DNA of 62,504 bases, filler included. It is 4 parts of 4 records of this genome, joined end to end, with 100 filler letters (N's around TTAATTAATTAA, not from the genome) between each part and the next. Parts side by side here need not be neighbours in the genome. Positions count along the whole stretch, not along the records: positions 22,217 to 39,924 come from SRR31156797_2117; 3 more parts are not named here. The stretch is one strand, 5' to 3'. The notes beneath the pieces were generated by a model, which worked only from the letters and a program-made list of their open reading frames with translations, was not told the origin of the DNA and did not search any database. Numbering within the stretch: the stretch's first letter is position 1; each line of letters opens with the position of its first letter. The position numbers were made by a program, and so were the translations under genes. Shown in pieces: positions 1-62,504 of this stretch.

Positions 1-1
1 A

Positions 2-1777
2 GACCCGGAGAGGCACTGGGAAAAGGTCGCAGAAGAACTTGAATGGTTCGAAAGATGGGATAAAGTGAAGGAATGGGACCATCCGTATGCAAAATGGTTC
101 ACAGGTGCAAAGCTCAATGTTACTTACAACTGTCTTGACAGGCATATGCTCAACGGCAAAAGGAATAAAGTGGCACTGATCTGGGTGGGTGATGACGGAG
201 AGGAGCAGATACTTACTTACCGCCAGCTCTACCGTGAGGTCATGAGATTTGCCAACGGCCTGAAGTCTCTTGGCGTTGAGAAGGGTGACAGGGTCTGTAT
301 CTACATGCCTCTTGTCCCGGAACAGATCATTGCAATGCTGGCATGTGCACGTATCGGTGCGGTACACAGTGTCGTTTTCGGTGGTTTCGGAGCCAATGCA
401 CTGCATTCAAGGATAAAGGATGCACAGGCAAAGATAGTCATCACTGCGGATGCGACTCTCAGGCGTGGAAAACGTATCGATCTTAAAACTCTTGTTGATG
501 AGGCAGTTGTCAATTCCTCCTCCGTGGAAAAAATTGTTGTTCTGAGGAGAATGACTCCACAACTGGAGCTTTTCTCAGAGATCGAGGTGGATTTCTATGA
601 GATCATGGAGGATGTTGAAAAGGAGTGCGAACCCGAGGTCATGGATTCAGAGGATCCTCTGTTCATTCTCTATACAAGTGGTACCACAGGACCTGCGAAG
701 GGAATTGTTCATGCATGTGGTGGTTACATGGTTGGTACTTACTACACCACGAAAAATATGTTCGACCTGAAAGACAATGACGTTATGTGGTGTACAGCTG
801 ATCCGGGATGGATCACAGGTCACAGTTACATTGTCTATGGTCCGCTTTCCATGGGTGCAACTATTATGATATCAGAGACTACGCCAGACTATCCTGACCC
901 CGGTGTCTGGTGGAGCATGGTGGAAGAGTTCGATGTTACAATCCTCTACACTGCACCTACTGCGATCCGTATGTTCATGAGGATGGGTGAAGAATGGCCA
1001 GAAAAGTACAATCTCAGCTCACTACGCATACTGGGCTCAGTTGGTGAACCTCTTAATCCTGAGGCATTTGAGTGGTACTATCGTGTTATTGGAAAGGAAA
1101 AGTGTCCGATCCTTGATACATGGTGGCAGACCGAGACTGGTATGCACATGCTAACCACAGCCATTGGTGAGCCCATGAAGCCAGGATTTGCAGGCAGGCC
1201 TGTTCCGGGTGTTGTTGCAGAAGTTGTTAATGAGAATGGCGAACCTGTCCCTGCTGGAACAGGTGGTTTCCTTGTCATCAAAGAACCATGGCCTTCAATG
1301 ATGAGAACCGTTAATGGCAACGACGAGAGATATCGTCAGTACTGGAGCACCATCAAGAACTACTATGCAGCCGGTGACCTTGCTGTTAAGGATGAGGACG
1401 GTTACATCATGATCCTCGGACGCTCCGATGATGTCCTGATAGTCGCAGGTCACAACATCGGCAGCGCTGAGGTAGAGGGTGCCCTTGTCTCACATGAGGC
1501 AGTTGCAGAGGCTGCTGTCATCGGCAAACCCGATCCACTCAAGGGAGATTCCATCAAGGCCTTTATCATCCTGCGTATGGGTTTCGAGGCCAGTGCCAAA
1601 CTCAAGACCGATCTAGTCTATCACGTAAGGATGAACCTTGGTCCGATTGCAATGCCATCGGAGATCGAGTTTGTGGGATCACTTCCAAAGACCCGAAGCG
1701 GCAAGATCATGCGCCGTCTTCTCAAGGCACAGGAACTAGGTCAGGACCCGGGGGATGTTTCAACTCTGGAGGACTGA
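2..1777 (+). CDS. acs: Acetyl-CoA synthetase (AMP-forming), 5' end truncated by the window edge
   Basis: Motifs YTSGTTG, WCTADPGWITGHSY, DTWWQTETG and LPKTRSGKIMRRLL. The frame stays open upstream of the GTG at 65 back to base 2 (DPERHWEKVAEELEWF). Confidence 0.95.
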   Translation, partial: DPERHWEKVAEELEWFERWDKVKEWDHPYAKWFTGAKLNVTYNCLDRHMLNGKRNKVALIWVGDDGEEQILTYRQLYREVMRFANGLKSLGVEKGDRVCIYMPLVPEQIIAMLACARIGAVHSVVFGGFGANALHSRIKDAQAKIVITADATLRRGKRIDLKTLVDEAVVNSSSVEKIVVLRRMTPQLELFSEIEVDFYEIMEDVEKECEPEVMDSEDPLFILYTSGTTGPAKGIVHACGGYMVGTYYTTKNMFDLKDNDVMWCTADPGWITGHSYIVYGPLSMGATIMISETTPDYPDPGVWWSMVEEFDVTILYTAPTAIRMFMRMGEEWPEKYNLSSLRILGSVGEPLNPEAFEWYYRVIGKEKCPILDTWWQTETGMHMLTTAIGEPMKPGFAGRPVPGVVAEVVNENGEPVPAGTGGFLVIKEPWPSMMRTVNGNDERYRQYWSTIKNYYAAGDLAVKDEDGYIMILGRSDDVLIVAGHNIGSAEVEGALVSHEAVAEAAVIGKPDPLKGDSIKAFIILRMGFEASAKLKTDLVYHVRMNLGPIAMPSEIEFVGSLPKTRSGKIMRRLLKAQELGQDPGDVSTLED

Positions 1778-1883
1778 TCTCCTCCTTTTATTTTATTCTA
1801 TTTTTAGCCTGGTCTGTGCTTTGTCACTAAAAACAGTAACAGTTATGAACCATACTTTACCTATAATTAATAATTAACAGCAG

Positions 1884-2684
1884 GTGAGCACCATGATCGA
1901 TTTTTTTGACCTTTATCTTTCAGAGGATTGTCCTTACGGCGATGAGACCACAGAGCTCCTTGGTATAGAGGGTACCGGGCGTATCCGTATCAAATCAAGA
2001 GAACACGGGGTGGCAGCGTGTATGGATGACCTTGCGGCGTTCTACAGGAAGAATGGACTTGAGGTCGTGAACATGGTCCCGAATGGGGATGAGTTCAATC
2101 CCAATGATGTTATCTTCGAGGCACAGGGTGACCTTCCGATCATCTTCAAACTCTGGAGGATATCCCAGACATTCCTTTCAATGGTCTGTTCCATCGCATC
2201 AAAGACTCGCTTTGCCGTTGAACTTGCAAGAAAGACGAACCCTGATATAATGATAGCCACAAGTCGCAAGACTCATCCGGGCTTTCGCAAGTATGAGCTC
2301 AAGGCTGTGAAGATTGGAGGCGGGACACACCATCGTAATTCTCTGAGCGATTCTATTCTCGTAACACAGAACCACCTTGACGTCATGGAGAAACAGGTTG
2401 ATCTCAGGGCAATGAAGAAGATAGAGATCGAGCCACGCACAAGGGAGGAGGCTCTGGAAGCAGCTCTGGTTGCGGATATGCTTCTTCTTGATCACTACAG
2501 TCCTGAGGAACTGAAGGAATTCGTACCGGAACTACGTGCCCTGAATCCACATCTTGAGATCGCTGTGGGTGGCATCAAGCTTAATATGGTATCTGATTAT
2601 GCGGAACACGTGGATGTTATTGTCACTACTGCTCCCTATTATGCGGATCCTCTTGACCTTACGTCGAAGATACGAAGGCTCTGA
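1884..2684 (+). CDS. modD: ModD/NadC-like quinolinate phosphoribosyltransferase-fold protein
   Basis: EDCPYGDETT N-terminus, TSRKTHPG, HRNSLSDSILVTQNH, IEIE, LLLDH. It lacks the NadC-type IKDNH. The start could be the ATG at 1893. Confidence 0.7.
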   Translation: MSTMIDFFDLYLSEDCPYGDETTELLGIEGTGRIRIKSREHGVAACMDDLAAFYRKNGLEVVNMVPNGDEFNPNDVIFEAQGDLPIIFKLWRISQTFLSMVCSIASKTRFAVELARKTNPDIMIATSRKTHPGFRKYELKAVKIGGGTHHRNSLSDSILVTQNHLDVMEKQVDLRAMKKIEIEPRTREEALEAALVADMLLLDHYSPEELKEFVPELRALNPHLEIAVGGIKLNMVSDYAEHVDVIVTTAPYYADPLDLTSKIRRL

Positions 2685-2876
2685 GTATATATGGTGCACG
2701 AAAACTATATATGCGTATAATGACATGGTTGTGTGTGTAACATGCATTACCGATTAAATGGGCAAAGTGTTTTTGGGGTTTTGACAACAGTGGTCTTTTC
2801 GGTTGTGTCATGTATTGCAAGCATCGAAAGATAGAAATAATCAATTCATTACTATAGCATACAGAGGTGTTTACAT

Positions 2877-3146
2877 ATGAGCAATGTAGAATTATTAGAT
2901 TTCAGTGCAACCTGGTGCGGACCATGTAAGATGCAGAAACCACATCTTGAAAAGGTAGAAGCAGAATTCGGTGACAAGGTAGATGTGAAAGTCATTGATG
3001 TGGACCAGAACCAGTCACTTGCAGCACAGTATGGCATCCAGGCCGTACCAACACTCATCATTCTTAAAGATGGAGATGTCGCAAAGCGCTTTACCGGTAT
3101 GACAACATCCGGCATCCTCATCGAGGAACTAAATAAAGTGCTTTAA
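2877..3146 (+). CDS. trxA: Thioredoxin
   Basis: DFSATWCGPC and cis-Pro motif IQAVPT; GAGGTG ribosome-binding site upstream. Confidence 0.93.
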   Translation: MSNVELLDFSATWCGPCKMQKPHLEKVEAEFGDKVDVKVIDVDQNQSLAAQYGIQAVPTLIILKDGDVAKRFTGMTTSGILIEELNKVL

Positions 3147-3262
3147 GCACTTTTTCCTCTCTTTTCTTTTGCAATCATTTACAACAATTCACAGTAATTT
3201 CTTTAGTATTTTCAAAAAGCGTAAATACCTTAAGGTCATTCCAATGTCGAGGGTTACGTAAA

Positions 3263-4276
3263 TTGAAGGAACTGGTCGATCTTGGTGTAATGGTATTCAG
3301 GGAGAAAAACTCCCGTGGATCTTTCAAACCTCATCTTTCTATTAAATTCAGGTCAGCAGAAGGGGACCTTGTGACATTTTCCGTGGATACGAGCCGTACT
3401 CCTGCCAAATACAAACAGCCTGATGCTTACCTTATCACACACGCCCATTCCGACCATCATGGTAAATCTGCAATGCTCTCTGATCGTGCGGTCTGTTCTG
3501 AGAAGACTGCTCTTGCTCTTGAGATACGTCACCAGCGCAAGTATGCAGGCAGGACGTTCAAGGTAGGGGAGACTATAGATGTCAAAGGCGTTAAGGTGCA
3601 GACCTTTCCTAACTTTCATACTGTCGGTTCGACCTCTTTTATGTGGGAGAACGAGCTCGGCACAAAGGTACTTGTGACAGGCGACGTAAAGGACGCTTCC
3701 ATGCTTCCCAGCTGTGATGTCCTGATAACCGAAGCAAATTATGGGGATCCAGGGGATACTACATGCTTTTTTGATGACGATATCTCAGGTTTTGAGTGCG
3801 CTTTCAGGAATGATTCATCCATTGCATTTGGGGCCTATGCATTCGGTAAGGCCCAGAGGGCAGTGGAACTGCTCAGGGAACTTGGTTATGATGGGGTCAT
3901 AGAGATGGATGATCAATCCCTTGCATTGACCCGCACTCTTGTTGATGATGCCGGTGAGCTGGATTACATCGGCAATTCATGCAGTGACTGTATCAGTGTC
4001 GTACCACCGTGGGACCTTGGCAAACTGCCAGATCATATATCCAAATATGTGATGACAGGCCGCAGTGATTATCGTTATCCTGCAATCCAGATAAGTGATC
4101 ATCTCGATGCAAGGGGGCTGGAAGCAATGGTAAAAGACATCGATCCGGAGTTCACAGTTGTCTATCATCCCAATGGACACAGGCCCGGTAGATTCGCAAA
4201 ACATCTTCATTCTATTGGTTTTAATGCACTTTCAATTGACAGGATAGAAAATATTCTGAGCAATGAATTTGTGTAA
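3263..4276 (+). CDS. Metallo-beta-lactamase-fold (beta-CASP-like) hydrolase/nuclease
   Basis: THAHSDH, HTVGS, VTGD, LITEANYG, YAFGKAQR and SDH motifs. Confidence 0.8.
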   Translation: MKELVDLGVMVFREKNSRGSFKPHLSIKFRSAEGDLVTFSVDTSRTPAKYKQPDAYLITHAHSDHHGKSAMLSDRAVCSEKTALALEIRHQRKYAGRTFKVGETIDVKGVKVQTFPNFHTVGSTSFMWENELGTKVLVTGDVKDASMLPSCDVLITEANYGDPGDTTCFFDDDISGFECAFRNDSSIAFGAYAFGKAQRAVELLRELGYDGVIEMDDQSLALTRTLVDDAGELDYIGNSCSDCISVVPPWDLGKLPDHISKYVMTGRSDYRYPAIQISDHLDARGLEAMVKDIDPEFTVVYHPNGHRPGRFAKHLHSIGFNALSIDRIENILSNEFV

Positions 4277-4360
4277 GATTTACTCCGGCAGGATAAACAT
4301 TTATATAAGTATTGGTTTTTATAGTATCCGTATCCAAGTTGCACCAGGAGATCATATCAA

Positions 4361-4765
4361 TTGTCAAAATCATCCAAGAAAAAACAATCATCAACATCTG
4401 TAAGTAAGGCTGTTGATGACGCTAAATCAGATTCTGCTTCACCAGGTTTCGGCAGGTCTGAATACAAGCCAAAGACCCCCGAAGAAAAAAGAAAAGCTCA
4501 CAAAGAGGGGATCATAAAGACAGCAGTTGCAGCTGTTATTGGTATCATAGCAGGTATTATTGCCTTTACGCAGCTTGGAGCAGGCGAAGACCGGGTATGG
4601 TATGCAATACTGACAATTGTTGCCGGTTTATCATATTACGGCATGAGACTTATCTTCCCGTTGTTCAAAGTCAGGACAAAGGAATTTGGTTTCAAGGACT
4701 GGTTCTATGTTGAGTTTATTGTAATAGATTTCTTCTTTGTAACATGGACACTGCTCCTTAATTGA
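4361..4765 (+). CDS. Small three-TM archaeal membrane protein (EMC6-like), upstream of ABCE1
   Basis: Three hydrophobic segments and a C-terminal FGFKDWFYV...TWTLLLN. The EMC6-like call is from recalled family appearance and context. Confidence 0.6.
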   Translation: MSKSSKKKQSSTSVSKAVDDAKSDSASPGFGRSEYKPKTPEEKRKAHKEGIIKTAVAAVIGIIAGIIAFTQLGAGEDRVWYAILTIVAGLSYYGMRLIFPLFKVRTKEFGFKDWFYVEFIVIDFFFVTWTLLLN

Positions 4766-4814
4766 TCGTCTCTTTTTACCTTTATTCATTTTATTTTATT
4801 GACAGGGATCCGAC

Positions 4815-6587
4815 ATGCGAATTGCTATATTGAACAAAGATAGATGTCAGCCAAGACGCTGTAGTCATGAATGTGAAAAATACTGCCCCCGCGTAAGGAC
4901 CGGGGATGAAACCATAATCTTTGGTGAGGACGGCAAGCCGGTTATATCCGAAGAGATGTGTGTTGGCTGTGGAATATGTATCCACAAGTGTCCTTTTGAA
5001 GCTATTATGATAATCGGGCTTCCTGAAGCTCTCAAAGAGCCTACCCACAGGTACGGCCCAAATGGTTTTGCACTCTATGGTCTGCCAGTCCCACAGGTTG
5101 GAAGGGTCACGGGTATTCTTGGACCAAACGGTATCGGTAAAAGTACCGCAGTCCAGATCCTGTCCGGCAGTCTTGTGCCAAACTTCTCTCAAGAGGCTGG
5201 AAACTGGGAAAAGGTACTTGAGCATTATTCGGGCACGGCTCTCCATGAATACTTTACCGACGTAGTTGATGGTAACATCAAGGTTTCCCAGAAACCACAA
5301 TACGTTGACCTTATTCCAAAAGCATTTAAGGGTAAGACTAGTGAACTGCTTGACAAGACCGATGAGATCGGTAAACTTCCGGAACTTGTTGAACGCCTGA
5401 ATCTTTCACATGTCCTTGACCGCAAAATCACGGAACTTAGTGGCGGTGAACTCCAGAGAGTAGCCATTGCAGCTTGTGCTGCCAAAGATGCTGATTTCTA
5501 TTTCTTTGATGAAATAAGTCCTTATCTTGATATCCATCAGCGTATCAATACGGCCCAGTTAATACAGGAGATAGCTGAGGACAAGGCGGTACTTGTTGTA
5601 GAGCACGACCTTGCCATACTTGATATGCTTGCGGATGTCGTTCACGTTGCATACGGTGAACCTGGAGGTTACGGTGTCATCACACATCCAAAGGGTGTGC
5701 GTATTGCAATCAACCAATACCTCAAAGGTTATCTGCCTGAAGAGAATGTGCGTGTGCGTACCGATGCCATCAAGTTTGAGGTGCATCCGCCAAGGGCCGC
5801 GACGGACATCAATACCCTTGTGGACTACGATGCCTTCTCCAAGAAATACGGTGAAGGATTTGCCCTTTCAACCGTAGGGGGCTCGCTGAAACAAGGTGAG
5901 GTTCTCGGTATAGTGGGTCCTAATGGTATAGGTAAATCTACGTTCGTAAAGATACTTGCAGGTGAGGTTGAGCCTGATGAGGGCGAACTGGACCTTGATA
6001 TCAAGATCGCATATAAACCCCAGTACATCAAAGCTGACACCCCGATCCCTGTACAGTACTTCCTGCGCGGTATTTCCAACAAGTTCGATAGCAGCTATTT
6101 CCAGTCAGAGATTGCTAAGCCATTGAACATCGAGAAGTTCTACGATCGTCTTGTCACTGATCTCAGTGGTGGTGAACTCCAGAGAGTTGCCATTGCAGGA
6201 TGTCTCATGCAGGAAGCTGATATGTATATTCTTGATGAACCAAGTGCTCACCTTGACGTAGAACAGCGTTCCATGGCAACCAAGGTCATCAAGAGGTTTG
6301 CAGAGAACAACGGTAAGACTGCAATGGTGGTCGATCACGATATCTACATGATAGACATGCTCAGTGAGCGTCTGATTGTCTTTGAGGGTGAACCTGCAGT
6401 CTATGGTAAGGCACATGAGCCTTCCAGCATGCAGGATGGTATGAACAAGTTCCTTGCAAACCTGAATATCACATTCAGGCGTGATGAGGATACATCCCGC
6501 CCCAGGGTCAACAAACCTGAATCAAGACTTGACAGGGAACAGAAATCAAAGGGAGAATATTACTACCACGATATTATGGATGAGTAA
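4815..6587 (+). CDS. rli: Ribosome recycling ATPase ABCE1/RLI
   Basis: N-terminal Fe-S Cys clusters (C..RRC..EC..YCP; CVGCGICIHKCP) and two ABC domains (GPNGIGKST and LSGGELQR, each twice). Confidence 0.97.
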   Translation: MRIAILNKDRCQPRRCSHECEKYCPRVRTGDETIIFGEDGKPVISEEMCVGCGICIHKCPFEAIMIIGLPEALKEPTHRYGPNGFALYGLPVPQVGRVTGILGPNGIGKSTAVQILSGSLVPNFSQEAGNWEKVLEHYSGTALHEYFTDVVDGNIKVSQKPQYVDLIPKAFKGKTSELLDKTDEIGKLPELVERLNLSHVLDRKITELSGGELQRVAIAACAAKDADFYFFDEISPYLDIHQRINTAQLIQEIAEDKAVLVVEHDLAILDMLADVVHVAYGEPGGYGVITHPKGVRIAINQYLKGYLPEENVRVRTDAIKFEVHPPRAATDINTLVDYDAFSKKYGEGFALSTVGGSLKQGEVLGIVGPNGIGKSTFVKILAGEVEPDEGELDLDIKIAYKPQYIKADTPIPVQYFLRGISNKFDSSYFQSEIAKPLNIEKFYDRLVTDLSGGELQRVAIAGCLMQEADMYILDEPSAHLDVEQRSMATKVIKRFAENNGKTAMVVDHDIYMIDMLSERLIVFEGEPAVYGKAHEPSSMQDGMNKFLANLNITFRRDEDTSRPRVNKPESRLDREQKSKGEYYYHDIMDE

Positions 6588-6681
6588 TCCCTTTTCTTTT
6601 CTTATTTTGATTCGGTTTTTAATACAATATTTGTTAACTACAAATTTCAGTACTTTGATTATTTTATTTTTAACCAACGTT

Positions 6682-6701
6682 TACTTACATACAAGTAAGT
6701 A
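6682..6701. promoter_or_regulatory. Palindromic operator TACTTAC-N6-GTAAGTA, probable TetR autoregulatory site
   Basis: Perfect 7-bp inverted repeat about 50 bp upstream of the TetR start. Confidence 0.6.
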
Positions 6702-6753
6702 TTTATTGAATAATGTCATATTAATTAGCTATATAACAGATACACGTGTTGCT

Positions 6754-7332
6754 ATGACAGAAATGAACCAGACCAATCAACAGATACTCTATTATGCAAG
6801 GATCTTTTTGCAAAGCCGGGGTTATCATGGATTCAGTTACAAGGACATTTCCCAGAAACTGGGAATAAAAAATGCTGCAATTCATCATTATTATCCAAAA
6901 AAAGAAGATCTGGTTGCCGCTCTGCTCGAAGAGAGCAGAAAGGACATATCCGGGGATGTTGCCCGGATAGCTTACTCAAGAGGTTCGGCGCGTGATCAGC
7001 TACAGTATTATTTTGATCTTGCATTAAGAGAGTTTGATGAAGGTAAAAGTATCTGTCCACCTGGCTCTGTAATTCTTGGTTTTGAAGAGCTTCCGGAAAA
7101 GGTAAAAACACAAAACATGTTGCTGCTTACTGATGTCCTGTCCTGGCTTGCCGAGGTTCTCAGGATTGGTCAGGAGGAAGGTGAGTTTAATTTTTCCGGT
7201 TCGACGGAAGCACGTTCTGAATTATTGTTTGAATCGCTGCTGGGTGCCCGACAATTATCCAGCATCAGGGGGCGGAAGACACTTGTCAGGACAATCTCTC
7301 AGATTAAATCTGATCTTGGGTGGAATGATTGA
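6754..7332 (+). CDS. TetR/AcrR family transcriptional regulator
   Basis: HTH region LQSRGYHGFSYKDISQKLGIKNAAIHHYYPKKEDL. Start moved to the in-frame ATG at 6754. Confidence 0.92.
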   Translation: MTEMNQTNQQILYYARIFLQSRGYHGFSYKDISQKLGIKNAAIHHYYPKKEDLVAALLEESRKDISGDVARIAYSRGSARDQLQYYFDLALREFDEGKSICPPGSVILGFEELPEKVKTQNMLLLTDVLSWLAEVLRIGQEEGEFNFSGSTEARSELLFESLLGARQLSSIRGRKTLVRTISQIKSDLGWND

Positions 7333-7351
7333 TTTTTTTTTCTCAGGCACA

Positions 7352-7370
7352 ACTTACTTATATATAAGTA
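7352..7370. promoter_or_regulatory. Second copy of the putative TetR operator (ACTTAC-N6-ATAAGT), overlapping a TATA-like element
   Basis: One mismatch from the core of the 6682 site; lies upstream of the DUF1638 pair. Confidence 0.5.
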
Positions 7371-7441
7371 TATATAATCTTATATGGTCAGTTTTTCCTG
7401 AAAGAATTGATCATATATACAATTACAAAGGAGATATTGCA

Positions 7442-8245
7442 ATGTCACTGATCAGTATTATTTCATGCAAAATACTTCAGGATGAGATTGTCTGGCTTTT
7501 AAGCAAGGACCCTGAAGTTAAGAATATCGTTATCGTAAAAAACACGAACATTTCCGAATTTACAGAAAAGCTTGATGATAAGCAGATTTCGTATGAGATT
7601 CTTCCGCTTGAAAAGATACAATCCTCTATTGGGAACAACGACGATGGAAAATTAACAGTAGTTGTTAATATCCTGGAACTCGGCCTTCACATGGTGCCAA
7701 AAAAACTCAAATCCGAAGTCTATCAACATATAGGTGAAATGACCTCATTTTCCAGTGGCATTCTCCTGTTTTATGGCCTTTGCGGCAACGTTTTGGGTAA
7801 TGTGGAAGATGATTTCTGTCAGGAAAAAGACGGATGCGTTGTGAGAATACTCAGGGATGATGAAAGAATTGTGGATGACTGTATTGGGGCAACAGTCGGT
7901 GGTTGTGCAAACTACCTGAACTTGCTCAAAGAAAACAGTAAAGAGCCTGCCTTCTTTTTTACACCAATGTTTGCTAATTCCTGGAGGGAACTCTCGGCTT
8001 ATGGTTATGATTATGATTCCAATCCGGAAGAAGCAGTTAAAGTAGCAAAAATGGTCAATGACATGGCCGGATATTCAAGAGTTGCAAAGGTCAATACCGG
8101 TCTTGATTATGTAAAGGGTTTTGATGAAAAGATAGATGAATATGCATCCCTGTTTGGATACAGTACATTTGAGGTACACGGTAATCAGGAGATATTCGAG
8201 AAATGTTATCATTCTATCAAGAATGAAATAAATAGCAGTAATTAA
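7442..8245 (+). CDS. DUF1638-like protein
   Basis: SIISCKILQDE, LGLH..P, LFYGLCGN and VDDCIGATVGG. GGAGA ribosome-binding site before the ATG at 7442. Confidence 0.75.
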   Translation: MSLISIISCKILQDEIVWLLSKDPEVKNIVIVKNTNISEFTEKLDDKQISYEILPLEKIQSSIGNNDDGKLTVVVNILELGLHMVPKKLKSEVYQHIGEMTSFSSGILLFYGLCGNVLGNVEDDFCQEKDGCVVRILRDDERIVDDCIGATVGGCANYLNLLKENSKEPAFFFTPMFANSWRELSAYGYDYDSNPEEAVKVAKMVNDMAGYSRVAKVNTGLDYVKGFDEKIDEYASLFGYSTFEVHGNQEIFEKCYHSIKNEINSSN

Positions 8246-8261
8246 TAAAACTGGTTTTGTC

Positions 8262-9125
8262 ATGCCTGTCCTGAGTATAGTTGCCTGCGAAATGCTTGAA
8301 GATGAGCTTGTACATGTTCTCTCAGAGGATCCTGATATCAGACAATTGTATTTAGTGGAGAACAGAAACAGTTTCAGGTTGACGAAGAAACTGAAATCAA
8401 AAGAGCTTCGACCTCTGGTATTTCCTTTTGACAGGTTATCAGATACTGTTGTAGAAAATAATCGTGGTATATTTTCCGAACTTATTTTATGTCTTCACAA
8501 ATCTGCTTTCTTCAAAAAAATGAGTAATACACTCAGATCAAAGAATAATGGACAGCCTAATCTTATAATTGTGGTAAATCTCCTGCCAAAAGACCTGCAT
8601 GCTGACATGGATAGCCTGCACTCTGAAGTATACCGCAATGCCAGGGACATGGCAGAATTTTCGGATGGGGTCCTGCTTTTTTACGGGAAATGTGCTTATA
8701 GTCATGACTCAGAAATCGAGTTAAAGACGCTTGATTGTCCTGTTTATTTCCTGAAAGACAATAACCGGGAGGTTGCAGATGATTGCATCAGTGTGGCTCT
8801 CGGAGGAAATACCGGCTACACTGAAACAAAATTAAAGTGGGCTGGGAAAGGTTCCTTTTATGCGACTCCAATGTGGGTTTCCAGTTTTCAGGAATGGATG
8901 GCTGGATCTAAGGCATTACTGAATGACATAGATAAGTATCTGGGAAGTCCTGAGTATGAGCAGCTTTTCAAGATCAATACTCCATCACTTGTGAATAGTG
9001 ATTATCATAGAAACACTTCTGAGTTTGCAAAGCATTTTGATATGAATGTCATTGAAGTTAAAGGCACCATGAGACTATCGCTGGATTCTTATATGGATGC
9101 AAAAGCCGGTGTTTGTAAAAGGTAA
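8262..9125 (+). CDS. DUF1638-like protein (paralog of the upstream gene)
   Basis: SIVACEMLEDE, DLH, LFYGKC, ADDCISVALGG and FYATPMW align with the upstream protein. Confidence 0.72.
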   Translation: MPVLSIVACEMLEDELVHVLSEDPDIRQLYLVENRNSFRLTKKLKSKELRPLVFPFDRLSDTVVENNRGIFSELILCLHKSAFFKKMSNTLRSKNNGQPNLIIVVNLLPKDLHADMDSLHSEVYRNARDMAEFSDGVLLFYGKCAYSHDSEIELKTLDCPVYFLKDNNREVADDCISVALGGNTGYTETKLKWAGKGSFYATPMWVSSFQEWMAGSKALLNDIDKYLGSPEYEQLFKINTPSLVNSDYHRNTSEFAKHFDMNVIEVKGTMRLSLDSYMDAKAGVCKR

Positions 9126-9193
9126 GAATTAAAAGATACGATCATCTGTTTGATAAAGAATCCACAATTTTTGTTTATTCTTCTTTTAATCCT

Positions 9194-9976
9194 TCACAAA
9201 ATCTCTTTTTCCATTACCCGGTAAAATTCATCGGATGCCTGTTTTTCAAGCCATGGATAGTGTCCGCATTTTTCCAGCAGGATAAATCTGAAATCATCCA
9301 GTACTCCTGAAAGTGGCTGTTCTACGCCTTCAAAAGGATGAGGATCGTAGCTACCATGGATCGCAACAACCGGGCATTTGATCTGCTCTCCTGTTCTGAG
9401 CAGTTTACCACTACTTCTCATGTAGCTGGCTTCGTTCCATATACTTTTATTGACCTGATGATGGAACCCTTCTGTCTCCTCAAAAGGGGTAAAATCAAAG
9501 GAATCTGCTAAGGACATGAGTCTGCCGAATCTGGTGAAAAAATGGTTCTTGTTCCTGACTGAAGGGTCGCTCATTTTACAACTGAGATGTAGGTACTCAT
9601 CTATTTCTATTTGACTCATACGGTCAAGTCGCTTCTGCATTATTGTGTTAGCATGCCTTTCTTCAAAAGGCCCGCTTGAGATGAGTATGAGCTTCTTAAC
9701 ATAGGATGGGTATCGTGCAGTGAACAGAAAGGCAAGCCAGGCACCCCAAGAGTGTCCTGCCAGTGTCAGGGGAAGTTTTCCATGCTTGTGCAGCATTTTT
9801 TTCAGTTCCCTTATTTGCCCTTCGATACTCATTGATGTTTGTAACGGCTCAATCACTCCATTTTTTTCAGAGAGTTCTCTGGCAAGCTCTGTAACGGTTC
9901 CCGGGGCACCAGGTCCGCCATGGACTACTGCTACACTGTAAGGTTCTTTTCCGTATTTTCGGGGGTTAGGACTCAT
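9194..9976 (-). CDS. Alpha/beta-fold hydrolase
   Basis: HGGPG, GHSWG nucleophile, HGSYDP and CGHYPW. Confidence 0.9.
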   Translation of the reverse strand: MSPNPRKYGKEPYSVAVVHGGPGAPGTVTELARELSEKNGVIEPLQTSMSIEGQIRELKKMLHKHGKLPLTLAGHSWGAWLAFLFTARYPSYVKKLILISSGPFEERHANTIMQKRLDRMSQIEIDEYLHLSCKMSDPSVRNKNHFFTRFGRLMSLADSFDFTPFEETEGFHHQVNKSIWNEASYMRSSGKLLRTGEQIKCPVVAIHGSYDPHPFEGVEQPLSGVLDDFRFILLEKCGHYPWLEKQASDEFYRVMEKEIL

Positions 9977-10126
9977 TTAAACTTTCCAATTTGATCAATG
10001 TAACGAAATCTATATCCTTTTAGTTTAAAAGTAGATATGTTTATATATAATCTGTATAAATATATTATTTATTATTAAAAACGTATTGGCTTTTGCTTGA
10101 TGCTGTTTTTACTTGGATGTGGTATA

Positions 10127-10960
10127 ATGACTGAAACAAAATTCTATAACAATATGACTGTTCTTGACAGTGTTGACAGAGGTAACTTTAAAGCAGAGAT
10201 CCTTCAGTATAACTCTTTAACAGGTAGTAAAAATCCTTCACTTGCAAGGAATCTCTACTATGCACAGAAAGCAGGTATGGCTCTTAAGCAGGTAAAGATC
10301 ACTCTCGATAACAGTGGCGTGATTGTTGAACCCGGTGCTCTTTATTTCCAGAAAGGAAACCTTACCTGTGATGCAAACATAGGTGGCGGCGTCGGTCTTG
10401 CAAAAAAAATGCTGAAAAGTAAACTTACTAATGAATCTGCTTTCAATCCACTTTACAAAGGAACCGGTGAGATATTCCTTGAACCAAGCTACAGTCACTT
10501 TATTCCTGTTACGCTGGACAATGGTTCTATTATTGTTGATAAAGGCATATTCTATTGTTCAGAATCAAGCCTTGAAGTCGGTGTTGCGAGTCAGAAGAAC
10601 ATATCAGCAGGTCTTTTTGGTGGAGAAGGTTGGTTCCAGACAAAAATCAGCGGAACAGGTACATGTATTCTGGAAAGCCCTGTACCCACATGTGAACTGC
10701 TCAAATATAATCTTGATAATGAAAAAGTCCAGGTTGACGGGAACTTTGCTATCCTTAGATCAGAATCCGTTAAGTTCAGCATTGAACGATCCGGTAAAGG
10801 GATTGCAGGCAAACTGACATCTGGCGAAGGTCTCCTGCAGACATTCGAGGGAACAGGTTCTGTATGGCTTGCTCCAACCCAGCCGGTTTATAACACACTT
10901 GTGGCAGGTGGAGTTTCATCACTTGCCGCAGCGCCTTACAACAGGAACAATCCAACATAA
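10127..10960 (+). CDS. AIM24 family protein
   Basis: EPGALYFQKG, GLFGGEGWFQTKISGTG, VDGNFA and SGEGLLQTFEGTGSVW. Confidence 0.85.
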   Translation: MTETKFYNNMTVLDSVDRGNFKAEILQYNSLTGSKNPSLARNLYYAQKAGMALKQVKITLDNSGVIVEPGALYFQKGNLTCDANIGGGVGLAKKMLKSKLTNESAFNPLYKGTGEIFLEPSYSHFIPVTLDNGSIIVDKGIFYCSESSLEVGVASQKNISAGLFGGEGWFQTKISGTGTCILESPVPTCELLKYNLDNEKVQVDGNFAILRSESVKFSIERSGKGIAGKLTSGEGLLQTFEGTGSVWLAPTQPVYNTLVAGGVSSLAAAPYNRNNPT

Positions 10961-11538
10961 AGCGGTAATTTGTTCTTTTTCTTTTATTTTTTATCTTTGT
11001 TTTAATCTTTGCAGAACCTTCTAGATAGGTTTTGAATTTAGAGCTTTGTAGAAATTCTGCAAATTGTAACTTTGGAATCAGCAATTTTTAATACTGCGTA
11101 CTATTCCAATAGTCTGCAGGGTAGTAGTAAAGGAACGCGCCGCATGCGGCGGATGGTCACAATGTTCTTTGTTTGCCAATCATTTTTGCAGAGATGTCAG
11201 AAACACAGAGACGCAGGAGATAATAAGTAAGATCAATCGGAACTCACGAATAACTTAAATCATCCCGAAGGACTCCGGCAAAGCCGGCACGATCCAAAAA
11301 GATAAAAAATCTGTTACATTTGACAGAATAAAATCATGGCTCAACTGGAAAATTATTGTATATTGATCGTATATTGTTACTTCTGGAACCTGAAACCCAG
11401 GCTTTTGCCCCGGTCAAATGTAAAATATACTATAAATGGGATTACAGCTAGAATTTAATCTATAACGAACTGTTAGTTTTTGATTGATCGATTAGGAATT
11501 TATATAATATATATGGAAGATTTTCTTAATAACAAGGG

Positions 11539-12648
11539 TTGATGCAAATGGTGAGAACAGTATTTGAACCATATAATCTGGGTGGAATTGAAGTTAATAA
11601 CAGATTCGTAAGGTCTGCATGCGGATCAGGAATACCAAGTCCAGATGGATATGTAACGGATAATGTAATAGAATGGTATACAAAGCTGGCACAAGGGAAA
11701 GTCGGGATGATCATTACCGGAATGATGGATGTTCTGGATGACGGTAATCTTCCTGAGAGTTTTTTGAGAATAGATAATGATTCCTATATGGAAGGTCTGA
11801 GAAAAGTTACTGATGTAGTCCACAGCAACAATGGTAAGATCATCGCTCAAATAGGAAATCATGGTTCATTGTTATTCTGGGAACCAAAAACTCAGCCACT
11901 TGGTCCTTCAAAAGTAACGGATATTGTAAGTGGAATTACGGCTGAAGAAATGACAAAAAGCAACATCGAAAACATTGTCGAGCAATTTGTAAAAGCAGCA
12001 AGAAGATGTAAGAAAGTTGGGTTCGATGGTGTACAGGTACATGCTGCACATGGCTTTTTGCTTAGTAAATTTTTAAGTCCGTATTACAACAAAAGAAATG
12101 ATGAATATGGCGGAAGTATCGAAAACCGGGCAAAGATCGTTGTGGATGTATTGAAGGCCATTAAAGAAGAATGTGGAAATGATTTCCCTGTATTTCTTAA
12201 GATCAACTGTTCCGACTTCATGAAGAACGATGAGGGTCTCGTCTTTGAAGATAGTAAAAAAGCCTGCAAAATATTATCAGATGCAGGGTATGATGCAATA
12301 GAAATAAGTGGTGGAATACCCGGTACTAAAATTAGTCCGGCCAGATCCGGCACTAAAATCAAAGAATATGAAGCATATCACAAGGAGTTTGCTGAGATTA
12401 TAGCAGAAGAAATAAACACTCCGGTGATTTTAGTAGGCGGTATAAAAAGATTAGAAATAGCAGAAGAAATATTGCAGACCACAAAAATTCAGGCTATTTC
12501 TCTTGCCAGGGCCTTGACCTTTGAACCAAAACTCATCAAAAAATGGCTTGAAGGGGATAAGGAAAAATCAAAATGCTTATCCTGCAACAAGTGTTTTGCT
12601 ACCGAAGGAGAATTGTGCATATTTAATAACCTTGTTTCAAAGATCTAA
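11539..12648 (+). CDS. NADH:flavin oxidoreductase (Old Yellow Enzyme family)
   Basis: NRFVRSA, GFDGVQVHAAHGFLLSKFLSPYYNKRNDEYGGSIENR, VGGI and C-terminal CLSCNKC. The start may be 11542 or 11548. Confidence 0.92.
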   Translation: MMQMVRTVFEPYNLGGIEVNNRFVRSACGSGIPSPDGYVTDNVIEWYTKLAQGKVGMIITGMMDVLDDGNLPESFLRIDNDSYMEGLRKVTDVVHSNNGKIIAQIGNHGSLLFWEPKTQPLGPSKVTDIVSGITAEEMTKSNIENIVEQFVKAARRCKKVGFDGVQVHAAHGFLLSKFLSPYYNKRNDEYGGSIENRAKIVVDVLKAIKEECGNDFPVFLKINCSDFMKNDEGLVFEDSKKACKILSDAGYDAIEISGGIPGTKISPARSGTKIKEYEAYHKEFAEIIAEEINTPVILVGGIKRLEIAEEILQTTKIQAISLARALTFEPKLIKKWLEGDKEKSKCLSCNKCFATEGELCIFNNLVSKI

Positions 12649-12750
12649 TTTGTTCTCATAATTGGAGATTTACTTTTGTAGAAATCTTTGATACCTGGAT
12701 GGTTAAAATATTTGGCTATGTGGTAAGTCTCAGAATTTATGAAACAACCT

Positions 12751-12777
12751 GGGACAATCTCACAAAGTCCCTTTTTT
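12751..12777 (+). terminator. Hairpin plus T-tract downstream of the oxidoreductase
   Basis: GGGAC...GTCCC followed by TTTTTT. Confidence 0.35.
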
Positions 12778-13142
12778 GTTTATTTTCATTAGTGTAATTC
12801 AGCCAGCTGATGTATCTCATTCTCTGTTATAACTTTTAGCATAGCTGTAAGCCTGGTAAATGTTGTAGATCCAGAAAAACACCAGAATAAATGCGGGGAT
12901 CACAAGGTATAATGAGATTATTAAAATGAATGTAATTACAAAATAGTATGATCCTCTTCCCTGCTCCCCATTGTACATCTGCCCAAGTCCGGGGAATACT
13001 AGTGAATATAGGGCTGATTTCCAGGGAAGTAGTGTAAGTTTTTCTTCTTCCTGTTGTTGTATGGTGTAGATTCCTCTTTCTTCTTCCAGAATTGATTCTC
13101 CATAAAAAAGAACACCGGCTTCCTATAACAAAGTTATCGATA

Positions 13143-13559
13143 TCAATTGCGTTTAAGCAGTCCGTTTTTTGCTTTTTCAATAAGCACTGATGCATTTTTC
13201 TGCATGCTTGCAAAGTTGTCAGTAGCTTTGTTTGCATCCTGTGGTTCTTTTTTAGCTTTCCTTCCTTTTCCGAGATACCATGTCAAAAATTCAGTGTACA
13301 GGATGATTCCAATAAGTGTTGACCAGAGCATCAGCAATATATGGAAATTGTTTACAGGGACCATGCCATCTGCAAGAAGCATGTGCTGGATTGAAAGGAA
13401 CGAAATTACTGTTTTCGGCAGTAAAAGGACAAGTATGGTCGGAGTTACAAAAAGAATGACAAGAGCAAGTCTGGAAGACATGTTTATGAGGACAAAGAGC
13501 ACTACTATTGCAAAGAGGGCAAAAAGAATTGCAGATCCTATAAAGGGCAGTATTTCCAT
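13143..13559 (-). CDS. Small membrane protein, last gene of the ABC-permease operon
   Basis: Three hydrophobic helices and a basic tail; 30 bp downstream of the 13590 gene. Confidence 0.7.
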   Translation of the reverse strand: MEILPFIGSAILFALFAIVVLFVLINMSSRLALVILFVTPTILVLLLPKTVISFLSIQHMLLADGMVPVNNFHILLMLWSTLIGIILYTEFLTWYLGKGRKAKKEPQDANKATDNFASMQKNASVLIEKAKNGLLKRN

Positions 13560-13589
13560 CGTACTCTATCCTCATTACAACTTTTTTGT

Positions 13590-15404
13590 TTACTTATATA
13601 TCCTGATTATATATAAATATGCAAAGGCAGGTATTATTGCAATAGTCAGGAACAGAGCTACAAAAGAGGACGTCAGGAATCCTGCTGCTTCCAGTCTTGT
13701 CAGGTCTGCATTCGTCTTTTCCGTCTCCTCATAATTATTCTCTGCAACAGGAACTTCATCGTACACATACTCTTCTGTGTACGGTTCATCATCTTCCATG
13801 GCTTCATCAATATACAGGAAAATTTCCTCTGACTTGGTTTTATCCTTGTTATTATCCTCATCTGTGTAACTGATTACAGTTGCCGGCAGATATATTTCGC
13901 CTGAACTTTTTCCTTTGACTGTATAACTGAATTCCCTGCTTTCCCCTGCATAAAGTGTTCCATGCCACATGTTATCTCCCTGTACATACTCTATTTCTTC
14001 CGGGATCTCTTCACGGAATGAGGTTTCAATTGTTCTGTCACCATCGTTGATGACTTTGATAAACACAGCTATTTCCTCCCCTACAAGCATGTAGCTGGAA
14101 CTGACATCCTTTGTAACGATTAGTTTTGAACCGCTGACATGGAATACCTCTGTGATTTCTTCGGATTCAAGCCTGTAGGTTTCTCCTCCATCTGTCCACA
14201 GTACCTTTGCCGGACTGAATGAGAAATCTCCCGGTTCTGTAGGGGATGCAAAGTATTCTATTGTCTTTGTCTCTCCTGTTCCGATTACCACTGTCCATTC
14301 CGTATCTTCGAGGTTATCCGGTATGAAGGACTCAGGCAGTTCATCGGTAACAGTTACAGCTGTCTGGAAATTGGCTTTGTTTTCCATCGTAATTTTGATC
14401 TGGAAATATTGTTCAGTTCCGAATTCACGGTCTTTCGATGGTTTTTCCATGGAGTTGATCTCTTTTTCAATGGATATGTATGGTTTGATATTTGTCAGTA
14501 CTGTGATTTCTCCGTTGTACTCATTACCTCTGTAATCGTATCCCTGTGCCTTTGAGATGATGCTAATGTTCTTTTCAAGAGGTGAAATCTCTGGTTTCAT
14601 CTGTATCTGGAATTTTGTAGATTTTCCCTGATCAAGAATTGAATGTTGCTGACTGGCCTGTTCCACTGATCCGTCATCACTTTGTGTTGTAAGAATCATT
14701 CCATGAAGTGGAATAGTACCATTATTCTTGACTATGAGTTCATATTCGACATACTCATTTGACTCATAGCTGTCTTTCAGGTTGGCAACATCTATTTTGA
14801 TAACAGGCTCACCTGGTTTAAGCGTCTCTATAAACACTTCTTCTGTGTTTCTTTTCAGATAAACCACATTGATCATAAAATCTTCAGAGAATTTCTGGTT
14901 GTCACCGGAATTGTAGACATCTTCAAAAGTTTCACCGCTGTGTTCAACTGTTATTAGTGCTCCCTCTTCATTAATGTCATCAAGGGTGATACTGTAACTA
15001 TTTCCCGTAAGGGTGTCTCCTGTTCTGAATGCTGTTTTTGGTATATCTGTGACCCATACCAGCTCTGTCTTTTTTTTGTACATCTCAAGCGAGACTCTGC
15101 CGTCATTAATTTCAAGTACCTCGATCCTGAGTTCACTGTTATATGTGTATTCATTATTAAGTCCGGTATCAACTGCAAAGGCCTCTTTGAAAACCGAATT
15201 CCTGTATATAAGAAGGGTGGCTGCATTGTCGCCTGAGCTTAATTCGTGGACTTTGATAGTAAAGCCTTCAAGGTAAGCCCTTTCATTTAGTCCAAGTTCA
15301 TAGGCTCCCTGGAATATCCAGATATCCTCCTCCCTGATGCCCAAAGCATTTGCATTAGCTGTCAGTAGCAGAATAATAATTATCAGGAATAACAGCTTTT
15401 TCAT
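13590..15404 (-). CDS. Secreted, C-terminally anchored cell-surface protein with S-layer-like and DUF11/BatD-like Ig domains
   Basis: Signal peptide MKKLLFLIII...ANA, repeated Ig motifs (I.V.N.G...V.DELP), an acidic linker and a C-terminal TM helix. Confidence 0.75.
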   Translation of the reverse strand: MKKLLFLIIIILLLTANANALGIREEDIWIFQGAYELGLNERAYLEGFTIKVHELSSGDNAATLLIYRNSVFKEAFAVDTGLNNEYTYNSELRIEVLEINDGRVSLEMYKKKTELVWVTDIPKTAFRTGDTLTGNSYSITLDDINEEGALITVEHSGETFEDVYNSGDNQKFSEDFMINVVYLKRNTEEVFIETLKPGEPVIKIDVANLKDSYESNEYVEYELIVKNNGTIPLHGMILTTQSDDGSVEQASQQHSILDQGKSTKFQIQMKPEISPLEKNISIISKAQGYDYRGNEYNGEITVLTNIKPYISIEKEINSMEKPSKDREFGTEQYFQIKITMENKANFQTAVTVTDELPESFIPDNLEDTEWTVVIGTGETKTIEYFASPTEPGDFSFSPAKVLWTDGGETYRLESEEITEVFHVSGSKLIVTKDVSSSYMLVGEEIAVFIKVINDGDRTIETSFREEIPEEIEYVQGDNMWHGTLYAGESREFSYTVKGKSSGEIYLPATVISYTDEDNNKDKTKSEEIFLYIDEAMEDDEPYTEEYVYDEVPVAENNYEETEKTNADLTRLEAAGFLTSSFVALFLTIAIIPAFAYLYIIRIYK

Positions 15405-15437
15405 TGGCATTAACTATCATCTATGTATTATTATGTT

Positions 15438-16538
15438 TTAAATGTTGTCTGGGTCTTTTCTAACTGTTATTATCATTGCCAGATACAGGAAAACCCCTGT
15501 CAGGATGTATATAATAATCCATAGTCCGGATTCCATTGAACCGATGCTTTCGATAGAAAGTCTTGTCACAAGGTTAAGTGGGGAGTTTGTAAACAGGTAG
15601 GATGACATAAACAGGAATATCAATATGAGTGAATAGAGCAACTGTGCAATTCCCCTATCCTTGAATAGTACGGAAATAATAGTACTTGCCATTACAAGTA
15701 TGAAGGCAATTATCGTAACTACTAACAGGATTTGTATAGGGTTGTGTATGGATACCCTGTTCATGGATAATAGCAACATCCACGCTAAGGACTGCAGGGG
15801 TACTATCAATGTTGCAAGGAATGCTTTACCACTGATAATTTCTATCATGGATACCGGTGACACAAGAAGCATGTCCATTGTCTTGCGTTCATATTCCTCT
15901 GTAATGAAATCAACTATCAGCCCTCCTGATATGAAAGCAGGCGTAAATACAAGCAAAGGAAGGAGGGCTACGTATATGAACTCAAAGTAAGTGGAAGTTG
16001 TCGTTATTCCTCTTTTAATGATATTGACATCTATTGGCGAGTATCCGGGCAGCCTCTGTGTCCTTATGTCTCTTACGCTCTGCTCATATTTCTCCAGTGG
16101 TTCCTTGAGCTGCAGGGAAACCACAGTTGCCTTGATTTCAGATTTTGGAAGGTATATGTCCACGTTGAGCAGGTCCGTTCCCTGGGAGAACCCAACCGGG
16201 GTTACGATTATCGCATCTATCTTCCGCTCATAGAAATCTACGTATGCAGGCTTAAAATCATTATAAAGGTAAGTCTGGAGATTGCTTGCTTCCAGCATTT
16301 TGTAAAGTTCATCCTCACTAGTTCCAACAACAGCAATGGATGTTCCTTCAAGTTCCACACTTCCAAGGGTACTGGGGTCGTAGAATGATGTAAGTCCTAT
16401 CACTAGGAATGTCGAGAATGATGCAATAAAAAGCTGGATTATTATGGCAAGTATGAACGTTTTCTCCTTCATGAGTTCCTTGAACTCTTTTCTTGCCACT
16501 GTTCTCATTTTCATGAAGGAATTATTCAGTTTACTCAC
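15438..16538 (-). CDS. ABC-2 type transporter permease
   Basis: VARKEFKEL and ITEEYERKTMDMLLVSPVS...GK; multiple TM helices. Confidence 0.88.
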   Translation of the reverse strand: MSKLNNSFMKMRTVARKEFKELMKEKTFILAIIIQLFIASFSTFLVIGLTSFYDPSTLGSVELEGTSIAVVGTSEDELYKMLEASNLQTYLYNDFKPAYVDFYERKIDAIIVTPVGFSQGTDLLNVDIYLPKSEIKATVVSLQLKEPLEKYEQSVRDIRTQRLPGYSPIDVNIIKRGITTTSTYFEFIYVALLPLLVFTPAFISGGLIVDFITEEYERKTMDMLLVSPVSMIEIISGKAFLATLIVPLQSLAWMLLLSMNRVSIHNPIQILLVVTIIAFILVMASTIISVLFKDRGIAQLLYSLILIFLFMSSYLFTNSPLNLVTRLSIESIGSMESGLWIIIYILTGVFLYLAMIITVRKDPDNI

Positions 16539-18346
16539 GCAAGCAACCCCCTGAGAATGATCATGTTGTACAGACTATGGAAAAGGGTTGCAAGTACCAC
16601 AGATACCAGATAATAGCGGGTTCCTTTTTTGTACATCACCAGGGAACTGATGAGTACTGTTGTGATATGGAGGAACAATGGAATCAGCAGCAAAGCACCC
16701 ATGGTCATTACAGAACCGAATGCCGAACTTGCTATCGGTGCCAGTGTCAGGACAGTGACGGCCTTCTCTCCTACAAAGAAACCCGCACCTGAATATATTG
16801 AATATTTAATTGCATTTTTCAGTGTAATGTCCGCTATCTTCCTCTTAAACAGTGTATATATACCTACTGTTTTTACAAGTTCTTCCGCCATTGCAGAGAG
16901 AAGTATCATAGCAATGATAGAATATGGCAGAGGCAGGTTGAAAAGCATGACAATGAGCATCAACTGTGTCATGTAGACGAAAGGAATGAATATGATACTC
17001 AGGAGGAACACAGATCCATATGGGTATGAAAGGAAAAGATCAAAACAATCTACTATCTTTCCTGTAATCGATTTCTGAGTGAACAGGTCCTCTTCCCTGA
17101 AAATAAAGGTTCCAAAGGCATAGACTGAGAGTGCCACGAAATAGAATGGCAGGGTAGAGAAAAGGTAGGTATTTGTAAGTACTGTTTCTCCTTCAATAAG
17201 CCGGACGATAAGGGTTATCGGGGAAATGGAACTAATGGCATGGATATTTGCAAACATTGCAGGGAAGAACAGGTATCCTGATATTATTACGGACAGGAAA
17301 ACACTTGCAAATGTAAGTTCCTTGAAGCTTCTTGATAGTATTGCGCTGTAGAATGAAAGCGCGAAGAATAGCAGTACTACCGGGAAAATAGCTGCAAGTA
17401 TAAGGAATGCTCTTTCAAGACCGCTGAAACTTGAAGGCACTCCGAGTATGTAAAAAGTAATTGCAGTCTGGATAAGCATTGTGAGCAGGATATATGGAAC
17501 AGTTTTGCCTATCACGACATCTCTTCCCCGAAGCGGTGCTGCAAGTACCAGCTCTCCTTTCTTATTTGTACGTTCATCCATGAGGCTGGTGGAGTAAAAC
17601 TGTGAGATGAAATATATCGGGAATATAAATAGGAATGCGTAAAGTATTGCTGTAAAGGGTATAGGTGGTGAGAAATTGGATGGCGTTGAAATGGTCTGTT
17701 TCTCAAAGAAAGTCTTTCCCTGCATTTCATCAAGGGCAGCGATTTCTTCAGGGGAAATGGTAGAAGATCCTGCTTTAACAGAACCACTACTTCCGGCCTC
17801 TCCTTCTGAGTCGATTCCTGGGACATTCCTCAGGCCAGAAATGTTTGTTCCACTTCTTATATTTTCGACCGTGTCCTCAGCACCTGCCAGCTGGAAATTC
17901 TGCGGTCTTTCAAGGTCGTGAACAGTTACCCATACAGGATGACTGTTGTTAACATCATTATATGCAGTAAGCACCAGTTCACGATAGGTCTTGAATGTAT
18001 TTTCAAGTGCATCTCCTGCAGCAGCTGATTTTCTTGTATCGCTAAGATATACATTGTTGCCGATTATTGCCAGGTCGGCATTGTATTCGTAATAGGTGCT
18101 TGCAGTAAAACGGTCAACTAAGATATAATCAAATCTCTGGTCCGTTTCGATAATGGGTCTGACATCTGGCTGGGAAGTGGCGGCAAGATATATTTTCTGA
18201 TTCATGCTCATGCCTGTCTGGGCTGCGGCATAGGAAACAATTATCACTAATATCAGAGATAAGCTAAGCATAATCATTGATCGGATATCGAATTTAAGTT
18301 TTGATCTTAGAAATTCCCATTTTGCAATAGTAAGCCAGCCTGCCAT
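16535..18346 (-). CDS. ABC-2 permease fused to a C-terminal PrsW-like intramembrane metalloprotease domain
   Basis: IAKWE and DERTNKKGELVLAAP..GK (permease); AEELVK, GFFVGE, LH and HSLYN (PrsW motifs). Confidence 0.75.
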   Translation of the reverse strand: MAGWLTIAKWEFLRSKLKFDIRSMIMLSLSLILVIIVSYAAAQTGMSMNQKIYLAATSQPDVRPIIETDQRFDYILVDRFTASTYYEYNADLAIIGNNVYLSDTRKSAAAGDALENTFKTYRELVLTAYNDVNNSHPVWVTVHDLERPQNFQLAGAEDTVENIRSGTNISGLRNVPGIDSEGEAGSSGSVKAGSSTISPEEIAALDEMQGKTFFEKQTISTPSNFSPPIPFTAILYAFLFIFPIYFISQFYSTSLMDERTNKKGELVLAAPLRGRDVVIGKTVPYILLTMLIQTAITFYILGVPSSFSGLERAFLILAAIFPVVLLFFALSFYSAILSRSFKELTFASVFLSVIISGYLFFPAMFANIHAISSISPITLIVRLIEGETVLTNTYLFSTLPFYFVALSVYAFGTFIFREEDLFTQKSITGKIVDCFDLFLSYPYGSVFLLSIIFIPFVYMTQLMLIVMLFNLPLPYSIIAMILLSAMAEELVKTVGIYTLFKRKIADITLKNAIKYSIYSGAGFFVGEKAVTVLTLAPIASSAFGSVMTMGALLLIPLFLHITTVLISSLVMYKKGTRYYLVSVVLATLFHSLYNMIILRGLLA

Positions 18347-18473
18347 CTCATTTTATTACGAGCTTATTATATTAATAGATATTTCTGGGTGGTTATATAT
18401 TTACAAAGGGTTTTATGCAGGTACTTGTCTACATTCATACACGTATTTCTAATAAAAATGAGAGCGTGGTAGA

Positions 18474-19283
18474 ATGGCAGATATTTTAGCTCAGACTATA
18501 CCTTATACAGATGTAACAGTGGCACAGATTGTGTTTGCTGTGGTAGTACTGATAGCTGGTCTTGTAGTTGCCGGAATACTTTCCGGTATATTCAGAAAAG
18601 GCCTGCACAAAACAAAACTTCCTGACCTTGTGATCGAGTTCCTCGTCCGTTTCCTGAAAGCATTGATGTATGTGGCAGTGTTACTTGCAGTTGTAGCTGC
18701 ACTTGGCATAGATATCAGTTCCGTGGTCGTAGGTCTTTCAGCGGTAATAGGCCTGGTTCTTGGATTTGGTATGCAGGACTCACTGAACAACCTGGCTGCA
18801 GGTGTGTGGATAGCATCCCTGAGGCCACTTGATAAGGGTGAATATGTGACGGTAAATGGTCTTTCAGGTACCGTTCATGCAGTAGGTATCATGGCAACAG
18901 AACTCATGACTCCTGATAATCAGTTCATTACGGTTCCTAATAAAATAGTATGGGGGAGTCCAATAGTGAATTCAACCCGTATGCCAATCCGTAGGGTAGA
19001 TGTGGATGTAGGTGTAGGTTATTCTGAGGATATCCCTAGGGCGATCCAGGTGGCTCTTGACGTCATCAAGCAGGATTCCCGTGTGTTGTCCAACCCTGCT
19101 CCGGCAGTAGTGACAACTGCTCTGGCAGATTCATCGGTGAACCTGCAACTGCGTTCCTGGACGAAAACAGAGGACTACTGGGCGGTTAAGAATGACATTA
19201 CTATAGCTATACATGCAGTCTACGGTAAGGAAGGTATTGAGATACCATTCCCTCAGTTGGATGTACATATGACAAAAGAATAA
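18474..19283 (+). CDS. mscS: Small-conductance mechanosensitive channel
   Basis: GLVLGFGMQDSLNNLAAG, VPNK and GIEIPFPQLDV. Confidence 0.93.
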   Translation: MADILAQTIPYTDVTVAQIVFAVVVLIAGLVVAGILSGIFRKGLHKTKLPDLVIEFLVRFLKALMYVAVLLAVVAALGIDISSVVVGLSAVIGLVLGFGMQDSLNNLAAGVWIASLRPLDKGEYVTVNGLSGTVHAVGIMATELMTPDNQFITVPNKIVWGSPIVNSTRMPIRRVDVDVGVGYSEDIPRAIQVALDVIKQDSRVLSNPAPAVVTTALADSSVNLQLRSWTKTEDYWAVKNDITIAIHAVYGKEGIEIPFPQLDVHMTKE

Positions 19284-19426
19284 AGCTTGATGCATAGTTG
19301 TTCCCAACTATGCTCTATTCTTTTTTTTGAATTACAATTATTGTTACTATTACAGATGCAGTTTGAATTACTGTTCTACTTATAATTATAACATGGTTTA
19401 TATATAGTAACGAATATAGGCGTATT

Positions 19427-20341
19427 GTGGAACCCGGTATAATCGAAGTTAACGGACTAAGGAAAGAATACGGTGATTTTGTTGCTGTTGATAATCTTTC
19501 ATTTTCAATTGCCAGAGGCCAAATTTTCGGTATTGTAGGTCCAAATGGTGCCGGAAAGACAACAACTCTGAAAATGCTTAGCACTCTCATAAGGCCGACT
19601 TCTGGTTCCATTTATATGAAAGGCCTGGATGTATCTACGAATGCCGTTGAAATTAAGTCCTTCCTTGGTTTTCTTCCTGAAGAATCTCCTCTCTATGAGG
19701 GCATGACAGTAGATGATTATCTTATGTTCTTTGCCGAGCTGTATAGTGTTCCAAAGGACCGTGCGAAGAAGCGGATACGAGATCTTCTTTTTGATCTTGC
19801 TCTAAATGCTGAGGGTAAGAAAATAGGTGATCTTTCAAAGGGTATGAAACGTAAAGTTGCAATAGCCCGATCGCTTATCAATGACCCGGATATACTGATC
19901 TATGATGAGCCTGCATCCGGTCTGGATCCAATGACTTCTCGTTATATCACTGACTATGTTCGTTCGTTAAAAAAATCAGGAAAGACCATTATATTCAGCG
20001 CCCACAATCTCTTCCAGGTGGAGAGCCTCTGTGACAGGATTCTGATCATAAAGAATGGGAAACTGGTAACCCTGGGCAGTGCCGAAGAAATAAGGACTGA
20101 ATATGGTAAAATACAGTATCGTCTTGAGTTTAAGGTTGGCAATATAGAGGAGTATACCATTGCAGATGTTAAGGAAGCAGATGGGAACTATATTGTCATC
20201 ACTAATGATATCGATGTGGTCAACCGGACAACCAAGTGGGTTGCGTCTGAAAGCGGAGATATCGTTGAGATGCGTACCATTGTTCCGTCACTTGAGGAGA
20301 TTTTCCTTGAATTGATGGGTGTCGAGCTTTTCGTTGACTGA
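19427..20341 (+). CDS. ABC transporter ATP-binding protein (NatA/CcmA-like)
   Basis: GPNGAGKTT, LSKGMKRK, DEPASGLDP and C-terminal PSLEEIFL. Confidence 0.93.
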   Translation: MEPGIIEVNGLRKEYGDFVAVDNLSFSIARGQIFGIVGPNGAGKTTTLKMLSTLIRPTSGSIYMKGLDVSTNAVEIKSFLGFLPEESPLYEGMTVDDYLMFFAELYSVPKDRAKKRIRDLLFDLALNAEGKKIGDLSKGMKRKVAIARSLINDPDILIYDEPASGLDPMTSRYITDYVRSLKKSGKTIIFSAHNLFQVESLCDRILIIKNGKLVTLGSAEEIRTEYGKIQYRLEFKVGNIEEYTIADVKEADGNYIVITNDIDVVNRTTKWVASESGDIVEMRTIVPSLEEIFLELMGVELFVD

Positions 20342-20409
20342 TTTTTGTTAACTGATTTCTGTTGATAATTATTCTATGTTTTTTTATGTGGACATCTTTT
20401 TATTAATTA

Positions 20410-20438
20410 GTTGCGTATGCAATAGTTGCAATCGCAAC
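20410..20438. promoter_or_regulatory. Two tandem TTGC-N4-GCAA palindromes, probable MarR operator
   Basis: GTTGCGTATGCAAT and GTTGCAATCGCAAC, 15 bp apart, about 30 bp before the marR start. Confidence 0.6.
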
Positions 20439-20469
20439 AATATTTAATCAGACTGATAGGTAAGCTCCC

Positions 20470-20958
20470 ATGAACGACACCTCTAATACACCAATTTGCT
20501 GCATTAACAGACATGAATCCATAGGAAGGGATGTTTCCCATCTTTTCAGGTCGATAAATATCTACCTTTCAAAAGAGCTGGAACCATATGGCATAGGTAG
20601 TGGCCAGTTTCCATTTTTCATGCGCTTACTACATCACGAAGGTGTCAGTCAGGAATCCCTTGCCAGCATGCTGAGATATGACAGGGCAACTATCACCCGT
20701 TCAGTGAACAAGCTTGAGGAAATGGGTTATGTCTCAAGGAAAAGAGACCCCAATGATAAGCGTGCGTATTGTGTTTTCCTCACCGACAAAGGACGTGAGA
20801 TGGGGCCTGCATTATTCAGTATCAGCACAAAGCTCAACAATGTGCTTCTCAGGGGTTTCAGTGAGGAAGAAAAAGCTATGTTTATCTCCCTCATTGCAAA
20901 GGCAGCCATGAACATTTCAGAAGAGAACGAAATGAAGAAGGTTTCAAATGACCGATAA
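20470..20958 (+). CDS. MarR family transcriptional regulator
   Basis: SQESLA...DRATITRSVNKLEEMGYVSRKRDPNDKR...LTDKG. Confidence 0.93.
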   Translation: MNDTSNTPICCINRHESIGRDVSHLFRSINIYLSKELEPYGIGSGQFPFFMRLLHHEGVSQESLASMLRYDRATITRSVNKLEEMGYVSRKRDPNDKRAYCVFLTDKGREMGPALFSISTKLNNVLLRGFSEEEKAMFISLIAKAAMNISEENEMKKVSNDR

Positions 20959-22116
20959 AAACGGTAAAGATCCCGGCATAGGTTTCAGACCAGGGAAGAC
21001 CACCACCGGGATGAATGCTCTGCTGGGTGACCCAAAAAAGGCTATGATTAAACTGGCACTGCCAATGATGCTTGGTATGTCGGTTCAGACCCTGTATAAT
21101 CTCGTGGACACTTTCTGGGTCTCGGGTCTTGGTGCAGATCCACTTGCAGCCGTAGGGTTTGTTTTCCCGTTCTTTTTTGTGATCATTGCGCTCTCAAATG
21201 GTCTTGGTGTGGGCGCCGGTTCCGCCATATCCAGAAGACTTGGTTCCGGAGATAAAGTGGGTGCCGATAATGTTGCAGTCCATAGTATGATCCTGATGCT
21301 GTTGCTGGCGGCAGCTTTCACAATTCCTCTTTACATATTTGCCGAGCCTATTTTCGTACTAATTGGTGCAGGTAAGACTGCTGGCATGGCAACTGCCTAT
21401 GGTCGCATTATCTTTGGTGGCAGTATTCTTTTGTTTTTCACCAATGTCGCAAATGCCATCCTTAGAAGTGAGGGAGATACCAAAAGAGCTATGAATGCAC
21501 TGATATTCGGTTCTGTTCTGAATATCATTCTTGACCCGATTTTTATCTATCATCTTGACATGGGTGTTTCAGGTGCTGCATGGGCTACTGTATTGTCAAT
21601 GGGTGTGACCTCAGTTATGATGGCCAGCTGGTTGTTCTTTAAGAAAGATACTTACCTGGCCTTTGATTTCAAGGATTTCATGTTTGGAACAGATATTCTC
21701 AGGGACATCTTCAAGGTAGGAATTCCTGCTGCAGTGCAGCAGACATCTATGGCATTGATGATGCTTGTGATGAATATTATTATAATAGCTGCTAGTGATA
21801 CAGATGGTGTGGCTGTTTACACTGTTGGATGGCGTGTTGTCACCATTGCAGTTGCACCTCTGATCGGTGTTTCAACGGCAGTGGTAACTATGGCAGGTTT
21901 CGCATATGGTGAGGGTTCATATGACAAAGTATCCTTCTCCCACATATATTCCATGAAGGTTGGTGTTCTCGTAGAGGCTGGCATTGCTATTCTGACCTTC
22001 GTCTTTGCTCCACAGATAGCTGCAGTATTCACACTTTCGGAAAGTGCAGCTCACATCACAGATGACCTTATAGTTTTCCTCAGGATCATTTGTATATTCT
22101 ACCCTATGGTCTCACT
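20948..22116 (+). CDS. MATE family efflux transporter (truncated by contig end)
   Basis: LALPMMLGM, YNLVDTFWVSGLG and LNIILDPIFIY...GVSGAAWAT. Confidence 0.93.
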
Positions 22117-22216
22117 NNNNNNNNNNNNNNNNNNNNNNNNNNNNNNNNNNNNNNNNNNNNTTAATTAATTAANNNNNNNNNNNNNNNNNNNNNNNNNNNN
22201 NNNNNNNNNNNNNNNN
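22117..22216. other. Artificial contig spacer (44N-TTAATTAATTAA-44N)
   Basis: Identical 100-bp structure occurs three times; the linker has stops in all six frames. Confidence 0.98.
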
Positions 22217-22489
22217 CGATGCCCTCTGCTGTTCCGCTATTGAATCGCGCTGCCGGGCAAAGTAGTTATCGGCCCGGTATTCAATGGGTGTGCCGTCATA
22301 ATACCCGAATATAAGTCTGTTGTTGCTGGTGGTCAGACTTCCGATTGCCGGAGCTCCAATAAAGGTAACGGTGATTAGAACAAGTATGACAATACTTCCT
22401 ATGTACATACCTCTATTCTTGGAATGCTTTTTTTCTTTCTGCTTCTCATCAATAAGGTGAAGGTTGTTTTTGTTGCTCTTAGATGCCAT
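22217..22489 (-). CDS. N-terminal fragment of a SurA-N/PpiD-like membrane-anchored chaperone (spirochaete type)
   Basis: Basic N-terminus, one TM helix (YIGSIVILVLITVTFIG), then LIFGYYDGTPIEY; cut by the gap. Confidence 0.55.
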
Positions 22490-22686
22490 GGATAATCCTT
22501 TTGCACTGAATAAGGTCACCGGAAAATGCTCAGCGGAGACCTTTAATTGCCCAACTTTATCATGAGTTGAGGGGAGTGTCAAAGGGGTTCTCAGCCGGTT
22601 TTTAAAGGCTTCGTTTATTGGAGATTTCTCGTGAAAATCTGAAATTCAGAGGCTGAAAAAATTTTGAAAAATAATTTACAACATAG

Positions 22687-22715
22687 TTGACAATAATTTT
22701 TAAACAGTATATCTT
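22687..22715 (+). promoter_or_regulatory. Sigma70-type promoter of tRNA-Asp
   Basis: TTGACA-17 bp-TATCTT, 12 bp before the tRNA. Confidence 0.75.
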
Positions 22716-22727
22716 CATCATCACAAA

Positions 22728-22801
22728 GGGGGCGTGGCGAAGCTGGTTATCGCACCGGCCTGTCAAGCCGGGGACCGCGGGTTCGAGTCCCGTCGCTCCC
22801 G
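22728..22801 (+). tRNA. tRNA-Asp (GTC)
   Basis: Acceptor GGGGGCG/CGCTCCC, anticodon arm CCGGC-CTGTCAA-GCCGG, T-loop GTTCGAG; CCA not encoded. Confidence 0.95.
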
Positions 22802-22837
22802 AAGTCCCGGAAGACTTGTTCTTTCGGGACTTTTTTT
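22802..22837 (+). terminator. Intrinsic terminator after tRNA-Asp
   Basis: AAGTCCCGGAAG...CTTTCGGGACTT followed by a T-run. Confidence 0.7.
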
Positions 22838-22870
22838 ATAATATTGAAACGGGTAGTGATACCTGTTTTA

Positions 22871-22943
22871 CGGGCTGTAGCGCAGGGGCTAGCGCGCGCC
22901 GTTCGGGACGGTGAGGCCGGAGGTTCAAATCCTCTCAGCCCGA
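22871..22943 (+). tRNA. tRNA-Pro (CGG)
   Basis: Acceptor CGGGCTG/CAGCCCG-A, anticodon arm CGCCG-TTCGGGA-CGGTG, T-loop GTTCAAA. Confidence 0.93.
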
Positions 22944-23345
22944 TTACTCTTTTCAGTTTGCAAATCAACTTGCAGCTTTTTATTGTAAATCATAACTTAT
23001 ATACGCATATAGAGGATTTGAACCGGAACAGCGGCTTCGAATACTTGGAGAAGCAAATGCACAGGACGTGCATTTAGCTGTGTAGGCGGCCTGAATGGAG
23101 TAAGCAGGATGCTAACGACTGGAAGGCAAATCCTCTCAGCCCGATTAACCCATTCTCTTTGAGTTGCAACTTGCAGCTCTCAATAAGCATTTCAAAACTT
23201 TAAAAGCAAAAGAGGATTTGAACTGGAACGGCGGCGTCGAATACTTGGAGACGTAGATGCACAGGACGTGCATCTAGCTATGGAAGAGGGCTTGGAAGGA
23301 GACGGCACGACGCCGTCGACAGGAAAGCAAATCCTCTCAGCCCGA
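22926..23345 (+). repeat. tRNA-Pro-linked ~201-bp tandem repeat (two units) bounded by three copies of the tRNA 3' end CAAATCCTCTCAGCCCGA
   Basis: 18-mer at 22926, 23127 and 23328. The units share AGAGGATTTGAAC, TCGAATACTTGGAGA and ATGCACAGGACGTGCAT. Confidence 0.9.
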
Positions 23346-23769
23346 ATACTCTTTTTTTTAAATTAAAGATAAAGACTGATTTTAAATAGAAATATACACA
23401 TCTTAATTTAAGAAGTAGGAACCGGTCTAATCGCTATCAGCCTCTCGATTTTTTGATTTTTAAATCTATTAATCAAGATTTTTTTAGAGAACTTTGTAAA
23501 CTGACTTATGCTCAATCGCATATATAATGATAAATGAATGTATAAAATTTAATAAGTTTAAAAAATCTGCGATAAAAAAACACATTGCAGAGATAATTTC
23601 TGGCTTTAGATATTTAAATGCATATGATGTAAAAAAATAAATATTTCATGCAATTTGGTGTGCTTAAATTGACTCATAAAAAATAATCAACTATTACCTC
23701 TTGCCGGTTCTTGGATGTCATGTTATGTTCTTAAATCTGTAAAATATAAGTAAACAAGGAATGTTATAT

Positions 23770-24525
23770 ATGAAGAAAGGTTCTCTTTTAATAGCTATTG
23801 TCTGTTTATCATTGAATGCCTATGCTGCTGATACTCAGGTCTTGAATGTTTCCGACGGTGTTGTACAGATTGAAGGGAATCTGGAAGTAAATGGAAATAT
23901 TGACGCGGAAGGTCTTATATCCGACATCATGGGTTTGGTTATTCCGACGGGTACCATCATGCCTTACGCAGGAGCTTCTGCTCCGGATGGTTGGAAGATC
24001 TGCGATGGTTCAGAACTGAATCGTATTGAAGATAAAAAATTATACAATGTTATCGGAACCTTATATGGCAGCGGTAATGACGTGGATACCTTCAACATTC
24101 CCGATCTTCAGGGCGTTTTTCTGAGAGGGGCCGGACAAAACACCACCATGAAGAAGGCCAATGACGAGTTCTATGACGGGGGAACTGTCGGGCAGAGGAA
24201 TAACGATATGTTTCAGGATCATAAACATGAGATTGATCATGATCACCCTTCAGTACGAACTTCAACCAATGGAAACCATAGCCACGGAATTCATCCGGTA
24301 ATGGCTCACTCAGGTGGCGGCCCTGATGGAAATGGTAAAAATGGTTCCGGTGCTGTTGTTAGCAGTACTGCTCCTGCTGGAAATCATAACCATACAGTTA
24401 ATCTGCCCAATCTTGAAGCGGATTCATCAGATGCATCCGTCGCAACGGAGGATGACGGCACCCCCAGGAACGGCGATGAAACCGCTCCCGCCAGTGTCTC
24501 CGTCAACTACATAATCAAATTGTAA
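23770..24525 (+). CDS. Secreted phage tail-collar domain (fibre-like) protein
   Basis: Signal peptide MKKGSLLIAIVCLSLNAYA; collar motif IPTGTIMPYAG..APDGWKICDG...FNIPDLQGVFLRG; H-x-H repeats; C-terminal ETAPASVSVNYIIKL. Alternative start at 23761. Confidence 0.85.
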   Translation: MKKGSLLIAIVCLSLNAYAADTQVLNVSDGVVQIEGNLEVNGNIDAEGLISDIMGLVIPTGTIMPYAGASAPDGWKICDGSELNRIEDKKLYNVIGTLYGSGNDVDTFNIPDLQGVFLRGAGQNTTMKKANDEFYDGGTVGQRNNDMFQDHKHEIDHDHPSVRTSTNGNHSHGIHPVMAHSGGGPDGNGKNGSGAVVSSTAPAGNHNHTVNLPNLEADSSDASVATEDDGTPRNGDETAPASVSVNYIIKL

Positions 24526-24530
24526 ATAGC

Positions 24531-24571
24531 CGGAACCGAACCTTCCGTTTGCCAGGGAAGGTCCGGGTCCG
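24531..24571 (+). other. Intergenic GC-rich stem-loop without a long U-tract
   Basis: CGGAACCGAACCTTCC / GGAAGGTCCGGGTCCG imperfect inverted repeat directly after the fibre gene stop. Confidence 0.55.
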
Positions 24572-24621
24572 TTTATCAAATTCCGCTTACTCCCTGAGTA
24601 TCATTTGATGAGGAATCTCTT

Positions 24622-25692
24622 ATGAAAAAAACCGGACTCTACGTTCTTTGTACAGCACTTGCTCTATCATTCTTCGCATGCTCCAATCCCTCTGGAACAT
24701 CATCTTCTGACGATCTGGAATACGACGAATCTCAGCTGAGGGCGCCCAGCTCAGTATCCGCTTCGTTTTCAGATAACACAATCCGCGTCGTATGGTCCGA
24801 GGTGTCCGCTGCCGAAGAGTACAAGGTCTATCGTAAGGAAGATGTCGGCTCGTTCCAGTTTGTAGAGTCCACAAGCTCATTGGTCTTCGGAGATTCTGCT
24901 TACTCCAGGGGCAGCACCGTTCAGTATGCGGTCACATCGGTGTCGGAGGGGATGGAATCCCCTCTTTCGACAGCCTCTAATAGTCTGAGCGAATGGGTGC
25001 GGGATATTGAGGTCTCCACCATGGAGCACAGCAATAAGATAAGCCTCAGCTGGAGCGGGCAGGATGAGGCGGATGAGTATATCGTTTACAGGGCCCCTTC
25101 CAAGACCTCCGGCTCCGTTGAAATCGCCCGTTTTTCAAGCGGCGATAAACTGGTGGGGTATGACGACAGCTCAGCCGATATCGCCGTGGATACGCCCTAT
25201 TACTATCAGGTCCGCTGGAAAAAGGGGGAGGTCGAATACGGTTCCACCAGTCCCCTGTATCTGGGGCTCTTCTCTACGACCGTTGATTTGGGCGAGCCTG
25301 AGAATGATGATATTAAAACCCTAAGCGGGGACAGTTATGTGGAGATCCCTTCCCAGCCTCCCATCCTCTACTCCATAGGCGACAAGGTCGGCGGTGTGGA
25401 GTCTGATGTGGATTGGTACAAGTACGAGGCGAGAAAGGGCGATGCCGTTACCGTAACGGTGAAAAAGCCCGCCGTCTTCGATGACGGGGAGCTGTTTATT
25501 CAGTTCAGCTACGATAACGCTCTGTCCACTCCCGTCGCCATAAGCGGTAGTGTTCACGAAGAGATATACTCGATTCCCAGCGAGGGCAGTCCCGGAGAGA
25601 ATGCCTCGCTGTTCTTTAAGATTTATCCTGTAACCGGTACGGCGGAAACCCTGATCGGTTCTTACTCCGTATCGATCGGCAATAGCCTCTAG
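24622..25692 (+). CDS. Lipoprotein with two fibronectin type III-like domains and a C-terminal beta domain
   Basis: Lipobox LALSFFA-C; APSSVSAS...VVWSEV..AEEYKVYR...YAVTSV..G.ES; a second LSWS...YIVYR...YYYQV; DVDWYKY. Confidence 0.8.
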   Translation: MKKTGLYVLCTALALSFFACSNPSGTSSSDDLEYDESQLRAPSSVSASFSDNTIRVVWSEVSAAEEYKVYRKEDVGSFQFVESTSSLVFGDSAYSRGSTVQYAVTSVSEGMESPLSTASNSLSEWVRDIEVSTMEHSNKISLSWSGQDEADEYIVYRAPSKTSGSVEIARFSSGDKLVGYDDSSADIAVDTPYYYQVRWKKGEVEYGSTSPLYLGLFSTTVDLGEPENDDIKTLSGDSYVEIPSQPPILYSIGDKVGGVESDVDWYKYEARKGDAVTVTVKKPAVFDDGELFIQFSYDNALSTPVAISGSVHEEIYSIPSEGSPGENASLFFKIYPVTGTAETLIGSYSVSIGNSL

Positions 25693-25709
25693 TTCCAAAG
25701 GAAAACACC

Positions 25710-28700
25710 ATGCGCAAGTCCAAATCCCTAATCTTTTTTTCTGCTCTGATCCTGCTGTCCGCATCTTTGTTTGCGAAACCCGTGGTTACGGCTCAGCTGG
25801 AGGATATATCCTATGACGTCGGCGATATCATAAGCCTGAAGATCAATGTCGATGACAATCCCGGTATCAAGGGATTGTTTTTCGATCTGAGCTATGACAG
25901 TCGTAAGTTGTCGTTCATGGATCTTACCGAGGGCTTGCTGCTTCACCGTGTCCAACAGGAAGACAAGCTGATGTATGCCCACACCGACGGACAGACGGCG
26001 AAGAGCCTGGGCGGACATGTCATCGTCTCCTGGTTTCTCCAGGAGAAGGGCGATAAGACCCGGGAAGAGGGCACCTTCGCGCTGCTCAGGTTCAGGGTAA
26101 AGGAACGGGGGTTGTCAAGCGATACCTTCCGGTTCCGCTTTCAGGAGAGGAATATCTTTGATGCGCATAATAAGATACTGAGCTCCTCAATCTGGAATGA
26201 TTCGGATGAATTCCTTCTGTACCGGACCGGCGAGAGCCGATTCGTCGAGATCGTGACTCCCAGGAACAACGGCGTGGTGTCTTCCGATAGGATTGAAGTG
26301 GATGCCCTTTACAGCGGAGGAACCGGCTTTACGGTAGTCGCCGCGAATAAGACGACCGGTTACCAGTCCCAGCCTCTGAATGCTTCTTCCGGCGCTCTGG
26401 AAGATGAGATCGTCCCTTTGACGGAAGGGGCGAACCGGATATGCCTGACCCTGTTTGATGAGAACGGGGCGAGAACGGCTGATGATGAGATCAATGTGAT
26501 CAAATCGGCGGATGACCGCTTTATCAGAATCCTCCAGCCCACGGATCACGCCCTCGTGAACACCAACATGGTGAAGGTCATGGTCTCATCCGCTTTCGCG
26601 GGGCCCGAGGTGAACGGCATGGCCATGGAGGCTCTGGGGCAGAGGGATCCGGATAATGATGAAAACAACCTGTATTTCAGAAACTTCTATCTCAAGGAAG
26701 GATTCAACACCATAACGGCCGTCGTTGAGAACGATGGGGCCATCTATGAGTCTGAGGTGGATATCTACTATCACCGGGATGATTCGGTGTTCCGCTTCGT
26801 TTCTCCCGGTTCCGATGCGGTGGTTAAGATCTCTGATGATGCGAAAATCATGGTAAAGGGCGAGATCAGCTCCAAGATCGATGACGATTACAGAGAAAAT
26901 ACCGTCCATGTCAGCGCCGTCTATTATCCCAGAAACAAGACGAAGAGGAACCTTGTGCTTGCGGATATGGTGCAGGCGTCCATCAGCGAAACCGACATCG
27001 TTTCCAGGGAGTCAAGCTCCGCGTACATGTTCGTACTGGATGAGCCCATCCCTCTGGGGATGCTGGAGTCGGGAACCATCGAGCTGACGGCCTATAAGAA
27101 CAAGCGGGGCAGCTCTGCGGAGCAGGAGGTCCACAGGTCCTTCCATGTGGACAATAACAGGCTGTACATCGATCTGGTACAGCCCAATATTCAGACCAGC
27201 GATATCCTGGATACGAATGATAAGATCAAATATTTTAACAACGGATCCGATCCGGAAGGGTCGGCCATCTCCTTGAACAGTGAGGGCGCCTTCGTATTGG
27301 AGTCTCTGGACACCCGTGCCGACTCGGTGCCCCTGTTTGCCGATGAGACGGTGGACGATCTGATCAGGACGATCAACGGAGACCTGTACGCCCTTGTCAA
27401 TGACGCGAACAGGCTGAAGGTATACAGAAAAGCTTTCGGGGAACAGAACTGGGCCAAGGTTCTGGAGCAGGGGAATCTCCACGGCTACGATCTCTGTGAG
27501 ACCGACCTCGGTATCCTGCTGGGCGTATCCAACCTCTACAGCAATGAGAACTCGGGGCTCTATCTTATCCAGGGGAACAAGCTGGTCAATGTCTCCATCG
27601 GCGAACCTATTCCCCATGTGCAGTTCATCCATGAAGAGGACGGTCTGGTAAGCCTGTACGGCAACGATTACTCCTATCTCTACACCTTCAACGTTTTCTC
27701 TCTCGAGGAATCGGAAGGAGGCTTGAGAGCGGGTATCACGGACAAATACCTGTTCGATACCAACTATTTTATCAGGGATTTCATCCTGAGCTCCGGGGGG
27801 AAAACCGCAGTCATTCAAACCTCCGAGAACGATGTGCGTTTCTTCGCTCAGACAGGCAGCGGGGCGTTCAAGCCTGTTATTTTCAATGGGGGGCAGATAA
27901 CGGATCTGAAGTTCCGCAAGGTGATTGCCGGAGAGTATGAAGACGGGGATTACAATGCCTACCTTTTGATCAGAGAAGGAGAGGACGGCGCCTATGTCGT
28001 TATGGAGCATCGGGAAAACCAGAGGTTCATCCTCAATAAAAACCTGTCTCTGCCCTTCCTTGAGGAGGAAAGCCTCACGGGCGTGGACTTCTTTGGGAAC
28101 CTCTTTTCCTTCGTCAGCTACGATTCCGGCGAGGGCGTCTACAGGCTGAGGCGGAGACAGATTCTGTTCGATAGCCTCTACGGGGATGCCGAAGCCGTTG
28201 ATTTCAAGCCGGCCGGCGGTGACGGAGCCATCTCAAACGACGGGTTAACCCTTTTTCAGGCAGACCACTCCCTCCTTTATGCCGACTACGGCAATGGCGA
28301 AGAGGGACTGTACTCATTGTATACCGAGTTCCCGGCCAAAGGCGATCTGGCGTTTCAATACAACAACGCGGATATGGAGGGGCTCGTCTCCTTCAGCTTC
28401 GAGGTGGAGAGCTCATGGGTGGAGAGCGATCTGCTGAAGCTGGGATTCGCCATCGGCAGGGGATCTGTTTTTGATTTCGGCAGCGGCGAATCCTCTGGCG
28501 ATTCATACGATCTGCTTTCCATAAAGAAACTCCTCGAAGAGGATAAGTCGGAGTACAAGGTCTACCGGGAGATCAGTGAGGCCAATAGCGACTTCGAACT
28601 GATAACCATTGAATTCGACAGGATCCAACGGGATGGAAGAGCCCTCTTCCTCGGCCTCGAGTTCCGACCGGTCGACGGGCTTTCTCCGGAGATCCACAGC

Positions 28701-31700
28701 CTTTCGATCCGCAAAAAGGTTCCCGTCAAGCTGCCCCGCAGCGGCAGCGATGAGATCATTCTTCCCATTCACGGTTACATCTACGATCCTACGGTCAAAA
28801 CGGTAAAGGTCGGGACAAACGGCGAGACGCCGGTTGTCAACGGGACCTTCTCCGATCAATACCGGATCGAAACGGTCAAGGACGAGGTGGACATCACCCT
28901 CCAATGCACGAACGGGGCCTTTGAAACGGCTGAGCTGTCTTTTACGGTCCAGTTGTTCGATTCGGTCAATTCCATAAGCGATATCAGCCTCAGGAAGAGG
29001 AGCGGGGATCCGCTTGCCGCGGCGGAAGGATACAAGTACGAAACCGATGAAGAGGAGCTCCTGGTCTCAGGTCGTTACTCGGGTCTCATTGGAGCCGTTA
29101 CGGGTTATGAGATCAGGCATGCCGAGAGCTATAAGGTTCTCCGCTCCGGCGTATTCGATAACGACGCCTCCATCGCAGACGGAATGGAGAACGGTGAGTT
29201 TTCCGATGAGACGATCCGGCTCTTTCCCGACGAGCAGTTCCTGAATCTGTATGTGGAGAATCCCGGGGGATTGAGGACGATCTATAATCTCCCCGGATTC
29301 GGCAAAAGGCCCTTGGTTAATTTTCACTTGCCCATGGACTCTCAGGAGATACTCCTGAGCAACTATGAAATCCGGGAGGCATCCCTGGCTGATGAGTACC
29401 AGTACGACGGAATCGCTTTTGACAGGGAGCTGGCGCTCACGGTTTACGAGGATCCCTTCAGCAACGTTTTCAAAAAGGATATATCCATACGCGGACAGGT
29501 TCTGAGTAACTACTCCTTTCAGGATCTTAAGGTCAAAAGCTACGACCCCGAGGTCCGTTTCGAAGGAGGAGCCGACGAGATCCTGATACCGGTGGACCCT
29601 CAGGGGCGATTCGAGGTGGATCTGAAGGTGACCCTGCCGGAAGAGATGGAGTCTGATTCCTTCAGACTGGCCTTCGTCCCTACGGCGCCCTTTTTGCAGG
29701 AGCTGAGCCGGGGGCTGACCCTGGCCGCCAGAAAGTCTTTCGCCGGAACCAATGTCGTTCCCGTTTTCGACGGTCTGATGGACGGACCCTCCTGGAGCGA
29801 AAACGAAGTCAACAGTATGAAGAAGCCCGTTCGGGTGCGCATCGACCGCTTCATCCCCCCCGAGGGTACGGGCATGAACCTGATCGTCAACTATGAAACC
29901 GAGGTATCCGGAATCCTTAAGGAAGTGAATCCGGGTTCCGGAATCTACAAGCTTATGAACGGTTATGACGAGGTTTCGCTGAAGGGAGTGAAGCTGGGAA
30001 CCAACAGGCTGCAGTGGTGGATCGTATACGATCATCAGACCGTTTCATCGTCGGCCACTGAGAAGACGGGGATGGACGACTTCCTCTTTACCTTGAGCGG
30101 CGACACATCCTATGCCCCGACGACGATCGATTTCGATGTCAAGATGCAGGAGTACTATGATGAGAATACCCTGCCGTCTTTGAAACTGAATAAGGATGCC
30201 AATACCTATCTTGAAGTATCGCTCAATGAAAAGACCGTTATCAGGGATGAGAAGAGCACGGAGATCGGCCCTCTGGCCCTTTCCGAGTTCGGCCTTATGG
30301 AAGGGAAGAACCGTCTCGCTGTGAACTCACGGTCTTTGAACGGTTCCATGGAGAGCTGGGACTATGAGTTCCTCTATGACAGTGTGGATCCTCTCGCCCA
30401 GATAACGGGATACAGTTACAACGCGGACAGGAGTAAACTGACGAGCCTGAAGGCGCTTGTGACAGACAGCAACCTGGAAGACGCGGTGATCCTCTATACG
30501 ACGGGAGGGAATGAGAGCGAGTATAATGCGGATCCCGTCTACTCCTATCTGGGCGAAGGGCGTTTCGAGGTTTACTGGGATCTAAGCGCCAAGAATCTGA
30601 ATCCCTCTCCTGCGGAGCCTATCAGGATAAAGGCGGTGGATCACAGCGCTTCGGCGGGCTATTCGGCGTATTTCAACGGCCTTTCCGCTTCCATCACCGA
30701 TCCTCCCGAGGTTACGGCGACTCCCATCGACATGACCGAGCTTCAGAAGTATGCCAGCGTCCCCTTCTTTGAAGGAGAGCCGGGGGACGCCCCCTTTGAA
30801 ACAGCCGGCAGGATGAAATTCTACTCTTCCTCTATCGGGATGGAAAACAAAACCGTGGAGGGGGACTATAGGATTATCCGTCCCGATACGGTCCGGCTGA
30901 GCGCTGAGAACAGCCCCTTCACCGTCGGAAGCGAGAACATGGACGGAAACCTTGTTGTTAAGGGGGGAGAAGGAGTCTCCTGTTACCCCGGATTTTCCGT
31001 AAAAGCGGGAAGCACCCTCAAGGTCTTCACCGGTTTGAATCCCGCTGAAAACAAGGTCGCCGCCCCCCTGGAATTCAAGCACGCAGGGGCGCTCGATTCC
31101 ATGAGCATCGCCTTCTATTACCGTTACGAGCAGGAATCCTTCTATGACCGGGACGGCGATTACAAGAGGGTCCTCACATTATTTGATTATGAGTCAAGCG
31201 ACAAAGAGTCGAGGGAAAGCATCTTTCTGGCAACCAGGAATCTGGCAGACGACGGAAGCCGAGTGGGCCTTTACCTTATGAGGGAGATGGGCTCCCGCGG
31301 AAATACGGAAGATCCCTATGATTTGAGCTATACGGAGATCATCGACGGAAGCTCCTTCGAGATCGACCGCAACGGCGTTAAGCAGGGTTGGAATCTGATC
31401 CTGCTTTCCGTGGACAGTCTGACGAAGTCTTTTTCCCTGTCCATGAATTCCATCGCCCCTGTAACGGCCGAGTACTATGATTCTTACATATCGACGGACA
31501 TCGTTCCATCGAATAATATTTTCGAATTTATCCTTTCGGGGCAGGAGACCCATTATTTCGGCGCCCAGAACGGACGGGAGAACGGCCACTATTCCATAGC
31601 CCAACCTTTTTACGCCAACCGCTTGATCACCATCGACGAGGTCCCCGAGCTGGAGAGTACCCTGCCGGCGGACTTTGTGGATCTGGATTCGGATATGAGG

Positions 31701-34700
31701 CGCCGTTACGATTTCGATAGCCCGGGCGAGGGCGTGGGCAGTGAGTATTACCAGCTCAGAACGAACAGTGCGCTCTACTATTCTTCGGTTGAGAATGTGG
31801 ATTACAGCGATCCGGGCAAGGGGGCCATGCTGGCTTCTTCCGAGCATAAGAACTACCTCAAAGTCGACGGCTCGGGAAGAATGATCTTTGCCGACTCTCT
31901 GGAACCGGCCCTCTTCGATGTGATCGTCGACGGAGGCGGGGATGTCTTTTCGCTCCGCCCCACCAGCGCATCGGGCAAGTCGGGACGCTACTTCTTCAGT
32001 AAGAAGCAGGGTAACCATGGACTGACCAACAACAAGTTTTTCTCAGTATTCGGTACGGTACTGGACGATGGAACGGATGACGAAAACGATGCGCCCGAGG
32101 CCTGGATGGTTCTGCTGATCGACGGCAGGGAGCAGAGAACTCCCCTCAGGACAGGGGATTTTCACCTGGTCTTCGATAACAAGGCCGTGAAGACTCCCAG
32201 CTCTGTAAAGCTCTACATCGAGACTTCGGCAGACATTGTCCTAGCTAAGGATTTCATGTTCACAGAGGGGGACTATGTCCTTCCCGAGGAAGCTCTGAAC
32301 GGGCTCAGCCCGGTCCGGGCGGAAACACAGTACGCCTTCAGCACCCAGGGCACCGTGGACCTTTGGTACAAGCCCATCAATATCAATGCCGAGGGCTTCG
32401 CCAGCTACGGCGCTACGATATTCGACAGCGAGTACATCACCCTCTACACAAAGCTGGATGACGGGGTCGCCCGTTTCTGCGCCAGGTTGAAAGGAGACAG
32501 CGAGCCTAAGGAGCTGGAGAGCGATTTCCCCGTTACCAGCGGATGGCATAACCTCCAGCTTTCCTACAGCGTGAATGACGATATCGCCTACTTCTTCGTA
32601 GACGGCGTGATGGCCTCTGTGATAAACGACTCGCTTCCGAAGTCGGCCTCCATGAAGAGCTACGTACCCTCTGGGGACAATATGGTTTTCGGCGGCTCCC
32701 TGGCTGATCCCGAAGACAATGCGGATGGTTTCATAGACTCGGTTTTCATAAGCCGCATCTTCAGAAACGCCCTGTACGAAGACAAGTCCCCCGTACGGTT
32801 CCGTTATTACCAGAATACGGACGACTTCTCCCAGAATCAGTCTACCCTGGACGCGGGCCTCGAGGTCTCCACCCGGTTCAGCGGAGACGCTGAGGACGTG
32901 GTCTACTCACTCTCCTCCCGGGACGGAAAGTACCGGCTCTTCAATGACAAGGCTTCGGCGACAGATCACGGCTTTGAGATCGATAAGCTGCCCTCGGCCG
33001 CCTATAACTTCTATAACTCCATGAGGATCAATGGGTACCGCTTCGATAAGCGCTTCTCCTTTATCAAGAACAACAGGCCCAACTTTTCGGTTTCCGAAGC
33101 CACTCCTCTGATCGTGAACGGCATCAGCGGAGATATCAAATTCGGTGTTCGTTACGACGAGTCCTACCTCCTTCAGAGCAACGACGGAATCTATTCGGGA
33201 TTCGCCCTGCAGATCCGGGGCAACCGGGAGACTCCCTTCGATAAGACGATCTATGTGTACGAGGATCCTCTCAAGCCGGATAGCTGGCTGTATGAGATGG
33301 AGGACGGCGCGGCCGATCCCGAGCCAGTCGATATTGTGAACAATGAGTTCCGCATTATTTTCGATCAGATCATATCCGTGGAGGATATTGAATGGGAGCT
33401 GCGTTCCTTCTACTTCGACAATGCCTTCGATAAGGCCAGTTACAACTTTGACCGGATCTCTCCCGACCGGGAGGGCTCCATCCCCATCGCCACTTTGACG
33501 GTGGAGAAGCCGGTCAAAATAATTGGAAGGACCAAAGAGGAAATAGAATACAAACTTGTCGTAGAGATAGGAAACGATAACGGCCGGGTCGACGACCTCC
33601 TCCTTGAAAAACTCAGTATCTCCAACCGGGTCGTCCTGCAGGATCCCGACAATCCTCAGGTGCTGGAAACCAGCTTCCCCCTCGAGGGGACCCGGATCGA
33701 GCTCTTCTATGACGATTTTCTGCCCGCGTTCGGATTCTACAGCTGCACCGTTTCCCTCTGCTATGAGGGAGAGAGCGTCAGCTCCAGGGATCTGAACCTC
33801 ACGTGGAGGAGTACGGAAGACAGCCACGGAGAGGTGGAGAATATCGAGAAGAAGCTGAGCATCACCGACTTCGCGCTCCTTTACCTGGATAAGGAAACCT
33901 CAGACGGGGCCATCGAAAGCAAGGCCAAGCTCTACCTCGAATACGATCAGAGCGGCATTGAGAACCGGCTGTACTACGATCTTCAGGTATACGAAGTCTT
34001 GAACGGAGTCGATTACAGCGATTTCTACAGCTGCTCCGCAAAACAGCTGGACGGCAAGGGATTCCAGATCATCAATCAGATCCCCGTCCCCGAAAACGAT
34101 TCTCTGGTCATCCTCCAGCTTTACGAGCTGGGCGCGGACAATGCCCAGGAGCTTCTCAGGAAGGCCGAGCTAAGGATCAGCAACGAATCCGCCGCACCCG
34201 TTGTCAGCATCACCAATACGGTGGACAACAGGATCTCCTATAACAACGTCCTTTTCACCTGGAAGGGTTACTATGAAGGCGCCTACAATGCGGACGTTCA
34301 GTTCTCCTACAACTTCGACCGCCAGGGATGGACTTCCTGGAAGAAGGACAGACGCTCTCTAGAGCTCTTCGATCTCGAAGAGGGCTATCATGTCTTCGAG
34401 GTGAAGGGTTCTTATAATGAGGTGGAATCGGTGGTTCAGTCGGTGCCCTTCTTTGTGGATGTGAAGAAGCCTGAGTTCGATGAGGCCGTCTTTACGGTCG
34501 TTCCCGTATACGATACGGAAGGGATTATCAAATCCGTTAATATCAGCGGCGGTGCCGGGGCCGTGACAGACAGCTCTCTGAGGACCCTGCTGATCGACGG
34601 GGAAAGGGTCGCCTTCCGTGAAGACGGCAGCTTCCCCTCTGTCAATGTGGAGATCCGCAAGGACGGGGAAAACGCCATCGTCTGCGTCGCCTATGACGAT

Positions 34701-37700
34701 GTGGGCAACCTGAAAGAGCACAATCTGTATGTGGACAACGGCATCACGGAGCTTCTGTTTCCCAGCCTGAAGGAGAACCTGCGCTACGCCCCGGCGGTTA
34801 TCGTCGGAAAGCTGAATGCGGAGGTTCTGTCCGAGGTGGAGATCTACCTCTGCGATCCCGAGGCGGGCGTACGCGATTCATCGGATCTGTCTGGCTGGAA
34901 GAAGGCCGTGATCAACAGCGACCGGACCTTCTTCGTAGAGGATGTCTATATCAACCCCGGTACGGCGGGCAGAACCAACGACACGGGCCTCACCCTGGCT
35001 GTGAAGACGCCCTCGGGACTGGTCTTCAAGAAAGACTTCACCGTCAGCGCCAATGAGCTGATCCTTCCCATCGAGATGGAATTCTCATCCCATGCGGTGG
35101 AAGGGGAGAACAAGCCCACCGAGGTGACCATCGACTGTATGGCCCATGTGGAGAACATCTCCTCCTGGAGCATCGACTTCAACGGCGACGGCATCTACGA
35201 TGAAATCCTCACCGTCGACAATCCCGCCCTGGCCCGGAGCCAGAGCTGGACCCACAGCTATTCCAGCCTGGGGCAGATCGCCCCCCGGGTGCGGGTCATC
35301 ACCACCGACGGGAACTACTTCTCCGTATCCGACAGGATCATCATCCACGAGCAGATCACCGAATCCAGCAATGTGATGGTAGACGACCCCGTGTCCCTCT
35401 CTTCCGTAAGGCTTGAGGACGGCAGCGACCGGGTTTACGTACTGGCCGGATCCGGCGGCAATCACCGGATCGAGGTCTTTGAGATCGGCCGGAACGACAG
35501 CTATATATCGGATAAGCTCTACTCCGTCTCTCTCGAGGGAATGGGCATAGACAACCCCGTGCAGGTCCTGGCCCTGGATAAGGAGCACCTCTATCTGGCT
35601 GCCAACCGGGCGGGACAGGGCTATGTGTACCTCCTGAAGGCGAACGAGTTTGGCAACTTCGTCAAACGGGAGGAGCACGGCTTCTCCCTCCCCAATCCCA
35701 TACGTGAGATGGATGCCGACGGGAACCATCTCTACCTGACATCCGGCGATGCCAACCACCTGACGAGGGTCGCCCTGGATCGGAAGCTGACGCAGATCGA
35801 TACTGTCGAGACCGTTGATATCAAGAACGGCTACCTCAAGGAGCCGGGAGCCAATCTGGCGCTGGCCCGTCAGCGGGACGCCCTGATCATCGCCGACTAC
35901 GAGGAGCACCGGATGCTCTCCCTGAATCCCGATTTCTCCGTGGCCGCCTACTATGACGACTTCGGCAGCGGCGAAAGGGAGTTCCAGAGACCCGCCCTCG
36001 TGGAGGCCGTTGAGAACAGAATCTTCGTCTTCGACGAGATCAGGAAGGACATCCAGGTCTTCGACTCCGAATTCCGTTCGGTCTGCAGCCTGCGCTACAG
36101 GGACGGCGCCGACAACAACTATATGGAAAAGGCCGCCATGGACGACCTGCGGGGACTCTCGGTGGTAACCAGAAACGAGGGCAACAGGCTCTACTACTAC
36201 GCCCTGATGATCAGCGGCAGCACCGAGAAACTGTCCATGATCCGCCTGCCCCAGTGGGAGGAGCTGCGGGCCAGCGTCCGCAACAACAAGATCGTCTTCC
36301 TCAAGGACAGGGAGATCTTCACGGCCAAGCCCGACGGCAGCGACCTGACGCGGATACTCTCCACCGACAGCCTGCCCCGTATCGAGGGCACCCTGGACTA
36401 TCCGGCCATCTCTCCCGACGGCAGGACCATCGTCTTCACCTCTCGGGTCGAGCTCTACGACGGTAACGGCCGCAGGGACGGAACGGACGACCAGTATGCC
36501 TACGACAACCTCTATATGGTGGATGTCACCGGCGAGAACCTGACCAGGATTCCCCTGGGCATGATCAACAACTTCGAGATCGAGAGGCCTGTCTTCAGCT
36601 CCAACGGCGACAGGATCATCTGTTCCGCCAAGGAAGCGGGAGGCCACTGGCAGATCTATGTCTATAACCTGGAGACCGGAGGGATCAGCAAGCTCTTCCA
36701 GTCGGATGAGAACGCCAGGTTCCCCTATTACTCTCCCGACGACCGCTATGTGGTCTTCACCACAGACTACGACGGGGACGAAGAGGTCGTGATCGCGGAT
36801 GTGGAGAATGTGAATATGCGTGTGGCCGTGAGCGCCAACAACTGCCGGGATTCCTATCCCGTCTGGAGCACCCTTTATCCCTTCGAGATCGGCAACTCCG
36901 ATCTGGACATCGATTCCAAGATCGCCTTCGTCAGCGAGAGGGGATTCAAGAAGTCCGCCTACTACAGCTATGTGTCCCGGCCCTCCGAGTCGGATGTCCG
37001 CATCGTGACCAAGGCGGGCGAGGAGACCGGCGGCGATCCCGATACGGCGGCCCTGCCCATCAGCTCGACGGCGGACGAATCGGACTATCCCAGCTTCACC
37101 GGCGACGGACGCTCGGTGGTCTTCGAATACCAGAAGGACTGGGAGACCGGTCTGCTCCGCTACGACATGGACAAGGACCTGAGCAGCGTGATGAACCTTC
37201 CGGCCGAGGCGAGCAAGCCCGCGGGTATGAAGAATATGATCGTCAACTTCAAGACCGAGCATGTGAACGGCAACGACCTGATGCTCAGCTGGTCGCCCTA
37301 TACGGACAAGGACACCTTCTACACCCTCCAGTTCCGCCTGAACGACGAGGGGGCCGGTTTTGTGGAGAAGAAATTCTTCACCAGCGGCCATGCTGTTCTG
37401 AATGACCTTGAGATGGGCTCCGAGTACCTGATGAGGGTCTGCATCATCGAGAACGGGCAGGAGGCCGCCACCTCCCAGTGGAAGACGGTTCTGATGCCCG
37501 AGGTCGCCGCCCGCGCCGAGGTCGGCATCGACGGGGACAATCCCTATCTGGTCCGCCTGAAGGCCTGGAAGCCCACCGAGGATACCAAGTGGCAGTACAG
37601 CTGGATCATCGATAATCAGGAGATCGCCGTGCAGTCCACCGAAGAGTACCTCTACGAGTTCTCCACAAGCGGCACGAAGACCATCATGCTCAAGGCCTCG

Positions 37701-39924
37701 GACCTCTCCAACAGCCATACGGATGTCTCCGAGCCCATGACCGTAAAGATCGTGAGCGATATCGTTCCGTCGGTCGAGTATGTCCTGGCCGACGATTCCA
37801 GCTATGTGGAACTGAGCGCCGAGAACTCTCTGGGACAGCGCATCGACTGGGCCAACGCCCGCTGGATCGTATCCGGCCCCGGTCAGCCTCCCTTGGCGCC
37901 GGTGACCGGTTCCAAGGTCATCGTCCCTCTGGACGTGTTCAAGCATAAGGTGAATGTGAACCTGGCCCTTACCAGAATCCCCGTTAACGGCCAGTCCTCC
38001 ACGGACACCCTGGAGAAGAACATCACCCTGGACCTGGACTTCAAGGATGTGAAGCCCGTCATCACCTACGAGGTCAACGAGGCCGATCCCAGGCTTTTCA
38101 GCTTCTCGGGCTCCGATTCCATCGGAAACATCGACTGGTACAACGCCCTGTGGACCATCTACGGAGACGGTGTGGTGCTCCATCAGCAGAACGGCAAGAG
38201 CTCTGTCTCCTACCGCTTTGCGGAGCTGGGCAGCGACACGACCTATACGGTCTCCCTGACGGTACCCAGGATCAGCGACGGCAAGTCCGAGACCACCACC
38301 CAGATCGTGGCGGTGGAGCCGGCGGCCCTGGAGCCGGTGATCGACTATGAGATCATAGAACTGAAGGAAGCGGGGAAGACCGTGGGTGCCAAGGTCCTGT
38401 TCTCCTGTTCCAACTCCAAGGGAAGCAGCATAGACTTCGCCAACGCCCGCTGGTCGGTTCCCGTGGCGGGGGTCTACGGCGAGCAGCCCTCCCAGATCGG
38501 CCCCACGGCCATCTACAACCTCTTCGACACCTCCAGCAGCACCCAGGTCGAGGTCTCCCTCACCCTGATGCGCAAGGGCGGCGTGGACGCCCAGACGGTC
38601 ACCCGCCTGATCAGCATCAAGGCCGGGGACGTGACCCAGCCGGAGATCATCGTCCGGAAGAACACCGAGACCACCAGCAGCGGTCACGCCATCGTCCTGG
38701 ACGCCCTGTCCTCGACCGGTCCCAACATCGACTGGGAGAAGACCCAGTGGCTCTTCGACGGCCAGTACGCCAAGACCGGCCCCGTGGCCCGCTACGATCT
38801 GCCCTATTCGGGCGAGGAGCAGGTGGTCCGCTATGTCTGTACCCTCTACAGGCACGGGGACGAGCCCATCAGCGACCAGGGCGAGATCGTCCTGGGCAGC
38901 GACAGGATCAAGCCCCTGATCAATGTGGGCGAGAACCTGGGGAACAATGTCTTCCGCCTGACCGTGGAGAAGACCGAGGCCGCCAACGTGGACTGGAACA
39001 GGACCACCTGGTACATCTTCGACGGCAACGAGAACGTGGTGACCCTCCGGGGCTCCAACATCCTCCATACCTTCGTTCCCAAGAGCGAGGCCATGGGCTA
39101 TCCCGTGATGGTGGAGATGTTCTTCCTCAACGACGACACACCCTTTGTGGGCTATAAGACGGTGGACATTGAGGGTGACGAGCTGACCCCCGTGATCACC
39201 TGGGACCTGTCTGAGGCCGATCCCACGGTGGTCCAGTTCTCTGCCCAGGACTCTTCGGGCAGCGCCATAGACTGGTCCCAGGCCAAGTGGACATTCGGCG
39301 ACTCCTCCGAGTCCCAGTACGGTCCCTCTGTGGCCCATAAGTACCCTGTGAACGGATCAGACAGAAATTACAAGGTCTCCCTGACCCTGACCAGAAAGAA
39401 CACCAACGGCTCCCAGGAATCGGCGACGGTCTACAAGACGGTAGCCATAGCCGACGACAAGATCAAACCGGTCCTGAAGGCCGAGCTCCGGGGCAACGGC
39501 TATCTGGTCCTCACATCAGAAGACTCCGAAGGCCGTGGCCTCCTCCTGGACAGAACCTCCTGGCTCTTTGAAGGGGAGGGGGATAGTTCGAGCAGTAGTG
39601 TTTCGACTCAGACAGGAACTATAGAGAATTCAACTCACAATGGGAGAACGAGTGTGACTGTAGAAGCTGCTGCTGGAGACTTATTCCCGAAAGTTTCAAC
39701 ATCTAGTACTCTAGATTACGGTTATTCGAATAGCACTACTTCCTATAATGACTATAAAAACAGTAATGAGTCCTTCTCTACATCCAATTCTCACATCGGA
39801 GCTACCTGCCGTCGCTATGTGGGAGACCAAAAGCGTATCGTAGTCACAATGTTTGTCTATCGAATGGACTCCGATGGAGGAATGACCGGAGAATCCATCA
39901 CAGTCAACATCGACTGCGAAGAAG
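25710..39924 (+). CDS. Giant (>4,738 aa, 3'-truncated) secreted multidomain protein: cohesin-like, Ig-like, LamG-like, PKD, NHL-like and TolB/PD40-like propellers, FN3, PKD-like repeats
   Basis: One uninterrupted ORF with a signal peptide. Cohesin-like LFFDLSYDSRKLSF...GTFALLRFRVK; LamG-like GTVDLWYKP...GWHNLQLSY...FFVDG...GFID; PD40-like PAISPDGRTIVF, PVFSSNGD, PYYSPDD, PSFTGDG. Domain calls are by motif recognition only. Confidence 0.85.
37770..39924 (+). repeat. Seven divergent ~90-100-aa PKD-like repeats at the C-terminus of the giant protein
   Basis: Recurring S.G..IDW..A.W motif near 37818, 38109, 38406, 38703, 38964, 39243 and (degenerate) 39516. Confidence 0.75.
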
Positions 39925-40024
39925 NNNNNNNNNNNNNNNNNNNNNNNNNNNNNNNNNNNNNNNNNNNNTTAATTAATTAANNNNNNNNNNNNNNNNNNNN
40001 NNNNNNNNNNNNNNNNNNNNNNNN
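39925..40024. other. Artificial contig spacer
   Basis: 44N-TTAATTAATTAA-44N. Confidence 0.98.
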
Positions 40025-40481
40025 AGGAATACTTCCGGTTCAGGAATAGAAAAATTAGAGAGAGAAAAAGAAGGTTAAAATAGAAAGCCCAGACAAGGAT
40101 GAGTTACCAGGGGGAGAAAGCAATGTGCAACGCTCTGAAAATTACATCATCATTACATAAATCATGTGACCAAATGAAATCATTGACCGGACTCTGGATC
40201 ACAAATACGATAATGAGAACCGCGCCCGTACATTGATTGAGTATGATTCTTATTCTATTTAAAATCTTCAATCAGCCGGATCTGCTCCCTCTCGAGGACG
40301 ATGCCCAGATCGACTGTATGGGGCTTTTGAAGGCTCCGAAAACTGTTATGCCAATATCAGGCGCGTTCGCTGTCGCGGAGCAGTCTTCAGTGCCCTGAAG
40401 GGCGGGATATGGGACGCCCGCGACCTGTTAGAGCAATCGCCTGCGAAGAAGCAGAGGGGCGAATCGGAATGGGATTGAGGG

Positions 40482-41732
40482 TCACTCAAACGATGACAGA
40501 TACTCCCCGTATCCCTGGGCTTCCAAATCCTCGCGGGGAACAAAGCGGAGGGCGGCCGAGTTGATGCAGTACCGCAGCCCATCCGGTCCGGGACCGTCGT
40601 CAAAGACATGCCCCAGATGGGAGTCTCCGTAGTAACTGCGCAGCTCAGTTCGTATCATGCCGTAGGTCGTATCTGTTTCGGTTACGATGTTTCCCTTCTC
40701 CGCAGGCCTGGTAAAGCTGGGCCAACCGGTGCCCGAATCAAACTTATCGGCAGAGCTGAAGAGGACTTCTCCCGAGACCACGTCCACATAGATTCCGTCC
40801 TCATGGTTGTCCCAGTATGCGTTGGCAAAGGGAGCTTCCGTTCCGTTTTCCTGTGTGATTTGATACTGGAGATCGGTCAATGCCTCTTTCAGTGCGTCAG
40901 GTCCGGGTTTGATGAATCCGCTCCCCGATGGGGGCGGCGAGGGGATGAAACTCTGTTTTTGCTCATGAGAATCCGCTTCGCTTTTCTTCTGCTCGGCTCT
41001 CTTTTCAAGGGCCCTCTCAATGAAGCTGTTCTCTTCAATGGCCGTGATACCTCTTCCGTAGGAGGGGAAGGTATCCAGGATAAAACTCTGGAATCTCCTG
41101 TCCAGGTTGAAGTGCAGAGACAAACCCAGGGTTATGAGGATGATACCGAAGGCCCTCTGGATCCTTCCGGCGTTTCCGCTGAGCCGCGGGAAGCGGCTTA
41201 TAACTTTCCTTCCGCCTATCATAATGCCGAGCATGGGTAGGGCCGTACCCAGAGAGTAGAAGAGCACGATGGCAGCCGCAGCCCCGTCGACCTGCTGACT
41301 GACCGCCAGCGTGATGACCGATGCCATGATCGGCCCCACGCAGGGTGTCCATATCAATCCGAGGCTGGCGCCCGCCAGGATCCCCCCGCCGAATCCTTCC
41401 CTCTGTTTATTCTGTTTCCGGCTGACAAGCCTTGAGGTGAACAGTTCGAATCTCTCCTGCAGTTTGGGAACAAGTAGGACAATCCCGAACAGGATGATGA
41501 TAAGAACGGCAACGCTCCTCAAGGCGCCCGCCGATATCTGAAGAGCCTGGACCAGGGTCGACAGGATCAATGTGAACAGGCTGAAACTGAGTACAAATCC
41601 AGTGACCACTCCCAGGGGCTTTCTCTTTCCGCCAACGCTTCCGGACAGTATCAGAGGAAGGACGGGAAGTATGCAGGGGGACAGTATGGTTACGATTCCG
41701 GACAGGAAGGCGAAAAAAGAAAGGACCAGCAT
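40482..41732 (-). CDS. msrB: CcdA/DsbD-type transmembrane electron carrier fused to methionine-R-sulfoxide reductase MsrB
   Basis: [10 protein letters not shown] and WTPCVGP (CcdA); [27 protein letters not shown] and [11 protein letters not shown] (MsrB). Confidence 0.9.
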
Positions 41733-41736
41733 GATT

Positions 41737-42207
41737 TTACATCTCCTTCTTCACTATGTTATTGAGAATTTCGGAGCTGCCGCCGCCGCTCCATTTGGCC
41801 AGGGCTTCCCCCATGGCATCTATCTGAACAAAGCTGTGCTGACTGGTGATACCGTATTTCTTCTGAAGATCGGCAGAGTTGTCATAGTCCACTTTGATGA
41901 TGTTTATCCCTTCAAGCTTCGCGGCGTTCATGTTGATGTCTTCTTCGCCGGACCGGCATCCCGGACACCAGCTGGCATGGAAAAACAGAACCGTCGGGGC
42001 CGATTCGGCCAGCATCATGACCTTATCAGCGTCGGTAAATTCGATGAGAGCTCCCTTCATTTCGGCTTTTTCGTCGCCCATCATCCCGGCTTTCTCATCG
42101 CCCGTCATCTCCTTCTCCATGGGAGGCTCCCCCTCCTTCTGTCCGGACGCGAATGCGGGAGCGGACAGGATCAATGCCAAAACGATTAATAGGGTTAACA
42201 ACTTCAT
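41737..42207 (-). CDS. Exported thioredoxin-family protein with a Met-rich linker
   Basis: Signal peptide ending AFASGQKE (spirochaete-style), [21 protein letters not shown] and [15 protein letters not shown] ribosome-binding site before the ATG at 42207. Confidence 0.85.
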
Positions 42208-42313
42208 ACAATAACTCCTTAATCTGCCGAGGCTCCATCCGGAGCAACCGCAGATAGTTCTTTGATCACAGGGGACCCATAGAAAACAGTCTGTCCCTTC
42301 TGTGTCTGCTTTA

Positions 42314-42350
42314 AAGATAGGAGTCAATTATCACGAAACTGTCACAGAAC
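42314..42350 (-). promoter_or_regulatory. OmpR/PhoB-type direct-repeat box plus -10 element upstream of trx-ccdA/msrB
   Basis: Minus strand reads GTTCTGTGACA GTTTCGTGATA (11-bp period), then 9 nt, then TATCTT. Confidence 0.5.
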
Positions 42351-42404
42351 TTAAAACAATCGGTAAACAATGAGGCTCGGTTCTGTCCGATGGAAGGGAT
42401 GTGT

Positions 42405-43865
42405 CTACACTATTTCCGGCAGGCTGATCCTGAAGACGGCGCCCTTGCCTTCGGGGCTTTCCGCTTCAATCCGTCCTGAATGGAGCTCGACGATCTCTCT
42501 GGCGATGGCCAGACCCAGTCCCGTCCCGGGCCTTTCCCTGTTTCGGCTCTTGTCAGCCTTGTAGAAGCGCTCAAACAGATGGGGGAGATCTTCCGGAGCG
42601 ATCCCGCTGCCCGTATCTTCCACAGAGACAGTCTGCATAGAGCCTGAGCTCCCCAGTTCGAGAAAGATCCGCCCTCCCGCCGGTGTGTGGGCCAGTGCGT
42701 TCTCAATAATATTGGTCAGTACCCGCTCTATAAGGGCGATGTCCGCGCTGACCGTGTGCATCTCGCCTATGGGTTTCAGACGGATATCGATCTCCATCCC
42801 CTGGGAGAGGGTCTTCAGTTTGAGAACCACATCCTGTACGAGTTCGGCCAGGGAAAAGCTCTCCAGCTGGGGCATGACCTGCCTGGCTTCCAGCTTGGCG
42901 AGATCAAACAGCTCCTCCACAAGCCGCTGAAAGCTGGAGACATTCCGGATGCCGATCTCGAGGTATTCCCGTCTCTCCCTGTCGCTCAGGCCGTCATCCT
43001 TGATCAGGAGTGTCTCCAGGGAACCCCGGATTGAGGTGATCGGACTGCGCAGGTCGTGGGATATGTTTGCAATCAGATCCTTTCTCTGCTGCTCCGCAAG
43101 ATGCAGCTGTTCCACCCCCGATTCGATGGACCTCGCCATATCGTTGAAGCCTCTGCACAGGACGCTCAGTTCGTCCCGTCCCGAGGCTTCCACCCGCTGC
43201 CGGTAGTCCCCCTTTTCAAAGGCCCTGACGGCGGAGCTGAGCATGGTCAGCCTTCTCGTGAGGTAAAAGAACAGGGTCAGGCCGGCAATCAGTGTGGCCC
43301 CCAGGGCCAGGGAAAACGTGATGAGCGCCGAGCGGGCATAGTAGTTGTTTCTCAGGCTGTCCAGGGAGCGGTCGAAGCCCCTGCTCCTGAGTATCACGTA
43401 CACATAACCCAGGTCATCATCCAGTTTGAGGGTGGCCGCAGAAAAGGGTTTCCGGTCATTCCGGCTGAAAGGGTCGTCTCCCTGAACAGGCTCCAGCCCG
43501 CGGCTGCGGATGAAGCTTTCAACAGGATCTATATCGATGGTTTCCCGGGTCAGCGCCTCATCGTTATCGGTGAAATAGCAGAGAATCCCTCCCCGGCTTT
43601 CGACGATGTAGATCTCGACTTTGGGATTCAAAACCATGATGTAGTGGATCGCTTTTTTGATCTTCTCCTCCGAGAATCCGTCGGCCACAAGAGGTTCCAG
43701 TTCCCGGGCTATGCTCTGGGCGTAATCCCTGTTGAGCACCTGCTCCACTTCATCGAAGAGGTGACTCGATGCCTTAAAGGTAATTATCAGGCTGATAGAG
43801 CCCAGAAAGAGAATGAGAAGAAGAAAAAGAAGGGAAAGCCGGGCATAGAAGGACCTGAATATCAT
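42405..43865 (-). CDS. HAMP-domain sensor histidine kinase
   Basis: Two TM helices, HAMP (GRDELSVL), H-box ISHDLRSP, NIIENA, DTGSGI and GTGLGL. ATGA overlap with the response regulator. Confidence 0.93.
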   Translation of the reverse strand: MIFRSFYARLSLLFLLLILFLGSISLIITFKASSHLFDEVEQVLNRDYAQSIARELEPLVADGFSEEKIKKAIHYIMVLNPKVEIYIVESRGGILCYFTDNDEALTRETIDIDPVESFIRSRGLEPVQGDDPFSRNDRKPFSAATLKLDDDLGYVYVILRSRGFDRSLDSLRNNYYARSALITFSLALGATLIAGLTLFFYLTRRLTMLSSAVRAFEKGDYRQRVEASGRDELSVLCRGFNDMARSIESGVEQLHLAEQQRKDLIANISHDLRSPITSIRGSLETLLIKDDGLSDRERREYLEIGIRNVSSFQRLVEELFDLAKLEARQVMPQLESFSLAELVQDVVLKLKTLSQGMEIDIRLKPIGEMHTVSADIALIERVLTNIIENALAHTPAGGRIFLELGSSGSMQTVSVEDTGSGIAPEDLPHLFERFYKADKSRNRERPGTGLGLAIAREIVELHSGRIEAESPEGKGAVFRISLPEIV

Positions 43866-44587
43866 GTCTCGTCCCCTTCGGTGAAGCGGTATCCGATTCC
43901 CCATACGGTCAGAAGGTATTCGGGGTGTGAGGGATCGGCCTCGATCTTGTTCCTCAGCCTGTTGATATGGGTGTTCACGGTGTGTTCATAGCCTTCAAAC
44001 TGATAGCTCCATATCTTTTGGAGCAGATCCTGCCGACTGAAAACACGTCCCGGATTCCGCATGAACAGGCTCAGGAGCTGGAACTCCTTAACCGTCAGGT
44101 CAAGGGGCTCTCCCTTCAGGGCGACCTTGTGCTTTTCCAGATCGACGCTCAATCCCGATAGGGTGATCAAACCCGTCTCCTCATCCCCACAGCCGAACTC
44201 GTTCTGTCTCGTTCGCCGCAGGAGCGCTTTCACCCTTGCGGTCATCTCCCTGACGCTGAAGGGCTTGGTCATATAGTCATCCGCTCCCAGTTCCAGTCCG
44301 AGAATCCTGTCAATTTCCTCGGCCCTGGCGGTCAGTATCATAATGGCCGTCTGGGCATCGTCTTCCCGGATCTTCCTGCAGAGTGTCATACCGTCGATTC
44401 CCGGAAGCATCAGGTCCAGAATAATCAGGTCGAAACGCTTCCTCCGGGCCTGAGCCAGCCCGTCCTTGCCATCGTGCACAACCATGGTGGCAAGGCCCAG
44501 GTCTTCTATATTGGCGGAGACTAGTTTTGCTATCTCCCGGTCATCTTCAACTATGAGTACATTCCTGTTCCCCGTCAATTCATCCAT
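43862..44587 (-). CDS. OmpR-family response regulator
   Basis: VEDD, DLMLPGIDG, GADDYMTKPFS and TVNTHINRLRNKIE...TVWGIGY. Confidence 0.95.
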   Translation of the reverse strand: MDELTGNRNVLIVEDDREIAKLVSANIEDLGLATMVVHDGKDGLAQARRKRFDLIILDLMLPGIDGMTLCRKIREDDAQTAIMILTARAEEIDRILGLELGADDYMTKPFSVREMTARVKALLRRTRQNEFGCGDEETGLITLSGLSVDLEKHKVALKGEPLDLTVKEFQLLSLFMRNPGRVFSRQDLLQKIWSYQFEGYEHTVNTHINRLRNKIEADPSHPEYLLTVWGIGYRFTEGDET

Positions 44588-45057
44588 ATCAGTTCCGCAT
44601 TCGCATTCTTTATTTGAAGGATAGTACTATCAAAGCGAAAAGAAAAACTTTATCCCTTATAAAGAGGTTTCTGGAAAGGAAAAACATATCAACATTGGAA
44701 ATCGATCCCTTTGGTTCCGGCGTTCCGTCAGCGCATCCCTTGAGGCTCCGATGGGAATGGAAGGCTCTGAATAACGGTGATTTCCCGTATTTTCTTCTTT
44801 TGGAAAGGAAGAATCCCCTTTCTGATATAATTCTGACAAAATCAGCTTTTATACTCAGTAATAAGTTCTAAGCCCTATGGAACCTTAGATTCCCGGATAA
44901 GCGCTGAGCCTGTCCTGATAGAGGCTTTGAGTCGTTGTACGTTAAGTCTTCGTCCTCTGCTTGATTCATCCGCAGGAGTCTTTCCCGAAGATTGATATGA
45001 CGTACTTTGAATTATACTTAATGAATGGATTTTCAGCATGAAGGATGCCAACTATTT

Positions 45058-46893
45058 ATGAGGAACAGAATGCATTTTCTCTTTTTATTTCTTGTTTTGT
45101 CGGTTTTATCAACAGCTATCTCTGCAGAGGATCGCACAGATTATAATGACGCTCTTACATTATACAAGAGTGACAGGGACGAAGATTCGCTGGTTCTTTT
45201 CGGGAAATACGTTGAGCAATTTCCAGACAGTTCCAAAGCTGATGACGCCAGATGGTATATGGGACGGATCCTTAGAAATCTGGATAGAGATGATGAAGCG
45301 ATCGTTCAATTTGAGGAAGTCCTCAAGGATGAGGAGAGCAATCGTTTCGAAGAGGCTGCTTTCGACCTGGGTAAAATCTACTATTACCGTCGAGAATATC
45401 CCAAGGTTCTCGCTCTCCTCAGGTTTATCGATGACCTTTCTGAACTGAACTCCTACCATTTAAAGGGTCTGGAACTGAGATCAAGGACCTATTACCGGCT
45501 TGCCTTTCATGAAAAGCTGAACTATCGGGACGATCAATCCAGAGAGAACTTCGAAGAAGCCTTAAGGGGGTATGAGACTCTGGAAAACCTGATTGCTGAT
45601 CGCTCCGACCTAAGCCGGATACGATTCACTATGGCAAAAATCTTCAATCACCTCGCCGACATGACTTATGAACCGGATCGGTACGATGAATACAGGCAAA
45701 AGACTCTGCAATACGCCCGATCGGCTCTCGCTCATACCGACGCCGATGACGAAGACCGGGTTGAATCCCTGATAAGGGAAATTGAAGATTCCGAAGCCAT
45801 CGCTTTTGATTATGAACTGGAAGCTCTTGCAGGATTCGACAATTTGTCGGCTGACACATACGGCGCGGCAGTCAAAGAATCCGGTTCCATCCTGTTTCCC
45901 ATGGCAGGGACAAACAGCTTTGAACTGGAAGCCTTCCACAAGCATGACAGCTTCGATTTCGTCTCATCCAATTTCGAATCTCAGAAATCGGGAGACCACA
46001 GGATGGTTCAATGGACCGAACTTGTCGGCTTGGGGCTGGATTGGAGAACCGGGGCACGCAGACGGTTTTACAACAAACTCGGGCTTGATTTCCGATACCA
46101 GTTTGCAGAAGATGACAGGGATAACTATTTTCAGGCCGGTCTCTCCGAATACGGTTCCTATAGGTTTGACAAGGAATGGCGTCTGCTCTGGACTGGAGAC
46201 TGGCAATGGAAGGCCTACCCCCGCTATAAGAGCAGCGGCCGCAAGCTCGATGCCTTTGATTTCTCTTTCGAACCCCAACTGCGCTGCTACGCTGCGGACT
46301 GGATCGAAGTCTCCCTCCTTTACGGCTTCGGACTCAAACCCTACGTCGATTCGAAATACGACACACCCGATCCCGATGTTCCTTCGGATTCGAATAAGAT
46401 GAAGATGTCCAACAGCGGCTCTCTGGTTCTGGGTGTGACTCCTTCCAGGCTATATAGAGTCGAAGCGTCCTATAAATTTACACATTCAAAGACCTTTCAT
46501 TACGATTATTGGGTCAGGGGGGAGCCGTCCGATCGCTATGTGGAGGGGTATTATGATTACGTATCCCATAGAATCTCCCTGGACAACCGCTTGAGAGGGG
46601 GAGACCGTTTTGAATTCAATCTGGGCGGCAGTCTCAGTTTCATCAATTTCCTCAACTATCCCTCCAGAGACGAAAGCAGAACCTTTACCGGTGAAAAAAG
46701 GCGGGATGTCGCATTGGGCATCGACGCCGAAGCCTCCTATCTGTTTCATACGACCAAAGGCGGCGTCGAGTTGGAAGCTCTTCTATCGGGATGGTGGGAT
46801 TACAAAGTGTCCACTATGAAATACAATACCACATTCGATACGAATTACACTTTCTTCGGATTGATGCTGGGAATATCCGTAACATCCCCATGA
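45058..46893 (+). CDS. Exported protein: N-terminal TPR (BamD/CpoB-like) region and a probable C-terminal outer-membrane beta-barrel
   Basis: Signal peptide; YVEQFPDSSKADDARWYMG TPR; the last ~350 aa consist of aromatic amphipathic strands ending FFGLMLGISVTSP. Confidence 0.6.
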   Translation: MRNRMHFLFLFLVLSVLSTAISAEDRTDYNDALTLYKSDRDEDSLVLFGKYVEQFPDSSKADDARWYMGRILRNLDRDDEAIVQFEEVLKDEESNRFEEAAFDLGKIYYYRREYPKVLALLRFIDDLSELNSYHLKGLELRSRTYYRLAFHEKLNYRDDQSRENFEEALRGYETLENLIADRSDLSRIRFTMAKIFNHLADMTYEPDRYDEYRQKTLQYARSALAHTDADDEDRVESLIREIEDSEAIAFDYELEALAGFDNLSADTYGAAVKESGSILFPMAGTNSFELEAFHKHDSFDFVSSNFESQKSGDHRMVQWTELVGLGLDWRTGARRRFYNKLGLDFRYQFAEDDRDNYFQAGLSEYGSYRFDKEWRLLWTGDWQWKAYPRYKSSGRKLDAFDFSFEPQLRCYAADWIEVSLLYGFGLKPYVDSKYDTPDPDVPSDSNKMKMSNSGSLVLGVTPSRLYRVEASYKFTHSKTFHYDYWVRGEPSDRYVEGYYDYVSHRISLDNRLRGGDRFEFNLGGSLSFINFLNYPSRDESRTFTGEKRRDVALGIDAEASYLFHTTKGGVELEALLSGWWDYKVSTMKYNTTFDTNYTFFGLMLGISVTSP

Positions 46894-48488
46894 CGATCAG
46901 TAGGAAAAAAACCGTTCATATCATAATCGCGGCGACGCTCCTCATTATGTCTGGGATAATCGTTCTGAAAGTCACTATGTTCAATTATACTTTCGAATCC
47001 ATCATTCCGGGCGCGGGTTACCGCGTTCATACATGGATGACCTTTACAGGCAATGGAGATGATGTTCTGGTGAAGACTTACCTGCCCATTAGCGGGAAGA
47101 GGCAGAGCGTGACCAATGAGCAGATTGTCGCTCCCGAAATGGAATACAGAAAACATGTTTCGACTCTCCACAGCTATGGCGAATGGACTCGCTACAAGGC
47201 GGACAAACGATTGAAGGTCGACATCTACTACGATGTGAGAATAAGCCCGATCGAGTATGAAATCGACCCGTATATCACAATTGAGCAGAACCGTGACGAG
47301 TCCCTTGCTCCGTATCTGAATGAAACCGATCTGGTTCAGGTCAACGATCCCTATCTGCTCGACCTTGGAAACAGCCTGGCGGGGAACGAAATCTATGTTC
47401 TCAGCGCCCTGAAACCCATATACAGGCATATCTATGGCATGGGATCGCGGCCCTTCAAAGGCACTACCGATGCCCTTACCGCAGCCAAACTGGGGGAAGC
47501 GAGCTGTAACGGTAAGAGCCGTCTGTTCATTGCTTTGGCAAGGCAGCTCGGATTGCCTTCAAGGCTTGTGGGTGGACTTATATTAAACAACGGAAGCAAA
47601 AGGACCAGCCATCAATGGGCGGAAGTGTATATTTCTGGTCACTGGGTACCCTTCGATACGCTGAACGGGCACTTCGCCCGATTGCCCGGGAACTATCTCA
47701 CCCTCTACAGAGGAGATGAAGCTCTTTTCCGGCATTCGAGAAACATCGCTTTCGACTACCGCTTCGACATATCCAGAACGACGATCACCAATGACAGGCT
47801 TTCCCGTTTTCTGGGGGAAAGGTCTCTCAACGTTTACAATTCCCTCGCTTCTTTCTTCAATGTCAGCATCTCCTTCAGTATCCTGCAGTTCCTGTTGGTC
47901 ATTCCTCTGGGAGTTCTGGTCGTAACCATTTCCAGGAATATCATAGGATTGAACACATTCGGAACTTTTCTTCCCGCTCTCATGGCCATGTCCATGCAGA
48001 ATACAGGACTGATTCCAGGGCTTTTCGTTTTTTCCTTTGTCATCGTGCTCACAGTTCTGACCCGATATCCCCTCGATAAGCTGGGGCTCCTTCACACCCC
48101 CAAACTGGCCATAATGATGATTTTCGTCATCCTGTCGTTACTCGCCATCGCCGTCCTGTCAAATCTGCCCTTTCTGGAATTCGTTCCTTCCCTTAATTCG
48201 GTTTCCCTGTTTCCCATAGCGATTCTGACCATAACTTCGGAGCGATTCGCCCTGACCCTGGCTGAGGAAGGATTAAAGAAGACCAGCTTGATAATGCTGC
48301 AAACCCTCATTGTTATGGTTTTCTGCTATATCGTCATCAGTTCGATCGCCCTGCAGGCATTCATGATCTCTTTTCCCGAACTCCTGCTCGCGGTACTGGC
48401 CATGAATCTCTGGATCGGAAGCTGGACAGGCATTCGGGTAATGGAGCTGATTCGCTTCAGAAGCCTCTACGGGGAGAAAGACGGATGA
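46890..48488 (+). CDS. Transglutaminase-like domain (Cys-His-Asp intact) fused to a 7TM domain (7TM_transglut type)
   Basis: GEASCNGKS, SHQWAEV, WVPFD; RNIIGLNTFGTFLP, FPIAILT...ERF and WTGIRVMELIRF. ATGA overlap at 46890. Confidence 0.85.
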   Translation: MTISRKKTVHIIIAATLLIMSGIIVLKVTMFNYTFESIIPGAGYRVHTWMTFTGNGDDVLVKTYLPISGKRQSVTNEQIVAPEMEYRKHVSTLHSYGEWTRYKADKRLKVDIYYDVRISPIEYEIDPYITIEQNRDESLAPYLNETDLVQVNDPYLLDLGNSLAGNEIYVLSALKPIYRHIYGMGSRPFKGTTDALTAAKLGEASCNGKSRLFIALARQLGLPSRLVGGLILNNGSKRTSHQWAEVYISGHWVPFDTLNGHFARLPGNYLTLYRGDEALFRHSRNIAFDYRFDISRTTITNDRLSRFLGERSLNVYNSLASFFNVSISFSILQFLLVIPLGVLVVTISRNIIGLNTFGTFLPALMAMSMQNTGLIPGLFVFSFVIVLTVLTRYPLDKLGLLHTPKLAIMMIFVILSLLAIAVLSNLPFLEFVPSLNSVSLFPIAILTITSERFALTLAEEGLKKTSLIMLQTLIVMVFCYIVISSIALQAFMISFPELLLAVLAMNLWIGSWTGIRVMELIRFRSLYGEKDG

Positions 48489-49357
48489 CCTTCCAGACGG
48501 GTAGATTGAAGGATATTGTGAGCCTGAACAGGCGTAACCTCGAGATTATATCCATTTATAACAAGAGGGAGCATTTTCCCATTGTAGATAATAAGCTTTT
48601 GACTAAGGAATACCTTCGCAAAGCAGGAATACCGTATCCTGCCACCCTTCTTGAAATCTATGGCTTCTTCCAAGTCGAATCGGCTATAAGGCAAATGCGC
48701 TCTTTCGATTCATTTGTTGCCAAGCCGTCTCGGGGAAGGGCGGGCGGCGGAATCCTCATACTGGAGAAGGCGGGCGACTCAAACTGGCGTACACCTTCAG
48801 GACGCCGGGTGACCGCGGAGGAGCTGGCAAAGCATATGGGGGATATCCTCTTCGGAGTGTTCTCCTTCGGCATGACGGGAGATTCTGTAATCGTCGAATC
48901 TAGGGTTTATCCTCATCAACGCATCAATGATCTCTATGGCGGAGGAATCGCCGATATCAGAGTCATCACGTTCAAGAATGAGCCTGTGATGTCCATGCTG
49001 AGGATTCCCACCGCCAAGTCTGAAGGGAAGGCCAATCTGCATCAGGGCGCCATAGGAATCCCGATAGATATAAAATCGGGTGTGACCGGTCGGGCCGTCG
49101 TTCATGGGAAAGCTGTGGCGACACATCCCGACAGCGGTTCTGTTCTTGAGGGCATCGAGATACCGTTCTGGAAAGATATACTCGGCATGGCCGTAAAAGG
49201 ATCTGAGGTGATTCCCATGGGGTACCTCGGATTTGATTTTGTGATAGACCGAGAGGGAGGGCCTCAGGTACTGGAAATAAACGCCCGGCCGGGACTGCAG
49301 ATCCAGGTCGTCAATCGCCAGGGGCTTTTTCCCCTCTTATTCGGAAGGGAGTCATGA
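48485..49357 (+). CDS. Alpha-L-glutamate ligase-like (RimK-related) ATP-grasp enzyme
   Basis: LNRRN, VDNKLLTK, KPSRGRAGGGI, DIRVI, KANLHQGAIG, GYLGFDFVID and LEINARPGLQIQ. Confidence 0.9.
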   Translation: MTFQTGRLKDIVSLNRRNLEIISIYNKREHFPIVDNKLLTKEYLRKAGIPYPATLLEIYGFFQVESAIRQMRSFDSFVAKPSRGRAGGGILILEKAGDSNWRTPSGRRVTAEELAKHMGDILFGVFSFGMTGDSVIVESRVYPHQRINDLYGGGIADIRVITFKNEPVMSMLRIPTAKSEGKANLHQGAIGIPIDIKSGVTGRAVVHGKAVATHPDSGSVLEGIEIPFWKDILGMAVKGSEVIPMGYLGFDFVIDREGGPQVLEINARPGLQIQVVNRQGLFPLLFGRES

Positions 49358-52251
49358 AACTATCTATTTTGAAAGAGTTATGGACATACACGGCCCTTCC
49401 CTTTGTGCTTTTTCTCAGCCTCCTGGTCATATCAGTCTCAATCGCCCAATCACGGGCTGTGAAGCTTCAATCCGAACCGATCATGATTCAGATAAGCAGG
49501 ACCGACCGACCCTCGGGCATGTCAGAATATGCCGGAAACGGTGAGCTTCCCCAGATAAGCGCCGAGTCGGATGAGGGCGCACTCTTTGAAGGGGTCCGCG
49601 CAGAATTGGATTCGGGGAATTTCAGCCAGGCTCAGGCCCTGCTGGAAAGCATTGAAGCCCCTGATGAAAAGAAGAGCACCCTTTACTTCTACAAGGCCTA
49701 TACCGCGAATCGGATGGGGGATAAAAACGGCGCCATCGATTCCTACTTGAAGGCTCTTGATCTTGCGCCCCATTACTACGAGGCGGCAATAAACCTGGGC
49801 ATAATTTATCTTGGGTCCGGGAGATCCGATCAGGCCTCGTCAATCCTGGAAAGAGCGGTCTCTCTGGGGGGAGGGGCAAGAAGGTCCAAAGCTCTGAAGC
49901 TTCTGGGGAAAGCCTACAACCGATCGGGTCTGTATCTGAAGGCTGAGGAGGCGCTGACCGAAGCGATCAACCTGAGACCTTCCGATCTAGATGCCAGAAT
50001 CGAATTGGGAAGGGTTTATGCCAGTTGGCTGAGGTTTTCCGAGGCACAGGAAATGTATGAGGAAGTTCTGAGGCTCGACCGATCCAATGGAGAGGCTCTG
50101 ATGGGACTTGCCGACTTGAGCCTTACCGACGGAAAGCGAACCGAAGCTGAGACACTGCTGGAAAGGGCGATTACAGCCGCTCCCTACCATGATGCGGCTC
50201 GACTGAAGCTGGCAAGGATCCTCTTTGAAAGCGGCAGGAACGATGAAGCGGAAACCCAGCTCCTGTGGATAATGGAGAACGGTTCTGATCTGTCAGAGGC
50301 TTCCTTCCTGCTGGGATTGATCAATTACAATGGGGGAGATTACGAACAAGCGGCCGTTCATTATGAAAAAGCCTTTGAATACTCCGGCGGAACCCATTTG
50401 GAATCGTTGAATAATCTGGCTCTGGCCCTGAAGAATCGTGGAAAACTTGACGATGCCGCCGAGGCATTGAACAAGGCCGTTGCCATAGATTCCCGTTATG
50501 AGAAAGCTCTCTATAACCTGGGGCTCATACAGCTCGACAATGAGGAGCCTCAGCTGGCTCTTGATTCATTCCGGGATGTCATTGAAATCAATCCGCTTCA
50601 TGAACAGGCCTGGTACAATATCGGGTATCTCCATAGTCAGAGAGGTGCCGTAAAAGCCTCCATCGATTCCTATGAGAAAGCCCTGGAGATCAATCCCTCC
50701 AATGCGAAATGCCGGCTTAATCTGGCTGTCCAGTATAGCCGGGACGGCCAGGCGGATAAGGCTGAGAAACAGTACAATATCGTTCTTTCCATAAATCCCG
50801 CCTATTCCAGCGCCTGGTACAATCTCGGCCTTCTGCTGAAAAAGAGAAACAGCTTTGAGGACGCGGAGGCAGCTTATCTGAGGGCGATAGACCTGGAGCC
50901 CGAAAATACGAGATACCGCTACAGCCTGGCTCTTATCCACGAGAGCCGGAACGAACTGGAGGAAGCCATTGACGTTCTGGAAGAGGCTCTTGTCATCAGT
51001 CCCGACGACCAGGTCCTGAGGTTCAAACTGGCAAAGAACCTCATAAAAACGGACCGGAATCCCGAAGCGGAGGCGCAGTTCAACATTCTCCTTTCCCTCG
51101 ACGAGAACCATGCCGGCGCCTGGGAATCATTGGCTTCCCTGTATATGGGCCGGAATGAATATGACAGGGCGCTGCGGTCTTATGACAGAGCCATCGGAAT
51201 AAACAGTCAGGACGATTACCTTCACTATCTGAAAGGCAAAGCACTTTACAAGATGAATCGCTATGATGAGTCTGTGCGCAGCTATGAAAGAGCATTGGAA
51301 TCGATAAGGGACAACAGTTGGATCTGGTATCATTTGGGAAAAGCACTGGATAGGCTGGAAGAGGAAGAGAAAGCTGACGAAGCCTATAACAAATCTCTGG
51401 AAATAAATCCCAACATGGGAAGGTTTATCATAAACAAGCTGGAATACACAGAGGATTCATTCGCCCTTCTTGAAAAAATGGTTGAGGAGGATCCGGATAA
51501 CAGCAGCCTTCATATACAACTGGCTCAACTGTATATCAGGGAAGGGGATTCGGAACGGGCTGTCAAAAGCCTGGACCGTTTCTTAAGATTGGATCCGGTT
51601 GATCCCGATCTGTGGGAACAGGCCGGAGATACGGCAGCAAAAGGAGGAGAGCCGATTCTGGCTGAACGAATGTATGAGAACCTCCTGAGGCTTGATCCCT
51701 TGAATGGGGATGCGATATTCAAACGGGCGCTTCTCATTGAAGAGAGAGGTGATTTCCATACCGCAATCGAAGAGCTGAAGGATTCAGCGGAATTATTGGA
51801 CTCCCCGTACAAAGCCATTGAGAAGCTGGGTGAATTGAGTTACAAGGTGAAAGAATACGGTGATTCGGTTCTCTACTTCGAAAAGGCCATGGCCCTCTCC
51901 GGAAGAAACATGCTTCATTACGATTTAGGGAAAGCCTATTATCGTCATAAACAGTATGAGAACGCTCTGAAAAGCCTGAAAGCGGCTCATGAATTTCGGC
52001 CCGATCACTTGTGGACGCATATCTGGCTAGGGAGATGCTATGCCCGGCTTGACAGGTTTATTGAGGCGGAGAGGCATTACCGATCGGCTATGGATAGGGA
52101 CCCCACTTTCATACAAGCTTACATAAGCCTGGGAGACCTTGCCGTAAGAGATGGCAAAACGGAGCAGGCAAAGGTCTTTTACGAAAGGGCTCTGGAGCTG
52201 GAGCCTCTTAGCGAGACTGTCAGAAGCAAGCTGAGCCGGATCTCAAATTAA
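49354..52251 (+). CDS. Large TPR-repeat protein with an N-terminal membrane anchor
   Basis: N-terminal hydrophobic segment, then about 20 or more TPRs (AWYNLG...A...Y..A..L.P). Confidence 0.9.
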   Translation: MKLSILKELWTYTALPFVLFLSLLVISVSIAQSRAVKLQSEPIMIQISRTDRPSGMSEYAGNGELPQISAESDEGALFEGVRAELDSGNFSQAQALLESIEAPDEKKSTLYFYKAYTANRMGDKNGAIDSYLKALDLAPHYYEAAINLGIIYLGSGRSDQASSILERAVSLGGGARRSKALKLLGKAYNRSGLYLKAEEALTEAINLRPSDLDARIELGRVYASWLRFSEAQEMYEEVLRLDRSNGEALMGLADLSLTDGKRTEAETLLERAITAAPYHDAARLKLARILFESGRNDEAETQLLWIMENGSDLSEASFLLGLINYNGGDYEQAAVHYEKAFEYSGGTHLESLNNLALALKNRGKLDDAAEALNKAVAIDSRYEKALYNLGLIQLDNEEPQLALDSFRDVIEINPLHEQAWYNIGYLHSQRGAVKASIDSYEKALEINPSNAKCRLNLAVQYSRDGQADKAEKQYNIVLSINPAYSSAWYNLGLLLKKRNSFEDAEAAYLRAIDLEPENTRYRYSLALIHESRNELEEAIDVLEEALVISPDDQVLRFKLAKNLIKTDRNPEAEAQFNILLSLDENHAGAWESLASLYMGRNEYDRALRSYDRAIGINSQDDYLHYLKGKALYKMNRYDESVRSYERALESIRDNSWIWYHLGKALDRLEEEEKADEAYNKSLEINPNMGRFIINKLEYTEDSFALLEKMVEEDPDNSSLHIQLAQLYIREGDSERAVKSLDRFLRLDPVDPDLWEQAGDTAAKGGEPILAERMYENLLRLDPLNGDAIFKRALLIEERGDFHTAIEELKDSAELLDSPYKAIEKLGELSYKVKEYGDSVLYFEKAMALSGRNMLHYDLGKAYYRHKQYENALKSLKAAHEFRPDHLWTHIWLGRCYARLDRFIEAERHYRSAMDRDPTFIQAYISLGDLAVRDGKTEQAKVFYERALELEPLSETVRSKLSRISN

Positions 52252-52355
52252 CAAATATGATAAGCAGATTGAGCTCTGGATTATTGAAAATTCCTTGCCC
52301 TGACATAATTCTGACGGAATTGGCTGTTACATTCAAAGAAAATGGGAGAAATGTT

Positions 52356-52517
52356 ATGAAAGGATTACAGAATGATTCCCGGAAAAGTGCCGACTCCGCT
52401 TTGGAGAATGTTTTAAAGCGTTTGGCTCAGGGTGAAATAAACGGAGAAGAAGCCAAAGACAGGATCGCCCTATTGATCAGAAAGAATAAAAACACGAAGG
52501 GAACACAGTTGAAATGA
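52356..52517 (+). CDS. Small protein with one SHOCT-like helix pair
   Basis: GGGAG ribosome-binding site; LKRLAQGEINGEEAKDRI resembles the repeats of the next protein. Confidence 0.4.
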   Translation: MKGLQNDSRKSADSALENVLKRLAQGEINGEEAKDRIALLIRKNKNTKGTQLK

Positions 52518-52658
52518 TCGTTCTTATTGTGTTGGTCTCGGCTAATGTCGTAATGTGGACGCTGACTATGCTTTTACTGATTCATATAAAACAAGACGAT
52601 GGTTAAGTGCGGATGTTCCTTTACAAAAGAGTCCGCCCATGATTATTCTGAGAAAGGA

Positions 52659-53411
52659 ATGAAAAGACTTCTCCTCTTAGTTCTATTCACTTGCATGCCC
52701 CTCAGCTTACTTTTTTCATTGGGAGCCGATGACAGGCAGACTTATGAGACGAAACTGGCCATGGATTATCCGGTCATCATTGAATCATTATCTGAGGGAG
52801 AGATCTCCTCCGCCGAAGCGAAGAGGCAATTGGCTCAGCTAAGGGAGGCTTTCAACATATCCTACAGCGATGAAGCCGGTATGCTGGATTCCTTTGTCGA
52901 CGGGCTGGACGAAGGATTGATCACAAAAGATCAGGCCCTTCTAAATTTCAGGTTTCTGAAAGAAAATCGAATGGCAGAGATCAGAAGTGGAGAGGGGGAT
53001 AGTTCCGTTTTAGGCTATCAGAGAGAGCTGATAAGCGAATTCGAATTGATAATAGCCAATCTGACCAATCATGAGATGGCCATTGAGGAAGCCATCGCCG
53101 AGACTGAACGTTTTCAAAGAAACTCCGGGTTTTTGAGAAATGATATATACGACCGGCTGCAGGACCTTCTTCTGAAATACGAATCGGGAAACCTCAATGA
53201 TTTACAGCTACAAATCACCTTTGCGGATATAATGAGTGAATGGCAGGATTCATACAATGCGGAGATCGATAGTGATCCCCAGCTCTTCGAGCCCGAAGAT
53301 CATGAATTATTAGATGATCTTGCAGAGCTGGCTGAAGCCGAAGACGAAGCCGAAGCCGAAGATGAAGCCGAAGCCGAAGCCGAAGCCGAAGATGAAGCCG
53401 AAGATGAAGCC
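52659..53411 (+). CDS. Exported protein with SHOCT-like helical repeats and a Glu/Ala/Asp low-complexity tail (truncated)
   Basis: Signal peptide MKRLLLLVLF; LSEGEISSAEA, LDEGLITKDQA; ends EAEDEAEAEDEA at the gap. Confidence 0.7.
53334..53411 (+). repeat. Hexamer tandem repeat GAAGCC/GAAGAY encoding (EA/ED)n
   Basis: Directly visible; runs into the contig end. Confidence 0.9.
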
Positions 53412-53511
53412 NNNNNNNNNNNNNNNNNNNNNNNNNNNNNNNNNNNNNNNNNNNNTTAATTAATTAANNNNNNNNNNNNNNNNNNNNNNNNNNNNNNNNN
53501 NNNNNNNNNNN
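53412..53511. other. Artificial contig spacer
   Basis: 44N-TTAATTAATTAA-44N. Confidence 0.98.
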
Positions 53512-54379
53512 AATCGCCGTCGGCGACGACGGCGTTGAAGACGCCGTCGACATGGGCGATCGGGCTGGCCAAGTGGACCATGCAGGGATGAACCCGCTGC
53601 TCGATCCCCCTGTCCGTGCGCCGGGCGATGCCCAACAGCTTGATTCGGTATCCCAACTCGTCGGCAAACTGAATATCCAGGGCCGAAATATGGCGAATGC
53701 CTTCGATGTGGACCGATCCGAATTCGATCTCGCAGCCGAAGGCAAGGCTGGTCAGGATGGCCAGCTTGTGGGCGGCGTCGATGCCGTCGACGTCGAAAGT
53801 CGGGTCGGCTTCGGCGTAGCCCAACTTCTGCGCCTCGGCCAGGACGTCGTCGAATTCGCGGCCGGTCTCGCGCATGGTCGTCAGGATGTAGTTGCAGGTA
53901 CCGTTGAGGATGCCGTAGATACGACTGATGTCGTTGCCGACCAAGCCCTCGCGCAGGGCCTTGGTGATCGGAATGCCGCCGGCGACGGCGGCCTCGAAGG
54001 TGATCGTCACGCCGCGCTCCTCGGCGGCACGGACCAGCGCCGTGCCGTGGTGGGCGATCATCGCCTTGTTCGCCGTGACCACATGGCAGCCCTTGGCAAT
54101 CGCCGCCTTGCACAGGTCCAGCGCGATTCCGTCCGAACCGCCGATGAGTTCGACGACGACATCGGCGCCGGATTGCTCGACCATGACCAGGGAGTCGTCA
54201 TAATAGGGAATCTCCGGCCATTCGGCGGCCAGGTCCTTGCGGACGTCGCAGATTCCGACGACCTGAAGGTCGCGCCCGCAGCGGTTTTTCAGCAGGCCGG
54301 CATTCGCCTTCAGGAGTTTCAGGGTGCCGCCGCCGATGGTTCCCAGGCCGGCAACGGCAATCTTAAGGGCTTCGCTCAT
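53512..54379 (-). CDS. hom: Homoserine dehydrogenase (3' truncated)
   Basis: [38 protein letters not shown] and [24 protein letters not shown] overlap at 54379. Confidence 0.95.
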
Positions 54380-55629
54380 TTTTTGGACCATTCCTGCTCG
54401 GTTCTGGCTGGCTGCCAGCTGTTCTTTTTCCATTCCTCGTCCATCGACTCGTCGTAGCGGGCGAAAAATGCCTTGATGCTGCGCAGGGCCTGACGGGTTC
54501 GATGTCGGTTCTCGACCAGGGCCATGCGGACGTATTCGTCGCCGTGCTCGCCGAAACCGACGCCGGGCGCCACCGCGACCTGGGCCTCGCGCAGCAGGAT
54601 CTTCGAAAACTCCAGCGATCCCATATGCTTGAAGGCCGGCGGAATGGGCGCCCAGGCGAACATCGTCGCTTTCGGCCGCGGCACCTCCCAACCGGCCGCC
54701 GCCAGCCCGTCGATCAGAACGTCGCGGCGCTCGCGATAGCGGTTGCGGATTTCATCGACGCAATCCTGCGGACCGTTCAGCGCCGCCGCCGAGGCCACCT
54801 GAATCGGCGTGAAAGCACCGTAATCCAGATACGACTTGTTGCGGGCCAGGGCCTCGATCAGCTTCGGGTTGCCGGTCGCAAAACCGATCCGCCAACCGGG
54901 CATCGAATAGGTTTTGCTCATCGACGTGAATTCGACCGCGATATCCCGGGCGCCGGGCACCTGAAGGATCGACGGCGGCGGTTCGCCCTCGAAATAGATC
55001 TCGGCGTAGGCCAGGTCCGACAGCACGTAAATTCCGTGGAATTTGCAAAAATCGACGACCTGTCCGTAGAAGTCCAGATCGGCCAGTACCGCCGTCGGGT
55101 TGTTCGGATAGTTCAGCACGATCGCCGTTGGTTTCGGCACGCTGTGCTGAACGGCGCGTTCCATGGCGGCCATGAATTCCGGCCCCGGCGCCACCGGAAT
55201 ATTGCGCGCCGCGGCGCCGGCGATGATGAAACCGAACTGATGGATCGGATAGCTCGGATTCGGCACCAGGATGACGTCGCCCGGCGACGTGATGGCCGAC
55301 GACAGATTGGCCAGCCCCTCCTTCGAACCGAGAGTGACGACCGCTTCCTTGTTGGGATCGACGGAAACGTTGAACCGGCGCTCGTAATAGGCCGATATGG
55401 CCTTGCGCAGGCCCGGGATGCCGCGCGAGGTCGAATATCTGTGCGTGCGCGGGTTCTGGACCGTTTCGATCAGCTTGTCGACGATATGACGCGGGGTCGG
55501 CGTGTCCGGGTTGCCCATACCAAAATCGATGATGTCGTCGCCGGCGGCGCGGGCGCGCGCCTTCATGGCGTCGACTTCGGCGAATACGTACGGCGGCAGC
55601 CGCCTTATGCGGTGAAATTCCTGTTCCAT
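54376..55629 (-). CDS. Class I/II PLP aminotransferase (AlaC/YfdZ or LL-DAP-AT-like)
   Basis: [29 protein letters not shown] and [14 protein letters not shown]; upstream of hom. Confidence 0.9.
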
Positions 55630-55704
55630 GAGCCTCTTACGCCAAACGGGTTTATGCCGTCTCGAACCTGTCGAGATAGATATAACGCTGTTCTGTCAGA
55701 CAGG

Positions 55705-56922
55705 CTAGAAATCCAGAAAGATTTCGGCCCGGCGGTTGCCCGCCTCGCCCGACGGCATGAATTCGAAATAGACGGGTTCGCTGTCGGATTTCGCGGTTAC
55801 CACGACGGTGTCCGAACCGGCGCCCAGACCAATCAGTTCCTGGGCGATGTTCTGGGCGCGGTCAACCGAAACCTGATAGTTGACCATCGTGTGGCGAACC
55901 GGATCCATATTGACCGTGCGGGCGCTGGCATGGCCGACGACGCGGATGGTTCCGCCCCGTTCGGACTGCAACGCCACGACATTGCGCAAAATGGCCCGGT
56001 CCCGAGAATCCAGGGTCGCCGATCCAGACGCGAACTGGATGGTCGCCACCTTCATCGAACCGGTGTTGCCGGTCCGGCCGCCTGCGGCCGAACCGGATGC
56101 CTTCCTCGGCGACGGCCTCGGCGCCATCGCCAGCTCCGGCGCAAACCGCGGGGCCGCAACGGGGGCCGGTTGACTGGCCCCCGAGACTCCTTCCTCTATG
56201 CCGGACGACGAAATCACAACCGTATCGAAAGACCCGGCGGACGGCATCGCCGCATTTGCCGGCGGAATCGGTTGCGCCATCCTGGGCGCGACATCGGTCG
56301 ATTGGGGCATCGCCCCCGCCGTCGCCGGCCGCGCCGGCATCGGCGGCGGTTCCAGGGAAACGCGCGGTGCCGGTGGCGGTGTCGCGGCCATCTGTGTCGG
56401 TGCCGCCGCCATCGGTTGCGACGGTTGCACCGTCGCCGGCTTCGGCACCGGAGCCGTTTGAACGGGTGCAATCGGTGACGGTGTCGCCGGCAGCGCCGGT
56501 ACGGCACCGGCAGGCGTTTCCGGTACCGCCGCCGCGGCCCGGGTGTCGCCAAGCACATTGGTCGGCGCCGCCTGCCGCGAGATGGTCGGCGCATAGCGCC
56601 GGTTTTCGCGGTCGGCGACCAGGCCTTCGGCAATCTGTTCGCGTTCCTTCACGTTGGATGTCTGCGGCCTGTCCGGAACGGTTCCGAGGTTCGGAAACGC
56701 CTCGTCGCCGCCGGGCGCCGGCTGCGGCTTCGCCGCGGTCTGCGCCTGTTCCTCGTCGCCGGAAAACAGATCGACGGTATTTTCGTACCATTTCACCGGG
56801 TTTACCGCGTCAGGAACGCTGGAACACCCGCCAAGCACGACAGATACCACAACCGCCGCCGCGATCCCGCGCCAACGGAAACCCCGATTAACCCCGCGCC
56901 GTTTCAATTCCTCTTCAACCAT
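55705..56922 (-). CDS. Lipoprotein with a Pro/Ala-rich linker and C-terminal OmpA-like peptidoglycan-binding domain
   Basis: Lipobox VLGG-C; IQFASGSATL, VVGHAS and GNRRAEIF. Start uncertain. Confidence 0.85.
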   Translation of the reverse strand: MVEEELKRRGVNRGFRWRGIAAAVVVSVVLGGCSSVPDAVNPVKWYENTVDLFSGDEEQAQTAAKPQPAPGGDEAFPNLGTVPDRPQTSNVKEREQIAEGLVADRENRRYAPTISRQAAPTNVLGDTRAAAAVPETPAGAVPALPATPSPIAPVQTAPVPKPATVQPSQPMAAAPTQMAATPPPAPRVSLEPPPMPARPATAGAMPQSTDVAPRMAQPIPPANAAMPSAGSFDTVVISSSGIEEGVSGASQPAPVAAPRFAPELAMAPRPSPRKASGSAAGGRTGNTGSMKVATIQFASGSATLDSRDRAILRNVVALQSERGGTIRVVGHASARTVNMDPVRHTMVNYQVSVDRAQNIAQELIGLGAGSDTVVVTAKSDSEPVYFEFMPSGEAGNRRAEIFLDF

Positions 56923-57161
56923 GGCTTCCGGAGCCTCCTCTGCTCCAACCCAACGGCCCACCATGTGCCCCAGGAGGCTACGGTGCCGGAACTTCGTTAA
57001 CACATTGCAAACGCGGGTTTTGTTCCCCCGAAAGTTCGGTGCCCCGCAAATCGCGATCGGACGATTCGCCAAGCCGCCCCTTCCCAAGCGTTTCCTGCAC
57101 AAGGATCATAAAGGATAGGCTTAGCGCCAATCAACCGAAGGCACACCATAAAAACACGATT

Positions 57162-57881
57162 TCATCGGTCTTTCCGGTCCGGTAGGGTCAGCCAATACCT
57201 CATGGCGGCGCTGACGGCGTGCGGTTGTTCGAGCGGAGACAGGTGTCCGCAGTCCTCGATGATCACGAATGCGGCATTGGGAATCGCGGCGGCCATGTCG
57301 GCGTGAACGTCAGGCGGCGTCAGTCCGTCCTGGCGGCCGCACAGCACCAAAGTCGGGCAATGCACCAGGCCCAGATCGCGACGGCTGTCCGGCCGCGTCA
57401 TGATTGCCTGTTGCTGCCGGATGAAACCTTCGCGGCCGACGCCTTGGGCCATATCGCCCAGGACCTTGAACAGATCGGCGTCCGCCGACCGGTCGGGATG
57501 GACCAGCATCGGGAACAGGCGCCGGGTCACCCCCTTGAAGTCGCCGCGGCGGGCCAGATCGATCAGTCCGCGGCGGCGTTCGGTCTGTTCCGGGCTGTCG
57601 GCCAGGGGCGAGGTATCGAGCAGGGCAAGCCGGCGAATGCGGTCGGGTGCCTGACGCATGATCTCCAGCGCCAGGTATCCACCCATGGACAGACCGGCCA
57701 GGGCGAAGCTTTCCGGCGCCGCCAACAGAACCCGGCCGGCCATCGGCCCCAATTGATCGTCGATGGTCAGATCCGCCACCTGCATGTCGGCGATATCGAC
57801 GAGCGTATCGGTCTGATGGCGCCAAAGCGCCGCATCGTTCAGCAGGCCGGGCAAAAGAACCAAAGGCGTTTTTTCCGTCAT
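57162..57881 (-). CDS. Alpha/beta-fold hydrolase
   Basis: LLPGLL, GLSMGG, GRQDGLTP and CGHLSPLE. Confidence 0.9.
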   Translation of the reverse strand: MTEKTPLVLLPGLLNDAALWRHQTDTLVDIADMQVADLTIDDQLGPMAGRVLLAAPESFALAGLSMGGYLALEIMRQAPDRIRRLALLDTSPLADSPEQTERRRGLIDLARRGDFKGVTRRLFPMLVHPDRSADADLFKVLGDMAQGVGREGFIRQQQAIMTRPDSRRDLGLVHCPTLVLCGRQDGLTPPDVHADMAAAIPNAAFVIIEDCGHLSPLEQPHAVSAAMRYWLTLPDRKDR

Positions 57882-58091
57882 CGCTTCCATTCCTGGCCGG
57901 AAAAACCGGCGCCAAATCGATTTTGACCCCGAAGTTACCGGTGAAATTAGCGAAACCGGGCGAAAACACAAAGGATTAGGCGTTGCGGCAATTGACTTGA
58001 GGGCGGAACAGCCTAATATCCCCGCTGCCGCGCGGTTGATCACTAAGCGTTTTTTTTCAGAGTCCAATCCCGCCGGCCGGATCCGCACCGT

Positions 58092-59609
58092 ATGAATTTT
58101 TCAGATCTTGGTCTAAGCGACGATGTCTTGCGTGCCGTTACCGACGCAGGCTACACGGAGCCTACGCCCGTTCAGGCACAAGCAATTCCGATCGTGTTGC
58201 AGGGACGGGACGTTCTGGTCTGCGCCCAAACAGGCACAGGAAAGACCGCATCCTTCACCCTGCCGATGATCGAGATCCTGGCCGCCGGCCAGGCGAAGGC
58301 GCGGATGCCACGGACTCTGATCCTGGAACCGACGCGGGAACTTGCCGCCCAGGTCGCCCAGAGCTTCGAGGTTTACGGCAAACACCACCGGCTTTCGAAG
58401 GCCCTGCTCATCGGCGGCGAATCGCTGGCCGACCAAATGCGGGTCGTCGATCGCGGCGTCGATGTGCTGATTGCCACTCCGGGCCGGCTTTTGGATATGT
58501 TCGAACGCGGCCGGCTGTTGCTGACCAATGTCAAGATATTGGTCATCGACGAAGCCGATCGCATGCTTGATATGGGATTCATCCCCGACGTGGAAAAAAT
58601 CGTTTCTCTCGTTTCGCGAATGCGCCAAACCCTGTTCTTTTCGGCAACCATGCCGCGGGAAATCCGCCGGCTTGCCGATTCCTTCCTGAGCAATCCGAAG
58701 CAGATCACGGTATCGCCGCCTTCAACGCCTGCCGAAACCGTGAAGCAGTCCCTGATCATGGTAAATCTGCCGAAGGGAAGCAAACCGGGCGGTGGCCAGA
58801 AGGAAAAACGCGCCGCCCTGCGCAAGTCGCTGGAATCGGAGGATGTCAAAAACGCCCTCGTTTTCTGTAACCGCAAGCGCGATATCGGTGTCCTTCATCG
58901 CTCGCTCACCCGCCACGGGTTCGACGCCGGGCAACTGCATGGCGACATGGCGCAATCGGCGCGAACCGAAACGCTCGGTGCCTTCAAACGCGGTGAAATA
59001 CGTTTGCTGATCTGCAGCGACGTCGCCGCTCGCGGCCTCGACATCCAGGACATGAGCCACGTCTACAATTTCGACGTGCCGAGCCACGCCGAGGACTATG
59101 TGCACCGCATCGGGCGGACCGGTCGGGCCGGACGGTCGGGACATGCGATCACCATCGCGACCTTTGAGGACCGCAAATACCTGGCGCATATTTCGCAACT
59201 GATCGGCAAACCGATACCGCCCGCCCAGGAAACCGCGGCGGAAGCGGACAAGCCGGCGCCGGAAGCGCCAAGCGCACCGGCAACCGAAACGCCCCCGGCA
59301 CCCGAGACCGAAACGGCCGCCGAACCCAAGGAACGCCGCCGTCGCCGTTCGCGGGGCGGAAAACGGGCCGAAGGCGACACCAGGCAGAAGGCCCCGGCTG
59401 CCGCAAAGGAACGCGCCCCGGCTGCGTCAAAGGATCGCGCCCCGGCTGCTGCAAAAAAAGCGGCGCAGGAGCCGAAACGCGGCCGAGGCTCCGAACGCAG
59501 TGAACCGGTTCGCGGAATGGGCGATCATGTTCCGGCCTTCATCATGCGGTCGGCCTACGACACTCCCGCCGCGGCGCCGAAGAAAAGGCGCGTTTCCAAA
59601 AAAACCTGA
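58092..59609 (+). CDS. DEAD-box RNA helicase (RhlE-like)
   Basis: Q motif, AQTGTGKT, PTRELA, DEAD, SAT, ARGLD and HRIGRTGR; basic C-terminal tail. Confidence 0.95.
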   Translation: MNFSDLGLSDDVLRAVTDAGYTEPTPVQAQAIPIVLQGRDVLVCAQTGTGKTASFTLPMIEILAAGQAKARMPRTLILEPTRELAAQVAQSFEVYGKHHRLSKALLIGGESLADQMRVVDRGVDVLIATPGRLLDMFERGRLLLTNVKILVIDEADRMLDMGFIPDVEKIVSLVSRMRQTLFFSATMPREIRRLADSFLSNPKQITVSPPSTPAETVKQSLIMVNLPKGSKPGGGQKEKRAALRKSLESEDVKNALVFCNRKRDIGVLHRSLTRHGFDAGQLHGDMAQSARTETLGAFKRGEIRLLICSDVAARGLDIQDMSHVYNFDVPSHAEDYVHRIGRTGRAGRSGHAITIATFEDRKYLAHISQLIGKPIPPAQETAAEADKPAPEAPSAPATETPPAPETETAAEPKERRRRRSRGGKRAEGDTRQKAPAAAKERAPAASKDRAPAAAKKAAQEPKRGRGSERSEPVRGMGDHVPAFIMRSAYDTPAAAPKKRRVSKKT

Positions 59610-59644
59610 CAGAGCCCCGAACACAGGCGGTTGGCCGCAAAGCC

Positions 59645-60094
59645 TTATTCCACCATGAATACGGTCGGTTCCGAATCCGAGACCGTATAGGTGGTCCACG
59701 CCTCGTCCTTGGTGCCGGACATCCCCGGGCTTCCTTGCGGCATTCCCGGCAGGGCGATCCCACGGACGTTGTCGGGGCGCTGGCTTAGCAGGCTTTCGAT
59801 GGCCTGAAGGGTGACGTGGCCCTCGATCACATAGTTGTCGATAACCGCCGTGTGGCAGGACCAAAGCTCCTCGTTGACGTTCAGGAACTCCTTGATCGGC
59901 GTAACGTCGTCCATTTCCTTGACGCGAACCGAATAACCGGCGTTCCGCATGTAGTCGACCCAGCCGCCGCAGCAGCCGCATTGCGGCGATTTGTAGACGG
60001 TCACCTTTTTCTCATCGGCAATAGCCTGGGGCGCCGAAAGGGCAACCGCCATGACCATGGCGATAAAAGCTGAAATCAGGCGAGGAAGGATCAT
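59645..60094 (-). CDS. DUF411 family exported metal-binding protein
   Basis: YKSPQCGCC, SCHTA, IEGHV and GIALPGMPQGSPGM. Confidence 0.88.
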   Translation of the reverse strand: MILPRLISAFIAMVMAVALSAPQAIADEKKVTVYKSPQCGCCGGWVDYMRNAGYSVRVKEMDDVTPIKEFLNVNEELWSCHTAVIDNYVIEGHVTLQAIESLLSQRPDNVRGIALPGMPQGSPGMSGTKDEAWTTYTVSDSEPTVFMVE

Positions 60095-60279
60095 CCGACG
60101 AATTCCTTTGGTCGATCCGGCCGACGATTGCGGACCGGACATGGTTTTTTAATTGTTCGAATTCGCATTCGACCATGAATCCGATCGCCTCTTCAACCCT
60201 GCATTTGGGTCGGATATTTCAGAAAAAACCGGGTAACAGGCGGGAAATCCGCCAGATCGCCGGCCGGCCCGGCGAAACC

Positions 60280-61410
60280 TCAGATATAATATTCCTCGAG
60301 CGGCGGAAAGCCGTTGAAACCGACCGAAGCATAGGTCGTCGTGTAGGCCGCGGTATTGAGCAGCCTCACTTTGTCACCGACCTGCAGGTCGGCAGGCAGA
60401 TCGTAGCGCGCCGTTTCATACATGATGTCGGCGGAATCGCAGGTCGGTCCGGCCAGCACCACGGGCCCCACCCCGCCGCCGCGCCCCGGAACGGCGATCT
60501 CGTACTGGATGCACTCGTCGATGGTTTCCGAGAGCCCCCCGAATTTGCCGATGTCGAGATAGACCCAACGCCGCCCATCGATGAACTGCTTGTCCGAGAT
60601 GAGCACAACTTCGCTTTCGATCGCGCCGGCCGTGCCGACGATGGATCGTCCCGGCTCGGCGATCAGATCCAGCGTCATATCGCTCAGATGTTCGGCCATC
60701 GCCGCGTCAATCACCGCGGTGATTTCTTCGAGTGAAGCGACGTCGTTGCGGTAACGGATGGGGAAGCCGCCACCCAGGTTGAGCGAACGCACCGTCAATC
60801 CGTCGGCTGCGAGGCCGTGAATGACGAAGGCGGCGCGTTCGATCGCCACACGCCATTGGTTGGCGATGGTTTGTTGAGAGCCGACATGAAACGAAATCCC
60901 GAACGCATCGAGACCACGCTCGCGCGCCTCCAGCATCAAAGCTTGCGCGGATTCGAGGGAACAGCCGAATTTACGCGCCAAGGGCCAGTCGGCGCCTTCG
61001 GTCGGTACCGCAATGCGGCAGTAAACGCCGGCCCCCGGTGCCGCTTCGGCCAGTTTGGCGAGTTCGGCGTCGCTGTCAAAGGCGAAGACCCGCACGCCTA
61101 AGTCATAGGCACGAGCGATGTCGGCCTTTTTCTTCACCGTACTGCCGTAATGAATGCGGTCCGGTGCAATTCCGAGGGCCAGACAGGCGTCGATCTCGTG
61201 AATCGAGGCGGCGTCGAAGAAAGACCCGAGGTCGTGAAGCAGTTCAACCACCTCGATGGCCGGGTTGGCCTTGACCGCATAGGCAACCTTGACCGACGGT
61301 AATGTCGCACGCCAATGCCGGAAATTCCCGGCAACCACGTCCAGATCGACCACCAAGCAAGGCGTTTCGGGACTCTTATCAGCAAGAAAGCGCTCGATTT
61401 TCGGAGTCAT
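60280..61410 (-). CDS. Fold-type III PLP-dependent ornithine/lysine decarboxylase
   Basis: YAVKAN, FDAAS, KFG, SFHVGSQ, NLGGGF, EPGR, GPTCDSAD and GFNGF. Confidence 0.93.
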   Translation of the reverse strand: MTPKIERFLADKSPETPCLVVDLDVVAGNFRHWRATLPSVKVAYAVKANPAIEVVELLHDLGSFFDAASIHEIDACLALGIAPDRIHYGSTVKKKADIARAYDLGVRVFAFDSDAELAKLAEAAPGAGVYCRIAVPTEGADWPLARKFGCSLESAQALMLEARERGLDAFGISFHVGSQQTIANQWRVAIERAAFVIHGLAADGLTVRSLNLGGGFPIRYRNDVASLEEITAVIDAAMAEHLSDMTLDLIAEPGRSIVGTAGAIESEVVLISDKQFIDGRRWVYLDIGKFGGLSETIDECIQYEIAVPGRGGGVGPVVLAGPTCDSADIMYETARYDLPADLQVGDKVRLLNTAAYTTTYASVGFNGFPPLEEYYI

Positions 61411-61456
61411 CGCGCCCCTCCAGCACCCGCTATCCGGTCCTGGCCGGGAAATGTGC

Positions 61457-62452
61457 TCAGATCAGGCCGCCGATCGGCGACGACGGATCGGCATACAGCT
61501 TTTTCGGCATGCGCCCGGCCAGATAGGCCAGACGGCCGGCCTGGATCGCCGCCTTCATCGCCTTGGCCATCAGGATCGGATCCTTGGCATCGGCGATGGC
61601 GGTGTTCATCAACACGCCGTCGCAGCCCAGTTCCATGGCAACGGCGGCATCCGACGCCGTACCGACACCGGCATCGACCAGCACCGGCACGTTGGACTGT
61701 TCCTTGATCAGGCGGATATTGACCGGGCTTTGCACGCCCAGCCCCGATCCGATCGGCGCCGCCAACGGCATGATCGCCGCACAGCCCAGATCCTCCAGCC
61801 TTTTCGCCATGATCGGGTCGTCGCTGCAATAAACCATGACCTGGAACCCTTCCTTGATCAGGGTTTCAGCCGCCGACAGGGTTTCGATCATGTTCGGATA
61901 CAACGTCTTCTGATCGCCCAGGACCTCGAGCTTGACCAGGTCCCAACCGCCGGCCTCGCGGGCCAGCCGCAGGGTGCGCAGCGCATCTTCCTGGGTGAAA
62001 CAGCCGGCCGTGTTCGGCAGGTAGGTGTATTTTTTCGGATCGACGTAATCGACCAGCATCGGCTGGCTGGGGTCGGTGACATTGACCCGGCGGACAGCGA
62101 CGGTGACGATTTCGGCACCCGACGCCTCGATGGCGCGGGCGGTTTCCTCAAGGTCCTTGTATTTGCCGGTGCCGACCAGAAGGCGCGAGGTGAAGCTGCG
62201 CCCGGCGACCACGAACGGATCGTCGCCGGTGCCGGTAGCCGCGCCGTCAGGCGCCCCGCCGCCGATAAAATGGACGATTTCATAGCGGTCGCCGTCGGCA
62301 ACGTCGGTTTTCGCATAGGCCGATTTCGGAACCAGTTCGAGGTTCCGCTCGACCGCCACTTTTCGCGAATCCAAGCCGATTTCGCCCAAAAGGCTTTCCA
62401 CCGTCATCGGAGCGTCAACCCCGCGCTCTTCGCCATTGATTGTCACGCGCAT
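61457..62452 (-). CDS. thiG: ThiS-ThiG fusion (sulfur carrier plus thiazole synthase)
   Basis: N-terminal ThiS (INGE...VAVERN..LVPK...EIVHFIGGG) in frame with ThiG ([33 protein letters not shown]). Confidence 0.93.
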
Positions 62453-62504
62453 GAAATTTTCACCTGTCCGTGTCGAAAATGATCCATTCCGCTTCCAAGG
62501 ACAA

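Follow-up and report, generated by a model that had tools for sequence, protein, structure and literature searches.

Tandem modules behind a spirochaete tRNA-Pro gene belong to a large family of tRNA-linked repeat-type elements with CsrA-like loops

tRNA-linked repeats (TLRs) were first described in 1978, and 22 of them are known at ten Escherichia coli loci, with one to five at each locus; at their 3′ ends all carry 18 to 19 bp in common with the preceding tRNA or rRNA gene, and they are described as having no known function (PMC8144298). The definition of the class is taken there from Rudd 1999, and Egan and Landy 1978 and Bosl and Kersten are likewise cited. RrA, RrB, and RrF are 5S-linked TLRs made by terminator read-through, which was shown for rrB; they bind Hfq and CsrA in vitro and have been proposed to tie CsrA activity to the growth-rate-dependent synthesis of stable RNA, and the 19 tRNA-linked E. 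coli TLRs score below 0.01 in a predictor of CsrB/C-type CsrA binders (PMC8144298). The accessible part of a preprint (10.1101/2024.07.17.603846) reports raised coverage of the tyrT region and gives nothing more on it.

The locus studied here lies in the window, the whole 62.5-kb stretch of DNA that was analyzed, where ARAGORN and Rfam placed a tRNA-Asp gene and a tRNA-Pro(CGG) gene. The 18-nt 3′ end of tRNA-Pro, CAAATCCTCTCAGCCCGA, has exact plus-strand copies at 22926, 23127, and 23328 and no further copy in the window, and the 18-mer was absent from 100 of 100 dinucleotide-preserving shuffles with up to 2 mismatches allowed. Successive copies are spaced 201 bp and 201 bp apart and close two units with the following parts.

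22687..22715, + strand: promoter-like site TTGACA-17-TATCTT from a consensus scan, upstream of tRNA-Asp
22728..22801, + strand: tRNA-Asp(GTC), from ARAGORN and Rfam, with no module after it
22801..22833, + strand: terminator-like hairpin and T-run after tRNA-Asp (-18.9 kcal/mol, z -5.5)
22871..22943, + strand: tRNA-Pro(CGG), whose last 18 nt (22926-22943) are the master copy "a"
22944..23010, + strand: spacer 1, AT-rich, a weak hairpin and then a T-run, in the position of the terminator "T" of GC-rich relatives
23011..23144, + strand: module 1, TLR-type RNA (R1 model 131.5 bits; R2 model 95.2 bits, E 3e-17)
23011-23024, + strand: a′ of module 1, the inverted tRNA end; P1 is 23011-23020 with 23127-23136
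23034-23054, + strand: P2a of module 1, GCTTC/GAAGC
23055-23075, + strand: P2b of module 1, AAATGCAC-AGGAC-GTGCATTT, loop AGGAC
23100-23116, + strand: P3 of module 1, GTAAGC-AGGAT-GCTAAC, loop AGGAT
23127-23144, + strand: direct tRNA end "a" of module 1, an exact 18/18 copy
23145..23210, + strand: spacer 2, an 8-bp hairpin GAGTTGCA-ACT-TGCAGCTC with no T-run
23211..23345, + strand: module 2 (R1 129.6 bits; R2 76.7 bits, E 2e-13)
23211-23223, + strand: a′ of module 2, the inverted tRNA end
23234-23254, + strand: P2a of module 2, GCGTC/GACGT
23255-23275, + strand: P2b of module 2, AGATGCAC-AGGAC-GTGCATCT, loop AGGAC
23301-23317, + strand: P3 of module 2, GACGGC-ACGAC-GCCGTC, loop ACGAC without GGA
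23328-23345, + strand: direct end "a" of module 2, an exact 18/18 copy
23346..23360, + strand: ATACTCTTTTTTTT, like the start of spacer 1 (TTACTCTTTT), giving a T-run after the last module

Two units of about 201 bp closed by the tRNA-Pro end, three stems with compensatory changes, and 7 to 8 GGA triplets per core had been described in an initial annotation of this DNA. All of this was confirmed: the copies at 23127 and 23328 are exact, the three stems are present in both units at the positions listed above, and, counted by eye, core 1 holds 7 GGA triplets and core 2 holds 8. The two units are alignable across 201/201 nt with one gap column, with an identity of 85% in an 82-nt core block and 77% in the final 60 nt. 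Tandem Repeats Finder (min_score 30) reported nothing in the window, because the two units are too diverged. A feature absent from the earlier description is a 10-bp closing helix. The sequence AGAGGATTTGAAC(C), the reverse complement of the tRNA T-arm, opens each core (at 23011 and 23211) and pairs with the direct 3′ copy. Folded as RNA, the two window units have z scores of -2.8 and -4.3 relative to shuffles.

Module 1 starts 67 nt 3′ of tRNA-Pro on the same strand. The promoter-like site is the sole such match upstream of the window tRNAs on the plus strand, and it is weak evidence, because the scan gave 4 sites versus 3.8 expected in shuffles. The promoter/terminator scan called nothing inside the units, and the spacers in the window fold into weak hairpins with no terminator called. 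No credible gene was found in the 183 bp between repeats. The lone open reading frame of at least 50 amino acids at the units (22844-23077) begins before tRNA-Pro and crosses the tRNA, and a coding origin was rejected. The genes farther downstream in the window include one for a phage tail collar domain protein.

A scan of genome contigs for an inverted tRNA end, a gap, and a direct tRNA end returned 7 loci, all from spirochaete or Treponema MAGs, with units that follow tRNA-Asp-tRNA-Pro, many of them in tandem arrays and many located where a contig ends. The first of two covariance models, R1, found 5 to 12 copies per genome in 5 of 5 genomes, and these unexpectedly stood behind many different tRNAs and tmRNA. 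With a second model of hand-curated structure (R2), the module of about 140 nt was found in 107 of 151 genomes sampled from one spirochaete family, with at least about 570 matches (1 to at least 21 per genome, with at most 21 candidates scored in each), and the remaining 44 genomes of this sample gave no match. A phylum-wide sample gave matches in 11 of 151 genomes. The complete 4.06-Mb genome, G051, holds 20 copies. The covariance-model search of spirochaete genomes and the Rfam check that the initial annotation had proposed thus gave a module family with strong covariation and no Rfam family at gathering score on the spirochaete units. Rfam sX4 and plastid hits at relatives' loci overlap the tRNAs. 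A blastn search of 22944-23345 with settings for distant matches found none in phage and plasmid collections. Our literature search found nothing relevant on spirochaete tRNA-linked repeats or spirochaete CsrA sRNAs, and none of the listed works that name RtT RNA deals with spirochaetes. The window locus is one member of a large spirochaete family of TLR type that is missing from Rfam.

The consensus fold of the family comprises P1 (a′ with a), a 2-bp P1b, P2 around the hairpins P2a and P2b, and P4 around the long hairpin P3, and single-sequence folds of most copies agree with it. Pairing and covariation were counted on an 82-row alignment fitted to that model. Base pairs form in 85.7% of its cells, compared with 59.4% in shuffles and 36 to 45% with slid partners; double-sided changes are present in 46 of 49 pairs, and the covariation score is 0.582 versus 0.161, with none of 500 shuffles reaching it. 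A structure-blind MAFFT alignment of 9 units has compensatory changes in 11 of 28 pairs. The proposal that the hairpins are under structural selection is borne out by this strong covariation across 82 homologues. Tandem G·A/A·G pairs (130 and 147 cells) are conserved in P2a and P3, with C-G instead in a minority, and the fold is therefore specific to the tRNA-sense strand. G·U pairs are few: outside P1, 43 of them stand against 19 A·C among 2,608 cells. Within P1 the counts are 44 G·U and 54 A·C, so that G·U is no commoner than A·C, which suggests that RNA-level selection does not explain the complementarity of P1. These P1 counts are consistent with a match between a′ and a that is renewed at the DNA level and not by selection for RNA pairing.

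We examined 82 module copies from 58 sources for their linkage to tRNAs. A same-strand tRNA or tmRNA lies -2 to 261 nt upstream of 66 of the 82. Each of the two termini is a copy of the 3′ end of the module's own upstream tRNA, inverted at the 5′ side and direct at the 3′ side, around a core common to all copies. Among the 66, the direct terminus is at least 15/16 identical to the upstream tRNA end in 55 copies and the inverted terminus in 37, and in 61 copies both termini match at 13/16 or better. Modules were found behind tRNAs of 16 amino-acid specificities and behind tmRNA. The 16 copies without a called tRNA include 13 at or near a contig edge; the remaining 3 come after a strong promoter and what looks like the 3′ half of a tRNA, which ARAGORN and Rfam both left uncalled. 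In G051, 19 of the 20 copies form 12 arrays, each starting 0 to 65 nt 3′ of a tRNA, so that 12 of the 50 tRNA genes bear an array; the twentieth copy is preceded by a promoter and a half-tRNA. Tandem units number 2 in the window, 4 in a G051 array, and 5 in a tRNA-Ser cluster (L045). The inverted copy spans the whole 17 to 21 nt in many spirochaete copies, giving an acceptor and T-stem mimic. In the window units, the T-stem part alone is paired and the acceptor 3′ strand is left as a short tail. The alternative reading of the initial annotation, a tRNA-associated repeat, thus holds insofar as the module is multi-copy and stands behind many different tRNAs.

We then compared the modules with the E. 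coli units. The K-12 genome has 16 matches to RtT (RF00391), 13 of them above the gathering score of 45 bits, and the tyrT locus alone has four RtT units with 133 to 137 bits. In the Rfam structure, the closing helix of the tyrT RtT, GGGGAAGGAU/AUCCUUCCCC, is formed by an inverted and a direct copy of the tRNA-Tyr end. The proK unit reads tRNA end, terminator, GAGGAT, core, ATCCTC..., and then the same terminator repeated, and the tyrT, proK, and serX-type units have the layout a, T, a′, core, a, T. Run unfiltered on the 2.5-kb tyrT locus, R2 placed its top four hits on the four RtT units, in register and on the correct strand, with an alignment that covers P1, the GAGC-N-GCGAG hairpin (P2a), and the next hairpin (P2b), at scores of only 10 to 16 bits (E 0.005 to 0.08). 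RF00391 gave no match to spirochaete units at E ≤10 (window positions 22000-24500 and 5 loci) or at E ≤1 (7 loci), which leaves homology to RtT unproven. The reading of the locus as a tRNA-Pro-specific or undescribed kind of element is not supported. The initial annotation had named a match to a described tRNA-linked repeat family as what would remove its novelty, and such a match was found: the layout is the defining one of the E. coli TLR/RtT repeats.

The surroundings of the modules bear on their transcription. GC-rich relatives have a strong terminator hairpin that separates the tRNA from a′ and a near-identical hairpin after the direct copy. At other loci (L064 and L045), modules lie between tRNAs with spacers of just 2 to 10 nt and no terminator, and at one G051 locus a promoter and tRNA-Arg are followed by TTAG, a module, TTAG, and another module, the strand being free of terminators there. 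Copies within tRNA operons without terminators make co-transcription with the tRNA, as earlier suggested, very likely, and the genomic arrangement indicates that the module is very likely part of tRNA transcripts. The element is in no indexed RNA run, and one set of RNA contigs (X14) covers tRNA-like parts only, which says nothing either way. Judging from its genomic setting, the module is probably transcribed and processed with the tRNA.

The GGA-bearing loops noticed in the window units are conserved across the module family. Loop counts were made on 81 full-length units, one truncated row of the 82 being dropped. The P2b loop carries GGA in 74 units and the P3 loop does so in 63; 59 units have it in both loops and 3 in neither. 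The commonest P2b loops are AUGGAU, AGGAU, and AGGGAU, and in some loops ACGAU replaces AGGAU; the P3 loop of window unit 2 (ACGAC) likewise has no GGA. The loop-closing pair is C-G in 80 of 81 cells for P2b and in 74 of 80 for P3, so that both loops with their closing pair read CA(U)GGAUG in most copies and resemble the CsrA SELEX consensus. Each core has a mean of 6.1 GGA triplets, versus 4.35 in mononucleotide shuffles. Matches to described CsrA-binding RNAs stay below the gathering scores: one unit scores 35.6 bits (E 9e-5) on PrrB/RsmZ, with a gathering score of 44, and window unit 2 scores 18.7 bits on rsmX, with a gathering score of 56.

A csrA gene turned up in 134 of the 151 sampled genomes of the spirochaete family, and in each of 5 genomes tested it is adjacent to fliW. 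Of the 107 genomes with modules, 12 gave no csrA match, as did 5 of the 44 without modules. These absence calls show no relation to the presence of modules and are uninformative, because the assemblies concerned are incomplete. FliW is the established protein antagonist of CsrA in such systems, for which we know of no sRNA sponge. The CsrA-sponge idea of the initial annotation is strengthened by the comparative data and by the E. coli RrA/RrB/RrF precedent. The tRNA-linked E. coli TLRs lack GGA loops and score below 0.01 in the predictor, and CsrA titration therefore cannot be the function of the class as a whole. Taken on loop sequence and conservation, a role of the spirochaete modules as CsrA titrators is possible, though we hold it to be somewhat doubtful.

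The reading that we favor, tentatively and at not quite even confidence, is that the module is a TLR-type small RNA co-transcribed with tRNAs and putatively titrating CsrA. The unit would be a structured RNA module of about 140 nt embedded in the tRNA transcription unit, with the closing helix P1 formed by a′ and a, copies of the upstream tRNA from the T-loop to the discriminator, and enclosing a two-hairpin domain (P2 with P2a and P2b) and the long hairpin P4-P3. Read-through or co-transcription starting at the tRNA promoter would yield the module, which could be excised via the same 3′-end determinants as the tRNA and build up as a small RNA; its two CA(U)GGAUG loops and GGA-rich linkers may bind CsrA dimers. 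Transcription of tRNA operons, which follows growth rate, would then tune free CsrA beside FliW. The match between the termini and the tRNA may be maintained most simply at the DNA level, where gene conversion or template switching could correct the alternating a/a′ quasi-palindromes, with the selected tRNA gene as the reference.

The modules might instead be mainly a selfish DNA repeat, which we judge rather unlikely. Such a repeat would spread among tRNA loci and amplify by recombination at the short tRNA-end copies, which would act like att sites or as substrates of unequal crossing-over, and the fold would serve propagation via a single-stranded DNA or RNA intermediate and not the host. 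The modules are dispersed and multi-copy, with 1 to at least 21 scored matches per genome; many copies lie at contig ends, as assembly-breaking repeats would; distribution is patchy, with 44 of 151 family genomes lacking a match; P1 mismatches show no G·U bias; and the termini are in every case copies of the local tRNA, for which some copying at the DNA level is needed. Contigs about 99% identical to the window in two DNA runs (X2 and X3, from two studies) have joints from the tRNA to unit 2, from unit 2 to unit 1, and from unit 1 to the downstream flank, all inside the 18- to 21-nt repeat, which indicates that close strains carry the two units in swapped order. The swap would be explained by recombination between the repeated ends, with excision followed by re-insertion, or by unequal loss of units from an array that was once longer. 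Because of it, a selfish-repeat component is possible as a rival or a partner of the favored reading, although ordinary unequal crossing-over in a longer ancestral array could also produce it. Against propagation of this sort, no recombinase, reverse transcriptase, or other gene travels along, the units contain no open reading frame, and phage and plasmid collections gave no match. Orientation to the tRNA is constant in 66 of 66 copies with a same-strand upstream tRNA (the same strand alone being examined) and in 19 of 20 G051 copies. The strand-specific G·A motifs suit a transcript better than duplex DNA, and loops that are conserved while their stems covary are typical of a ligand-binding RNA. 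A retron, a group II intron, or a bridge-RNA type element was rejected on reasoning only, as no gene is associated and the unit is too small.

Two further explanations concern the tRNA gene itself. Integrases commonly target the segment of tRNA genes from the T-loop to the 3′ end and duplicate it, and the repeats could on this account be attL/attR-type scars of integrative elements once in tRNA-Pro and later deleted, an idea to which the phage tail collar gene downstream might lend color. However, the 183 bp between repeats are a conserved module found at tRNAs of 16 specificities and tmRNA in more than 100 genomes, the module includes an inverted end copy that att scars lack, the window holds no extra copy of the 18-mer, and no integrase gene is associated. 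The spread over more than 100 genomes and many tRNAs refutes this origin for practical purposes, and we give it hardly any weight. That the module acts in cis alone, as a processing or termination element of tRNA operons, appears unlikely to us on different grounds. The spare end and its antisense would buffer 3′ maturation, by serving as a decoy for 3′ exonucleases or endonucleases, by insulating one tRNA from the next, or by offering read-through transcripts another partner to pair with. In keeping with this, the direct copy stops where the mature tRNA ends and matches it more closely than the inverted copy does (15/16 or better in 55 versus 37 of 66 copies), modules lie between duplicated terminators, RtT is classed as "Cis-reg" in Rfam, and the repeated 3′ end of RrB has been proposed as an RNase E recognition element (PMC8144298). 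Yet just 12 of the 50 tRNA genes of G051, and not the tRNA-Asp of the window, bear a module, which suggests that tRNA maturation does not need it, and a processing signal would need far less than a core of about 100 nt in which 33 pairs outside P1 covary and the GGA loops are conserved.

The kind of element is thus known from E. coli; what is new is its occurrence in this phylum and on this scale, together with the demonstrated strong covariation, the many modules whose antisense copy is full-length, and the conserved CsrA-like loops. The same odd layout in a distant phylum suggests either that the role is conserved or that stable-RNA genes give rise to such elements by some general mechanism, and the family supplies hundreds of natural variants for working out such a mechanism. 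The conserved CA(U)GGAUG loops make a concrete CsrA hypothesis directly testable. If the titrator reading is true, spirochaetes, which are thought to rely on FliW alone for CsrA control, may also use RNA sponges derived from tRNA operons. In practical terms, the module family breaks assemblies at tRNA loci and can be mistaken for integration scars. A broader proposal, which is speculative and on balance unlikely, is that TLR-type modules form a class of sRNAs that lies within stable-RNA operons of several phyla (Proteobacteria, Spirochaetota, and perhaps more) and adapts its ends to the tRNA in front by palindrome-guided DNA correction. In Treponemataceae they would perhaps be the missing RNA antagonists of CsrA, and a FliW-type Csr system would then gain a second sponge, made from tRNA operons and coupled to growth rate.

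Among described systems, the Csr/Rsm sponge sRNAs (CsrB and RsmX/Y/Z; clan CL00106) share with the spirochaete modules several hairpins with ANGGAN loops, GGA in the linkers, and several gene copies per genome. The modules differ in having only two loop sites per unit, tRNA-derived ends, and a host phylum that uses FliW, and they lie within tRNA operons, whereas the sponges are driven by GacA/UvrY-type promoters. In plant mitochondrial t-elements and in MALAT1 mascRNA, a tRNA-like helix lets tRNA-processing enzymes set the ends of a transcript that is not a tRNA. These are free-standing mimics, unlike the spirochaete module, which carries a literal and an antisense copy of the neighboring tRNA's end. 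RrA, RrB, and RrF are, by description, TLR sRNAs between two terminators with GGA in hairpin loops, but they are linked to 5S rRNA and not to tRNA, and it is for them that CsrA binding is shown; none of the 20 module copies of G051 is 5S linked.

The nearest likeness is to the tRNA-linked E. coli TLR/RtT units. Both stand directly 3′ of a tRNA on the same strand in 1 to 5 tandem units, both end in 18 to 19 nt of the upstream gene's 3′ end, and both are closed by a short inverted T-arm copy at the 5′ end (tyrT and proK). One terminator is repeated on either side of the unit in E. coli, as it is among spirochaetes in GC-rich relatives. The RF00391 closing helix, in which an inverted T-arm copy and the direct tRNA end surround one small and one GC-rich hairpin, is matched by the R2 structure, and both kinds of unit contain a GAGC-N-GCGAG hairpin with tandem G·A pairs followed by a GC-rich hairpin. 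The E. coli tRNA-linked units differ in having no GGA loops, and their direct copies include the encoded CCA, which spirochaete tRNA genes lack. The two share the same architecture, and judged from these sequence features their homology is plausible but unproven. That the spirochaete unit is a structured module of the TLR class we hold with high confidence.

In near-identical strains, represented by two coral-metagenome DNA runs from separate studies (X2 and X3), unit 2 precedes unit 1, whereas the order is the reverse in the window (22926-23345). One X2 contig departs from the window after position ~23056 and continues into a different P2b hairpin, and therefore a third variant of the unit exists. 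In a contig of a further run (X4), the tRNA end is linked to position 23275 across 139 other letters. The strongly AT-rich stretch at 23346-23760 follows the two units, and three genes lie shortly 3′ of the repeats:

Window 23761-24525, gene whose product has a phage tail collar domain (Pfam E value, 8.5e-21)
Window 24622-25692, gene whose product weakly matches GH85_C
Window 25710-39980, open reading frame of 4756 amino acids

In some copies of the module, an additional segment of ~60 nt separates the core from the inverted tRNA end (L010 310-512, which is the same locus as L004, and the spacers of L016 and L036). A motif resembling ACGT.A.AATC..TTCCAC.CG is common to these inserts, which look like a second repeat family nested inside the module family.

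At L024 1103-1641, the transfer-messenger RNA (tmRNA) gene is followed, after 41 nt, by a module whose 3′ terminus reproduces the tmRNA 3′ end (16/16) and then by a partial second module. Four other modules (L019, L038, L065, and L090) are preceded, in place of a tRNA, by a near-consensus promoter (TTGACA-17-TATAAT), including the one in the complete genome G051:

G051:C1:3458300-3459400, promoter-preceded module (L090)

The ~80 to 100 nt between promoter and module end in a T-arm and acceptor 3′ strand at all four loci, and in L065 this stretch consists of an acceptor/T-arm minihelix alone. Neither ARAGORN nor Rfam called a tRNA within the four stretches. The stretches could represent decayed tRNA genes or, alternatively, a separate tRNA-tailed small RNA.

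Sub-threshold matches to the Rfam model of sX4, a proteobacterial small RNA (RF02223; 34.8 bits; E value, 3e-4), were obtained at L064 and L045 and cover tRNA-Ser together with the beginning of the next module. sX4 may itself be a tRNA-linked element. In the tRNA-linked repeat (TLR) behind tRNA-Lys of Escherichia coli K-12 (L087 and L088), the 5′ inverted segment, GATTCGAACCTGC, is an antisense copy of the T-stem 5′ strand and the T-loop rather than of the tRNA 3′ end. The part of the tRNA that is copied in antisense therefore differs between TLRs.
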